DNA of 63,058 nt, counting the filler, from Chiloscyllium plagiosum (taxonomy: Eukaryota): assembly GCF_004010195.1 (NCBI RefSeq). It is 6 parts of 6 records of this genome, joined end to end, with 100 filler letters (N's around TTAATTAATTAA, not from the genome) between each part and the next. Parts side by side here need not be neighbours in the genome. Positions count along the whole stretch, not along the records: positions 58,213 to 61,292 come from NW_025188020.1; 5 more parts are not named here. One strand, given 5' to 3'. Below are positions 1 to 63,058 of the stretch, piece after piece; position 1 is the first letter of the stretch, and the number at the start of each line of letters is the position of its first letter. The notes beneath the pieces are model-generated. The model did no database searches and was not told the origin of the DNA. It was given only the letters and a program-made list of their open reading frames with translations. The translations under genes were made by a program, and so were the position numbers.

Positions 1-179
1 TATTCACTAGCTAATCATTTACACATGCTACCTCCTTACCAATAATGCCGTGCACCTTTACCTGTTGCACCAGCCTATGTGCATTTCCTTGATCAATGAC
101 ACCTGGAGATTCAGATGCACCACATGCAACGGTTCTCCATTGCCCAGCGCGCCCGTCATGGCATCTAAGAATTCCAGCT

Positions 180-560
180 CTCACAATATGTCGTGTGAAT
201 ACGTGCAAAAAGTACTTCAATCAGGAACGAGAGCAAAAGAATAATGTGGCAGTTATCACAACTGAGACCACTGTACTCAAAACAGATCGTTCTGAACGTG
301 ACAGTACTAAAATTGAATTAGACAACGAGGACGTTCTTGAAAATTGGCCTAAATTATTGATTTATCTTCCAGAAGAAATCGACATGAGGTAAAAGAGTTG
401 TATCTATTCCCTGGAGAAAAATATGGGATTATGCAGGGAACTGATCGCACTTCATGTTGAAATAGCAAATGCTGTTTTCTTGAAGCAACATTCTTTTCGG
501 CCTAATCCACTAAATTAGATACAGCTGCAAAAAAAGTTTGCAAACATGTTCACTGAAAGT
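180..560 (+). mobile_element. Decayed Gypsy (Gmr1-like) fragment, integrase C-terminus to RT start
   Basis: CRVNTCKKY...KIELDNEDVL...LKQHSFRPNP resembles the IN-to-RT linker of the larger element at about 3400-3700. Confidence 0.45.
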
Positions 561-1719
561 TGAAAAGTTGCGAACAGCAACTCCGGTCCACTGCTCCCCC
601 CTATCCTGGGAAACTAGCGTAATTTTTCCTCTGTGTGCTTGACCAGAGAATTGTGCTTACATCAATTTCACCTTTGTGGATTTGTTCACAGATACTGCAA
701 TTCTGTGTTTGGGTTAAATACGCAGGCACAGTTGGAAATATCAATGAAATCTTTGACTTTCCTCCTGAGTTTCGATCGTAGAAGACGCACCCAGTGTAAA
801 ATACGCCTGCACGAATTCACTGTCTCTCCTTGTGTAGAATATGGAATATTTACGGATCGCAGCTTGACACGAAACTTTCATCCTTTCCTAATCAATGCAA
901 CATCTGGCTATGAAATAAAGTTATATGGGCTCTGTACACGCAAATTGAATTGCTTCCATTTGTTAAATCATGCGAGCATGGACGAAGAGTCTGTTCTTTT
1001 GCTGTATACTTCCAGGATCTTGTGAATAAGGCTTCATTCATTGAATTGTCCTTTCAGCAATGGGAGCCATGAAGAGAGACCTCGATCACCCTCTGACTCT
1101 TACTGTCCTGTCCTACCAGGTTTCTCACCATCCCGAACCCCAGAAAGGCAAAGTTCGCTTTCCTGCTCTTCAAACAGAAACCCGTTAAAGCCTGGATCAG
1201 AATGAAAAAATCCCTGGTCCTAACTCTCCTGCCTCCTCCAACTCCCTTCTGGTGCCATTGCATTGGCCTCCACAGTCAGCTTCGGGGAAACTGCACATCA
1301 TCTCTACAGGGTGATGGTGATTCTGGGGTGTTCACCTTACATGTAAGACGTTGCTCAAAACTTCAGCCAAATGGATAACCAACGGTGGAAACAGTGCCGG
1401 ATGACGTTGGTAACACAGATGTATGTGAGTGGGTGACTCATTTAAAGCACACTGTTGTCGTGACCATTCCATCTCGTTGCATCATTTAAAGTGTGTATTG
1501 CTCAGAGATGATGACCCCTCTCAGCCGAGACGTGCAAACATTACAGTTTCTTCAATATCACAGCGTTTTGCGAAGATTTATGGTTCTCAAATCAGGTCTG
1601 CATTTTTCACAACTGCCTGCAGTTTGACCTTTCCCTCGTCTTTCGTAAAGCTTGTCTTTGCGAGGGGCGTGGCTGGATGTCATAGCATCCTGCAAACGTG
1701 AAAATATATTTCTGCTGTA

Positions 1720-4700
1720 ATATATCACAATGACAGTGAACCAAAATAATGCGAGATTGTGTTTGCTTCAAACTCTCATTGAGGGTCACCACCAGGAAAA
1801 AGATGTGGCAAAAGAAGCTAAGCCAGTGGCATTAATGAAGGTAGTAAAGAAAACCGCAATAAAAGCCGAGGAGATGCAGGACAGTACACAGCCTGGGCAG
1901 AGGGCGGGTATGAAGTTCTTAACTGATCGCTGTAAATAACTCAATTCTGTGGGTAAAGTTTACTCAGAACGAATTGGGGAGAAGAACAAGATGTTATACT
2001 TTTGAGAAATACAGGACCAACCAGTGGCTGATAGGAAGGGATGAGCTAATTCACACTCTTTCTGATTTGTTACCCGAGAATATGGCAATTTGTGGGAAAC
2101 ATGGACAGAAATTTTGCATTCCCAATGTAAGATCAGGTTTGACTGCCAACTGAAGACTGGGGAATTTACAGTGGGAGTAATTGACAGAGTGTCAGTTCCA
2201 GCAGTTCAGTTTGTTCTTGGTAATGAGTTACAGAGATTCAAGGTGGGAGTGACTCCCCTTGTTGTGGAGAAGCCCAACGATGACAAAGAAACTGAGAAGT
2301 TACAACGTAAATATACTGGCATTTTCCCAGACTGTGTATTAACCAGATCTCACTATCAGAAGTCACAGCACGAACAAAAACGAAAGAGAGAGAAGAAGGA
2401 ATTGAGTTGCAGATCGCGGACACGCTGTTTGACAGTATGTTGAGGGACGAACCGGTAATGGCAGATGTTCAGATAGAAGCGTTTCGGTCCTGAAAGGTTG
2501 AGAGACTGCAACAACAAAACAAGACAATAAAGATATATATTACATGCATATTCCGAAAAGGAGGCAGAGGATATTAATGAGTATAATTATCTAGAAGATA
2601 AAATCCAAACATTGAAATGGAGACCACGGCAGCTTAGCGTGGAAGAGAAGTAGGCCAAAGTGCACCAGATTGTGCTGCCAGTAGCATTCGGACAGGAGGT
2701 GTCGCGAGTAGCACATGATCCACCTGTAAGAGGTCACCTAGTGCTACACAGGACTCACCTGATGAAGGAGCATCGCTCCGAAAGCTAGTGTGCTTCCAAT
2801 TAAACCTGTTGGAATATAACCTGGTGTTGTGTGAATTGTAACATAGAAAACTTTGGTATACATCACTTTAAATCAAGTATGTATCACCCTGAATCACAGG
2901 GAGCGTTAGAAAGGTGACCGTGAAGACCATGTTGCGAGCATACTGTCAGGGTTACCCTAAAAATTGGGATAAATGTATTCCATTCGCATTGTTTAACATT
3001 CGGGTTTCCCCAAACGAGTCTACTCAGTTTACAACATTCGAGTTGATATTCGTTGATGGAAAGAGAAGGCATTTGAAATTAATTAAAGAGAAATTCACAG
3101 GGCCAAAGTCAGAGATCTCACACTCATATTATGTATCGCGGTGAGGGAGAGATTAATTCGAGTCAGTGACTTATTTGAACAGCACCGAAAGAGAACAAAT
3201 CTAACAATGAAGCAGGTGGCAGATGAAAGCTCTGAGACTCGGACGTTTTCCCGCAGGGCCTCGGGGATGATTTATGAGTGTTGTAAACAGTGATAGGAAA
3301 GCCCTTCGAAGCAATGTTTAGTAGCCCCTATCAAATTCAGAACAGGATGACTCGTGTGAACGATTTAGTAAACATGCCAGATTGAAAGAAGACCTGTATT
3401 GTGTATGTCACGAGAACACGTTGAATCGGGATTATACAACAGAGAAAAAACTGGAGAAGCAGACGTTGTTTGCTGCCCTATAGAATGAGGAATCAAACCC
3501 TGATATTAAAATTTTGATGTGCGTCAAATTAAGTTAAAAATGAGTAAGTCCTTGATGAACAACGAACACAATTGAAAGGCTTGTTACTGCAGTATGAGGA
3601 CATTTGTTGCAATCAAATGGGGAGGACTAATGCTATTGCACAGAGAATGTAGTTCCAATACAGGAACACGTTTATCGGGTTAATCCCTTGAAAGTCAGAC
3701 AGGTCTTGAATGCGGTAGATGCCATGCCTAACGAGGATATTATTGTACCAAGCCAGAGTGAGTGGGGTTCACCGAAATCTTAGTTCCCAAACCGGACGAG
3801 TCTCAACGATTTTGCGTGGATTATCGGACAGTCAATGCTTTAAGAGAATTGGACGCATATCCAATAATAAGATTGGAGATCTGTACAGAGAAAGTTGTAA
3901 CAAGCTCGTAACATCACCAAATTAGACTTCCTGCTTGGTTATTGGCAGGTACTTTTCTCCGTGACGGCGAAATAAATTTCTGTGTTTGTAAAACCCAAAT
4001 GAGCTATATCAAATCAAAATGATTCCTTTTGGAATGAAGAACGCACCTGCCACGTTCTAAAGACTCATGAACAGCGCTGTGGCTGGGTTAACACAGTGTG
4101 CAATGTATTTGGCCGATGTAATGATCTTAAAGTCCATGAAAATTCATGGTACAATTTGCATAACTCTTTGAATAATTAAGAGTAGCAAAGCTGAGAATAA
4201 ACTTAAGGGGAGGTGACGTTCTTGCGACATAACATTGGTCATGGAAGGTTGACCCCATGGCCAATGCTATCAAGGAATTCATTTGACCAATCTCGAGGAA
4301 TGAGTTGCTTTGATTTTTGCGACTAAGCAGACTCCATCAGTAGTTTGTCCAAACGTCAGCAGTGTATATGTAGCATTAACAGATTTCATGAAGATGACCA
4401 GAAACTTTCGGTGGACATAAGAATGCCAGGTGGCATTTGTATATTTAAAAGCAATACTAACTATCGCACCAGTTATAGCTACACCAAACTTTTCAAACCC
4501 CTCAACGTTGCGATCGATGCTCTTGACATAGGAGTTGGATCTGTATTACTACAGGAAGATGGTCACGAAATTGAACTGCCAGTTGTTTACTTTTCAAAGA
4601 AACGCAACATCCACCAGAGAAAATATTCTACGGTGTAAAAGGAACTATTGAGATTGGTACTGACCTTACAACATCTTAATGTGCATGTTACGAACAATAT

Positions 4701-5067
4701 GTCAGATACGTTTCTGTTCATGGATAACAATACACTAATATTCTTGGTACACTTTAAAGAACACTTTCAATGTTTTGTTGGTGTCTTATGTTACAGACAT
4801 TTAATTTACAAATTCTAAGTGTTACAATGCATAAGAATGTAATTGCAGACGTCCTTTCCCAGATTAACTGACAGACGTTGGATGAGATTGGTTTCTATCC
4901 AATGTCTTTTTATAGATTTATGTATATGTGCATGTGTATGTGTATATAAATCAAGATGAACTTAGATTAATGTTATAAGTATGTCGTGAGCATAAGGTTA
5001 AGAAATACAAAAGTGAAAGGGCCCATCCGTTCATCATGATCGTTCAGTTTAATCTTAAGTAGGGAGT
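1720..5067 (+). mobile_element. Degenerate Ty3/Gypsy LTR retrotransposon internal region with integrase upstream of RT-RNaseH (Gmr1-like order)
   Basis: IN zinc-finger part HQIVLPVAFGQEVSRVAHDPPVRGHL (~2660-2740). IN core HPESQGALER..TVKTMLRAYCQ..WDKCIPFALF..SPNESTQFTTFELIF (2884-3050). RT motifs [46 protein letters not shown] (3780-4120). RNaseH AIDALDIGVGSVLLQ..PVVYFSKK..YSTV*KELL and NVIADVLSR (4500-4865). Many stops and frameshifts. Confidence 0.9.
2757..2842 (+). repeat. Short dispersed repeat (terminal repeat of a Penelope-like family) inserted in the integrase
   Basis: CCTGATGAAGGAGCATCGCTCCGAAAGCTAGTG...CTGGTGTTGTGTG. Related copies at ~7960-8010, 8150-8215, 22660-22800, 32790-33060 and 43650-43720. 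The 32790-33060 copy lies at the end of the GIY-YIG-bearing fragment at 32785-34295. Confidence 0.7.
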
Positions 5068-6069
5068 TGTTATTAACTTCTAGACATGTGCTCTACTTTT
5101 AATGGAGCTGAAACACCTGGCTGGCAAAGAGTGTGCTAGTGGATTTTAAAAAGTAACATTTGGTTGTGAAACAAGTACAGAGAACAGCATTGTCATAGTA
5201 TAAAACAAATTCAAATGTGGACAAACTGTTTAAATTACGCCACAGATACCAAACTCCAATAGAACTTGAATTTTAATGTCTTGGATGACATCAAACCAGC
5301 GAGCCGGTCCGATGTTTTGGGGTTTATTGCCAGGAATTGAACAGATTGGTCTCGGATTAATGTTTTTGGTCGGCTGAGAACGATACAGTCTGGACAGATT
5401 TGGACAGATTTGAGTATATTTAGTGTACGAGAAAAGCCAGATAGTTTTAAAGCCTTGCACGTTAGTGCCCGAGATACGTAAATGAAAACAAGTTGAGAGT
5501 ATTTGTTTACTTTCAGCGAATTGTGGTTTGTTAAATTAAAAGTGAGAGAAATAGCTCTTAAAATTTCGAAAGAGTTTTTGTGGTTTGAAGATGATTCTCA
5601 AATTTGCCACGTAAAGTTTTGAAGGAGATTAATAGGTCGTACTTTTAGAAGAACAAACAGCAGCCAATCAGCAATAGACTGCAGCAGAATGCTACCTTGG
5701 AACGGTGCATGGGCATCAGAAAGTTTTGCAGCAGAAGAACAAAGACACCTACAAGAACCGACAGAGGAACTTCGAACACGCGAAGCAGACAACTGTTTTT
5801 GAAAATTGATTTGCCATAAATTTAAGAGCGAATTTATCATACCAGTGCTGTAGAATGTGAGGTAACATAGTTTTAATAGAATTGAGTTGTAACAATTCGT
5901 TGCCTAATGTTCTCGTTTTTAGAATAAAATGTAGTTATTGTTTTCGTCTTTAAATTGTGATATGTGGGATAGCACTTTGCCACTAGAAATTTAACACATT
6001 ATGGCATGCGGCGAACGTTCATGTGTGTCTGTTTTAAATTAGCAGAAGGGTTTACCCCGTGTCGTAACA
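5068..6069 (+). mobile_element. 3' LTR of the Gmr1-like element (~1 kb)
   Basis: Purine tract AAGTAGGGAG directly before TGTTA at 5068. Ends ...GTCGTAACA at 6069, giving TGTTA/TAACA terminal inverted repeats. Internal AATAAA near 5922. Confidence 0.7.
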
Positions 6070-8732
6070 CTTGAAATGCTAAGTATGGCAAAATAAAATA
6101 CTGGAGAAACTTAGCAAAAGTTAGGCAGAGAAAAACGAAGTAAATTTTGGAGATGAATACTGTTCACCTTAATTACTGAAAGAAACTGAAACAGTATAGT
6201 TTTTAAAGATGTGTATGAATGTGTATGCGTGGCGAAGAAGTTCAAAGCGAGACAATTATAAAGGAGAACGTATGGCAGTTGAGCCCAAAGCACAAGACAA
6301 AGTGGATAAAAAAGGTCAGGAAGGAGATTTAGAAATTTATAATAGATCTAAATGTGAGATGTGAAAATGAGAAATTCTGTCAGCTCTAATTGTCGCAAGA
6401 CAAAGCAGACACAACTCGTTATGGCTGTGTGGGATTGTCATCAACAGAAGTTATGCTGTGAAGTTACTCACCTGAAAGCCGAGTCCAAGATGCCATCAGA
6501 TGCCTCAAAAGAAAACGAAGTATTTGACCCTCTGCATGCGTGGAGCTTTTTCAACATGATAGTGTCAGAGTTAAAGAAGAAAGAACTGTACAGCAAAGGA
6601 ACAAGAATTCCCATAACTGAATCGCCACATAATACCATTCTCGACTAAGCGACTTTGCATCGATATGCTCCGTATCCCTCCATTCACTGCCTGTTTACAA
6701 ATCTGGCAAGATACCTCTTAAACCTAGCCATTGTTTCCGCCTTCAACACTGCTCTGCATGTACATTCCAGACCATAAGCACTCTCTCTCATCGCCATTCT
6801 TCTGAAACGCTCTCACCTTTAACCTTGTGTTCCAAGTAATTGCTATTTCAAACTTGGGATTAAAAAATACCTGTAACTATCCATTAATCCAATCCTCGAA
6901 TAATTTTCTGTGCTTATGCTTTTATCGAATTGCCAATCATCCTGCAAATTTAACTGATTGCAATTACGGTTTATTTTTCAAATTTATACTCAGAGCTAAT
7001 ACATCGCCAACCGGGCAACATCCTGAAGAGCAAGCTATGCAGCCCCTCAAAATCTTTCACATCCCTCGGGTCGTGTGACGACGAGAACTGTATACGACAT
7101 ACTAAATGTGGCCGAACTAAATTTCTATAAATCTGTAACTTGCCAACTTTTTATCGCCTATGCCCCACGAATGAAGATAGGCATGACACCTACATTCGAC
7201 CTTACTTATTTCTGGTGCCACTTCCAAGAAAGTGCAGACCTCAAAGCTACATCCTTTTGCTGGTTGTTGCAACGTTTGATGCAGTTTGCGGGTTTTTATC
7301 TCCTGCGTTCGAGATCTCACTTAGGTCACCTCCAACTCTCGTTTTTCCACGCTGGTCTCAAACCCATTGACGCCCTGCCGTGTCCTTGGCAATGTTCGTG
7401 ACAGTCCTTAGCACCCACAATCTTGATAAATTCTGTGTCTAATGACCGTCTCCGAAAATGACCTGAAGAAGGAGCTGTGTTCTCAAAGATCGTGCTTCCC
7501 ACATTAGCTGTGTATATAAATTCGAAAAGTAATCCTTGATTGCGTTCAGTGAATAGCAAACTTACATTGTTGTCCACGTAATTTACAGGTATTCCAGCAA
7601 TGATCTTTAAGGAACATACTTGCTAAGAGTTTCAGCCTGAAAATTATCTTTCCGTTTTACTTTCAGTCTTCAATGTCTAAGTCTTCTCTGAATCCACGTT
7701 AGTATCTCACAGTAGATCTCAAGTGACTTCACATTTTGTAGCAGGCTGACTTGAGGAGCTTTGTAAACAGTCTTCCAAAAGTCCATAGATGTTACATATC
7801 TTGTTCAGTGCTCATTAATCATTTTTGACATTTTTTCAAGATAAAATAATTTCTTTTTGTGAGATACGACCTTCTCCACACAAAGACTATCTTTCTATGC
7901 CAAATAATGATGTGGACGTTCCAGTGCTGAACTGGAGTGGGAAAAGTAAAATGTCATACAATCATAATGCCATATAATACAACAGGTGTATTTGGAAGCA
8001 CTAGTTCTCAGAGCCCTGATTCTAAATGTGGTCGTTTTCGGAGAGAATTATTAGACGCACAATTTATCGCAATAGATTACAGCATCATGGTACAGAGGTC
8101 ATTTATTGAACAAACCTAGATTGGTGTTAAGTCTTTTATGTAAAATAGTGAAAGCTCTCCGAAAGCCACTGCTTTCAAATAAACGTGTTGAAGTATAACC
8201 TGGTGTTGTGTGACTATTGCGATTGAGCTCATTTTCCGATTCTAAATGCGAGTTGCCCTTGTTACGAAGAAACGTCTGCCACAACTTCCTTACTATTGTC
8301 AGAGAATTGCTGGCCTGTAATTTCACGAATTATTCCTGCTTAAACTGTTACTAAAGTAAAGAAATATTGTTAATCTCCAGGTCTCTGGCACGTCTTCTGT
8401 GAGAAAACATGATCCACATACTTTGGGCAAGACGCCAACAATTTCCTCCCTTGCATACTTTTCAAGTCTGTGATGTTTGTAATCAGGTCATGGGGACTTG
8501 TCTACCGTAAACACAATACAATGGGGTGAAGCCGGTGCACCCTGCATCCAGCAAGCTTGTCTCTTCAGGTCGCTAAACTGTCTAATAAGTATCATACAAG
8601 CGAGGAATTACTGTAACTGGAACTCAGAGTGGTCCATTCAGTCTCCCATGTGTGCACAAACTCTCCAACTGATCAATACCTACTACTACTCTCTTGGTTT
8701 CCTCCCATATAACTGCACATTTCTTTTTTCTA

Positions 8733-8804
8733 AATGTTAATCGAACTTTGTCTTGACTGTATCGATATAATGTTAATCGAACTTTGTCTTGACTGTATCG
8801 ATAT
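8733..8804. repeat. Perfect 36-bp tandem duplication
   Basis: AATGTTAATCGAACTTTGTCTTGACTGTATCGATAT twice in tandem. Confidence 0.95.
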
Positions 8805-10206
8805 CAGCTCCTTCCATGATATTATTAGATCACGGATGAAAGGCATTGAGTACTCGCTGTGGAAAATATTTCATGTGATAAAGATGTGTCAAACATGAAA
8901 TTTCTTAACAACTGAATAGCAAAACTTATGTCAATGGATTTCTTCCTGGGAGAAAGTAGATTCGTGCAAATTGACCTGAAGAACAGAAGCTGGAAACGAT
9001 AGCATACGATGATCTCAATGAGAGACTGGAGCAAAAAATCTAGTGAAAAATCTAAAATGATTGTGCCTGCAAAATAACTATTTTCAAAGAAACAACGTAT
9101 TTCCCGACATATTGGACTTCACATGTTTCCAAAATATTCGACAGATATAAAAGTTAGTAGACGTGATTATGATGTTTACTATTTCTCGTTTTCTACATAT
9201 TTCCAACTCTCCAGAGCCCGTGTAGATCTTCACACTTATGTAGGATGGACTGATTATCGATAGTCCCTCTGCACCTTCTATAATGACTTCCATGATCAAG
9301 CTGAATAAGTCCTAACCTCACTCATTAAAACAATTCACGGGACTGGGTTATAGAGCCGTCCAGACACACATTAAACGTGCCAAGAATGTATCCCAGACCC
9401 TAACCTTTCTAATTGTTTTAAACATATGTACAGTGGATATTCCAGGCGTGATGCAGCTGGTGCAACCACTGAGTTTTAAGAAAAACAATATGTATTTCGA
9501 GACTACTATTTGAAAAACAAGCGAAAAAAGTACTGTATTTAGAATAACTGAGCCTATTTGGAAGCCAAATCGAATCAATTGGAACTTAATGATAATGTTC
9601 AAAGCAGTTGCAAAATTCCCATAAATATACCATTGGTCAAGAAAAAGGTAAAACCAAATATAGATTCTTACAGGAGAGACGTCACAGGGAGAGAGAGAAT
9701 GGACAGATTAGTACTGCTTCTTTCTGTAGCCAGCAGTTTCTCTGGGTTTGCCTCTGAAACTTGGTCAAACAGAACAGCTGGATAAACCCAAAACAAACTG
9801 AACTTTGAACTGCGGAAACAGGCCACTCCCCTTCCATTGAACAAGTGCTTTAGAAAAACAACTCAACAAATGTTCCAGTCATATCTGAACCTCTACCTTT
9901 ATGATCCCTGTGAATATAACCAAGGGCAGCACAGCCGTGCGAAAGACACAGCATTGTCACTAGAGAAAGGTTTTGGATTGAAAAGGGTTCACTGAAATTG
10001 TTCGTACACTGACAGAGTTAATGTCAAATTCCAAGGATCCTAATTCTCTCATTTGAGGGATTTCATCTTCTCTTAATAAGAGACATCTTTCGCTATCTTA
10101 AAGTAACAGCGGGGGCATCACGTGTGACATGATAAGGAATCATCAGCTGCTCAGAAAGGGAGAGAAAGACCAGTATCGGACAGCAACAGATTGGAAATTT
10201 AAAGCA

Positions 10207-10339
10207 ATGGATCAAGGTTTGTCTTTGGGTCTTTACCAGCTTTCGCAAGGTTGGCCATCATTAACAATGCGGATATAGTTTGTACTTCGGGTGATTCAAG
10301 CTGGTTACTACCATATCCTCGCTATTGTTGGTCTTCCTG
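10207..10339 (+). pseudogene. Exon 1 of a GPR139/GPR142-like rhodopsin-class GPCR, with premature stop
   Basis: MDQGLSLGLYQLSQGWPSLTMRI*FVLRVIQAGYYHILAIVGLP followed by phase-1 donor G|GTAAGT at 10340. The IQxxYYxILAIVGxP|intron pattern is typical of this family in sharks. TAG at 10276-10278. No matching + strand exon 2 was found in this scaffold. Confidence 0.75.
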
Positions 10340-11329
10340 GTAAGTTACTCCATCTTATTGTTAAGTCAATAAGACGTTTAACTATATTAATGTCCTCGTT
10401 ATTAAAACTCGGAAAACATCGAAACAGTTGCCATCATTTCATCCTGCAAACCCCATTCTTTATTAAGCACGTGCAACTCCTTTATCTGAATAGGAATCGA
10501 ACCACAAAAAGCGATAGGTGATATTGCTCTCAACTGAACGCATTTACGTCGCCAAATCGTTCCCTGCCACGATCCCGTTCACTGCATGCTCTACATTATC
10601 CCAAGTTTGAAATTCGACTTCACTCCAGGTGCTGAATAAATCTTCTTTTCTCTCTTTGATGAGTCCAGACAGAACAGACAAAAATTTTGGCCTAGTTGTG
10701 TTGTCCACCAGCTATTAGAAAAGCCAACGAAAACGATACAGGAATCCATGTCTACTGGCGTTACCATCATATCAGAAAAAAAATCCACATCCATGTACAT
10801 CCAATTCTCTGCCGGAAGTGTCTCCTTTTTTACGAGGTGTGCGACGTCTGCCGCGGAACCTTTTGCTTAGCTTTGCAAGCAACCATTTTCAGACATTAGA
10901 AATTCTGGTCTAAAGAAGTTGGTGCGAGCTACACTGCCAACCACTTATTTGGAGAAATAAACTGTCCATTTTGCAGGGTGAGAGGAGAAATTGACGATGT
11001 TTATTCAGGACAGAAGATGCACAGAAGAGAGCCAAGATAGAGCAAGGGATGTTTCTAAGAATTATCCAGATTGCATCCCATGCATTGCCGCAGTTGATAT
11101 CCTTCTCTCATTGGAAATTTCGGGGGCATGCTGTGAATCGTCCCCTGCATTGCAATAGATCTATTATGTAGATTCAATGCGGATTTGGAAACTAACTAAC
11201 AAATTGAGCAAACAATAAAACTGGTACAAACTTTCTGGTACAACGGAGGAGGAGGAGGAAATTTGATTGCTGCCGTACTCCATTTTTTCCAAGAAAAAAA
11301 GTTTCGAATATATCCGTAATCCAAGAGTT

Positions 11330-12960
11330 CTGTGAAATCCATATACACCACATCAACCGATTTACTGTCATCTACCTGCATGGTGACTTTGTCAAAAACC
11401 TCATGAAGATTCGTTAGGCACGATCTACCCTTCACAAAACCGTGCTGACGGTCCCTGATCAGATTATTCTTTTCTAGATGGTTATAAATCCTTATTCTTA
11501 TAACCTTTTCCAACACTTTACCAACAACTGAAGTGAGACTCACTGGTCTGTAATTACCAGGGTTGTCTCTACTACCCTTTTTGAACAACGGAATCACATT
11601 TTCTATCCTCCAGTCCTCAGGCAATATTCCTGTCGAAAATCATGATTAGAAGATCAATGCCAAAGGCTTGGCAATCGCTTCCCTTGCTTCCCAGAGAATC
11701 CTAAGATAGATACCATGCGGTCCGGGCGACTTGTCTATTTTCACACTCTGCAGTATTTCTAATACCTCTTCCTTGTGAACGTCAATCTCTTCTCATCTAG
11801 ATGCAAATATTTCTGTATCTTCCTCGCCAACATTTTCATTTTCTATAGTGAACACTGTCGAAAAATATGTATTTAGTGCTTTCCCTATCTCCTCTGATTC
11901 CACACACAACTTCCCACTATTATCCTTGATTGGCCCTAATTTAACTCTCGTCATCCCTGACATACCTATGGAAAGTCTTAGGGTGAACCCTGATCATATC
12001 CGCCAACAACTTCTCATGTCTCTTCCTAGCTCTTCTGAGCTCTCTTTTTAGGTAATTCTTGACTTCCTTGTAACCCTCAAGCGCCCTAACTGACTTTTCA
12101 CAATTTGACCTAACATAAGCCTTCTTCTTCTTGACCAAGGATTCCACTTCCTTAGTAAACCACGGCTCACGCGTCCTATATCTTCCTCCCTGCCTGACAG
12201 ATGCATACTTATCTAGGATACACAAGAGCTTTTCCTTGAATAAGCTCCACATTTTTAATTTACTCATCCCGTGCAGTTTCATTCCCCATTCTACGCTTCC
12301 TAAATCTTTCCTAATTGAATCGAAATTTCCCTTCCCCCAGCCATAACTCTTGCTCGGTGGATTACACCTATTCCTTTCCATCACTAAAGTAAACCTAACA
12401 AAATTGTGATCGATGTCTCCAAAGTGCTCACCTACTTCCAAATCTAACACCTGGCCAGGATCATTACCCAGTACTAAATCTAAAGCGGTTTCTCCCCTTC
12501 TACGCCTGTCTGCACACTGTGTCAGGAAGCCCTCCTGCACACACTGGACAAAAACTGACCCATTTATAGTACTCGTACTGTAGTGATCCCAGTCAATATT
12601 TGTGAAGTTGAAGTCCCCCATGATAATTACCCTGCCTCTCTCACTCCTATCGAGAATCATCTTTGCTATCCTTTCCTATCTCTGAGACTATTCAGAGGCC
12701 AATAGTAAGCTCCCAGCATGGTGACATCTCCTTTCCTGTTTCTAACCTCATCCCATACTAAATCATTTAACGAGTCTCCAAACATCCTTTGTTCAACTGT
12801 AATATTGTACCTGATTAATAATGCCACACCTCCCCCTCTATTACCATCTTCTTTGTTCTTACTGAAACATCAGAATCCCGGAACCTGCAACAGCCATTCC
12901 TGTCCCTGCTCTATCCATGTCTCCGTATTGGCCACACTATCGAAGTCCCAGGTAACAATC
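11330..12960 (-). mobile_element. CR1-type LINE ORF2 fragment (APE endonuclease to RT N-terminus)
   Basis: RVIIMGDFNFTNIDW, CVQEGFLTQ, LDLVLGN, REPWF, PEDWRIENVIPLFKKGSRDNPGNYRPVSLTSVVGK, QHGFVKGRSCLTNL. Confidence 0.95.
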
Positions 12961-13022
12961 CACTACTTGATTTGGGAACTCCCTACTCTCATCCTTTTCT
13001 GTACCTGTCCTACAATTTTGGT

Positions 13023-13371
13023 GCTGAGGAGGGGGAATGAGGAAACTCGTATTTCACCAGTTTCCTCATTCCCCCTCACCCTACCTTGTCTCAGTCAAAT
13101 CCATCGAATTCAGCACCGCCTTCCTAACCTGCAATCTTCTTCCTGACCTCTCCGCCCCCACCCCAGTCTGACCTATCACCCTCACCTTGACCTCTTTCCA
13201 CCTATCACATTTCCGGCGCCCCTCCCCCAAGTCCCTCCTCCCTACCTTTTATCTTAGCCTGCTGGACAAACTTTCCTCATTCCTGAAGAAGGGCTTATGC
13301 CCGAAACGTCGATTCTCCTGTTCCCTGGATGCTGCCTGACCTGCTGCGCTTTTCCAGCAACACATTTTCAG
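13023..13371 (+). mobile_element. Penelope-like terminal fragment inserted with 13-bp target-site duplication
   Basis: Ends in CCTGAAGAAGGGCTTATGCCCGAAACGTCGATTCTCCTG...CCAGCAACACATTTTCAG. CTACAATTTTGGT occurs at both 13010-13022 and 13372-13384. The C-rich part resembles the sequence following the GIY-YIG ORF at 29940-30100. Confidence 0.75.
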
Positions 13372-13429
13372 CTACAATTTTGGTTCCCATTCCCCTGCTG
13401 TATTAGTGTAAATCCACCTTAATAGATTT

Positions 13430-16140
13430 TGAGTCATAGAGTCATAGAGATGTACAGCATGGAAACAGACCCATTCGGTCTAACCCGTTCGTGCCTACCA
13501 GAAACCAAACCAGTCCCATCTGCCAGCACCCGGGTCATATCCCTCCAAACCCTTCTTATTCATATATTGATCCAATTGTCTCTTAAATGTTGCAATTTTA
13601 CCAGCCTCCACCACATCCTCTGGCTGCTCATTCCATCCACGTACCACCCTCTGCGTGAAAACTTTGCCTCTTAGGTCTCTTTTATATCTTTCCCCTCTGA
13701 TCCTAAACCTATGCCCTCTAGTTCTGGACTTCCCGACTCCAGGGAAAACACTTTGTCTATTTATCCTACCCATGCCCCACATAATTTTGTAAACCTCTAT
13801 AAGGTCACTCCTCAGCCTGCGACGCTTCAGGGAAAACAGCCTCAGACTGTTCAGCCTCTCTCTGTAGCTCAGATCCTCCAACCCTGCCAACATCCTTGTA
13901 AATCTTTTCTGAACCCTTTCAAGTTTCACAACATCTTTCCGATAGGAAGGAGACCAGACTTGCACGCAACATGCCAACAGTGGTCTAACCAATGTCCTGT
14001 ACATCCGCAACATGACCTCCCAACTCCTGTACTCAATACTCTGACTAATAAAGGAAAGCATACCAAACGCCGTATTCACTATCTGATCTCGCTGCGACTC
14101 CGCTTTCAATGAGCTATGAACCTGCACTCCAAGGTCTTTTTGTTCAGAAACACTCCCTAGGACCTGACCATTAAATGTATAAGTCATGCTAAGGTTTGCT
14201 TTCCCAAATTGCAGCACCTCACATTTATTTGAATTAATCTCCATCGGCCACTTCTCAGCCCATTGGCCCATCTGGTGCTGATCCTGTTGTAATCTGAGGT
14301 AACCCTCTTTGCTCGGAGAAAGTGAGGACTGCAGATCCTGGAGATCAGAGCTGAAAAATGTGTTGCTGGAAAAGCGAAGCAGGTCAGGCAGCATCCAAAT
14401 ATCAGGAGAATCGACGTTTCGGGAATAACCCTCTTCGCTGTCCACTACACTTCCCATTTGATGTCATCTGCAAACTTACTAATTGTACCTCTTAAGCTCG
14501 CATCCAAATCATTTATGTAAATTACATAAAGTAGAGGGCCGAGCTCCGATCCTTGTGGCACTCCATTGGTCACAGGCCTCCAGTCTGAAAAACAACCACC
14601 CACCACCACCTGTCTTCTTTGAGCCAGTTCTGTATCAAAATGGCTAGTTATCCCTGTACTCCATGAGATCTAACCTTGCTAACGATGTCTCCAGTGAGGA
14701 ACCCCTGTCGAACGCTTTACTGAACACCATATAGATCACATCTACTGCTCTGCCCTCATCAATAATCCTTGTTACTTCTTCAAAAAACTCAATCAAGTTT
14801 GTGAGACATGGTTTTTCACGCACAAAGCCATGTTGACTATGTCGAACCATTCCTTACCTTTGTAAATACATGTACATCCTGTCCCTCAGGATTCCCTCCA
14901 ACAACTTGCCCACCACTGAGGTAAGGCTCGCCGGTCTATAGTTCCCTAGATTGTCTTTACCGCCTTTCTTAAAGATTGTCACCACGTTTGCCAACCACCT
15001 GTCTTCTGGTACCTCACTTGTGACTATCGATGATACAAGTACCTCAGCAAGAGGCCCCGCAATCACCTCTCTAGCTTCCCACAGAGTTCTCGGGTACACC
15101 TGATCAGGTCCTGGGGATTTATCCACATTTAACCGTTTCAAGACATCCAGCACTTCCTCCTCTGTAATCTGGACATTTTGCAAGATGTCACCATCTATTT
15201 CCCTATTTCCCATCCAGGATATCGGTACCCCTCTGGTTAAGATGAAGACCTTCCAGCTTGTAGTGGTCCCACCTTTCCCAGAAAGAGCTCCAATTATCCA
15301 AAACCCCGAAACCCTCTCTCCTGCTCCATCCCTGTCACCACGTGTTCAACTCCTTTCTCTCCCTATTCCTCACCTCATTAGCACGGGGCACGGGCAGCAA
15401 ACCAGAGAAAAGAATTCCGTTTTTCCTAGCTCTAAGCTTCCATCGTAGCTCACTGAATTTCTGCCTCAAGTCCCCGTCTCTCTTCAGACCTATGTCGTTG
15501 GTGCCAATGTGGACCACGACTTGGGGCTGCCCCTCCTCCCCCCAGAGACATCATGGACCCTGGGACCCGGGAGGCAACACACCAACCGTGAGTCTCTCTC
15601 GTCCCCACAGAACTTCCTATCTGTTCCCCTAACTGTCGAGTCCCCAATGACTTATGCTCTGTTCCTCTTCCCCCTTCTCTTCCGAGCAGCAGGTGCCCCA
15701 CTGCTTTCCCCTGGTAAGTCATTCCCCCAACTGTATCCAAAGCGGTATACTTATTGTTGAGGAGAATGGCCACAGGGGATCCATGCACTGCCTGCCTGTT
15801 CCCTTTCTGTCCGCTAACTGTAACCCATCTCTCTTTTTCTTTATTGTGGTGAGTGACTACCTCTCTGTAAGTCCTGTCAATAAACCCCTCTGCCTCCCGA
15901 ATGATCCGAAGTTCATCCAACTCCAGCTCTAGTTCCCTAACGAGGTTATCAAGGAGCTTGTGTTGGGTGCACTTCCTACAGATGTAGTCAGCACGGACAC
16001 TAGTGGTGACCCTTACTTCTCACATTCTGCAGGAGGAGCATTCCACTGCCCTAAACTCCATTCCCACTATTCTAACTCCCGAAGTGATTACTGAAAAAAA
16101 GGATAAAGGAAATAAACTAGTTACCTTACCTTGTCAATCT
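13430..16140 (-). mobile_element. CR1/HER1-type LINE (ORF1 with Zn-finger and SGNH esterase; internally deleted ORF2 RT; 3' tail)
   Basis: ORF1 VHIGTNDIG plus Cys motifs near 15960-16040. ORF2 KSPGPDQVYPRTL, NYRPASLTS, SQHGF, YRTLVRPLL..WSP, LERVQKRFTRM, RTRGH. 3' repeat tail at ~13430-13450. Interrupted at ~14313-14425 by a Penelope-tail copy flanked by a TAACCCTCTT duplication. Confidence 0.95.
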
Positions 16141-16394
16141 GGCGCCCACAACAATTTTTAAGTTAGAGGAAGAGGATGGGTGGGAGACACTACCCGAGTA
16201 ATGTCTCAGGTAACACAACCACGCAAATACAAATTGTTCTACTTACCCTTCCCAGAAGTCTTTGCTCGCTCCTCCCTTGCTGGTTTGAAGATAAGAAGTT
16301 TAAATATAATTACCAGCCTTCCCGACAATCACCTCGCACCAACGTCACCTCCTCCCGGCTCCCGCCTCTCGCAGCTCCGAAGCGGACCATTGGC

Positions 16395-16530
16395 CTTAAG
16401 GTAACCTCCAGATACATCGCATCATCCAGCACTGACAAACGGACCCCACCACCAGCAGTATAGTTCCCTTCCCACCGCTGTCCACTTTCTGTAAAGACCA
16501 TTCCCTCTGCGACAACCTGTTCAGGTCCAA
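16395..16530 (+). mobile_element. Penelope-like element internal fragment
   Basis: Degenerate NLQIHRII...QTDPTT..FPSHRLSTFCKDHSLCDNLFRS linker of a Penelope-like ORF. Confidence 0.55.
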
Positions 16531-17639
16531 AGAATGGGCATGACTGAGGATTTGAGGCTTGCAGTAGATCATGATGAATTGTGCAGCATGGGATGAATGG
16601 AATACTTCTGCTTCTTTTCCGTAATTTCTTGTTCAGCTATCACTCATTCAGCAGTTGATTTCCAGGAGGTTACGTTGTAAAATGTTGCATACAGGGTGAT
16701 CAGTGTGTTTGTTAAACTAAGCCTGGCCAATGATAGATGTTCCGTACACAATGAATCTTTGTTTACGGTAGAACTGACAAATGAAGCAGAACTTGCAGAG
16801 GGAATAAGCTGTATAAAGTGGGGCCTGTCAGATGTTCGCCAGCCAACCCGTGTTTCCATCGCGTAGTTTCTCAGTCTACAGGCCACGGTACATGACAGTC
16901 TTTCGAGACTCTGAAAACTTATCTCCTGTTTCGATCCACAGGTTTGAAATCTGAAATGTTCTCCCATTGCACCTGGGAAGCAGATTCCGAGTGCTGAATA
17001 AAAAAGAGGAACGTATGGTTGAGGAACAGGAGTAGGTAACTTGACGATTCGATGAAGTTCTTCCAATGATTTAGACCATGGCTGATCTATTTGTGATCTC
17101 AGCCGTACATTTCTGTCTATCCATGTCATCCATCATTCGCTCATCTGTCAAAAATCTAACCGAACCTCAAAATAAATTAGAGGCACAGAATGCGTGAAGT
17201 TGTTTGACACACAATTCTGCATTCTGGTCATCATTACTAAGTCTTCAAAACTGCCTGGCTGATTTTTGGAATGATTACTCTTTCCTCCTCGATGCCCATC
17301 CACAGATCACAGAAAATATTTAATGTAACCAGTTCTATGACATGGCCACAAATTAGAACGGAAGCTGTTACAAAAAGAGAGCCCTCGCCTGATCTGTGGA
17401 GAGAAAGCAGATTGAAACTATGAGGTTCAGAGACTCGTGTTCAGAAGAGCATCGTGTTATGGTCAATTATTTAACTGTATCAGGTTCAGCGTAAAGAACA
17501 AACCAACCAGGGTTCTTTAGTCAGCAGTAAATAAAGTTTCTTTTTTCAAAGATCACTTTCTGCAACAACGGTGCAAAGACATCTGACGAACATTATAGAA
17601 TATGCAATGCTGCTGAATTATGTACAATTCGATAAAATG

Positions 17640-17830
17640 GTGACACATGTGTACACAGTGACACGACACAGAGAAACAAGCTGACACAGACACACTGACT
17701 CACACGCATATATTTGAATGCATACTAAACATAGACACACACGCAAAAAGACACACTGCCATAGAGACACATCCGTGCATACAGACACGCATAAACCCAT
17801 TAACACATTTAGACGGACAGACACTTTGTC
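17640..17830. repeat. Degenerate (CA)n-rich microsatellite
   Basis: ACAC/GACAC-rich low-complexity tract. Confidence 0.8.
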
Positions 17831-18999
17831 GAAGGAACAGACAAAGTACTAACAAAACGAAAACTGACTGATCGTGACGAATGCCATTACAAAGTTATTC
17901 ATACCATGCAATCGTCTGTCTTTGGAGGTTCATTCTCGTACATCTATATTTGGTTCACTTCCCCTTTGTGATATACAGTGGAAAGATGCCAATGTAACAT
18001 CTATAGGACTCATGAAGGACGAAAAGATTTTCACCAAGCAGAGAGAAAAATAAATCAATTTCAATATTGTTATATTCTGAACAAAGAAGCTACGTATTAT
18101 ATTCCTTAAAATCATGCGCCATCTATGAATCTACAATCGGATATTCCCCATTCATTGATCCATGAACTTTGTAAAACGTTGGCAAATCATCATTACAGAA
18201 AATGCTTTCTGTTGCACGGAATTGAAAGCTGAGCAATTCCTCTGTCAAACCATTTGGAGTGCTCTCAAACCCTTTTATGTGGGCCATTGAATTTAAAATA
18301 AACTTTGTGGAGTACTTCAGCCACTTGTTTTTGATCGCAGCTTAGGATGCGTATTTGTATTGTCAAATTATTTTATTTCACTTGCAGTATTAAGTGCATT
18401 TTAATTTCGTCTGATGTTTCAGGTATGGTATCCTTGGAGCAGGTGTTGTCTCCATATATCTTGATACTGTGCACAAATTCAATCTCCAGTTACATAAGTT
18501 AGCTCAGCGCTTGCATCATTTTCCAGTCTCAACATCTCTGGATGTTTTTGAGACAGTTAGAAAATCCTACACCGTTCCACGACAGAAATTAATCTCTGAG
18601 ACAAAACTTGTGACACTTCAGAACAGCTCATCAATTAATCTCGCACAATTTGGCATTAGCTATCCAGATTGCCACCGTCAGTGACTTTATCATCGTTGCG
18701 TTCCAGTTGCAACATTACAATGTGCTGAAACTGCAAGGAAATTAAAACTTTGAAAATGCTTTCAAATAAAATTCAGATACTGATAAATGCATGAGCATCA
18801 TCCAACTTTCCTAAAACGTCCCACTAATTAATAAATAGTGGCTCTGAACTCTCAAATAATTGAATGCTTCTCCAGGAAGATTAGGAAGCAAATCAACTCT
18901 TGCCAACCAGTCTGCCTCAGTCCTCTGAAGTTCACATTTTCCCAGCACTGAACTTCGGACAGAGCACGCGCCTAATCATCGTCTATGACTCTGCCTTCG

Positions 19000-19800
19000 G
19001 GATGCAATGATAAATTCTCCCTGAATGTTGGCAAAACAAAACAACTGACCGCTGATATCAGGAAGAAAGGAAAAAACTTGCCCCCATCTGCATCAATGGA
19101 ACTGACATTGTTAGGGTGGAGCGCATTAACTTCCTCAGCGTGATGAAAAACAACAACCTGTTTTGGGCTTCCCGTACATATGCGATGGTCAAGAAGGCAC
19201 AACAACGCATCTTCTTCCTCAGATGGTTTCGGAAATTTGGCATTTCTATAAAGACCTTCATCAATATTACAGATTCTTAATGGAAAACATACTGTTCGGG
19301 TGCAGATCGTCCGGGTGTGACAATTGCTCTGCCCAGCATCATAAGAACATACAGAAGGTTGTGTGTACAGCCCAGACCTCTACGGAAGCCACCCTCGCAT
19401 GAATGGACAATATTTACACTTCTTGTTGCGACGGAGAGGCTGACAACATCAACACTGATCACCCCACACAGGTAATGCTCTCCTAATAACCAGTTTCGTT
19501 CGGCAGAACATACATAAGATTGAAACAAATGCACGTACAAGTTCAAGAGAAGCTTCTTCCCTGCCACCACGAGACTGATGAAAGGATCCTTTAACGTCAT
19601 ATTATATTGATTGTTTTCATATTGATCTTGCTTCGTGCACTGCCTGTGCAGTATCACCTCTGTGTTTCACTCCGCCAATGCACCCTATGATATATCTGTC
19701 CTTATTTGCTGTGATCTGCCTGTACTGCTCACAAACAAGACTTTTCACAATGATGAAGTACACATGAATACAAGATCTTAAATCAAATAAATCAAATTAA
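19000..19800 (+). mobile_element. Rex1/Babar-type non-LTR retrotransposon, 3' part, decayed
   Basis: LNVGKTKQLTADIRK..PICINGTDIVRVERINFLSV..VKKAQQRIFFLRWFRKFG. Ends in an (AAATC)n-like tail at ~19780-19800. Confidence 0.75.
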
Positions 19801-22429
19801 CCATCACATAGTCACACCTGAGGAACAAAGGGATGTTCTCACTGGTGTTTTCACCTTCAAATATCGCTAAATGAACATTATATGAACAGGAAAGCAATTT
19901 GTATTTTTGTTACCTCATTTGTTTTGTTTGTGAGACCCTATTGTTTATATTGAATCAATAGTTTCTCTATCACGAACATGACTGCACATCAAAAAAACAT
20001 GTCAGTGCACATAAATTCCACGTGAATTTTATTTCATGTCAATGTTTTTATCGAATATGACGTTTCGAATAAAGCTGCAACAAAGTTCCCTGAAAGCTCG
20101 CACTGTGCACACATTTTTCAATTTCAATCTCTGACAGGCTAAGGACTCAGCACTTGTAAAATCCTGTGCTAAGTATAACAAAAAATCTTCCCTTCACTCC
20201 ATGTTTTCTAAGTCTGCAATCTCAGTCTCTGAGTCAGAGTTCAAGAATTTGCTTCCATTGGAAATAAAACGGCACAGAAACAGTATCGTAAATATTTCTA
20301 GCAATGTCACCCGCTTGAAATACAATGTGCATTCTTTTTTGTTCTATATTCGCAGTCGTCTTCTTATTCATTCCATATCAGTAAACGCTCTCGTTTTGAC
20401 TTCTAACAGTTGTCAGCCAATACTATGCCTTCTAGAGATATGTTCTATTCTGTTTGTGTTGAAGAAGGCTACACACCCAGTGGTGCAGTTTTTATCCCCT
20501 TCATACAGGTACTATTTCAACAGTTTTGAGTTCTCAATGGGTGATTTTAAAGTAAGACAGAAGAATCATGATGTGAAGTCAGGTTCACATAGATCCAAAG
20601 AGACTTTGCATTTGCTTTCAGTGAGTTGGTGATTTTACCAGCTTTTGGAGTTGAATCTTCGAGTTCGCAAGGGAGACTTCCGCTTAAACTTCAAAAGCGG
20701 CAGATTATTTCTTATTATTTGCCTCTACCAAGGATATGTTTATTGAATGCTGCGTATATTGTAAGACCTGATGATTTGTGAGAAAATGGTAAATTTTCTT
20801 GTCACGAAATTTAATATAATGCAGAAAGAGGCACTTGCGCACTTCAAGTTTGCACCGACATAGTTTGCCCTTCCGTACTAGAGCAGCGTTGACTTTCCTC
20901 TTTCCCTTCTTCTTCATGAATTCGTCCACGTCATGTTTAATGAAAGCTGCTATTATGTTCCTCTACTGCTATACCGCTTTCTCTTTGGCATCCCGTTCCA
21001 AATATCCGCCACTTGTCGTGTTTTGAGTACCTTAAAACTCACTGCATTATGGTCACTACTCCAGAAATTCTGCCCTAAATGAAATTTTACTCACCTGGAG
21101 GTGCTCTTTTGCCATATTCATGTCCATGGTTGGAAAGTATACATCCTCTGTCAAGAAACCCTCCTGAACTGACGTTACACATTCTGCACTACAAGGCCTA
21201 TGAACGAAGTGAGAACCAACCAGTGCAGGGGAAGTTAAAATCATTCCGCAGAACAACCCACATCATCCTTAATGGTGTAAAACGGAACATAAATTCGTGC
21301 ACCACTTTTATTTTAAAGAAACGATATTTAGTATCTCGAATATCTCCAAAACATAGGTTTGTAATTTGAGTTTAATCCAAAACAATATAAACGGGATTTT
21401 AAGTTTTACTTGTAACTAAGTCCTTCTGACATATCACTTGACCTGTGCAGACTGACGGGAAGCGTTTAATTTCAAATTCTTTGTGTAATTTTTAAAGTTT
21501 GTTAACAACCATAAGGCGAACTATTGCTGGAATAGCTCACTCTACGACGACCAGGTGAAATCTCTAACTTACTTCAGCAATTGCCTAAAAGCTTCACAAT
21601 AGACATTAATCTCTCTGTTTGCTGCTTCTAAAAAAAACCCTCAGTTACTGTATTTATGTTGAAATATGAAACATTTTACATGGCAATTGACACTCCTTTT
21701 TGTCCTCATGACATTTATCTAGTTTGCTTCATATGTCAACGTGTATATGTAGAAATATATGCAACACATTGTAATTCCCTGAGAGAATGATAAACCTTGT
21801 GAGTCCAGTGGCGGTGACAGGAGATTTTGGGATGGAGATCTGCTTGACATTAACGATATTTTTGATACAAACGTAAAATTTATATTTGGATGAAAAATAA
21901 TTTAATTTGAGATGCAAGATAAAATTAGAGCGTGGTTTCTCATTTGGATTTTACTTCAAATCGCAATTATCTTTAACTTTGGGAGAGATAGACATTTTAG
22001 AGAGAAGTTAACTTATTCATAAAGATAATTCCAGTGTTCGGCTTATAGTTTGAATTGCGCTTTATCTGATTAGTGTATATCTCATGTGAGATGTTGAGGT
22101 TATTTGCAAGGAAGGGTTTTGTTATTTTATTTTGTGTAGTATTCACTTAAAGGCAAACGTTTAGCAAAGAGGAAGATGATAACTAGCCATGGTAACATTA
22201 GAGTTCTACGTGTCAAGAATGTTTGAAATTTGTTGGATAATGTGTTTGGTTCAATTTTGACAAGAGACCGAATCGGAATGAATTACATTAAAACAATATT
22301 TAGAGAATAGGAGTTGTAGGAGCACTGGGCACAATCATTCCATTTTCTGAGACGAGATGGGATGGGATGGTGTCAGAAGACTATAATATTGCAACGAGGA
22401 GAAACTAAGGACTGCACAAGCTGGAAATT

Positions 22430-22830
22430 AGGGTCGAAAAGTGTGATGCTGGAAAGGTACAGCCCGTTAGGCAGCATCTGATCAGCATGAGAGTAGAAAG
22501 TGAGGATTGCAGATGCTGGAAATCGGAGTCAAAATGTGTGGTGTTGGAAAAGCTTAATTCTTGATGAAAGGCTTATGCTCGAAACGTCGATTCTCCTGTC
22601 CTCGGATACAGCCTAACCAGCTGTGCTTTTCCAGCACTAGACCTTTACACTAAATATTGCATTTGCGTTATTTAGAAGCACAAGCTTTCGGAGCGCTGCT
22701 CCTTCATCATGTGATTGTGGATATGGATCAGCGCTCAGAAAACTGGTGCTTCTAACTAAACGTGCTGGACTATAACCTGGTGTTGAGTGATTTTTAACTA
22801 TGTACACTCCAGTGCAATCCTGGCGTCTCC
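22430..22830. repeat. Cluster of Penelope-like terminal repeats in head-to-head and inverted arrangement
   Basis: GAAAGTGAGGATTGCAGATGCTGG and GAAACGTCGATTCTCCTG copies, plus an inverted pair of the GAAAGCT..GTGCTTC..AAACGTGCTGGACTATAACCTGGTGTTG repeat. Confidence 0.65.
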
Positions 22831-23429
22831 AAATAAAGGTAATGAAAGCCATGAATTGAGTCAATAGCCAGATACTTCCACCGCCCTCCCCTCCCCCGCA
22901 GGATTGACTGGCACGAGGATATCAGGAGGAAGGTATAGAAGAAATGTCAGAGGTAGGTGCTTTACGCAGAGTTGTTAATGCATGGAATGCGTTGCCAGCG
23001 CTTTTGATGGGAGCAGAGTCATTAGGGCATTTAAGCGACTGCATTTCATGCTCATTTACGGCAGTGAATTGAGGGGTACGCAGGTTAGGTTACTTTATTT
23101 TAGATTTGGGAATAATCCTCAACATAACATCGTGGGTCGAAGGGCCTGTTGTGTGCCATACATTGCTATGTTTAATTGTTAGTCGCATGGAATATGACAG
23201 CTTGAATTGAAAAAAATGGATTTACAAAATGTAATTTTGTTTAATGGACTTATTGAAGATTTTGCAATTGGTAACTGAAGGACTAAATGAGTGCAACAGT
23301 GTTCATTTGTTGTTCCAAAAGTTTTAATGGCTTTGTGTAACTCTTTTTCACACATTTGCTAACGAATGTGCTGTGTATTTGACGCTACTGGAATAAAAAA
23401 AAATTCTGGAAGAAGTCTTTCGCATGCTC

Positions 23430-24303
23430 TCAGTAGCACTCTTTCGTTTTCAGTCGAAGCATTGATTTGATGGGATTCTACATTGCACCCTTGAGTGGCT
23501 TTCTAAACTTGGACTGAATTGATCCATATATTAAGTTGTTTATGCAGCAACTTAAATTGCACAGCATGAATCCAACTGTTTGCAATATGAATTCGAAAGT
23601 TTTGTAATCTCTTCTATTTGCTCCTCTAATGTTATAGAATAAGTAATAAATATATCACACACCTTCGACAAAAGAAGGAAGCTGCCAGCTCAGCTGAAGA
23701 GTAAAATCTCAGATGTCCTCCTGCTCTCCATTTCTGCGTAATTATAATTATCTTTAGTGCTCTGACATCTCAGTCTCTTCCAGATGTGACTGCTCACAAA
23801 CATGTGTCGGAAGGTCAGACGTTTCAGTAAAACAAAATTAAAACGAATGGGAGGAAATAATAAGATCACACCAAGCCAGGAGTATTATAACAGAACCATG
23901 ACACATATTATATGACCTCACCAGCTTCCAGTATAAAGCAATGAGGCATGTTTTTTCAAACAGAGGTGAACACCAATCGTTGCTTAAACCACGGCTGCTG
24001 TTCTCTCAGAGAAGTATGTTCCACTCAGACACTGACAACTAATGGCTCCAAACCAATCAATTGTTTAATTAACGGTGTACCAGACTGAATATCCTGTTGT
24101 TGCACAATGCAGGGCATGGGTAACTCTACACTCAGCTGTAATGAGAAAGAAACATGATGGGATATAATAAGTGATCCGCCACAGTATGTATTCTGTGATA
24201 ACAAGCAGTAGAAGTGCAATTGCCATAGCCAGTAACTAACGAGTGATACAAATCAAAAAGCCACATTTTCCATGTGACAGCATCAATATAGCAACTACAT
24301 CTA
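23430..24303 (-). pseudogene. Main (7TM) exon of a GPR139/GPR142-like GPCR pseudogene
   Basis: Minus strand reads VVAILMLSHGKCGFLICITR*LLAMAIALLLLVITEYILWRI..YSVWYTVN*TIDWFGAISCQ..SERTAAVV*..LTFRHMFVSSHIWKRLRCQS..EMESRRTSEILLFS*AGSF..VGFMLCNLSCCINNLIYGSIQSKFRK. These match the family motifs RGKCG, DRFVAICC, EMESRRKS and LSCCTNTFIY. Several stops and frameshifts. Confidence 0.9.
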
Positions 24304-25039
24304 CGGTCATTGAAACAGAACAACAAAAGAAGGATATGTTAAATCATTCCACCTGACAATAGTTCAACATTCTTATTTGTTTATGCTGGATCAGTATGTA
24401 CACATTGAAAAATCTCCTAAGACAATTTTAGGAAATACAAATTAATGAAATAAAATAAAAGATATTTCAAATGGTGATTTTGTTGTATGAAAGCCCAAAA
24501 TGTGTAAAGTTGACTGATCTGTCAAAGATGTCCGAGTCTCCCAGCAATGATTAAAAGTTGTTAACCTGAGGATAGAATGGTCAAACTAGACAGAGACGGT
24601 GCACTGACATGAATGGGAATGTGAATGGGCAATTACATAACAACTCCGAGTTCATGAAGGATTAAATCACTCATATTCTGGAACATTCTAGATGGAACAA
24701 GGTATTAATTGAGTTTTAGGAGAATGTAGAATGGAAATATCTAATTTCGCTATGTGATTGTCCATTATAACAAGACGATACAAGTTATGCAATACTTGTA
24801 GTTTATTCTGAATTACTTTACCCTGATGGGTTATATCGAAACAATGCGAAAGAGGAGATCAGTTGTTGAATGGACTGAGAGTTGAGAAAAAGCATACCAT
24901 AGTGAAATGTGTATGAAGTGCATGCGAATGTTGGGGAATTCTGTTCTGCAAGGAATGGTGATGAGTACCTTGTCATTTGCAATTTTCATAAACAGTGAAT
25001 TTGAAAAGCAGAAGCACGTTTCACAACATAGACATATAA

Positions 25040-25175
25040 CCTGAAGGAGAAAGTGAGGACTGCAGATGCTGGAGATCAGAGCTGAAAATGTGTTGCTGGA
25101 AAAACGCAGCAGGTCAGGCAGCATCCAAGGAGCAGGAGAATCAACGTTTCGGACATGAGCCCTTCTTCAGGAAAA
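25040..25175 (-). repeat. Penelope-like terminal repeat copy
   Basis: GGAGAAAGTGAGGACTGCAGATGCTGGAGATCAGAGCTGAAAATGTGTTGCTGG..., near-identical to 14315-14425 and 56320-56360. Confidence 0.75.
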
Positions 25176-25904
25176 AAGACTCATTGCATTATGGGAAGAC
25201 AAATCTGGTCACAACTGAAAGTGAATGATAGTGCAATGATTCATGTTACCGAACATTGTCGCCTGGTGATTCAGATAAAAAGATTATTAGAGTGGCAATG
25301 ATAGGGCAATGGGTGGCTTTGTCGAACACGGGGACCCGATGGGTGAGATACATAGATTCTTGACAGAAGAAGGTGTTTGCAAAATTTGTTTTAATTGCAC
25401 AGAACATTGAGTATATGGGTTGAGACTTTGTGTTGCAGCAGTAGCTGACATTGGAATGAACTGCCAGAGGAAGTGGTAAATGCAGATACAGTTACAATAT
25501 TTCTAAGACATTTGGACAGGCACAGGAACTGAATAGATCTCGATAGATATGGGCCAAACGCAGGCTAATGGAATTCGTTTAATTTGGGAACCCTGGTTGG
25601 TATGGATAAGCAGTGCTGAAGGATCTGTTTGTGTTGTACGACTATCTGACGCTCTGACTTTATGGTGCAGTAGGCTCAAAGTAGGAAGCTGGTGAGCTAG
25701 TGGGGGATAGATTGTTAATGTGATAGAGTTTGAGCTGGTAGGCGGTGAAATGTTGGATGGCTGCTGGCTAAGCATGCATGCACAAAAGTCTGGCAGTGTG
25801 GCTCAAGGGAAATTATAATGGTCACAAGGAAATAATTTGATCGCGTTGTGCTTGGTAGGAGAGAGGTACTATGAGCAGAAATGCAGGAAGTCTATCTGGT
25901 ACCA

Positions 25905-26550
25905 AGATGGTTAGTTGAGTGGTCAGCAGGCTGCAGGGCTGGATGGTTGAGAGGTGGGTAGTGTGCCAGGCTGGTAAGTTGAAAGGTGAGGGTAGTGCGG
26001 AATTGGTTGGGTTGAGGTGGGCTGGCTGCTAGTCTGGTTTGTTGAGTTGTCAACAGGGTACCAGGCTGGTAAGTTGAGAGAAGGGCAGGGTGTCAGGCTG
26101 GTTAGTTGAGAGTCCAATAGGTTATCATTCTGGTTAGTTCAGTGCTGCTCAGGGTGTCGGAGCAGTTAGTAGAGAATTTGGCAGAGTACCTGGGTGTTTA
26201 GTTGAGAAGTGGGCAGTGTGCCGGGTCTTGAGTTGAGATGTTGGCAGGATGTCAGACTGGTTATATGAGAGGTCGGAAGAGTGTCGAACTGGTTAATTGA
26301 GAGGTGGGCGAGTGTTTAGATGGGCGGTTGAGTGGGAAGCAGGGTGCTGGGCTGGTAAGTTGAGCGGTTTGCAGGGTGTCGGACCGATTAGTTGAGAGGT
26401 GAGCAGGGTGCCAGCCTGGTTATTTGAGAGGTGGGCAGGCTATTGGGTTGGTTAGTTGAGAGGTGGACAGTGTGTCAGACTGATTAGTTGAGAGGTGGGT
26501 GGCCAGTCGGGTTGGTGAGTTGAGTGGCTCAGAAGGGTATTGGGCTGTGG
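25905..26550 (+). repeat. Degenerate G-rich ~31-32-bp tandem array (~20 units)
   Basis: Consensus about CTGGTTAGTTGAGAGGTGGGCAGGGTGTCAGG. TGAG recurs at 26425, 26457 and 26489 (32-bp period). Confidence 0.9.
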
Positions 26551-27711
26551 ATATGATGACAAAACGTAAAGCTCGGAGTCTGACGAAGTCACAGGCGGTA
26601 AAGGGAAGTTGTGAACAGAGCTATGATGCAATATGCACAGGTTGACATGGGTAAGTTGAGAGTTCAGTGGTGAAGGTCTAAGGTCATGTCTGAGGGAGTG
26701 GCGTCCGGTCAGGGATTGTCAAAATTCTGGTGCCAGGGCCAGGTTCACCACGGACCAGGTGCAGGGTGGCAGGAGTGGAATTGAGTGAAAGGAATCGAGA
26801 TTACATTCTCGTCCATAATATGGATTGTCTTGAATGTGTGTTATGTCTTGTGATGGGAATCCTGTCTTCCAAGGGTGAATGAGTGTGTCACAGAGTAAGG
26901 GTTGTCAAAGTGAATGGAAATTGACGTCGAGACAGAAAGTCAGAGCAGTGATTAATCTGACAGATTAGAGTTTTGCAATAAACTGCGTGTCAGTTTGATA
27001 GTTATTGAAGTTAAAGTGTATTTGTTCATTTCTCGAATCATTTATACATAAATGCTCAGTTCAGCTAGCTGTCACACTCCAAAGTCTCTGAAACTTTAAT
27101 GGTCCTATTTGTTTCAGAGACCTCCAGAATTCAGATAATTGTCAAGTCGATCAATGAGCTTCCAGGCAATTAGCATGATATCAGCTTTGACAGATATTCT
27201 CTCAGTCCCAGTGCTCTGCAACTGCCTTATTTCCAGAGAGCGGATTCTGGCTGACATTGATAAGCTGGGAAGGTACAATGGACTCGAAACGTTCACTCTG
27301 GTTTCTCTCCACAGATGCTGCCAGTTGTTGGGTTTCTCCAGCAACTTCGGTTTTCGTTTCCAATTCCAACTTCCACGTTTTCTTGGTTTGTATTTTGTGA
27401 AAACTCTATGCTCGTCACTTGCAATCCAATGAAAGTGTCAGTTGGTGAGAGTTTCAGCAGTTACTCTAAGTCAGATCAGGGTGTTCCTATTTCTTAATTA
27501 TATAGTAATGGTCAAGGTAGAGGGCATGTTTCTTAAGAGGGAACCAATAGATCATGATCAACGACTGATTGGAAACAAAAATAAATTCAAGGTATACTAA
27601 AGATTTTAACAGGAACACACTGGTATACGTTTACAGCTGAGGAAACATTTGGGTAACCAATAAAGTCGAATTAACAGAAACTAACTTGCTCGACTAGTCA
27701 TTCTATCCTTG

Positions 27712-28011
27712 AGACTGCATCTGCCCCCAAACTTTATGGAGTTGTCTTCTCCTGTCAGCAACACAACACTGACGGTTCTGTGATCTTTGGTTGTTTGGCC
27801 ATGGACAATAACACTGACGTTACCAAGGTGACCTGGAAGAAAGGTGGGGTGCCAATCACGACTGCAGTGAAGACTTATCCATCCTTGAGGAACAACAAGG
27901 GAACTTACATCCTGAGAAGCCAGTTGACCCTGCCTGAGTCAGAGGCAGATTGCAGTAAATTCTCCTGTGAGGTTCAACATAGCGGGTCAAAGCAGAGCAC
28001 TGGAATGCTAT
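27712..28011 (+). pseudogene. IGHM: Shark IgM heavy-chain CH1 exon, probably non-functional orphan
   Basis: (E)TASAPKLYGVVFSCQQHNTDGSVIFGCLAMDNNTDVTKVTWKKGGVPITTAVKTYPSLRNNKGTYILRSQLTLPESEADCSKFSCEVQHSGSKQSTGML matches shark Cmu1. Phase-1 donor GTAAAT at 28012. The expected phase-1 acceptor at 27710-27711 reads TG instead of AG, and the conserved DYSP motif is replaced by DNNT. Confidence 0.85.
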
Positions 28012-28709
28012 GTAAATCTTGTGGGAACTGAGGTGAACAGCACACCTGTGGTTAACATGAATAGGGCATTAGTTATAATACATTTGACATCGTCATAGAG
28101 ATATAGAGTACAGTGAAAGTTCCTGTGGTCCATCCAGTCCACACCTATCAATAACAGCCCCCTAACTATTCCAGTCCAGTATATCCGCAATTGATGCATT
28201 GCTTTGTTTGACTTGACATTTCTTATGTGCATCTGCATATGTCTCACACGTTATGCGGTGCCTAGCCTCTTCAAGACTTACTCACACTGAGCTGCAGATT
28301 CACACACTCTGTGTGATTTTGGTTTCCCCAATATCCTCCTGTCCTTACTGTAAACCTAGGCCCTTGAGACATTGCTCCATCCATTAAGGGGAACGGATTT
28401 GTCCTGTTTACTCTGTATATGTCTACCGTAATTCGAGACATCACAATCATCTTCTCTCTCATTCTTCTCTGCTCCAAGTAAAACCCCAGTTGGGTTCATG
28501 ACATTCCATAAATTAAAAACTTCTAGCCCAGGAAAAGTCCTGGAAAATCTTAATAATGCTGCCTTGTGTGTAATCACATTCCTTCCATAACATGCAGTCC
28601 TATACATCGCACAATGCTTCATGTCTGGCCTAACCAGTGTTTTATTAATTTCCAGTATCATCTCCCAACACCTAATGTAAATGTCTTGGCTCATTAAAGC
28701 AAATACCCG

Positions 28710-28809
28710 NNNNNNNNNNNNNNNNNNNNNNNNNNNNNNNNNNNNNNNNNNNNTTAATTAATTAANNNNNNNNNNNNNNNNNNNNNNNNNNNNNNNNNNN
28801 NNNNNNNNN
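28710..28809. other. Artificial scaffold-joining linker (44 N + TTAATTAATTAA + 44 N)
   Basis: Identical 100-nt structure also at 47953-48052, 56361-56460, 58113-58212 and 61293-61392. The 12-mer gives stops in all six frames. Confidence 0.98.
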
Positions 28810-29005
28810 TACAAGGAATAATTGAATGGAGGAAAGATTTAAAACATCAATATTTTTCCGAATGCCCTAAACAAACCAGGGGCTGAGTTTTCCCATTCCC
28901 ACCTTGAGCAAGTGCACATTGGGGCATCAAGTTCCATTTCCCAGGCCCATCCCAATACCCCCAACTTTCTCCGCGCTTCCAAATGGACAGACAGAGAAAA
29001 ACAGT

Positions 29006-29885
29006 TCAAAGTTTGTGAGAAGATTTGTAGCTCGGGGGCTCGTTGCTGTGGTTCTGTTCGCCGAGCTGAGAATTTGTGTTGCAGACATTTCGTCCCCTGT
29101 CTAGGTGACATACTCAGTGCTTGGGAGCCTCCTGTGAAGCGCTTCTGTGATCTCTCCTCCGGCATTTATAGTGGTTTGTCTCTGCAGCTTCCAGTTGTCA
29201 GTTCCAGCTGTCCGCTGCAGTGGTCAGTAATTTGGGTCCAGGTCGATGTGTTTGTTGATAGAATCTGTGGATGAGTGCCATGCCTCTAGGAATTCCCTGG
29301 CTGTTCTCTGTTTGGCTTGTCCGAAAATAGTAGTGTTGTCCCAGTAGGACCCATGTTACTTGTCATCTGCGTGTGTGGCTACTAAGGATAGCTGGTCATG
29401 TCATTTCGTGGCTAGTTGGTGTTCATGGATATGAATCGTTAGCTGTCTTCCTGTTTGTCCTATGTAGTGTTTTGTGCAGTCCTTGCATNNNNNNNNNNNN
29501 NNNNNNNNNNNNNNNNNNNNNNNNNNNNNNNNNNNNNNNNNNNNNNNNNNNNNNNNNNNNNNNNNNNNNNNNNNNNNNNNNNNNNNNNNNNNNNNNNNNN
29601 NNNNNNNNNNNNNNNNNNNNNNNNNNNNNNNNNNNGCATCTGCATGGACGTGTGTGTTGGGGACATGTCTGCATGCTTTCGTAGTTCAGGACGTGGTCTG
29701 TGTGTGTGGCTTTCCTGTGTACCTTTGTGGTGAATTCTCCGTTCGGTGTTCTCTGTACCATCACGTCTAGGAATGGGAGTTGGTTGTCCTTTTCTTCCTC
29801 TCTAGTGAATTGGATTCCTGTGAGTGTGGTGTTGATGATCCGTTGTGTGTTTTCTATTTCTGTGTTTTTAATGATTACAAAGGTA
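29006..29885 (-). mobile_element. Penelope-like element fragment (RT C-terminus, GIY-YIG region, terminal repeat)
   Basis: GIQFTREEEKDNQLPFLDVMVQRTPNGEFTTKVHRKATHTDHVLNY, then ..REFLEAWHSSTDSINKHIDLDP and the terminal repeat. Confidence 0.85.
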
Positions 29886-29924
29886 ATCTTAGTACGACCA
29901 CTAGGACTCATAGAGTCCTCGTGG

Positions 29925-30303
29925 CATAGAGTACAATCGGTGAGTGGGGGAGGGCTGAAGGTGATAGGTCAGGGTCTGGGGGAGGGTGGAGTGGATAGGT
30001 GTAAAAGAAGATAAGCGGGTAGGACAAGTCATGGGGACAGTGCTGAGCTGGAAGTTTGGAAGTGGGGTGAGGTGGGGGAAGGGGAAATGAGGAAACTGTT
30101 GAAGTCCACATTGATGCCCTGGGGTTGAAGTGTTCTGAGGCGGAAGATGAGGCGTTCTTCCTCCAGGCGTCTGGTGGTGAGGGAGCGGCAGTGAAGGAGG
30201 CCCAGGACCTCCATTTCCTCGGCAGAATGGGCGGGGGAATTGAAATGTTGGGCCACAGGGCAGTGTGGTTGATTGGTGCGGGTGTCCTGGAGATGTTCCC
30301 CAA
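29925..30303 (-). mobile_element. Second Penelope-like family, GIY-YIG endonuclease C-terminus
   Basis: FGEHLQDTRTNQPHCPVAQHFNSPAHS..MEVLGLLHCRSLTTRRLEEERLIFRLRTLQPQGINVDF. Partial second copy at 30465-30610. Confidence 0.85.
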
Positions 30304-31058
30304 ACGCGCTCTGATTCAACACAAGGAATTCCGTGTTGAAAATCGAGCTTGAGATCACAAATTACAAGGCTATAATCATGAACTAGGAGGTGTTATTTGA
30401 TTAAATATTTTCTTTCCTGATTCTCAGGCAGATATCAACCATTGATCATTATCATATTCCAATAAGTGTTCCGAGGCGGAAGATGAAGCGTTCTTCCTCC
30501 AGGCGTCTGGTGGTGACGGAGCGGCAGTGAAGGAGCCCAGGACCTCCATGTCCTCCAGAATGGTGGGTGGGGGAGTTGAAATGTTGGGCCACAGGGCGGT
30601 GTGGTTGATGTCACCTAGACAGGGGACGAAACGTCTGCAACACAAATTCTCAGCTCGGCGAACAGAACCACGACAGAGAAAAACAGTGAAACAAAGGGAG
30701 GAATTTCCCTCCCCTGAGCTTCATTCATCTTCCCAACATCAAAGATCAGTGTAAATGGAAAATATAAATCAATCGTATGGTCACGAGTCTCCCCTTGAAG
30801 CACTGACTGAGCAGAATCTGGCCCCATTGGTAATCACAGGCCAACCTTTCACGAATATTGGAACTCAGTGTACACTATCATGTTTGTGACAGAATCGGTG
30901 AATCTGATTCAACACAAGGAATTCCGTGTTGAAAATCGAGCTTGAGATCACAAATTACAAGGCAATAATCATGAAATAGGAGGTGTTATTTGATTAAATA
31001 TTTTCTTTCCTGATTCTCAGGCAGATATCAACCATTGATCATTATCATATTCCAATAG

Positions 31059-31376
31059 GTTCACATCAATTAACTGGGCCCAAGGAGGTTCGTGGAGAAG
31101 TTGGAGGTTCAGTCACTGTCGACTGTCGCTATGATCAGAAATACAAGGAGCATAAGAAACAATGGTGTAAGGGTCGTGTCTTCATTACCTGTTCTGTTAT
31201 TGTTTCGACTGATAATCCACAAAAACAAGGAGTATCATTGACCGATAACAAAACACGCGGGATATTTTCAGTAACCATGGATAACCTGAAGAAGAGTGAT
31301 GAAGGATTATACTGGTGTGAGATAGAAGTAGTTTTGCTAAACATAAGGGATTCCGTCAAATTAGAAGTTTTTGAAG
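31059..31376 (+). CDS. Ig V-set exon of a CD300/pIgR/FCAMR-family (CMRF35-like) receptor
   Basis: Acceptor TTCCAATAG, donor G|GTAAGA, 318 nt, phase 1/1, no stops: (G)SHQLTGPKEVRGEVGGSVTVDCRYDQKYKEHKKQWCKGRVFITCSVIVSTDNPQKQGVSLTDNKTRGIFSVTMDNLKKSDEGLYWCEIEVVLLNIRDSVKLEVFE. Has CxY, KxWC..C (extra C-C' cysteine pair) and DxGxYWC. Leader exon not identified. Confidence 0.92.
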
Positions 31377-32268
31377 GTAAGATGATCATGTCTTTCTACT
31401 CTGTCTACCCTGCCCAAGATTAAATATTTGAAATGAGAGATAACCCTAGCTCTGCTCTGACAGTGACCCCCTGACAAATCCTGAGCTCCCCACAGGGGTG
31501 GTCACTCTTTTACTGAAAATGCCTGAAATCTGGGAATTCTCTCCATGGGGACGGGCACCGGGAGAATGTCACACTATGTACAGCACACAGCCCTGCCAAA
31601 TCCCCGATGGCTCACCAGCCTTTCCTTCCATTTCTCCCGGGTGACCATGGCTCCAGTGTGGAGTCTGGCTCAGTTAGTACCCTCGCGACAGCTCTGCACA
31701 CAGCAGGACAGAGGGTGGTCTTTTACCCACAAAGGCCATTGGGTCATTGACTTATTGAAAAGGATGGATCACGATTAGTGATGGCCATTCGTGTGTCTGC
31801 AAGGAGAGTTAGAATATAAAACCCGAGCCTGAAGCAGCCCCAATAGCAAGGTCAACTATTGCTGCAGAGATATGGTGGTGAGGGGTGCCTCCATACGTCT
31901 CAGAGTGACTGTAATGGAGTGTCCACTACAAGGCACTGGTGTTTATCTCAGTGGGTTCCCTACAACACTTCACTCCTGATGTCATATGATTTTGTATGGA
32001 TTGTGATAACCCAAACTTGATCATGTTGTTAGTTTAAATATCTACTGGTTACTCAGGATCCTGCTGTGGTAATATCCCACAGTAATGGGAAATTATTGAT
32101 CTTCCTTCCTGTCACCTTGCCTATGATTTTTTAAAACTCTCCACCTCCCATCCCAAATCCAGAAGTCTCAAAAGCAAACCCATTCTAATCATGCCAATTC
32201 CTGTGGTGTCACTGTCTGATCTATTTATATTATTAATATCATTTGTCTTCAGTTTGAGTTTGGGTTTT

Positions 32269-33659
32269 ACTTTGACTTTTGGACAGTCCTGTGAAGTTCT
32301 TCCATGGAGCAGGTTGTATCGACCAATGCTCCGGAGAACAGAAGGATGTAGCGGAACTAGGTTACCTCAGAGTAAAGAGTTGGCGGTGTGCGTCCCAGAC
32401 CAGCAGCTTTAGGCTAAAACCCTGAAGAGATGATGGAAAGCTGAGTGTTTTTGAACTCTGGTGTTTAATAGCTCCAGGAACAAGCTATCAGCACTTCCAG
32501 TCTGTCGGTTAAAATCACTGGTGACATAATCACATCGAGGTGTGAGAGAGACAGGGCCTCTAGCAGGAGGAGTGTACAGGTGGTGTTTTGGTGCCTGTAC
32601 AAGATGTGCTTTGATACTGTATAAATGCTGTTGCTTTTCATTTCAATTTTAAAAGGAAAGATTTGTCATTCATGGGGTTATATTTCACTGCATGCTTTAA
32701 CTTTCAATTTGTGTTATAAGCTGATAGTTTGATTCATTCTATTTCATCTTCATTTGTGTTGAGGAGCCAGTGGTGGACTGAGGTGCACAAAGTTAAAAAT
32801 CACACAACACCAGGTTATTAGATTAGATTATAGATTATATTACAGTGTGGAAAAAGGCCCTTCGGCCCAACAAGTCCACACCGCCCCGCCGAAGCGCAAC
32901 CCATCCATACCCCTACATTTACCCCTTACCTAACACTACAGACAATTTAGCATGGCCAATTCACCTGACCTGCACATCTTTGGACTGTGGGAGGAAACCA
33001 TAGTCCAACAGGTTTACTTAGAAGCACTAGCTTTTGAAGTGCTGCTCCATCTTCAGGTGATTGTGAAGCAACACTAAATGACACAGAATTTATAGCAAAA
33101 GATTACAGCGTCATGGAAGGAAAATGATATGTTTAACAAATCTAAATTGTTGTTAAGTCTTTCATCTTTTACAATGGGTCGCAGGTTTTGGTTCATTAAT
33201 ATGTAGGTCCCACAACATATTTTCAGTCATTTTCTCAACATATGTTAATTTTAATAAAAAGGGTAACATCTAAGCTCAGATAATGCATTAAAGATGTGAG
33301 GTTCGAGTCTGTCTGTATCCCGATCTTGAGTCAGACTGGTTCTGTTTCCAAAATGGAATTTACAAAATATTACACGAATTTACAAAATATTACACATGTG
33401 ATTATGTCACCAGTGATTTTAACCGACAGACTGGAAGTGCTGATAGCTTGTTTCTGGAGCTATTAGACACCTGAGTTTAAAAGCACTCAGCTTTCCATCA
33501 TCTCTTCAGGGTTTTAGCCTAAAGCTACTGGTCTGGGACCAACACCAACTCTTTGCTCTGAGGTAACCTAGTTCCACTACATCCTTTTGTTCTCCGGAGC
33601 ATTAGTCTATACAACCTGCTTCATGGAAGAACTTCACAGGACTGTCCAAAAGTCAAAGT
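32269..33659. repeat. ~265-bp inverted repeat (arms 32269-32535 and 33396-33659)
   Basis: ACTTTGACTTTTGGACAGTCCTGTGAAG...GGTGACATAATCACAT matches its reverse complement ATGTGATTATGTCACC...CTTCACAGGACTGTCCAAAAGTCAAAGT with scattered mismatches. Confidence 0.92.
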
Positions 33660-34295
33660 GTGTGCAATGACTGCCTTCGGGTTGTGCATTTGTTGAGCAA
33701 AATAGAATATTGCTGCAAAAATATTTCTGCAAATACAAATTCACCCCATTGACTGATATGAGTGTGCACTTGTAGGAGAGAGAGAGAATGTGTGTGAATG
33801 TGAGTGTGTGTGTGTGAGTGTGAGAACACGTGAGAGAGTGTGCTTGCGTGTGTGCAAGCATGGTAGAGTGTGTGTGCATGAGTGTAATGTGGCATTATCC
33901 AGTGAGAGAATGCATGTGTGTGTGTATGTATGGGAGAGTGTATGTTTGAGTGAGGATCCGCATAAGTGTGTGAATATGCAAGAGTGTGTGTGTGTGTGAG
34001 TGTGGATGAGTGTATAGTGTAGTGCGGTCACCTGTAGTGTGACATCAACCAAAGGTCCCAGTTGGATGGGTACCGAACTTGGCTATCAGCCTCTGCCCGG
34101 CCACTTTGCGTTGTTGCCTGTCCCAAAGTCCACCTTGGAGGAAGGTCACCCAAAGATTGGCGACCTCTGAAGTATTCCCCAAATGGGAGGGAACACCCCT
34201 GTCTGGTGATTGTTGTGTGGTGGCCATTCATCTGTTGTCGTAGCGCCTGATTGGTCTCACCAATGTACCATACCTCGGGGCATCCTTGCCTGTAA
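32785..34295 (-). mobile_element. Penelope-like element 3' part (GIY-YIG, (CA)n tract, terminal repeat), interrupted by a SINE fragment and the inverted copy
   Basis: RQGCPEVWYIGETNQALRQQMNGH..RKVAGQRLIAKFGTH (34060-34290). Terminal repeat at 32790-33060 is split by an HE1-type SINE 3' half (32818-33000). Confidence 0.8.
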
Positions 34296-35529
34296 TAACA
34301 ATTTGACTTTATATAGTTCAGTCCATTTGCAGTGAATTCAGGATTCAATCTTCCTTTCTTATTATATCCTGCATTATGTCACAATGGTTCAGGAGGATGG
34401 CAATTAAAGGATCCGAGGTATCTCATATGAATTTCCAACTGAACGAGATTAAAGTGGGATGAGTCCGTGGATGAATTGGAAATCATGTACTTTTATATGT
34501 CAGTCGGCGGCAATAGGAAGGTGTGAAATAAGAAGTGACTATGAAGAGATCCTTTGCGGGCGCGGTGTGCAGGTTTTTTTTTTACTTTGTGTGAATCATT
34601 AAAGAAGATGTTAAATTGCATAATCACAATTTCAGAAATGTGTCGAACATGAGAGTGACATATTTGGTTTGGAAGGGATTTGCACCATCATACAAGTATG
34701 GTGGTAAGTCACATAGCAGCCAGTATCTGATAAAGAGTCAGGATAGACCTTAGTGACAGAATGAAGGGTCCTGCATCAGGTCCTCCTAATAACGGGGACT
34801 CCTTTGCTCCTCAGATCTGCCTGACCTGCTGTGCTTTATTCTAGCCCCACATTTTACCGACTTAGATGCAGAATGGCCTGACACAGCTTCAATGAACGAT
34901 TTTGTAGTTTGTTAATTGGACATGGCATGATCTTCAAAGCAGAGAGATTCAATCGCTACTCCATTGTCATCACTAATGGACTGTAACAGCACCGGAAAAC
35001 CAAAGAGGGTGGCCGTGTGTTCCTAAATCTCTGCTTTGATCTCCTCAGCGTATTCGTGACTGCAATTGCGATACAAACTGTCCGCATATGAACAGCAAAA
35101 GACTTCTCTCATCAATACATTTACATGCATGGTAGGGGCTCGCTCCGCCTTGGTCGTGTCAAATTGACAGCAAAACCGAGTGGACGGACACTTTCGCTAA
35201 ACATTCACCTCTGAAGAGGAACAGACTTGCTGATAGCCTCCGTCCTGTCTGCCACTCTTCAGTGAGCTGCAGGGACTGAGGTGTCCTTGGACATTGACCA
35301 ACAGCTCACTCTCTTTTGTTGGGTACTGTGGTCAAACTCTTTTATATTCAACTTCAAAATCTTTTCGGATTACTTCTTCAATCATTGTAGTGTACATTTT
35401 GCAGCAGGTGCACATTGAACAGAGCAACACACACCCATAAAAAAGATAAAAACACCGACTCAGTCGAAAGCTGCTTCAGGTCTTTTTACTGCCATCATTA
35501 GGGTACCATATGTCCACCAGCTTCACAAC

Positions 35530-36930
35530 ACAGTTTTCGTTGTGGCCAATGGAGCTCAATGTAGATAAATTCAATACATTGGATTTTGGTAAGCCAAACA
35601 AGGATAGAACTTATGCTGTTGATGGGACGTCTGGGGAATGTTGCCGAACAGAGAGACCCAAGAGTTCAGTGACATGGTTACTTGAAAGTGGTTTAGCAGG
35701 TATACGGGGTGGTGAAGAAAATGCTTAACATTTTAACATATAGGAGGTTGAATCAATCCCTTTTAACTGAGAATGAATACTATGCGCGGATTGGCACTGA
35801 CTCCTTGAAAAGAGCATCGTGTCTGCTCATGGGGACTCTGAGGAGTTCGAAGAGAAAATGCGAAGAGCAATGTATATTCTCCTGGGTTTTCTGGTTCTCG
35901 CCTAGCTGATGCCTGTTTTAGAAGGAATATTTGCTAGACTTTTTTTTTAAGAGTGGCTGCTTATCTGAATAGGATCATGGAAGAGCAGATGAAGGCCATT
36001 CGTAATTCAAGATACTAATGTCTCTCATTTCAATGACTCTAATATGGAATTGGTGGGCTGAGTAGTGACAAATGGGGTTCTGCCAAATACGTGCGAGTAC
36101 ATGCACTTAGGTAGGCCCAATAAGACAAGGTCATAGCAAAAGATTGAGGTGCCCGTGCGGAAGCATCAACGATCACAAGGAAATGGGATTACATAGTCAC
36201 TGACTTCATAAGATATCCAGACAGGCAGATCAAATATTTAAGAAGTTACATATCATACTTGCCATTATGAACTGAGGTGCAAATTTAAACAAAGGTGATG
36301 TTTGAACAGCTTCAAATATTGCTCAGTCCACAGTGAGTATGTGCCTGATGGAGGTCTTGTGCCCAAGCATCATGTTTGCTCCTCGGATGATGACTGGACT
36401 GCTGAACTTTTCCTGTACTGTATTCTCGACTGATTATATTGTGTGCAGTTCTGGAATGCTCAACGGATGAGATATGAAATTTTATTGGAGAAGATGCAGT
36501 GGTTCTGGGGATTGGCCAGGATATTGCCTTGGGCTAGAGTGTTGAAGAGCGTTTCAACAGATTCGGTTTGTTTCCTTTTCAGTGAAGGAGATTGAGAGTG
36601 GACGTGATTGAGGTGTACAAATTTATCAGAGGCAGGAAGGATGCTTTTCCCCATCATTGGCGGTACAATGAATAGGAAGCTAAATATTAAGGTAAGCAGC
36701 AGAAAGTTTATGGTAAATGTGAGGAAAAACGTGTTTGTTCAGAGAGTGGTGGGGGTGAGAAACTCAGGTCGTCTACGTTTGGGAGAGCAAAACCCTCAAG
36801 CCATAAAGAAATATTCAAATGTGCATGCAATAAAGTGTGCCAAACGCTGGAAAATAGGATTTGAATAGTGAGGCAGTTGGGAGGATACGTTGGGCCAAAA
36901 GGCCTTTTCGTTTGCTGTCGGTTATGGACC
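35530..36930 (+). mobile_element. Highly decayed CR1 RT and 3' fragments
   Basis: WPMELNVDKFNTLDFGKPNK and VRKNVFVQRVVGV remnants. Confidence 0.6.
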
Positions 36931-38784
36931 TTGCTGACACTGTCGAGGGAAATGTACTTGACCGAATTAGCAGAATGATAACAATCTGTCGCTTGGAATG
37001 GCGCAGAATAATGTGCTGGGAGGCGGCGATGATGTGGTCGTGATGGGGGTTGGGAGTTTTTGGGGGCGGGCTTGGTGGTTGGGTCTCATACCAGCATTGC
37101 CTTTCTTTGTAGTCCAGAAAATAAGGATTGAACACTGATTTCTGTGACTCACTGATTTGAACAAAGCCAGAGGTTTGTTGTGGAAATTTGATAGCAAATT
37201 ACAGGGAGCGCATCATTGTTCGAGAGAGAGTACAGAAGGGATGCACACGAATGGAACTTGAATCTGAACGAGTAACTCTGGAAACTCCAACAATATACAA
37301 CAGTTCCTGGAACCTTGAACTAGAATGGGTAACTTTATCTTTCGACCGGTACAGAGATGTTGGGATGAACGTTCTGTCTGTTTGTGCCGTTACTTTACTG
37401 TGGTGCAATGATTCCCTTCTCCTTATCCTTCAGTAGCATGACAACGGGAATATTGGAATATTGCACAGCATTCTGGTTTGTGTGTGTATCAGTGATAGCA
37501 AACGTCAGGGTTGGTCTGTCTCGAACGTTGCGTCAATAATCTCTCCTCTTCAGTTCCATAGACGGATTCTCCTCTTGTGAATTTATCAGAGGAGTGTGCA
37601 GAGCAAATCGCTATGATGTAGGAGACGTTTACATCGTTGTGTATTGCCCTGAACGGTTACGCTGCTGTCAGAAGTAATGATTGAGTGATTGGGAATTGTC
37701 CCACATATAATCCCTCTGAAGCTGGAACTGATACTAACTGTATTCCTTGTTGTTCAGGTTCAGCTACAATGGATCAATTTAGTCACCCCTGAAGCATTGC
37801 ATTCTGACTTGTGGTAATCAAACTTCAAGCATTGATTGCAGCACATTGCCCTTTACGCATTTTTCATTGTTATTTCTTTGTCTGTTCATACCGACTGAAG
37901 GAGAGGAGAAGTTAGGAAAAGGCAAGAGCATCATCACATCTTATACATCGCACATAGACAGTATTACAGAATCATTGCTTCCCGCCAAGTCGCAGCTTCG
38001 ATCAGGAGCATTCCCTGTATATCCTTGCCCCACTGGAAGGACACAAACTCCAGAGATGATGGCGCAGTTGTGCCCACGGCCCAAAGTGACTGGCATCGGA
38101 TATCCTCAAACTTGGCGTCTAACTCTGCGTGATCTCACTCAGTACATCCAGACCTGGGAATAGAGTCCCTTTGCTGACTTTCCAACAAGTACCATCCCTC
38201 GGCCAGCCAATCCGCCTGCCTGTTAATAGAATTCCATATATAGAATGCTTTGAGGGGAGTGAACGGCACAGATCGGAATCTGGTTTGGTCAACTTAAACG
38301 GCTGACCGCATCGAACAGTGGGGATCAGATATAGAACTGATCGGAGTAGGGTTCCAACAGTATTCTACCCTGAGCATTGTGGGATCCTAGTCTGTTATTT
38401 TGAGTAACAATACTGAATCCACATTGCATGTTCCCCTCATATAGACATGTCGAGAGGGTGATTATTTTATCATTTTTAATAAAACACTTCTCCATCATTG
38501 TGATGTACAAATATCTGGTCATAATGCCTCTGTTATAGCCTAAAATGCAAGTCACCAACATGTTACCAATGCTCTGAAAGATGTTAGTGCTCCAAAAGGT
38601 TTTGATGAAGGGTCGCTCCATTCATCACTTCATCTGAAACGCCTATTAGCTCTCCTCTCACTCTCACTCAAGCATTCTTCATATTTCTGCTTCGCTCTCC
38701 TTCCTCACCCTCTCCATCTCACACTCTAATCGACCGCTTAACTTCTTGTTGTCTCAGTCTCATCGACATGCTCCTCCATTATGA

Positions 38785-39680
38785 TTTCAAACATAGAGCA
38801 GTACCTCAAAAGAACAGGCCCTTTGGCTCATCGTGTCTGTGCAGACATACAATGTGTTTCTAAACTGATTCCATTCGTCTGAACATGGTCAGAAAGCTGT
38901 TCTTTTCTCTGTACTCATGTTTCTCCCCACATTACATTGAAACGTTGCTGTCGTATCTGTTTTAACGCTTCCTCACAAGCTGGCAGCGTGTTACAGGCAC
39001 TTGCCACCCTTTGCATAAAAAATAATTTTGCCTCTCTTATCTACGTTAAAGTTTATCCTTCTCATCTTAAACCTGGTTTCTAATATTTCAACCCCGTGAA
39101 GATGGTCGTGCAATTCACTTTGTTCATGCCACTCATAATTTCATACACCTCTGTGAATGCACGACTGAACCTCTAAATCTCCCGTGAAAAGTTTATTGAA
39201 CTTCTCCTCATGGCAAATCCACTCGAACCCAGGCAGCATCCTAATAACTTTTGTGCGACATCTCCAAAGACGTCCTGTGCTGCGGAAAACAGATGTGCAC
39301 ACAATGTTGCAAGTGTCGCGGAACAATATTTTTCACAATCTGCCGAAAGATTTGTCAACTTTTACAGTCGATGTCCTGACTAATGAAGACTACCACTCCA
39401 CACGTCTTCTTTACCACGTAATCTGTTTTTTTTTTGCCACTTTCAGGCAGCAATGTATTTGCATCCCAATATTTGTCTGTGTATCAATGCTCCTCAGGGT
39501 CCTGCCAGTTACTGCATTAATTCCTCTTGCATCGACCTGCCAAAGTCAATGACTTCTAACAGAGTCAGATAATCATAGAGATGCGTAACAAAGCAAAAGT
39601 CCCTTCGGTCCAACTCGTCAGTGACAACCAGGTAACCTAAGTTAATCTAATACTATTTGCCATCAATGGACACTATTAAA
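38785..39680 (-). mobile_element. Decayed CR1 3' fragments
   Basis: RMLPGFEWICHEEKFNKL remnant and CR1-type 3' tails. Confidence 0.6.
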
Positions 39681-40114
39681 AGCAAAACAAAATAATATCT
39701 ATGAAGCCAGGTTTCAGTCTGAGATCTGACTTGTCCTGTAATAACATGAACTGGGATCATAGCACGGCCCAATTACCAGTCGATCACATCTTCAACTCAC
39801 CCACACAGGACGGGCTAAAAGCAGAGCTATTGCTGCATTTGGTGCTGTAATCTCTCAGCCCACATTCAGTTTGCGTGTATTTTGCTGCAGTTGCCTCCAA
39901 TGTATCTTGTTGTGCAAAGTCTATCCATGCTCATGCAATCACTTCCTTTAATGTTAAACTCGAACAATCTGATCATTTGCAAGACAAACAATTCAGTGTG
40001 AAAATGTAATGCTGAGAATACAAATAATTCTGTTATTGAAGTGGTTCCATTACGGGGAGTGAACTGCCTGGGGAAATTGATTTTAACAACGCTCATCAAG
40101 TTGCTCCTTTATAG

Positions 40115-40223
40115 CACCTACATGGGGCTCGACAATGGGACCAACCAGCAGCACAGCAGGAACTACTCAGCCTCCTGTTACAACGGCTCTCACCATGTCT
40201 TCCTCCACCATCAGCTCACCCAG
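40115..40223 (+). CDS. Ser/Thr/Pro-rich stalk exon of the CD300/pIgR-like gene
   Basis: Acceptor TTGCTCCTTTATAG, donor AG|GTGCGT. Phase-1 start matches the V exon. (A)PTWGSTMGPTSSTAGTTQPPVTTALTMSSSTISSP. Ends in phase 2. Confidence 0.7.
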
Positions 40224-40818
40224 GTGCGTCTCTTAAACGTTAAAATACTGAGGGAGAGGCCAATACAATCTGCAGTAAAGCTCAGGCCATTGGCCACACA
40301 GCAGAATAAAGTGGGGCTGGAAAATCAAAAACACAGATAACCCAGTGGTTAGTGATTGAGCTGGAAGACAGATGGGCTGTAGGCAGGTTCTGTCCATGGC
40401 TGTAAATATTCGAGACAAACCCATCATCGTCCTGATGGACAGACTTCCTCAATGCAGAACTCCACTCAGGGCAAAGAGTGAAAACTTCCTAACCCGGAGG
40501 AAGTGTGAGGAATGGTGAATTGATTGGGGAGAGTCAAAAGTTCAGATTCTCACTGGCACAGTAAAGTGTTGTGAGGAACTTGGCTCATCGCAAATGATGG
40601 GGTGAATTCCCTAACTACAGACATCTGAAAGTCTAACGTCATCCCTATAAGCGCAAGTAGTCCTTTCCAATTAGTTGTATTTGCCATTCCGAAGGGTTCG
40701 CGAGGTATGGTGGTACTGTCCCCACCTCTGAACCACAAGACCCAGGTTGAATAGGAAAATTTCTACTTGTCAAAAGAAAACGTTTCCCAATCTCTGAGTA
40801 TGCAGCTCACATATAGGG

Positions 40819-41780
40819 TCAGAGAGTCATCGAGATGTACAGGATGGAAACAGACCCTTCGGTTAATCTGTCCATGCCGAACAGATATCCCAACCTAATA
40901 TAATCCCACCTGCCAGCACCCAGCCCATATCCCTCCAAACCCTCCCTATTCATATACCCATCCAAATGTCTTTTAAATGTTGCAATTGTACTAGCCTCCA
41001 CCACTTCCTCTGGCAACTCATTTATCTGCATGAAAAACTTGCCCCTTAGGTCTCTTTTATATCTTTCCTCTCTCACCTTAAACCTATGCCCTCTAGTTCT
41101 GGACTCCCCCACCCCAGGGAAAAGAATTGATGTATTTATCCTATCCATGCCACTCATGATTTTGTAAACCTCTGTAAGGTCACCCCTCAGCCTCCGACGC
41201 TCCAGGGAAAACAGCCCCAGCCTGTTCAGCCTCTCCCTATACCTCAAATCTTCCAACCCTGGCAACATCCTTGTAAATCTTTTCTGAACCCTTTCAAGTT
41301 TCACAACATCTTTCCGATAGGAAGGAGACCAGAATTGCATGCAATATTCCAACAGTGGCCTAATCAATGTCCTGTAAAGATTTGCTTTCCCAAAATGCAG
41401 CACCTCGCATTTATCTGAATTAATCTCCATCTGCCACGTCTCAGCCCATTGGCCCATCTGATCAAGATCCCATTGTAATCTGAGGGAACCTTCTTCACTG
41501 TCCACTACACCTCTAAGTTTGGTGTCATCGGTAAACTTATGAACTATACCTCTTATGCTCACATCCACATCATTTATATAAATGACAAAAAGCAGTGGAC
41601 CCAGCACCAATCCTTGTGGCACTCCACTGGTCACAGGCCTCCAGTCTGAAAAACAACCTCCACCAGCACGCTCTGTCTTCTACCTTTGAGCCAGTTCTGT
41701 ATCCAAATGGCTAGTTCTCCCTGTATTCCATGAAATCTAACCTTGCTGCCCAGTCTCCCATGGGGAATCTTATCAAATGC
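40819..41780 (-). mobile_element. CR1/HER1 RT C-terminal fragment with 3' tail
   Basis: SGVPQGLVLGPLLFVIYIND..KFTDDTKL..YRTLIRPLLEYCMQFWSP..RTRGHRFKV, with an internal deletion. Confidence 0.95.
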
Positions 41781-43954
41781 CAAGGTTCCATGTGGGAGAG
41801 TGATAGCACATGGAATCCAAGGAAATTTGGCAAACTGGATCCACAGTCGCTGAGTGAGAGGAAGCAGAAGGTGATGGTTGAGAGATTCTTTTTCTGACTG
41901 AAAGTCTGTGTACTGTGAAGTTTAACAGAGGTCAGTGGTGCAGCTTTAATCTTTGTCGCTTATATAAATGACACCAACTTGCATAGAGATCAGAATCTAG
42001 AGTCAGTTTCGATAGAGATAAGAAATAAAGAAGATAAAAGGGCATTTGCTGGAATAGGTTATATGCCCCTAATGTAAGCACACTACATGTGGAGTATACA
42101 GGCTAAACATAATGGGTGCTGGTCAAAATGACATGACAATAAATGACAATACTCACCTTCGATATAAATGACGTGCCTGAAGGGACTGAATGTATACTTG
42201 CTAAATTTACTTGTGATTTAAATGATTTGTAGTAAGGTAGCTGCAAAGAGGACACAAGGAATATGTGTAGGGAGACAGGGATCAGTTCAGCGAGGGGGCA
42301 ACTCTTTGGTAAATGGACTATCATGTGGAATAATGTGTCTGTATTCCCATTGCAAGGAACAATAGGAAATCAGCATCATATTCTAATGAAGGCAGCTTGC
42401 TAGAGGGATCGGGGATGTCCTGTGACATGAATCATGAAAAGGTGGAATATGGAGCCAACAAGTGATTATGAATTGAATAATGTGATTTGTTGGAAGAGAA
42501 GTGGAATATATAAGGAGGGATGGTTTGCATCAGTTATGAGGAGTATTGCTGAGACCACAGCTATAATATTGGATACAGTTTTCATCTCCCTATTTAATAA
42601 AAGATACAAATGGGTTACAAGCCATTCAGAGATCGTGCACTCGACTGATACCTATCATGGGGAAGTGTGGTTATCTCATGGGGAAATGTAGAATAGTTGG
42701 GATTCCAAAGATGAGCTTACAGCTTGCTGAATTGTACGCTCTCACTCTCCTTCCAAACTGATGAAGCTCAATGATCTTCCAGCTCAGAGAGTACAATAGA
42801 AAGGACCAATTCTGGATCTTGTTCAATCTACTAACTGTGAGAGACATTCCCACTATTTTATTGCGTGTTCAAAGCTCAAAAACTCTCAATCTGATTACAC
42901 ATTAAACAACCACACCATGCTCACACAACTCTCAATGAATTCAATGTTTTGTTGGAACATTTTTGGATGGAATCCTGCATGGCTGTTATTGAAATTTCTT
43001 TATGAGCTTCAAGTAGAAATGATTTTGTACTGTATTAATTATAGTTCTTTGTTTAATCAGAGATGGTCTCATGAGGGCATGGGCTATAATCCGTTGGCTG
43101 ATCTTTGCTGGTCTGGCTGTTTGCTCTGTTTCAATCACATGCTACACTCGTTTTCAGACATCCCAGGTACACTGATTTAAACCTTTCTTTATGATACTTA
43201 CAAATATTTCACTTCAGTTCAAAAGCTCAAGTGCTTTTAAAGTTGCCTGGAAAAGCAGCAAATAACCCACGGAGAAATGATTTACTCAGAAAAAAATTCC
43301 AGTGTTAGAACAATGGCTCTTGGGGCTTAGTTTATACTTGTCAAAACAATGCTTGGTTGGTCTGCAGATTTTTGTTTCCCATTGGAAATCTGAGATTGGC
43401 TGAATCAAATAAAGTTTTGATCCAAAATAATTGTTTCAATTTCATTGTTATTTTATAAATTTGACCTCATACAAATGTGACATTGAACTGAGGTGTGAGA
43501 GGCAGCAGCTGAAAGTCTCCTCACTCAGCCACAGTGTGTTCTATTGTACAATCCGGAACATGAGATGGATTGACCTGGCTGTACACGTAGGAAATGGAAC
43601 CCCACTCCCCCCACCACGACTCCAGGAAAGTTAAACACATTCAGAGGGTAAAGTCAGAAGACAAATGACATCAGGTTATCGTCCAACATGTTTATTTGAA
43701 ATCACAACCATTTGGAGCCCTGCCCCTTTGTCAGACGACGTGTGACTTCTGACATTATCCACCCCAGTCCAACACCGGCACCCCCCCCAACATGGCTACC
43801 AATTTCAGAGGAAAAAAGGATGGGAAGCAAATTCTCAATTCAGCTGTGGGTTTTGACAAGTATCTCTTGAAATGCCGAACCTTTGAATGATGCTCAATTC
43901 ATTCACTTTCATCAATTCCAATGCTTTAAGTTCATTTCTTACTCTATTCTCCAG

Positions 43955-44026
43955 CCAAACAACTGAAGGATCAACTGAAACGTCAGCCACAGAACAAGAA
44001 TGCAACAGAACTCCACTTGAAGATGG
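43955..44026 (+). CDS. Candidate second stalk exon of the CD300/pIgR-like gene
   Basis: Strong acceptor TTCATTTCTTACTCTATTCTCCAG. Phase-2 start matches the previous exon: (S)QTTEGSTETSATEQECNRTPLEDG. Donor is uncertain (GTCAGA at 44027 or GTATTT at 44064). Confidence 0.55.
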
Positions 44027-44497
44027 GTCAGAAGATTCATTAAATCATGCAAGAAAGTCCAAAGTATTTCGCCATGTATTTAGAAGTTATTCTGCAATGT
44101 TCGGATTATTCACACTTTAATACAATCTGAAAGGCTTTGTAAACTCTACACAATAGACTTGACTTCTCGATATTTTTATAATTGAGTTTCAAGAGGGCAC
44201 TGTCTGTCCTAACATTGTACAGCTCAATCAAAACGCGTTTTACAGTTCCCATGACAACCAAATATCCATATCAATCGAAGATCAATCAATCAGCTTTCTG
44301 AACAAACATAGCTGCCAGTCAATTACGAAGTGAAACGTATTCAACAAAGACGCAATATTATTTCGCTTACACAATCAGTAAGATAGAATAGTATAGATTG
44401 CCAGCTTCTGACAATGACTCCTGGACTCCTGCTGGGTCCCAGGGTCCAATGACTCTGGGCCTCAGCACAGACATTTCAAGGGGCCTCCCGACGTGGC

Positions 44498-46989
44498 ATG
44501 GCACAGCAACATCCCGGCCTGATATAACCACCTCCTGGCCTGGTGTGACAATCTCACGACCAGGCACAACAACCTCCTGGCCGAATATAACAACCTCCCG
44601 GCCTGTTGTGACAACCTCCCGGCCTGGCACAACAATCTCCTGGCCTGGCACAACAACCTCCTGGACGAATATAATAACCTCCCGGCCTGGTGTGACAACC
44701 TCCCGGCCTGGCGTGACAACCTCCCGGCCTGGCACAGCAACCTCCCAGCCTGGCACAGCAATCACCTGGCCTGGTGTGACAACCTCCCGGCCTGGTGTGA
44801 CAACCTCCCGGCCTGGCACAACAATCTCCCGGCCAGGCACAAAAACCTCCCGGCCTGGCACAATTTCCCGGCCTAAAACAGCAACCTCCCAGCCTGGTAC
44901 AACAACCTGCCGGACTGGTGTGACAACCTCCCGGCCTGGCACAACAATCTCCTGGCCTGGCACAACAACCTCCTGGCCGAATATAACAATCTCTCGGCCT
45001 GGTGTGACAACCTCCCGGTCTGGTGTGACAACCTCCCGGCCTGGCACAGCAACCTCCCGGCCTGGCACAGCAATCACCTGGCCTGGTGTGACAACCTCCC
45101 GGCCTGGTGTGACAACCTCCCGGCCTGGCACAACAATCTCCCGGCCTGGCACAACAACCTCCCGCACTGGCGCAAAACCTCCCGACCTGGCAGAGAAACC
45201 TCCCGGCCAGGCACAACAACCTCCTGGCCGAATATAACAACCTCCCGGCCTGGCACAACAACCTCCCGACCTGGTGTGACAACCTCCCGGCCTGGTGTGA
45301 CAATCTCCCGGCCTGGCACAGCAACCTCCCGGCCTGGTGTGACAACCTCCCGGCCAGGCACAGCAACCTCCAGGCCTGGTGTGACAACCTCCCGGCCTGG
45401 CACAACAACCTCACGGCCTGGGACAACAACCTCCCGGCCTGGCACAACAACCTCCCGGCCTGGTGTGACAACCTCCCGGCCAGGCACAGTAACCTCCCGG
45501 CCTGGGACAACAACCTCCCGGCCTGGCACAACAACCTCCCGGCCTGGTGTGACAACCTCCCGGCCTGGCACGACAATCTCCCGGCCTGGCACGACAACCT
45601 CCCGGCCTGGCACAACAACCTCCCGGCCTGGCACAACAACCTTCCGGCCTGGCACGACAACCTCCCGGCCTGGCACGACAACCTCTCGGCCTGGCACGAC
45701 AACCTCCCGGCCTGGCACGACAACCTTCCGGGCCTGGCGTGATAACCTCCTGGCCTAGCACAGGAACCTCCCGGCTGAAAATAACAACCTCCAGATCTGG
45801 TGTGACGAGCTCCGCCTGGCACAACCTCCCGGCCTGGCACAACAACCTCCCGGCCTGGCACAACAACCTTCCGGCCTGGCACGACAACCTCCCGGCCTGG
45901 CACGACAACCTCTCGGCCTGGCACGACAACCTCCCGGCCTGGCACAGCAACCTCCCGGCCTGGCACAGTTCGGGCCTGGCGTGATAACCTCCTGGCCTAG
46001 CACAGGAACCTCCCGGCTGAAAATAACAACCTCCAGATCTGGTGTGACGAGCTCCGCCTGGCACAACCTCTCAGCCTGGTGTGACAACCTCCCAGCCTGG
46101 CAAAGAAACCTCCCGGCCTGGCACAGCAACCTCCCGGCCTGGTGTGACAACCTCCCGGCCTGGCACAGCAACCTCCCGGCCTGGCACAACTACCTCGCAG
46201 CCTGGCACAACTACCTCCCGGCCAGGCACAGCAACCTCCTGGCCTGGAACAACAACCTTCTGGCCTGGCACAACAACCTCCCGGCCTAGCACGACAACCT
46301 CTTGGCCTGGCACGACAACCTCCCGGCCTGGCACGACAACCTCCCGGCCTGGCACAGCAACCTCCCGGCCTGGTGTGATAACTTTCGGGCCTGGCATGAC
46401 AACCTCTCGGCCTGGTGTGATAACCTCCCGGCCTGGCACAGCAACCTCGCGGCTGAAAATAACCACCTCCAGACCTGGTGTGACGAGCTCCGCCTGGCAC
46501 AGCAACCTCCCGGCCTGGCACAATAACCTCCAGGCCTGGCACAACAACCTCCCGGCCTGGAACAGCAACGTCCCGGCCTGGCACAACAACCTGCCGGACT
46601 GGTATGACAACCTCCCGGCCTGGCACAACATCCTCCCGGCCAAATATAACAATCTCCCAGCCTGGCACAACAACCTCCCGGCTGAAAATAACAACCTCCA
46701 GACCTAGTGTGACAACCTCCCGGCCTGGCACAGCAACCTCCCAGTGGAAAATAACAACCTCCCGGCCTGGCATAACAACCTCCCGGCTGAAAATAACAAC
46801 CTCCAGACCTGGTGTGACGAGCTCCAGCCTGGCACAGCAAACTCCCGGCCGAATATAACAACCTCCCAGCCTGGCACAGCAACCTCCCGGCCTGGTGTGA
46901 CAACCTCCCGGCCTGGCACAGCAACCTCCCGGCCTGATGTGACAACCTCCCGGCCTGGTGTGACAACCTCCTGGCCTGGTGTGACAACC
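44498..46989 (+). repeat. 21-bp tandem array (~115-120 units), potentially encoding a TTSRPG(T/V) mucin domain
   Basis: Unit ACAACCTCCCGGCCTGG(CACA/TGTG). The first ~260 codons are open (ORF 44398-45237). Later parts have occasional single-base indels and higher-order block duplications. Confidence 0.97.
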
Positions 46990-47952
46990 AGGGACTTCGA
47001 TGTTGTGGCTATTACGGAGACATGGGTAGAACAGGGACAGGATTGGCTGTTGCAGGTCCCAGGGTTTAAATGTTTTAGTAGGGTCAGAGGTGGGGGTAAA
47101 AGAGGGGGAGGTGTGGCATTGCTTGTCAAAGATAGTATTACTGCTGTGGAAAGGACGATGGAAGACGACTCGCCATCTGAGGTAGTTTGGGCTGAGGTTA
47201 GGAATAGGAAAGGTGAGCTCACCCAGTTAGGAGTTTTTTCAGACCTCCTAATAGTCCTAGAAACGTAGAAGAAAGGATTGCGAGGATGATTCAAGAGAAG
47301 AGTGAAAGTAATAGGGTGGTTGTTATGGGGAACTTTAACTTTCCTGATATTGATTGGGAAAGCTATAGCTCAAATTCGTTAGATGGGTCAGTGTTTGTCC
47401 AATGTGTGCAGGAGGGTTTCCTGACACAATATGTAGATAGGCCAACAAGAGGTGAGGCCATACTAGATTTGGTTCTGGGTAATGAACCAGGCCAGGTGTT
47501 AGAATTAGAGGTAGGTGAGCACTTTGGGAACAGTGACCACAATTCGGTGACTTTTACTCTAGTGATGGAGAGGGATAAGTATGCACTACAGGGCAAGAGT
47601 TATAGATGGGGGCAGGGAAATTATGATGCGGTGAAGCATGACTTAGGATGTGTGGCCTGGAAAAGTAAGCTTCAAGGCAAGGGCGTAACTGATATGTGGA
47701 GCTTGTTCAAGGAGCAACATTGAGTGTCCTTGATAAGTATCTACCTGTCAGGCAGGGAGGAAAGGATCGTGTGAGGGAGCCGTGGTTTAATAAGGAATCG
47801 GAATCCCTTGTTAAAGGGAAGAGGGCGGCCTATGTAAAGATGAGGCGGGAAGGTTCAATTGGGGCGATTGAGAGCTATAAGGTAGCCAGGAAGGACCTGA
47901 AGAGAGAGCTAAGAGCAGCAAGGAGGGGACATGAAAGGTCCTTAGTTGATAG
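46990..47952 (+). mobile_element. CR1 ORF2 APE endonuclease fragment
   Basis: FDVVAITETW..GGGVALLVKD..VVMGNFNFPDIDW..CVQEGFLTQYVDRPTRGEAILDLVL..SDHNSV. Confidence 0.95.
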
Positions 47953-48589
47953 NNNNNNNNNNNNNNNNNNNNNNNNNNNNNNNNNNNNNNNNNNNNTTAA
48001 TTAATTAANNNNNNNNNNNNNNNNNNNNNNNNNNNNNNNNNNNNNNNNNNNNTCAGGTCCTTGGGATTTATTGACCTTTATATGATCTTTAGCATCTCCT
48101 CATTTGTATGTGGACTCTTTTCAAGACATCACTATTTTTCGATATTCCCTCACTTTCATGCCCTTCTCCACAATAAATACTGACCTGAAATGTTTGTTTA
48201 GGATCTCACCCATCTCCTGTGTCATACCAAAATACAGCACTCACATTTATCTGAATTAAACTCCATCTGCCATTCCTCAGCCCACTGGCTCAGTTGGTCA
48301 AGATCCCATTGTACTCTTACACAGCCTTCTTCACTGGCCACGATGCCACCTGAAACTTCACCTGAACACACTCTCACAACTCTGGCCCCTCTCTGCCTGT
48401 TACACAGCTACTACCCCAATCTATATTCAGAAATTAAATCCCCCCTTTCCCCCACATTAAAACCACTCTATCTCACTCTCAGGTCTCTGTAAATTTCTTG
48501 CATTTGTATTCCTTCACATCCTTCCCACTGGGTGGTGACTTATTGACTGCACTGAGAATTCTGTGGACCTTGGTGTTCCTCTCTGATAT

Positions 48590-49490
48590 TCCCTCTGGCT
48601 CCCACAGTCCTGCCAAGTTAGTTTAAATTCTCTCCAACAGCACTAGTAAATCATTCCAAATCAGTGCCAGCTCTGTTCAGGAGCAACACTGTCTGGTCTG
48701 TCCAGGTCCCATCTCCCCAAGACCCAGTCCCAATGTCCCAAGAATCTGAAGCCCTCCCTCCTGGATCCTCTTTCAAGCCCCACATTCACCTGTGTTACCC
48801 TCCCGTTCCTCTTCTCACTTGTGTGGGGCACTGGAAGTAATCCGGAGATTCCTATATTATAGTTCCTGCTGCTAATTCCCTCCTGAGCTCCTTAAATTCT
48901 GACTGCAGGACCATCCCTTTTCTCCCTCTGTCACTGGGACCGATGTGGACCACGACTGCTGCCTGTTCCCCCTCTCCCCTCAGGGTGCTCTGCAGCTGCT
49001 CAGTGACATCCTTGACCCTGGCACCAGGGAGACAACACACCATCCTGAATTCTCATCTGCAGCAGCAGAAACACCTATCGATTGCCCTCGCTCTCGAATC
49101 TCCTCTCACTATCGCTCTTCCAGTCTTCCTTGTGTCCCCCTGAACAGCTGAAATCCCCGTGGTACCGTGGACTTGTCTCTGGCTGCACTCCCCAGATGTA
49201 CCATCATTCTTATCAAAATTCCAAACTGAATCCTGGTTGGAGAGTGGGATGCGCTCAGGGGATTCCTGTACTAGCTGCCTGGTCCTTTTGGACTGTCTGC
49301 TGCTCCCCCATTCCCTCTCTCCCTGCATACTCTGAAGCTGCAGAGTGACCACATCTAGAAACGTTTCTCCACGGAGCTCTCAGCCTCACGGACGCTCCGC
49401 ACTGACACCAGCTGCTGGTCAAGCTCCGAAACCTGGATCTCCACCTGCTGTCACTGACCACACTTCCTCCACTCATGGTGGGAAGCATTC
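48590..49490 (-). mobile_element. CR1 ORF1 (SGNH esterase-like) fragment
   Basis: AIVRGDS..RMVCCLPGARVKDVTEQL..VVVHIG. Confidence 0.8.
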
Positions 49491-49539
49491 AGATCCTAAC
49501 TACCTCTGTGTGAAGTACACTCAATGATAGGGCCTCCCT

Positions 49540-51560
49540 AGCCTTCTGCAGCAGTGAGTTCCACAGATTCACAACCCTATGGCGGATGGAATCTCAGTTC
49601 AAAAGGGTCTTCCCTTCACTCTGAGGCTGTGCCGTCAGGTCCCGGTCTCTGCCCCTGTTGGAAACATCTTCTCCACATCCACTCGAGACAGGTCTCTCAG
49701 TATTCTGTAAGTTTTAATGAGATTCCCTGCATCCTTCTAAACTCCATCGAGTCCTCAACTGTTCCTCATATGATAGCCCTTCATCCCCAAGATCATTCTT
49801 GTAAAACTCTTCTCTACACTCTCCAATGCCTGCACATTCTTCCTTATATACAGGGCCCAAAACTGCTCACAATACATGAATTGTGTTCTGACCAGAGCCT
49901 TATGCAGCTTCAGCGGTACACCTCTTTTCTTGTGATTAGATTCCCTCAAGTATGGAAACAGGCCCTTCAGCCCAATAAGTCTACACCGACCCTCTGAAGA
50001 GCAACCAACCCAGACCCTTTCCCCTATATTTATCCCTGACTAACGCACCTAGCACGATGGGCAATTTAGCATGGCTAATTCACCTCACCTGCACATCTTT
50101 GGACTGTGGGAGGAAACCCACGCAGATACGAGGAGAATGTGCAAACTCCACATAGACAGTTGCCCGAGACAGGAATTGAACCCGGGTCCCCTGCGCTGTG
50201 AGGCAGCAGTGCTAACCACTGAGCCACCGTGCCACATGTTCTAGCCTTCTGTAAATGAATGCTGACATTGCATTTGTGCTCCTAACTGCCAACTGAACCT
50301 ACATGGTAACGTTAAGAAAAACCTGATTATGACTCCTCAGTACCTTTGTGATTCAGATTTGTGAATCCTTTCCTCATTTAAAAAACAGTCTATGCCTTTA
50401 TCCTTCTTGCTAAAGTGCATAAGCTCACACTTTCCCACACTGTTTTCCATCTGCCACTACTTTGTCCACTCTCTGAGCCTGATGATTTCCCACACTGTAT
50501 TCCATCTGCCACTTCTTTGTCCACTCTCTGAGCCTGATCATCTCCTTCTTCAGCTTCTCCACTTCCTCAACACGACCTGTCCCTCCACTTATCTTTGGGT
50601 TACCTGCAGATTGAGCAACAATGTCCTCAGATCCTTCATCCAGATCATTAATGAATCATTCATTTTTGGTGAATAGCTGTAGTCGCAGCACGGACCATTG
50701 CAGGATCACACTAGTCACCGGTTACCATCCTGAAAAAGATCCTTTTATCCCACTCTCTGCCTTCTGCCAGGCGGCCAACCTTCTATCCATGCCAGGACCT
50801 TGTCCCTAACACCACGGGCTTTTCTCTTCTTTAGTAGCCTCCTGTATGGCACATTGTCAAAGGCTGTCTGTAAATCCAAATAGATCACGTCCACTGGCTC
50901 TCCTTTATCTAACTTGTTCATTCCTTCCTCCAAGAATTCGAACAGATTTGTCAGGCCATCCCTTGATGAAGCCATGCTGACACAGCCCGACTTGACCATG
51001 CACTTCCAACTCCGCTGCAATCTCATCCTTAAACTGAAGTCTACGATCTGACTAAAGACTGAGGTCAGACTAACCAGCCTATAACTTCCCATCTTCTGCC
51101 TCCCTCCTTTCTGAAACAGGGGCGTTACATTAGCCATTTTACAGTCCTCTTGGACTCTCCCTGACTCCAGTGATTCCTGAAAGATCACCACCAATGCTTC
51201 CACAATCTGCTCAGCTATCTCCTTCAAACTCTGGGGTGTAGTCGATCCAGTCCGGCTGATTTATCCATCTCAGAACTTTCAGCTTCCCCAGCAACTTCTC
51301 CTCAGTGATCACCATTAGTCTCATCTCTGCCCCTGAATCTCTTTAAGTTCTGGTATACTACTGGTGTCTTCTACTGTGAAGACTGATGTAAAGTCACTAT
51401 TCAGATCCTCTGCCATTTCCTTGTTCCCCATTAGTACTTTTCCAGCCTCATTTTCCAGCAGTCCAACATCCAGTCTTGCCTTCCTCTTAGCTTTTATATT
51501 TCGACAAAAAAAAAGTCTTGCAATCTTCTTTTATATTACTGGCTGGCAAACTTTCATATT
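49540..51560 (-). mobile_element. Decayed CR1 ORF2 RT
   Basis: ANVTPLFQKGGRQKMGSYRLVSLTSV, VDVIYLDLQTAFDNVP, LAWIEGW..RRQRVG, KALVRTQFMYCEQFW. Confidence 0.9.
49933..50235 (-). mobile_element. HE1-type tRNA-derived (V-)SINE
   Basis: Reverse complement begins GTGGCACGGTGGCTCAGTGGTTAGCACTGCTGCCTCACAGC..GGGTTCAATTCC (Pol III A and B boxes), then the GTGGAGTTTGCACATTCTCC core and a CR1-like tail. Confidence 0.92.
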
Positions 51561-51594
51561 TCATCTTCTAACCCCTTTTTGTATTTTTAGTTAT

Positions 51595-52126
51595 AAACTT
51601 ACAGAATCCTTGGGTTTTAAAATACAGCACAGAGTAAAAAAGCAAGGAAGCAATGCTACACCTCTACAGATCACTGATGAGACCAGATTTGGAAGATTGT
51701 GTTCAGTTATGAACACCTTATTTAAAGAGCCATATTAAAACCCTGGAGAGAGATCAAAGGAGTTTTATCGAAATGATACCAGGAATGAGTGATTTTAGAT
51801 ACAAGGAAAGTTTAGAGAGATTGGGCTTATTCCCCTCAGAGCAGAGGAGATTAAGAGGTGATCTTATAGAGTTGTTCACTGTTTTGAACAATTTTTGACA
51901 GGGTTAAGGAGGATATTTTCTTTCCATGAGTTGGTATGTCTGTAACTAGAGGCAACAATTTCAAGATGGTCAACAAGACAGCTTGGAGTGAGATGAGGGA
52001 GTTGTTAGGATTTGGAACATGCTGCCTGACAGGATGGTGGAGGTGGATTCTGTTGAAGGTTTCAATGTGTATATTTGAAATTGATGAAGTTAGAGAGCAA
52101 CAGAGATCAGTCTGGAGAGTGGGACT
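51595..52126 (+). mobile_element. Decayed CR1 3' fragment
   Basis: YRSLMRPDLEDCVQL..EQRRLRGDLIELF remnants. Confidence 0.7.
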
Positions 52127-53209
52127 NNNNNNNNNNNNNNNNNNNNNNNNNNNNNNNNNNNNNNNNNNNNNNNNNNNNNNNNNNNNNNNNNNNNNNNNNN
52201 NNNNNNNNNNNNNNNNNNNNNNNNNNNNNNNNNNNNNNNNNNNNNNNNNNNNNNNNNNNNNNNNNNNNNNNNNNNNNNNNNNNNNNNNNNNNNNNNNNNN
52301 NNNNNNNNNNNNNNNNNNNNNNNNNNNNNNNNNNNNNNNNNNNNNNNNNNNNNNNNNNNNNNNNNNNNNNNNNNNNNNNNNNNNNNNNNNNNNNNNNNNN
52401 NNNNNNNNNNNNNNNNNNNNNNNNNNNNNNNNNNNNNNGTACTGAAAATTCGATTATTCCATTTCATCCTGTCAGGTCCTGTTGCTTTCCTCAGGTCCTG
52501 TTCAATTTCACTCCTGCATTTTCTAGCCTCCTCTCAGCTTTCTGCAGGTTTGAACTCCAGATAACCAACATCAGCTTCCCTGTTTGGTCTGCTCTACTCT
52601 AACTGCCTTTTGACATCCCAGGCTGAGAGTCTAGATTTGAAAGTCCCACCCTTACTCTTTGTGGGAACAGATTCTGACCGATCTCTGTCTCGTCCTTGGA
52701 AGCCTCCCACTGCCCTGACACTGATTTCCCATCATGTCACTGGTTCCAGTCTACTTTAACTAAATCACTACACAGTTTAGTAAAATAGTTCTCCATTTCC
52801 ATCCAGACTCTCTTTTGCACTGTGTTCTGATCTCTGTCACTGAAATTCTCCCCTATTCATAGCCCTTCCAGCTGCCTACATTCATTCCCTAAACGATGGT
52901 CTAAAACTAGGTAAAAACAATGACTGCAGATGCTGGAAACCAGATTCTGGATTAGTGGTGCTGGAAGAGCACAGCAGTTCAGGCAGCATCCGAGGAGCAG
53001 GCAACTGTCCCTTCTCTTTCACCATCACCCTCACAGGGGCAATAAATGCTGGCCCTGCCAGTGACACTCACGTCCCAAGAAGCAACTTAAACAGTTAAAT
53101 TATTTTGTCAGGATTGGATACAAATGTTCAAACATTTTACCAGTGAATGTTCTGTGAATTGAATTCCCTTCAAATGGCAGGGATTAAAATTGTTTCTCTT
53201 GTCTTCCAG

Positions 53210-53538
53210 GCCGTGAGAACTCCCAGCTCAAGCTGACCCTGCTGCCCCCTTCCCCGGAGCAGGTCAATGCCAAGGGCACTGCCACTCTGGTGTGCCTTGC
53301 CAATCACTTCTACCCCGATGAGCTGGAGGTGCAGTGGAAGAAGGATGGTGCAGTCATTTCGGACGGGGTTCAGACCAGCAACTACCTGCGAGCTTCGGAC
53401 AGCACCTACAGTGTCAGCAGCCTGCTGACCCTCTCTGGGTCTGACTGGGAGTCCAACGCTCGGTTCTCCTGTGCCCTCACCCGCGTGACCCTCCCCTCTC
53501 CCCTCAGCAAGAGCATCAGGAGATCAGAATGTGTGTAG
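53210..53538 (+). CDS. IGKC: Ig light-chain kappa (shark NS4/type III) constant exon
   Basis: Acceptor TTTCTCTTGTCTTCCAG, phase 1. RENSQLKLTLLPPSPEQVNAKGTATLVCLANHFYPDELEVQWKKDGAVISDGVQTSNYLRASDSTYSVSSLLTLSGSDWESNARFSCALTRVTLPSPLSKSIRRSECV*, with penultimate Cys for heavy-chain linkage. Confidence 0.92.
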
Positions 53539-54060
53539 AGTGTTTGAGACAGTCCACAGAGGAGACACAACTTTAAATAGAACTGGGCTGGGCTGGCAAG
53601 ACATAGGTCATTGTCAGCACTGAATTTCAACTCTCTTCCTTCTTGGGATTGGCTCAGAGATATGTCTGAGGTTCAGGGGTTAAGGCAGGTCATTGGGGCA
53701 ATTTAAAGGAGATTTAATTTGTATCTGACCCTGTGCTGCCCCTGTTCTGGGAATGTTTGTTGGGGACAGTGTTGACTTGTGATGTCGAGTAAAACTCCTC
53801 GATACTGAAGACTGTCAGCTGTACAAAAACAATGTGATCCTCAGAAGTCTCTGCTTCAGTAAACCAGATCTCCTTCCTGCTCAGCCGCTAGTTCCAATTT
53901 AAGGTTCTGTCACTATTTAAAGGGACAGGATTCTCTTTTTTTTGAGAAAATCTCCACAAGTGTTTTCCTCAAGCTCCATTGTGGCTGTGAATTCGAGCAG
54001 CTTCCTCTGTTATGCTGTTAATTGCAGTCTGTTTTCTGTTCATGTCAATCTGGAAAAGAG

Positions 54061-54066
54061 AATAAA
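54061..54066 (+). terminator. Polyadenylation signal of the kappa C gene
   Basis: First AATAAA ~520 nt after the stop codon, followed by a GT/T-rich tract (TCTGTCTTGTGTTTG). Confidence 0.7.
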
Positions 54067-54562
54067 GATGAAGAAGATTCAGTCTCTGTCTTGTGTTTGC
54101 TTTCGCGATAGACTGCTTCAGTCTCAGTTGATTGGCTACGTTTCAGCAAATGGTGGTCCTGATTGGCTGCTTGGATGGTCAATCAATAACACATCAGCAA
54201 AAGATTGGATTGGGAGCCAATCATCAATCACTTTCAAATGATCCCTTCCACCTGGAATCTGTTAAGTTTACAAGATTTTAAACAGAACAGAAACTGAAAG
54301 CTGCTGGGACTCAATTATTCCAATCTGAGGCATTCCCTCTTCACTCTGTCCAGACCCAGCTGGTGGGATCGCACTGTGCCCTCTCTGCTGATGCTGGGTA
54401 ACATTTGAAATGAGCTGTGGCCAATCACAGACACTGGAGGCTTCAGGTATTATATTCATTTGTCCCACCTTAGCCTGTTACTCAGTGACAGCTCAAAACT
54501 GAACTGAGTGAGGTCTTCGTTCAGAGAGAGGATCAGTCAGGATCTCACAGCATACATGACCC

Positions 54563-54708
54563 GGTGTGGGTGTGACTGTTACCCAGTACTATCTGTAGGT
54601 GTGTGCCTCTGAGTGTGGTTGTGACTGTTACCCAGTACTGTATGTAGGTGTGTGTCTCTGAGTGTGGATGTGACTGTTACCCAGTAATGTCTGTAGATGT
54701 GTGTCTCA
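54563..54708. repeat. ~49-bp tandem repeat, 3 copies
   Basis: GTGTGG(G/T/A)TGTGACTGTTACCCAGTA..TGTAG(G/A)TGTGTG(C/T)CTCTGA three times. Confidence 0.88.
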
Positions 54709-54722
54709 GCTTTGCTGCATTT

Positions 54723-56318
54723 CATAGAGTCTCAGAATCATAGAGTTGGACAGTACAGAAACAAACCCTTTGGTCCAACTCATCCATATCGACCAGATAT
54801 ACTAAACTAATCTAGTCCCATTTGCCAGCACTTGGCTCATATTTCTGCAAATCCTTCCTATTCATATACCTATCCAAATGTCCTTTCAATGTTGTAATTG
54901 TACCAACCTGCAACACTTCCTCTGGCAGTTCATTCCATGTATAAACCACACTCTGTGTGAAAACGTTTCCCCTCAGGTCCCTTTCAAATCTTTTCCTTTT
55001 CACCCTAAACCTAGTTCTGGACTCCCCCACCTTAGGGAAAATGCCTTGTCCATTTACTCTATCTGTGCCACTCATGATTTATAAACCTCTATAAGGTCAC
55101 CCCTCAGCCTCTGACACTGCAGGGAAAACAGCCCAGCCTGTTCAGCATCACCCCTTTACTAAAATAAAACCCAACAACCCTGGTAACATTCTTATAAATC
55201 TTTTTTGACCCCTTTCAAGATTCACAGCTTCTTTCCGATAAGAGGGAGACCAGATTTACACACAACATTCCAAAAGTGACCTAGCCAATGTCCTGTACAG
55301 CCACAACATGACTTCCCAACTCTTGTATTCGATACTCTGACTGAGAATAGAAAGCATACCAAAATGCCTTATTCACTATCATTTTGACCTGTTACTCCAA
55401 TTTCAAGGAACTATGAACCTGCACTCCAAGGTCTTTTTGTTCAGCAACACTCGTTCGTACCTTACTATTAAGGGGTTGCACGGTGGCTCAGTGGTTAACA
55501 CTGTTGCCTCACAGTGCCAGAGCCCTGGTTCAGTTCCAGCCTCGGATGACTGTCCATATGGAATTTTGCACATTTTCCACGTGTCTGCATAGGTTACCTC
55601 CCATAGTCTGCAGGTTAGGTGAATTGGCCATGCTAAATTGTTCAAAGTTCAGGCATATGTACTTTAGGTTCATTAGTCAGGGTTAAATGTAGAGGAACAG
55701 GTAGGGGTATGGGTCTGGATGGGTTACTCTTCAGAGGGTCAGTGTGGATTTGTTGGGCCAAATGACCTGTTTCCATACTGTAGGAATTCCATGATTAAGC
55801 ATCTAAATCCTGGCCTGATTTGACTTTCCAAAATACAGCTCCTCACATTTATCTAAATTAAACTCCATCGTGTTCTGCTGTAATTTTCTTCACTGCGCAC
55901 TACATCTCCAATTTAGTGTTATCTGCAAACTTACTAACTATACCTCCTATGTTCACATCCAAATCATTATGTCAATGACAAAAAGTAGTGGACCCAGTAC
56001 TGATCCTTGTGGCACACCACTGATCACAGGCCTCCAGTCTGAAAAGCAACCCTCCACCATCAGTCTCTGTCTTCTACCTTCAAGCCAGTTCTGTATCCAA
56101 ATACTTAGTTCTCCCTGTATTCCATGAGATCTAACATTGCAAACCAACCTACCGTAAGGAAACTCACTAAAGTCCATATAGATCATGCCCATTGCTCTGA
56201 CATCATCAATTGTCTTTGTTACTTCTTCAAAAAACTCAGTCAGGTTAGTGAGTCATGATTTCCTAGACACAATGCTGTGTTGACTATCCTGAATCAGTCC
56301 TTGTCTTTCCAAATATAT
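54723..56318 (-). mobile_element. CR1/HER1 RT 3' part with SINE insertion
   Basis: WIQNWLEGRRQRLMVEG..SGVPQGSVLGPLLF and RDLRGNVFTQSVVYTWNELP. 3' tail at ~54723-54750. Confidence 0.92.
55473..55793 (+). mobile_element. HE1-type tRNA-derived SINE with ATTAAG target-site duplication
   Basis: GCACGGTGGCTCAGTGGTTAACACTG..GGTTCAGTTCC boxes. ATTAAG at 55467-55472 and 55794-55799. Confidence 0.9.
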
Positions 56319-57025
56319 AGGAGAAAATGAGGACTGCAGATGCTGGAGATCAGAGCTAAANNNNNNNNNNNNNNNNNNNNNNNNNNNNNNNNNNNNNNNN
56401 NNNNTTAATTAATTAANNNNNNNNNNNNNNNNNNNNNNNNNNNNNNNNNNNNNNNNNNNNTGTCGATTCTCTTTGGTGTGAAAGTGAAGATACACTCTGT
56501 CAACTCATGCGCTGGCGCAAGATCCCTGGCAGTTCTCCAGAAAGAAAGGTTACATTCAAACTGTTCTGCACTATTTACGATTGGTATGTTCCAATCAAAT
56601 TTAATTTTAAAGTGTCTTAAATTTACATTTCCAATTGGTGTAATTTGGCAGTTTAAAACTGACATGAATTTTGTTAGAATCTCCAATCGGGGGAATCAAA
56701 AACACCAAGTTCAAAACTCGTGCCCTACCCTTGACATAAAATGGACATTGTCAGATTTTGTCGCAGAGGGATTTAGGATGGATAAGGTACTTGGCAGAAT
56801 CCTGCAATGAGTGAGCTTTACTCTATCTCTGACCCAGGGTGTATCATGGCAGGGAACATTAACTACACAAGACACTTGTTATAGACCTGTTAATAATCCA
56901 CTTTAACTACACAGATGGAATGTAAGTCAGAGTGAGAAACAACTAATTCAGTATTTAACTCACAGCTGGAGGAAACAAAACACTTCATTACTTCTGTTGA
57001 ACTATTAAATGCAACTTTGAGATTT

Positions 57026-57407
57026 TTATTGACATGAATTAACAGTGTCCATCAGTGCAAGTGAAATGTTTACAAAACTCGGTTTACCGCTGGATTTATC
57101 GACTGTTCTGTTGATGATCTTCAATGGAATCACTTCATGCCCCACCACACAGGAGTAAGAAGCACCGCTGGCCCACTCCTCCGCTGTAATGGATAACAGG
57201 CTGTAGATGAAGAAGGAGGTGTTGTCACTCTCCCCCATCACCTCGGTGTTCTTGTAGTTACTGGAATTCACCGGTTTGTCCACTTGACGAAGATCTCTCG
57301 GGGGAAGAAACCTCTCACTGAACAGGTGAGGGAGAGAAACCTCTGAGCGGAGATTTCTTCTGTTGGTGGCAGGAGGACCGACACTGATGGCTCCAGCGGA
57401 TTAATCA
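57026..57407 (-). pseudogene. IGHM: Shark IgM CH4 plus secretory tailpiece exon, frameshifted
   Basis: [42 protein letters not shown], then a frame change, then [84 protein letters not shown]. Acceptor TTCTGCAG. Internal membrane-form donor G|GTAAAC at 57087. AATAAA overlaps the stop (57025-57030). Confidence 0.92.
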
Positions 57408-57862
57408 CTGCAGAATATTGGAGACAAATATAAATCAACCAAAAAAATCCTGAACCAGTATCACAATTTCACTAAATATTAAAATACGCCATGTTTAATT
57501 TGGGATTTATTCACTTTCGCTTTTTAAAGGAGCAGTATGGTACAAATACTGTTCAGTAAAAAAAGGAAAGTTTACTGTGAAAGTTGCCTCCATGTTTCCA
57601 GTGCACAACATGGGCATTCTGTCCAATTGTCATTGCTGATGGTGGCGTCACAACTCAGGCTTCTTCCCACTATATATGACTTAATCAGAATACAATATCC
57701 TTTGGTCCATCTTTTTCTTAATCAGCTACTTAGCTCTCCTGCCTTCAGATGCATCATTAATGCTCCCAACGGTGTTTGTTCATTCCCAATCAAAGCCTGA
57801 CATTGATGTAACTTGATCTGGATTACACATGGGATGCTTTGTGCTTTAATCTCACCGCTCAC

Positions 57863-58112
57863 CTTTCTCCTTGTGGATGGAGTGTCTCAGTGGAGTCGGT
57901 AGATTCTGATGGTACACCACACATTCAAAAGTAACGCCACTCAGCCAGGCTTCAGTAGAAATGTCTAATTTGCTGATCACGCTGTCGGGATTCTGTCCAG
58001 GCTGCTCAGCAATCTCTGATTTCAGAGGCTTCTTTTCTTGTCTCCAGGTGACGTTGACTCCAGAAGGAAGATTGGACATAACGCAGGTTAACGTCACCGT
58101 CGCCTCCAGTAA
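57863..58112 (-). CDS. IGHM: Shark IgM CH3 exon (5'-truncated by scaffold end; same gene as the frameshifted CH4)
   Basis: [83 protein letters not shown], phase-1 donor G|GTGAGC. Confidence 0.88.
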
Positions 58113-58250
58113 NNNNNNNNNNNNNNNNNNNNNNNNNNNNNNNNNNNNNNNNNNNNTTAATTAATTAANNNNNNNNNNNNNNNNNNNNNNNNNNNNNNNN
58201 NNNNNNNNNNNNTCTCTCTCAATCTCCCTCTCTCTCTCTCTCTCTCTCAG

Positions 58251-58571
58251 CTTCTGTCTCCCTCCGACATCCGTCTCTCCGAGTGATCCCTCCATCTATC
58301 CGGGAGATGGTGACCAAGCGGACTGCGACTCTGCACTGCGTAGCCACCCTGTTCACCCCTGAGCACATCACCTTCCTCTGGAAGGCTCAGGGACTGGAGA
58401 TTTCCGGGTCTTCCCGGATCCTGGTACCAACTGCCAATGAGGATGGTAGCTACAGTGCCCGGAGTGAGTTAACGTTGGCACGGGAGGACTGGGAGGCAGG
58501 GACCAGCTACACCTGTCAGCTTGCAAATGCACAGTCCGATCCCATAAGCACCTCTCTTCATGTGGAAGACG
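58251..58571 (+). CDS. Intact internal Ig C1-set exon of uncertain gene identity
   Basis: (CT)n-CAG acceptor, donor G|GTGAGT, 321 nt, phase 1/1: (A)SVSLRHPSLRVIPPSIREMVTKRTATLHCVATLFTPEHITFLWKAQGLEISGSSRILVPTANEDGSYSARSELTLAREDWEAGTSYTCQLANAQSDPISTSLHVED. Has ATLxC, FxP, W, NxDGSYS and DW..G.SYTC motifs. Confidence 0.88.
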
Positions 58572-59588
58572 GTGAGTCTGGGGCAATGTGGTGGGGGGTG
58601 GGCCAATCTGGAGGGAGGGTATTGGTTGGGAGAGTGGGTTAGGGTCTCAACGGAGGTTATGGGATGGGGCAGCANNNNNNNNNNNNNNNNNNNNNNNNNN
58701 NNNNNNNNNNNNNNNNNNNNNNNNNNNNNNNNNNNNNNNNNNNNNNNNNNNNNNNNNNNNNNNNNNNNNNNNNNNNNNNNNNNNNNNNNNNNNNNNNNNN
58801 NNNNNNNNNNNNNNNNNNNNNNNNNNNNNNNNNNNNNNNNNNNNNNNNNNNNNNNNNNNNNNNNNNNNNNNNNNNNNNNNNNNNNNNNNNNNNNNNNNNN
58901 NNNNNNNNNNNNNNNNNNNNNNNNNNNNNNNNNNNNNNNNNNNNNNNNNNNNNNNNNNNNNNNNNNNNNNNNNNNNNNNNNNNNNNNNNNNNNNNNNNNN
59001 NNNNNNNNNNNNNNNNNNNNNNNNNNNNNNNNNNNNNNNNNNNNNNNNNNNNNNNNNNNNNNNNNNNNNNNNNNNNNNNNNNNNNNNNNNNNNNNNNNNN
59101 NNNNNNNNNNNNNNNNNNNNNNNNNNNNNNNNNNNNNNNNNNNNNNNNNNNNNNNNNNNNNNNNNNNNNNNNNNNNNNNNNNNNNNNNNNNNNNNNNNNN
59201 NNNNNNNNNNNNNNNNNNNNNNNNNNNNNNNNNNNNNNNNNNNNNNNNNNNNNNNNNNNNNNNNNNNNNNNNNNNNNNNNNNNNNNNNNNNNNNNNNNNN
59301 NNNNNNNNNNNNNNNNNNNNNNNNNNNNNNNNNNNNNNNNNNNNNNNNNNNNNNNNNNNNNNNNNNNNNNNNNNNNNNNNNNNNNNNNNNNNNNNNNNNN
59401 NNNNNNNNNNNNNNNNNNNNNNNNNNNNNNNNNNNNNNNNNNNNNNNNNNNNNNNNNNNNNNNNNNNNNNNNNNNNNNNNNNNNNNNNNNNNNNNNNNNN
59501 NNNNNNNNNNNNNNNNNNNNNNNNNNNNNNNNNNNNNNNNNNNNNNNNNNNNNNNNNNNNNNNNNNNNNNNNNNNNNNNNNNNNNNNN

Positions 59589-59880
59589 GCGCTGTCTCCC
59601 CCACTCCCCCACTCACTCTCCCACTCCCTCAATTCCCCCTCATTGCCCCCTCTCTCCCTCACTCACCCTCTCACTCACACACTCATCCTCTCACTCAATC
59701 TCCCACGCCCTGACTCATTCTCCCACTCCCTCACTCACGTCCTCACGCACACCCTCGCTCCCTCACTCCCTCCCTCACTCACTCACTCCTTCACTCATGC
59801 CTGCACTCCCTCCCTCCCTGACTCAGTCGCGCACTCACTCACTCCCACTCCTTCCCTCTGCCATCCCTCTTCCTGACACA
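59589..59880. repeat. (CACT/CCCT)n low-complexity tract
   Basis: Pyrimidine-rich CTCA/CTCC repeats. Confidence 0.85.
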
Positions 59881-59999
59881 GTCTGAGCCAAACACCCTTC
59901 ACATTCCCCCCCAATGGAGTTGCACTCTCCCTGCTCCATTCCCAGTTTCCCCTCCATCCCAAATTCCCAGCTCTTCACCCCTCAGCCAGCATCTTCCCA

Positions 60000-61135
60000 G
60001 TTAGATACACATTCCGAGTAATGTGCACCGTTCTCCTCTCGCTATCGCTTGGTCAGACCCACAAAGTGAACAGCGTGCACAGTTCCAATTTAACTATCCC
60101 GCAGTCAGATCAACATTCAGAGCACCGTGCACAGTTCCCATCTCTGTATCCCTCGGTCAGACCCACACTCGGAGCACCGTGCACAGTTCCCACCTCCCTA
60201 TCCCTCGGTCAGACTCACACTCAGAGCACCGTGCACAGTTCCCATCTCCCTATCCCTCGGTCAGACTCACACTCAGAGCACCGTGCACAGTTCCCATCTC
60301 CGTATCCCTCGGTCAGATCCACACTCGGAGCACCGTGCACAGTTCCCCATCTCCGTATCCCTCGGTCAGACCCACACTCAGAGCACCGTGCACAGTTCCC
60401 ATCTCCGTATCTCTCGGTCAGACCCACACTCAGAGCACCGTGCACAGTTCGCATCTCTGTATTCCTCGGTCAGACCCACACTCAGAGCACAGTGCACAGT
60501 TCCCATCTCCGTATCCCTCGGTCAGACCCACACTCAGAGCACCATGCACAGTTCCCATCTCCCTATCCCTCGGTCAGACCCACACTCAGAGCACCGTGCA
60601 CAGTTCCCATCTACGTATCCCTCGGTCAGACCCACACTCGGAGCGCTGTGCAGTGTTCCCGTATCTGTATCCCTCAGTCAGACCCACACTCAGAGCGCCA
60701 TGCACAGTGTCTGTCTCCGTATCTCTCGGTCAGACCAACATTCGGAGCTCAGTGGACCATTCCTGTCTTCATTTCCCTCAATCTGACACGCACTCGGAGC
60801 ACCATGTAGCGTTCCCGTCTCACTATCCCTCGGTCAGACCCACAAAGAGAGCACCCACAGTTCCAATTTAACTATCCCTCAGTCAGACCCAAACTCGGAG
60901 CACAGTGCATAGTTCCCATCTCCGTAACCTTCGGTTAGACCCACACTTGGAATGCCGTGCACAATTCCCACCTCCCTATTCCTGGGTCAGACCCGCACTC
61001 GGAGCACCGTGCACTGTTCCTGTCTCCATATCCTCAGTCAGACCCACACTTGGAGCACCGTGCACAGTTTCCACCTTCATATCCCTTGGTCAGACCCAGA
61101 CTGGGAGCATCATGCACAGTTCCTGTATCAGCACC
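60000..61135. repeat. 52-bp minisatellite (~21 copies)
   Basis: Unit CTCGGTCAGACCCACACTCAGAGCACCGTGCACAGTTCCCATCTCCGTATCC. Homogeneous in the centre, degenerate at the edges. Confidence 0.96.
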
Positions 61136-61164
61136 TTTCGCTGACACCCACACTGGGAGAATCA

Positions 61165-61292
61165 GGCTCTCTCTGGCTCTCTGTCTCTGTGTGTGTGGGT
61201 GTCTCTCTCTCTCTCTGGCTCTCTCTACCATTCTCTCTCTCTATCTCTTCCTCCCTGTATCTCTACCTGTCTCTCAATTTCTCTGTCTATCT
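61165..61292. repeat. (CT)n microsatellite
   Basis: TCTC-rich tract at the scaffold end. Confidence 0.85.
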
Positions 61293-61801
61293 NNNNNNNN
61301 NNNNNNNNNNNNNNNNNNNNNNNNNNNNNNNNNNNNTTAATTAATTAANNNNNNNNNNNNNNNNNNNNNNNNNNNNNNNNNNNNNNNNNNNNACCAATAT
61401 CACAATTTCACTAAATATTAAAATACACCATGTTTAATTTAGGATTTATTCACTTTCGTGTTTTAAAGGAGCAGTATGGTACACATACTGTTCAGTAAAA
61501 AAAGGAAAGTTTAATGTGAAAGTTGTCTCCATGTTTCCAGTTCACAACAAGGGCATTCTGTCCAATTGTCATTGCTGATGGTGACGTCACAACCCAGGCT
61601 TCTTCCCACCTTATCTGACTTAATCAGAATACAATATCCTTTGGTCCATCTTTTTCTTAATCAGCTACTTAGCTATCCTTCCTTCAGATGCATCAATAAT
61701 GCTCCCACTGGTGTTTGTTCATTCCCAATCAAAGCCTGCCATTGATGTAACTGGATCTGGATTACACATGGGATGCTTTGTGTTTTAATCTCACCGCTCA
61801 C

Positions 61802-62109
61802 CTTTCTCCTTGTGGATGGAGTCTCTCAGCGGAGTCGGTAGATTCTGATGGTAAGCCACACAGGCAAAAGTAAAGCCACTCGGCCAGGCTTCAGGAGAAA
61901 TGTCTAATTTGCTGATCACGCTTTCGGGATTCTGTCCAGGCTGCTCAGCAATCTCTGATTTCAGAGGCTTCTTTTCTTGTCTCCAGGTCACGTTGACTCC
62001 AGAAGGAAGATTGGACACAACGCAGGTTAACGTCACCGTCGCCTCCAGTAAGACTTGTTCTCCTGGCGGTGGGAGGAGTTTAACGGTGTTGGGTGGCACT
62101 CGGTATCTT
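61802..62109 (-). pseudogene. IGHM: Second shark IgM CH3 exon, probably frameshifted
   Basis: Acceptor TTGTTTCATAG, donor G|GTGAGC. Length 308 nt is not a multiple of 3. The phase-1 frame reads DTECHP, while the domain frame [59 protein letters not shown] is offset by 1 nt. Confidence 0.8.
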
Positions 62110-63058
62110 CTATGAAACAAAAATCAAAGTCAATGAAAAATGCCCCTTTCTGATACAAACAGCCAATCTTCAGATTCCTCCTTCACAGGGTGAAGACACC
62201 ACCTTCAAAATGGCAACTCCAACTATTCTGAAACGATGCTGACTATTGTTGATGTATTTTGATCTGTGAAAGCATTTGTGATTACCTATAACATACCCTG
62301 TGTAATTATTCCGAAAGAACACTGGCTTTGTAACAAGCGAAACCTGTGAAAAATGTAAAATCATCGAAGATACCATCATGTAACCCATGGAATTACCTTT
62401 CTTTCGGAATTTGTCTCTCACTTAAGACCATCTATTGATACTTGTGACAAGAGTAATCTGAATATAATGAGTTCATTTCCATGTTCATAACCCTTAGGTG
62501 CAAGTACTGCTGGTCACGCTGACTGCCAAATCACATCCCAAATTTTGGACAAATTATAATAAATAATAATTATTATCTTTGCAGAGTTCTAAAGTGTTAC
62601 AGGAGCGGTGAACATCCATGGGAATTCTGTTCATTATATTTAACATGATTAAAAATACTTTGCGTTATTGGTGTGATGTAATTCTCTAATTTATGTCATT
62701 GTTCCTCGTCGACTGTGTTTGGAGTAGATCTGAAAACAAGACATTGAGTACAGCAGTGGATATCGTGAAGGACACCCATCTCCTTAAGTCTTTCCCTCCA
62801 TTCAGTAGTTCATAACTGGTCTGTACTTTCACTTTACCAAGCTGCATTTTTTAATCTCTTCATAGAGCAGGGGAAACAACAAACAAACAAAAGCATCTTA
62901 AATTAATCTACAAACGCGATGGAAATGTCACTAATTTTATAGACATCCACTACTCACTGTGTAAACATCGCCACCCCAAACCAGGCTAAATCAGTCTATC
63001 TCGAGTTCCTCATTCATTCATCCCGATTGTAGCAATCCCACCAGAATTTATTCTCCTG

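Follow-up and report, generated by a model that had tools for sequence, protein, structure and literature searches.

A C2-type constant exon in an unplaced record of Chiloscyllium plagiosum is very likely an even-numbered exon of UrIg2

To which gene does an antigen-receptor-like constant exon belong when its record is unplaced and only about 3 kb long? The question is raised by the exon at positions 58251-58571 (+) of a 63,058-nucleotide stretch of DNA from the shark Chiloscyllium plagiosum, the whole of which is referred to here as the window. The window consists of six separate records with five 100-base linkers between them, each made up of 44 N, TTAATTAATTAA and a further 44 N, and apparent gene neighbourhoods within it are artefacts because the records are joined in this way; the record of the exon spans positions 58213-61292 only. 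A preliminary description of the window had left the exon unassigned, as a part of some non-canonical gene or of an undescribed chain, with a non-rearranging gene of the UrIg type as the first candidate. The features of the record, and the linkers of the window, are as follows.

28710-28809, 47953-48052, 56361-56460, 58113-58212 and 61293-61392, no strand: identical 100-base linkers (sequence)
58213-58250, plus strand: end of the upstream intron, a TC-rich pyrimidine tract and a CAG acceptor (sequence; the record starts at 58213)
58251-58571, plus strand: very likely an even-numbered (C2-type) constant exon of UrIg2, phase 1/1, with one C1-set Ig domain (Pfam, PDB match, identities, tree, and contigs running into a C3-type exon)
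58337-58339, plus strand: codon of the B-strand cysteine, Cys29 (translation aligned to 9DMX C2)
58379-58381, plus strand: codon of the C-strand tryptophan, Trp43 (translation aligned to 9DMX C2)
58514-58516, plus strand: codon of the F-strand cysteine, Cys88, followed by Asn92 in place of the usual His (translation; script comparison; legends of figs. S3 and S5 in PMC12227049)
58572-58674, plus strand: GTGAGT donor followed by the first part of the downstream intron, ending at a gap of 914 N (sequence; donor crossed by contigs of run X1)
59589-61292, strand not assigned: remainder of the record, likely intron, with CT-rich repeats and a minisatellite (repeat analysis; exon search)

The exon is 321 bases long and of phase 1/1, with one base split off at either end, and is bordered by a pyrimidine tract and CAG on the 5' side and by GTGAGT on the 3' side (AG/GT ends). 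Its open frame, 58253-58570, translates into 106 residues without a stop; frames counted from base 58251 on either strand have stops inside and were rejected, the coding frame beginning at 58253. The translation matches the Pfam C1-set at E 1.9e-15 (57.4 bits, the cut-off being 21), far above chance level, and Cys29, Trp43 and Cys88 are all present, giving the canonical B-F disulfide and tryptophan pin of one Ig domain per exon; the domain is without an N-glycan sequon. The preliminary description of a clean C1-set exon with canonical phase-1 splice sites is borne out by these data, as are the three absences that it had recorded, namely of the long FG loop, of a terminal Cys with stop and of the usual His behind the second Cys: the translation shows no FG insertion, the splice donor stands where a light chain carries Cys and stop, and Asn92 lies four residues past Cys88, where His is expected. 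In tblastn with the V, C1, C3 and TM parts of UrIg2, no V, C1, C3 or TM exon was found in the record 58213-61292, the hits either falling on the exon itself by cross-matching or being of chance level, with E of at least 0.09. The minisatellite, at 60023-61123 (52-base unit, 21.2 copies, 81% matches), likely lies inside a UrIg2 intron.

Five of the six records bear an Ig-superfamily exon. The C1-set exons at 27708-28013 (+) and 53215-53535 (+), the latter ending in a terminal Cys and then a stop, are ones that we take to be IgM CH1-like and kappa-light-chain-like, respectively. Two near-identical constant exons at 57855-58112 (-) and 61794-62123 (-), located in different records and the first of them cut by a linker, are presumably IgM CH3-like, and a V-set exon at 30998-31420 (+) (Pfam E 5e-15) is assumed to be CD300/pIgR-like. 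Downstream of the CH3-like exon, a constant-domain exon at 57029-57468 (-) matches the C profile as two pieces in different frames and is likely either a pseudo-exon with a frameshift or misassembled. The exons taken to be IgM-like and kappa-like are located across linkers from 58251-58571 and were dropped as linkage evidence for it. In sequence, the exon shares 36/106 residues with the constant domain that we assume to be kappa-like and 21/106 and 25/106 with the two assumed to be IgM-like, that is, 20-34% identity, in agreement with the earlier remark that it is unlike the IgM or kappa domains of the window.

Comparison of the exon domain with 5359 PDB sequences revealed that its best match is 9DMX_A, "UrIg2 V-C1-C2-C3", at residues 235-340. 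The alignment to this nurse shark C2 domain is ungapped across residues 1-106 (146.8 bits, E 1.8e-42), with ~70% identity (74/106, counted by eye), and the best single domain in the other four alignments listed reaches 44.6 bits. A homologue search among longer proteins gave two hits from 119 candidates, XP_072423614.1 of Chiloscyllium punctatum (brownbanded bamboo shark) and XP_048449493.1 of the whale shark; the cluster of the former includes XP_060677870.1 of the epaulette shark, and a query with the whale shark protein gave one further protein only. XP_060677870.1 and XP_048449493.1 are the epaulette and whale shark UrIg2 of Flajnik et al. 2025 (PMC12227049, cited throughout from the sections consulted). 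The exon shares 92, 95, 94, 94 and 94 of 106 residues with the five epaulette C2-type repeats, 96/106 with each of three C. punctatum repeats and 74/103 with the whale shark C2. An accession search for XP_072423614 found no paper naming it, and an unnamed orthologue of this kind is no novelty. Among the best 150 of 859 hits from a search of 1.84 billion representatives, UrIg2-like proteins of white shark and sevengill have ~50% local identity and nothing else exceeds 42%.

The same assignment emerges when constant domains are compared with one another. Within a set of 101, cut from 19 chosen proteins and from the window, the 14 closest to the exon (46-90%) are all UrIg2 C2-type, and the closest outside the UrIg family, among the best 40 listed, has 36% identity. 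A C1-domain phylogeny, proposed as a check in the preliminary description, nests the exon in the UrIg2 C2 repeats, inside a 9-row hemiscylliid clade (SH-aLRT 96) to which the whale shark is next (99); around that clade stand the C2 domains of the whole UrIg family (21 rows, SH-aLRT 95). The tree comprised 92 rows and only 105 columns, was computed in quick mode after two outgroup proteins had been stripped of 10 repeat domains, and held no rows named TCR-beta, IgW or tapasin; several row labels were assigned by us, and row P0035 was identified afterwards as Triakis IgNAR.

Eight public runs, which carry no RNA record and no tissue labels, were compared with positions 58213-58674. By-eye reading showed that contigs of four of the eight (X4, X6, X17 and X18, from four studies and under three organism codes) pass from the end of the exon into the start of a C3-type exon, and the C3-type letters match, also by eye, the opening of that exon type in the epaulette protein. 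In X6, X17 and X18 the match to the window ends at 58566, and in one contig of X4 exactly after 58571. Contigs of X1 cross the donor into the downstream intron, those of X2 and X3 are confined to the exon, and in a sample of ~2/100 of the raw-read run X23 no reads matched. Between the spliced contigs and the window there are 2-9 letter differences, and these contigs may represent sister repeats; they show a phase-1 C2-C3 junction for near-identical copies, from which we infer the same junction for the copy at 58251-58571. The first 17 codons past the donor are those of the read-through tail of the C. punctatum gene model GCC39163.1, a likeness dropped as a diagnostic because the intron begins similarly in an X1 contig whose exon end is another one.

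The exon encodes a C2-type constant domain with ~90% identity to the published repeats of UrIg2, and we are highly confident that it is an even-numbered (C2, C4, C6 and so on) UrIg2 exon of a hemiscylliid. All four sequence-level features examined for UrIg2 membership, namely orthology, exon and Cys-Trp layout, loss of the His and the C3 junction, were found. Its gene is very likely one already known and not a new immune receptor. The high-identity match to a described domain of the UrIg type (87-90% with the epaulette repeats and ~70% with the nurse shark C2), which the preliminary description had itself named as grounds for refutation, replaces the view of the exon as unassigned or as an undescribed chain, and the UrIg-type non-rearranging gene that had been put first among the candidates was well chosen.

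The C2 domains of UrIg, UrIg2 and a third UrIg-like gene fall in one clade (21 rows, SH-aLRT 95), so that the exon might be sought in the MHC-linked secreted UrIg or in the third gene. Identity to UrIg2 is 87-91%, however, against 42% over 97 residues for GCC32115.1 of the third gene and 32% over 84 residues for P0079, which we judge by eye to be UrIg from the match of its V to the sequence in fig. S2 of PMC12227049. Moreover, the C2 domains of UrIg and GCC32115.1 retain Phe-Tyr-Pro or Tyr-Tyr-Pro together with the His, both of which the exon is without. The UrIg C2 was excluded on its low identity and separate tree branch, and either origin is exceedingly improbable, barring transfer of a UrIg2 exon into those genes by gene conversion. 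A divergent C1 domain of the TCR-beta, light-chain, IgW, IgNAR or tapasin/SIRP type, or a part of an undescribed rearranging chain, is in our view just as improbable, since the exon shares with these general C1-set likeness only and the contigs link the C2-type exon to a UrIg2 C3-type exon. An Ig light chain was rejected on the splice donor at the exon end, in place of Cys and stop, and on 34-36% identity, the upper value being the maximum to light-chain-like domains; IgNAR was rejected at no more than 31% to the five domains of the Triakis protein BAJ20185.1. Unnamed multi-C heavy-chain-like proteins, in a comparison that had no protein named IgW, reach at most 33%. The best 60 of the 5359 PDB sequences, the lowest scoring 76.8 bits, contain no TCR or tapasin chain and nothing of the tapasin/SIRP/B7H6 type, of which no named member was in the comparison; with the lack of an FG insertion this led us to reject TCR beta, of which the tree had no named shark sequence. 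The earlier exclusion of TCR-beta, light chain and IgM is upheld.

The protein GCC32115.1 of C. punctatum (P0055) is of interest in its own right. It has 545 residues and, by inspection, the order leader-V-C-C-C-TM, and is neither the UrIg accession GCC18650.1 given in PMC12227049 nor UrIg2, its V having 37-42% identity to both. Scoring of 7996 candidates gave as relatives GCB72098.1 of Scyliorhinus torazame (P0172), XP_038651300.1 of S. canicula (P0171), whose cluster also holds S. torazame GCB72096.1 (P0175), and XP_078087760.1 of Mustelus asterias (P0170). Together with GCC32115.1, these V-C-C(-C)-TM gene models come from one bamboo shark, two catshark species and a houndshark. In a 10-row tree of V and first C, unrooted and computed with no outgroup, they form a clade of their own (99/98) with two subtypes, apart from UrIg and UrIg2, and the locus tags of the two subtypes are consecutive in S. 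torazame. No paper naming the clade was found by name, accession or locus tag in literature that leaves out most subscription papers and the 2023 UrIg paper. Possibly, to judge from these sequences, the clade is an undescribed non-rearranging relative of antigen receptors, and the gene models suggest that its V is unsplit; if the V proved to be of a single exon and the genes to lie in another MHC-paralogous region, they would offer a direct test of the two-paralogue (2R) scheme of antigen-receptor origin.

Within UrIg2, the exon is identical to none of the stored repeats compared and has four residues, Thr35, His38, Ser51 and Ser101, that are private with respect to eight hemiscylliid repeats. 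At the five sites that divide the first repeat from later ones it agrees with the first at three and with the later ones at two, a mosaic that fits gene conversion, which PMC12227049 describes in UrIg2 repeats, and the exon may be either C2 or a later repeat. At residue 38, contigs of five runs (X1, X2, X6, X17 and X18) have Pro, and those of X4 and part of X3 have His as in the window; His38 is therefore not peculiar to this assembly. The mosaic, the private residues and the Pro in most contigs, in a 3 kb record that is unplaced, might also be read as marks of a second, recently duplicated UrIg2 copy, of which the three UrIg2 gene models in stingray (PMC12227049) would be a parallel, or of a repeat, orphaned or pseudogenic, that lies outside the expressed gene, working alike or not at all. 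Yet the frame is open and the splice sites intact, differences of ~10% are typical between sister repeats and between species, the His38 codon recurs in X4 and in part of X3, and near-identical tandem repeats account for a fragmented assembly without a second gene, making such a copy unlikely in our view. A similarly low probability is given to a bamboo-shark-specific second UrIg2 gene, or a conversion mosaic of first and later repeats with an altered BC loop (Thr35, His38); were this the case, UrIg2 stalk domains would diversify within a species and change what they bind. Read as an even-numbered repeat of the known gene, the exon contributes only one further repeat, from a family that PMC12227049 had already covered with epaulette and gray bamboo shark, and alters nothing.

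At the position of the usual His past the second Cys, script comparison revealed Asn in all nine orectolobiform UrIg2 C2-type domains, and five C2-type repeats, three from white shark and two from sevengill, keep the His together with Phe-Tyr-Pro. From this distribution, loss of the His in C2-type domains appears to be specific to a lineage. The legend of fig. S5 in PMC12227049 places the cis-Pro/His pair in UrIg2 C1 and C3 and notes its absence from C2, and the same paper finds UrIg2 C2 structurally like TCR C-beta, IgM C-mu4 and IgNAR C3; the TCR-beta look of the exon is explained by the first of these resemblances. The UrIg2-like proteins of Heptranchias perlo (XP_067837950.1, P0008) and white shark (XP_041031359.1, P0007) have two distinct C2-class domains each, the sevengill protein also having an extra C1-like domain, and hemiscylliid UrIg2 has one C2 class only; the repeated class has kept Phe-Tyr-Pro and His in white shark and sevengill and lost both in orectolobiforms.

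UrIg2 is described in PMC12227049 as a transmembrane protein with a single-exon VJ and a split leader, with nine (nurse shark) or 11 (epaulette) C domains, linked to IgM/IgW/IgNAR, TCR-alpha/delta and PSMB5, and is proposed there as the nearest living relative of the gene into which the RAG transposon inserted. The C. punctatum UrIg2 model ends with a hydrophobic stretch. In the crystal, nurse shark V-C1-C2-C3 is a homodimer with disulfide links through V and C1, and its C2-C3 part is paired in the manner of an IgG Fc, with C2-C2 contact nearly nil; a straight ectodomain would, according to the model, measure ~335 A, and expression peaks in gill, followed by liver, the protein not being made by lymphocytes (PMC12227049). 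On the basis of this structure each C2-C3 pair forms an Fc-like unit in the homodimer, and the domain encoded by the exon is likely a structural piece of a long membrane-anchored stalk that would keep an invariant, germline-encoded V dimer off the surface of non-lymphoid cells. The putative role of the whole protein would be innate recognition or cell-to-cell adhesion in gill and liver, partly following the authors' speculation, for which we judge the chances to be about evenly balanced; the authors themselves suggest homophilic adhesion only, and the sections consulted of PMC12227049 give no UrIg2 ligand.

The closest known systems are the C2/C4/C6-type repeats of UrIg2 in epaulette shark (XP_060677870.1) and brownbanded bamboo shark (XP_072423614.1), which align ungapped at 87-91% and have the same boundaries, the Asn after the second Cys and the C3 junction, and from which the exon differs by its four private residues and its mixed first- and later-repeat sites. 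The nurse shark UrIg2 C2 (9DMX; PMC12227049), ~70% identical without gaps, shares the Cys/Trp/Cys pattern and the lack of a His partner for the BC-loop Pro, but carries an N-glycan site near the B strand, whereas the exon domain has no sequon. UrIg, the MHC-linked and secreted V-C1-C2-C3 protein (Flajnik et al. 2023, as given in PMC12227049 and PMC10751288), is a paralogue whose C2 domains cluster with those of UrIg2; in contrast to the exon, to which it is ~32% identical, it keeps the His, and it is secreted with a single C2-C3 unit. Lastly, the CH2 domain of the IgG Fc is a functional analogue, the nurse shark C2-C3 being paired as CH2-CH3 is, with the BC-loop Pro in trans and C2 domains that touch each other little, although UrIg2 differs from IgG in having no light chain, rearranged V or interdomain glycan, in its repeated units and in not being made by lymphocytes (PMC12227049).
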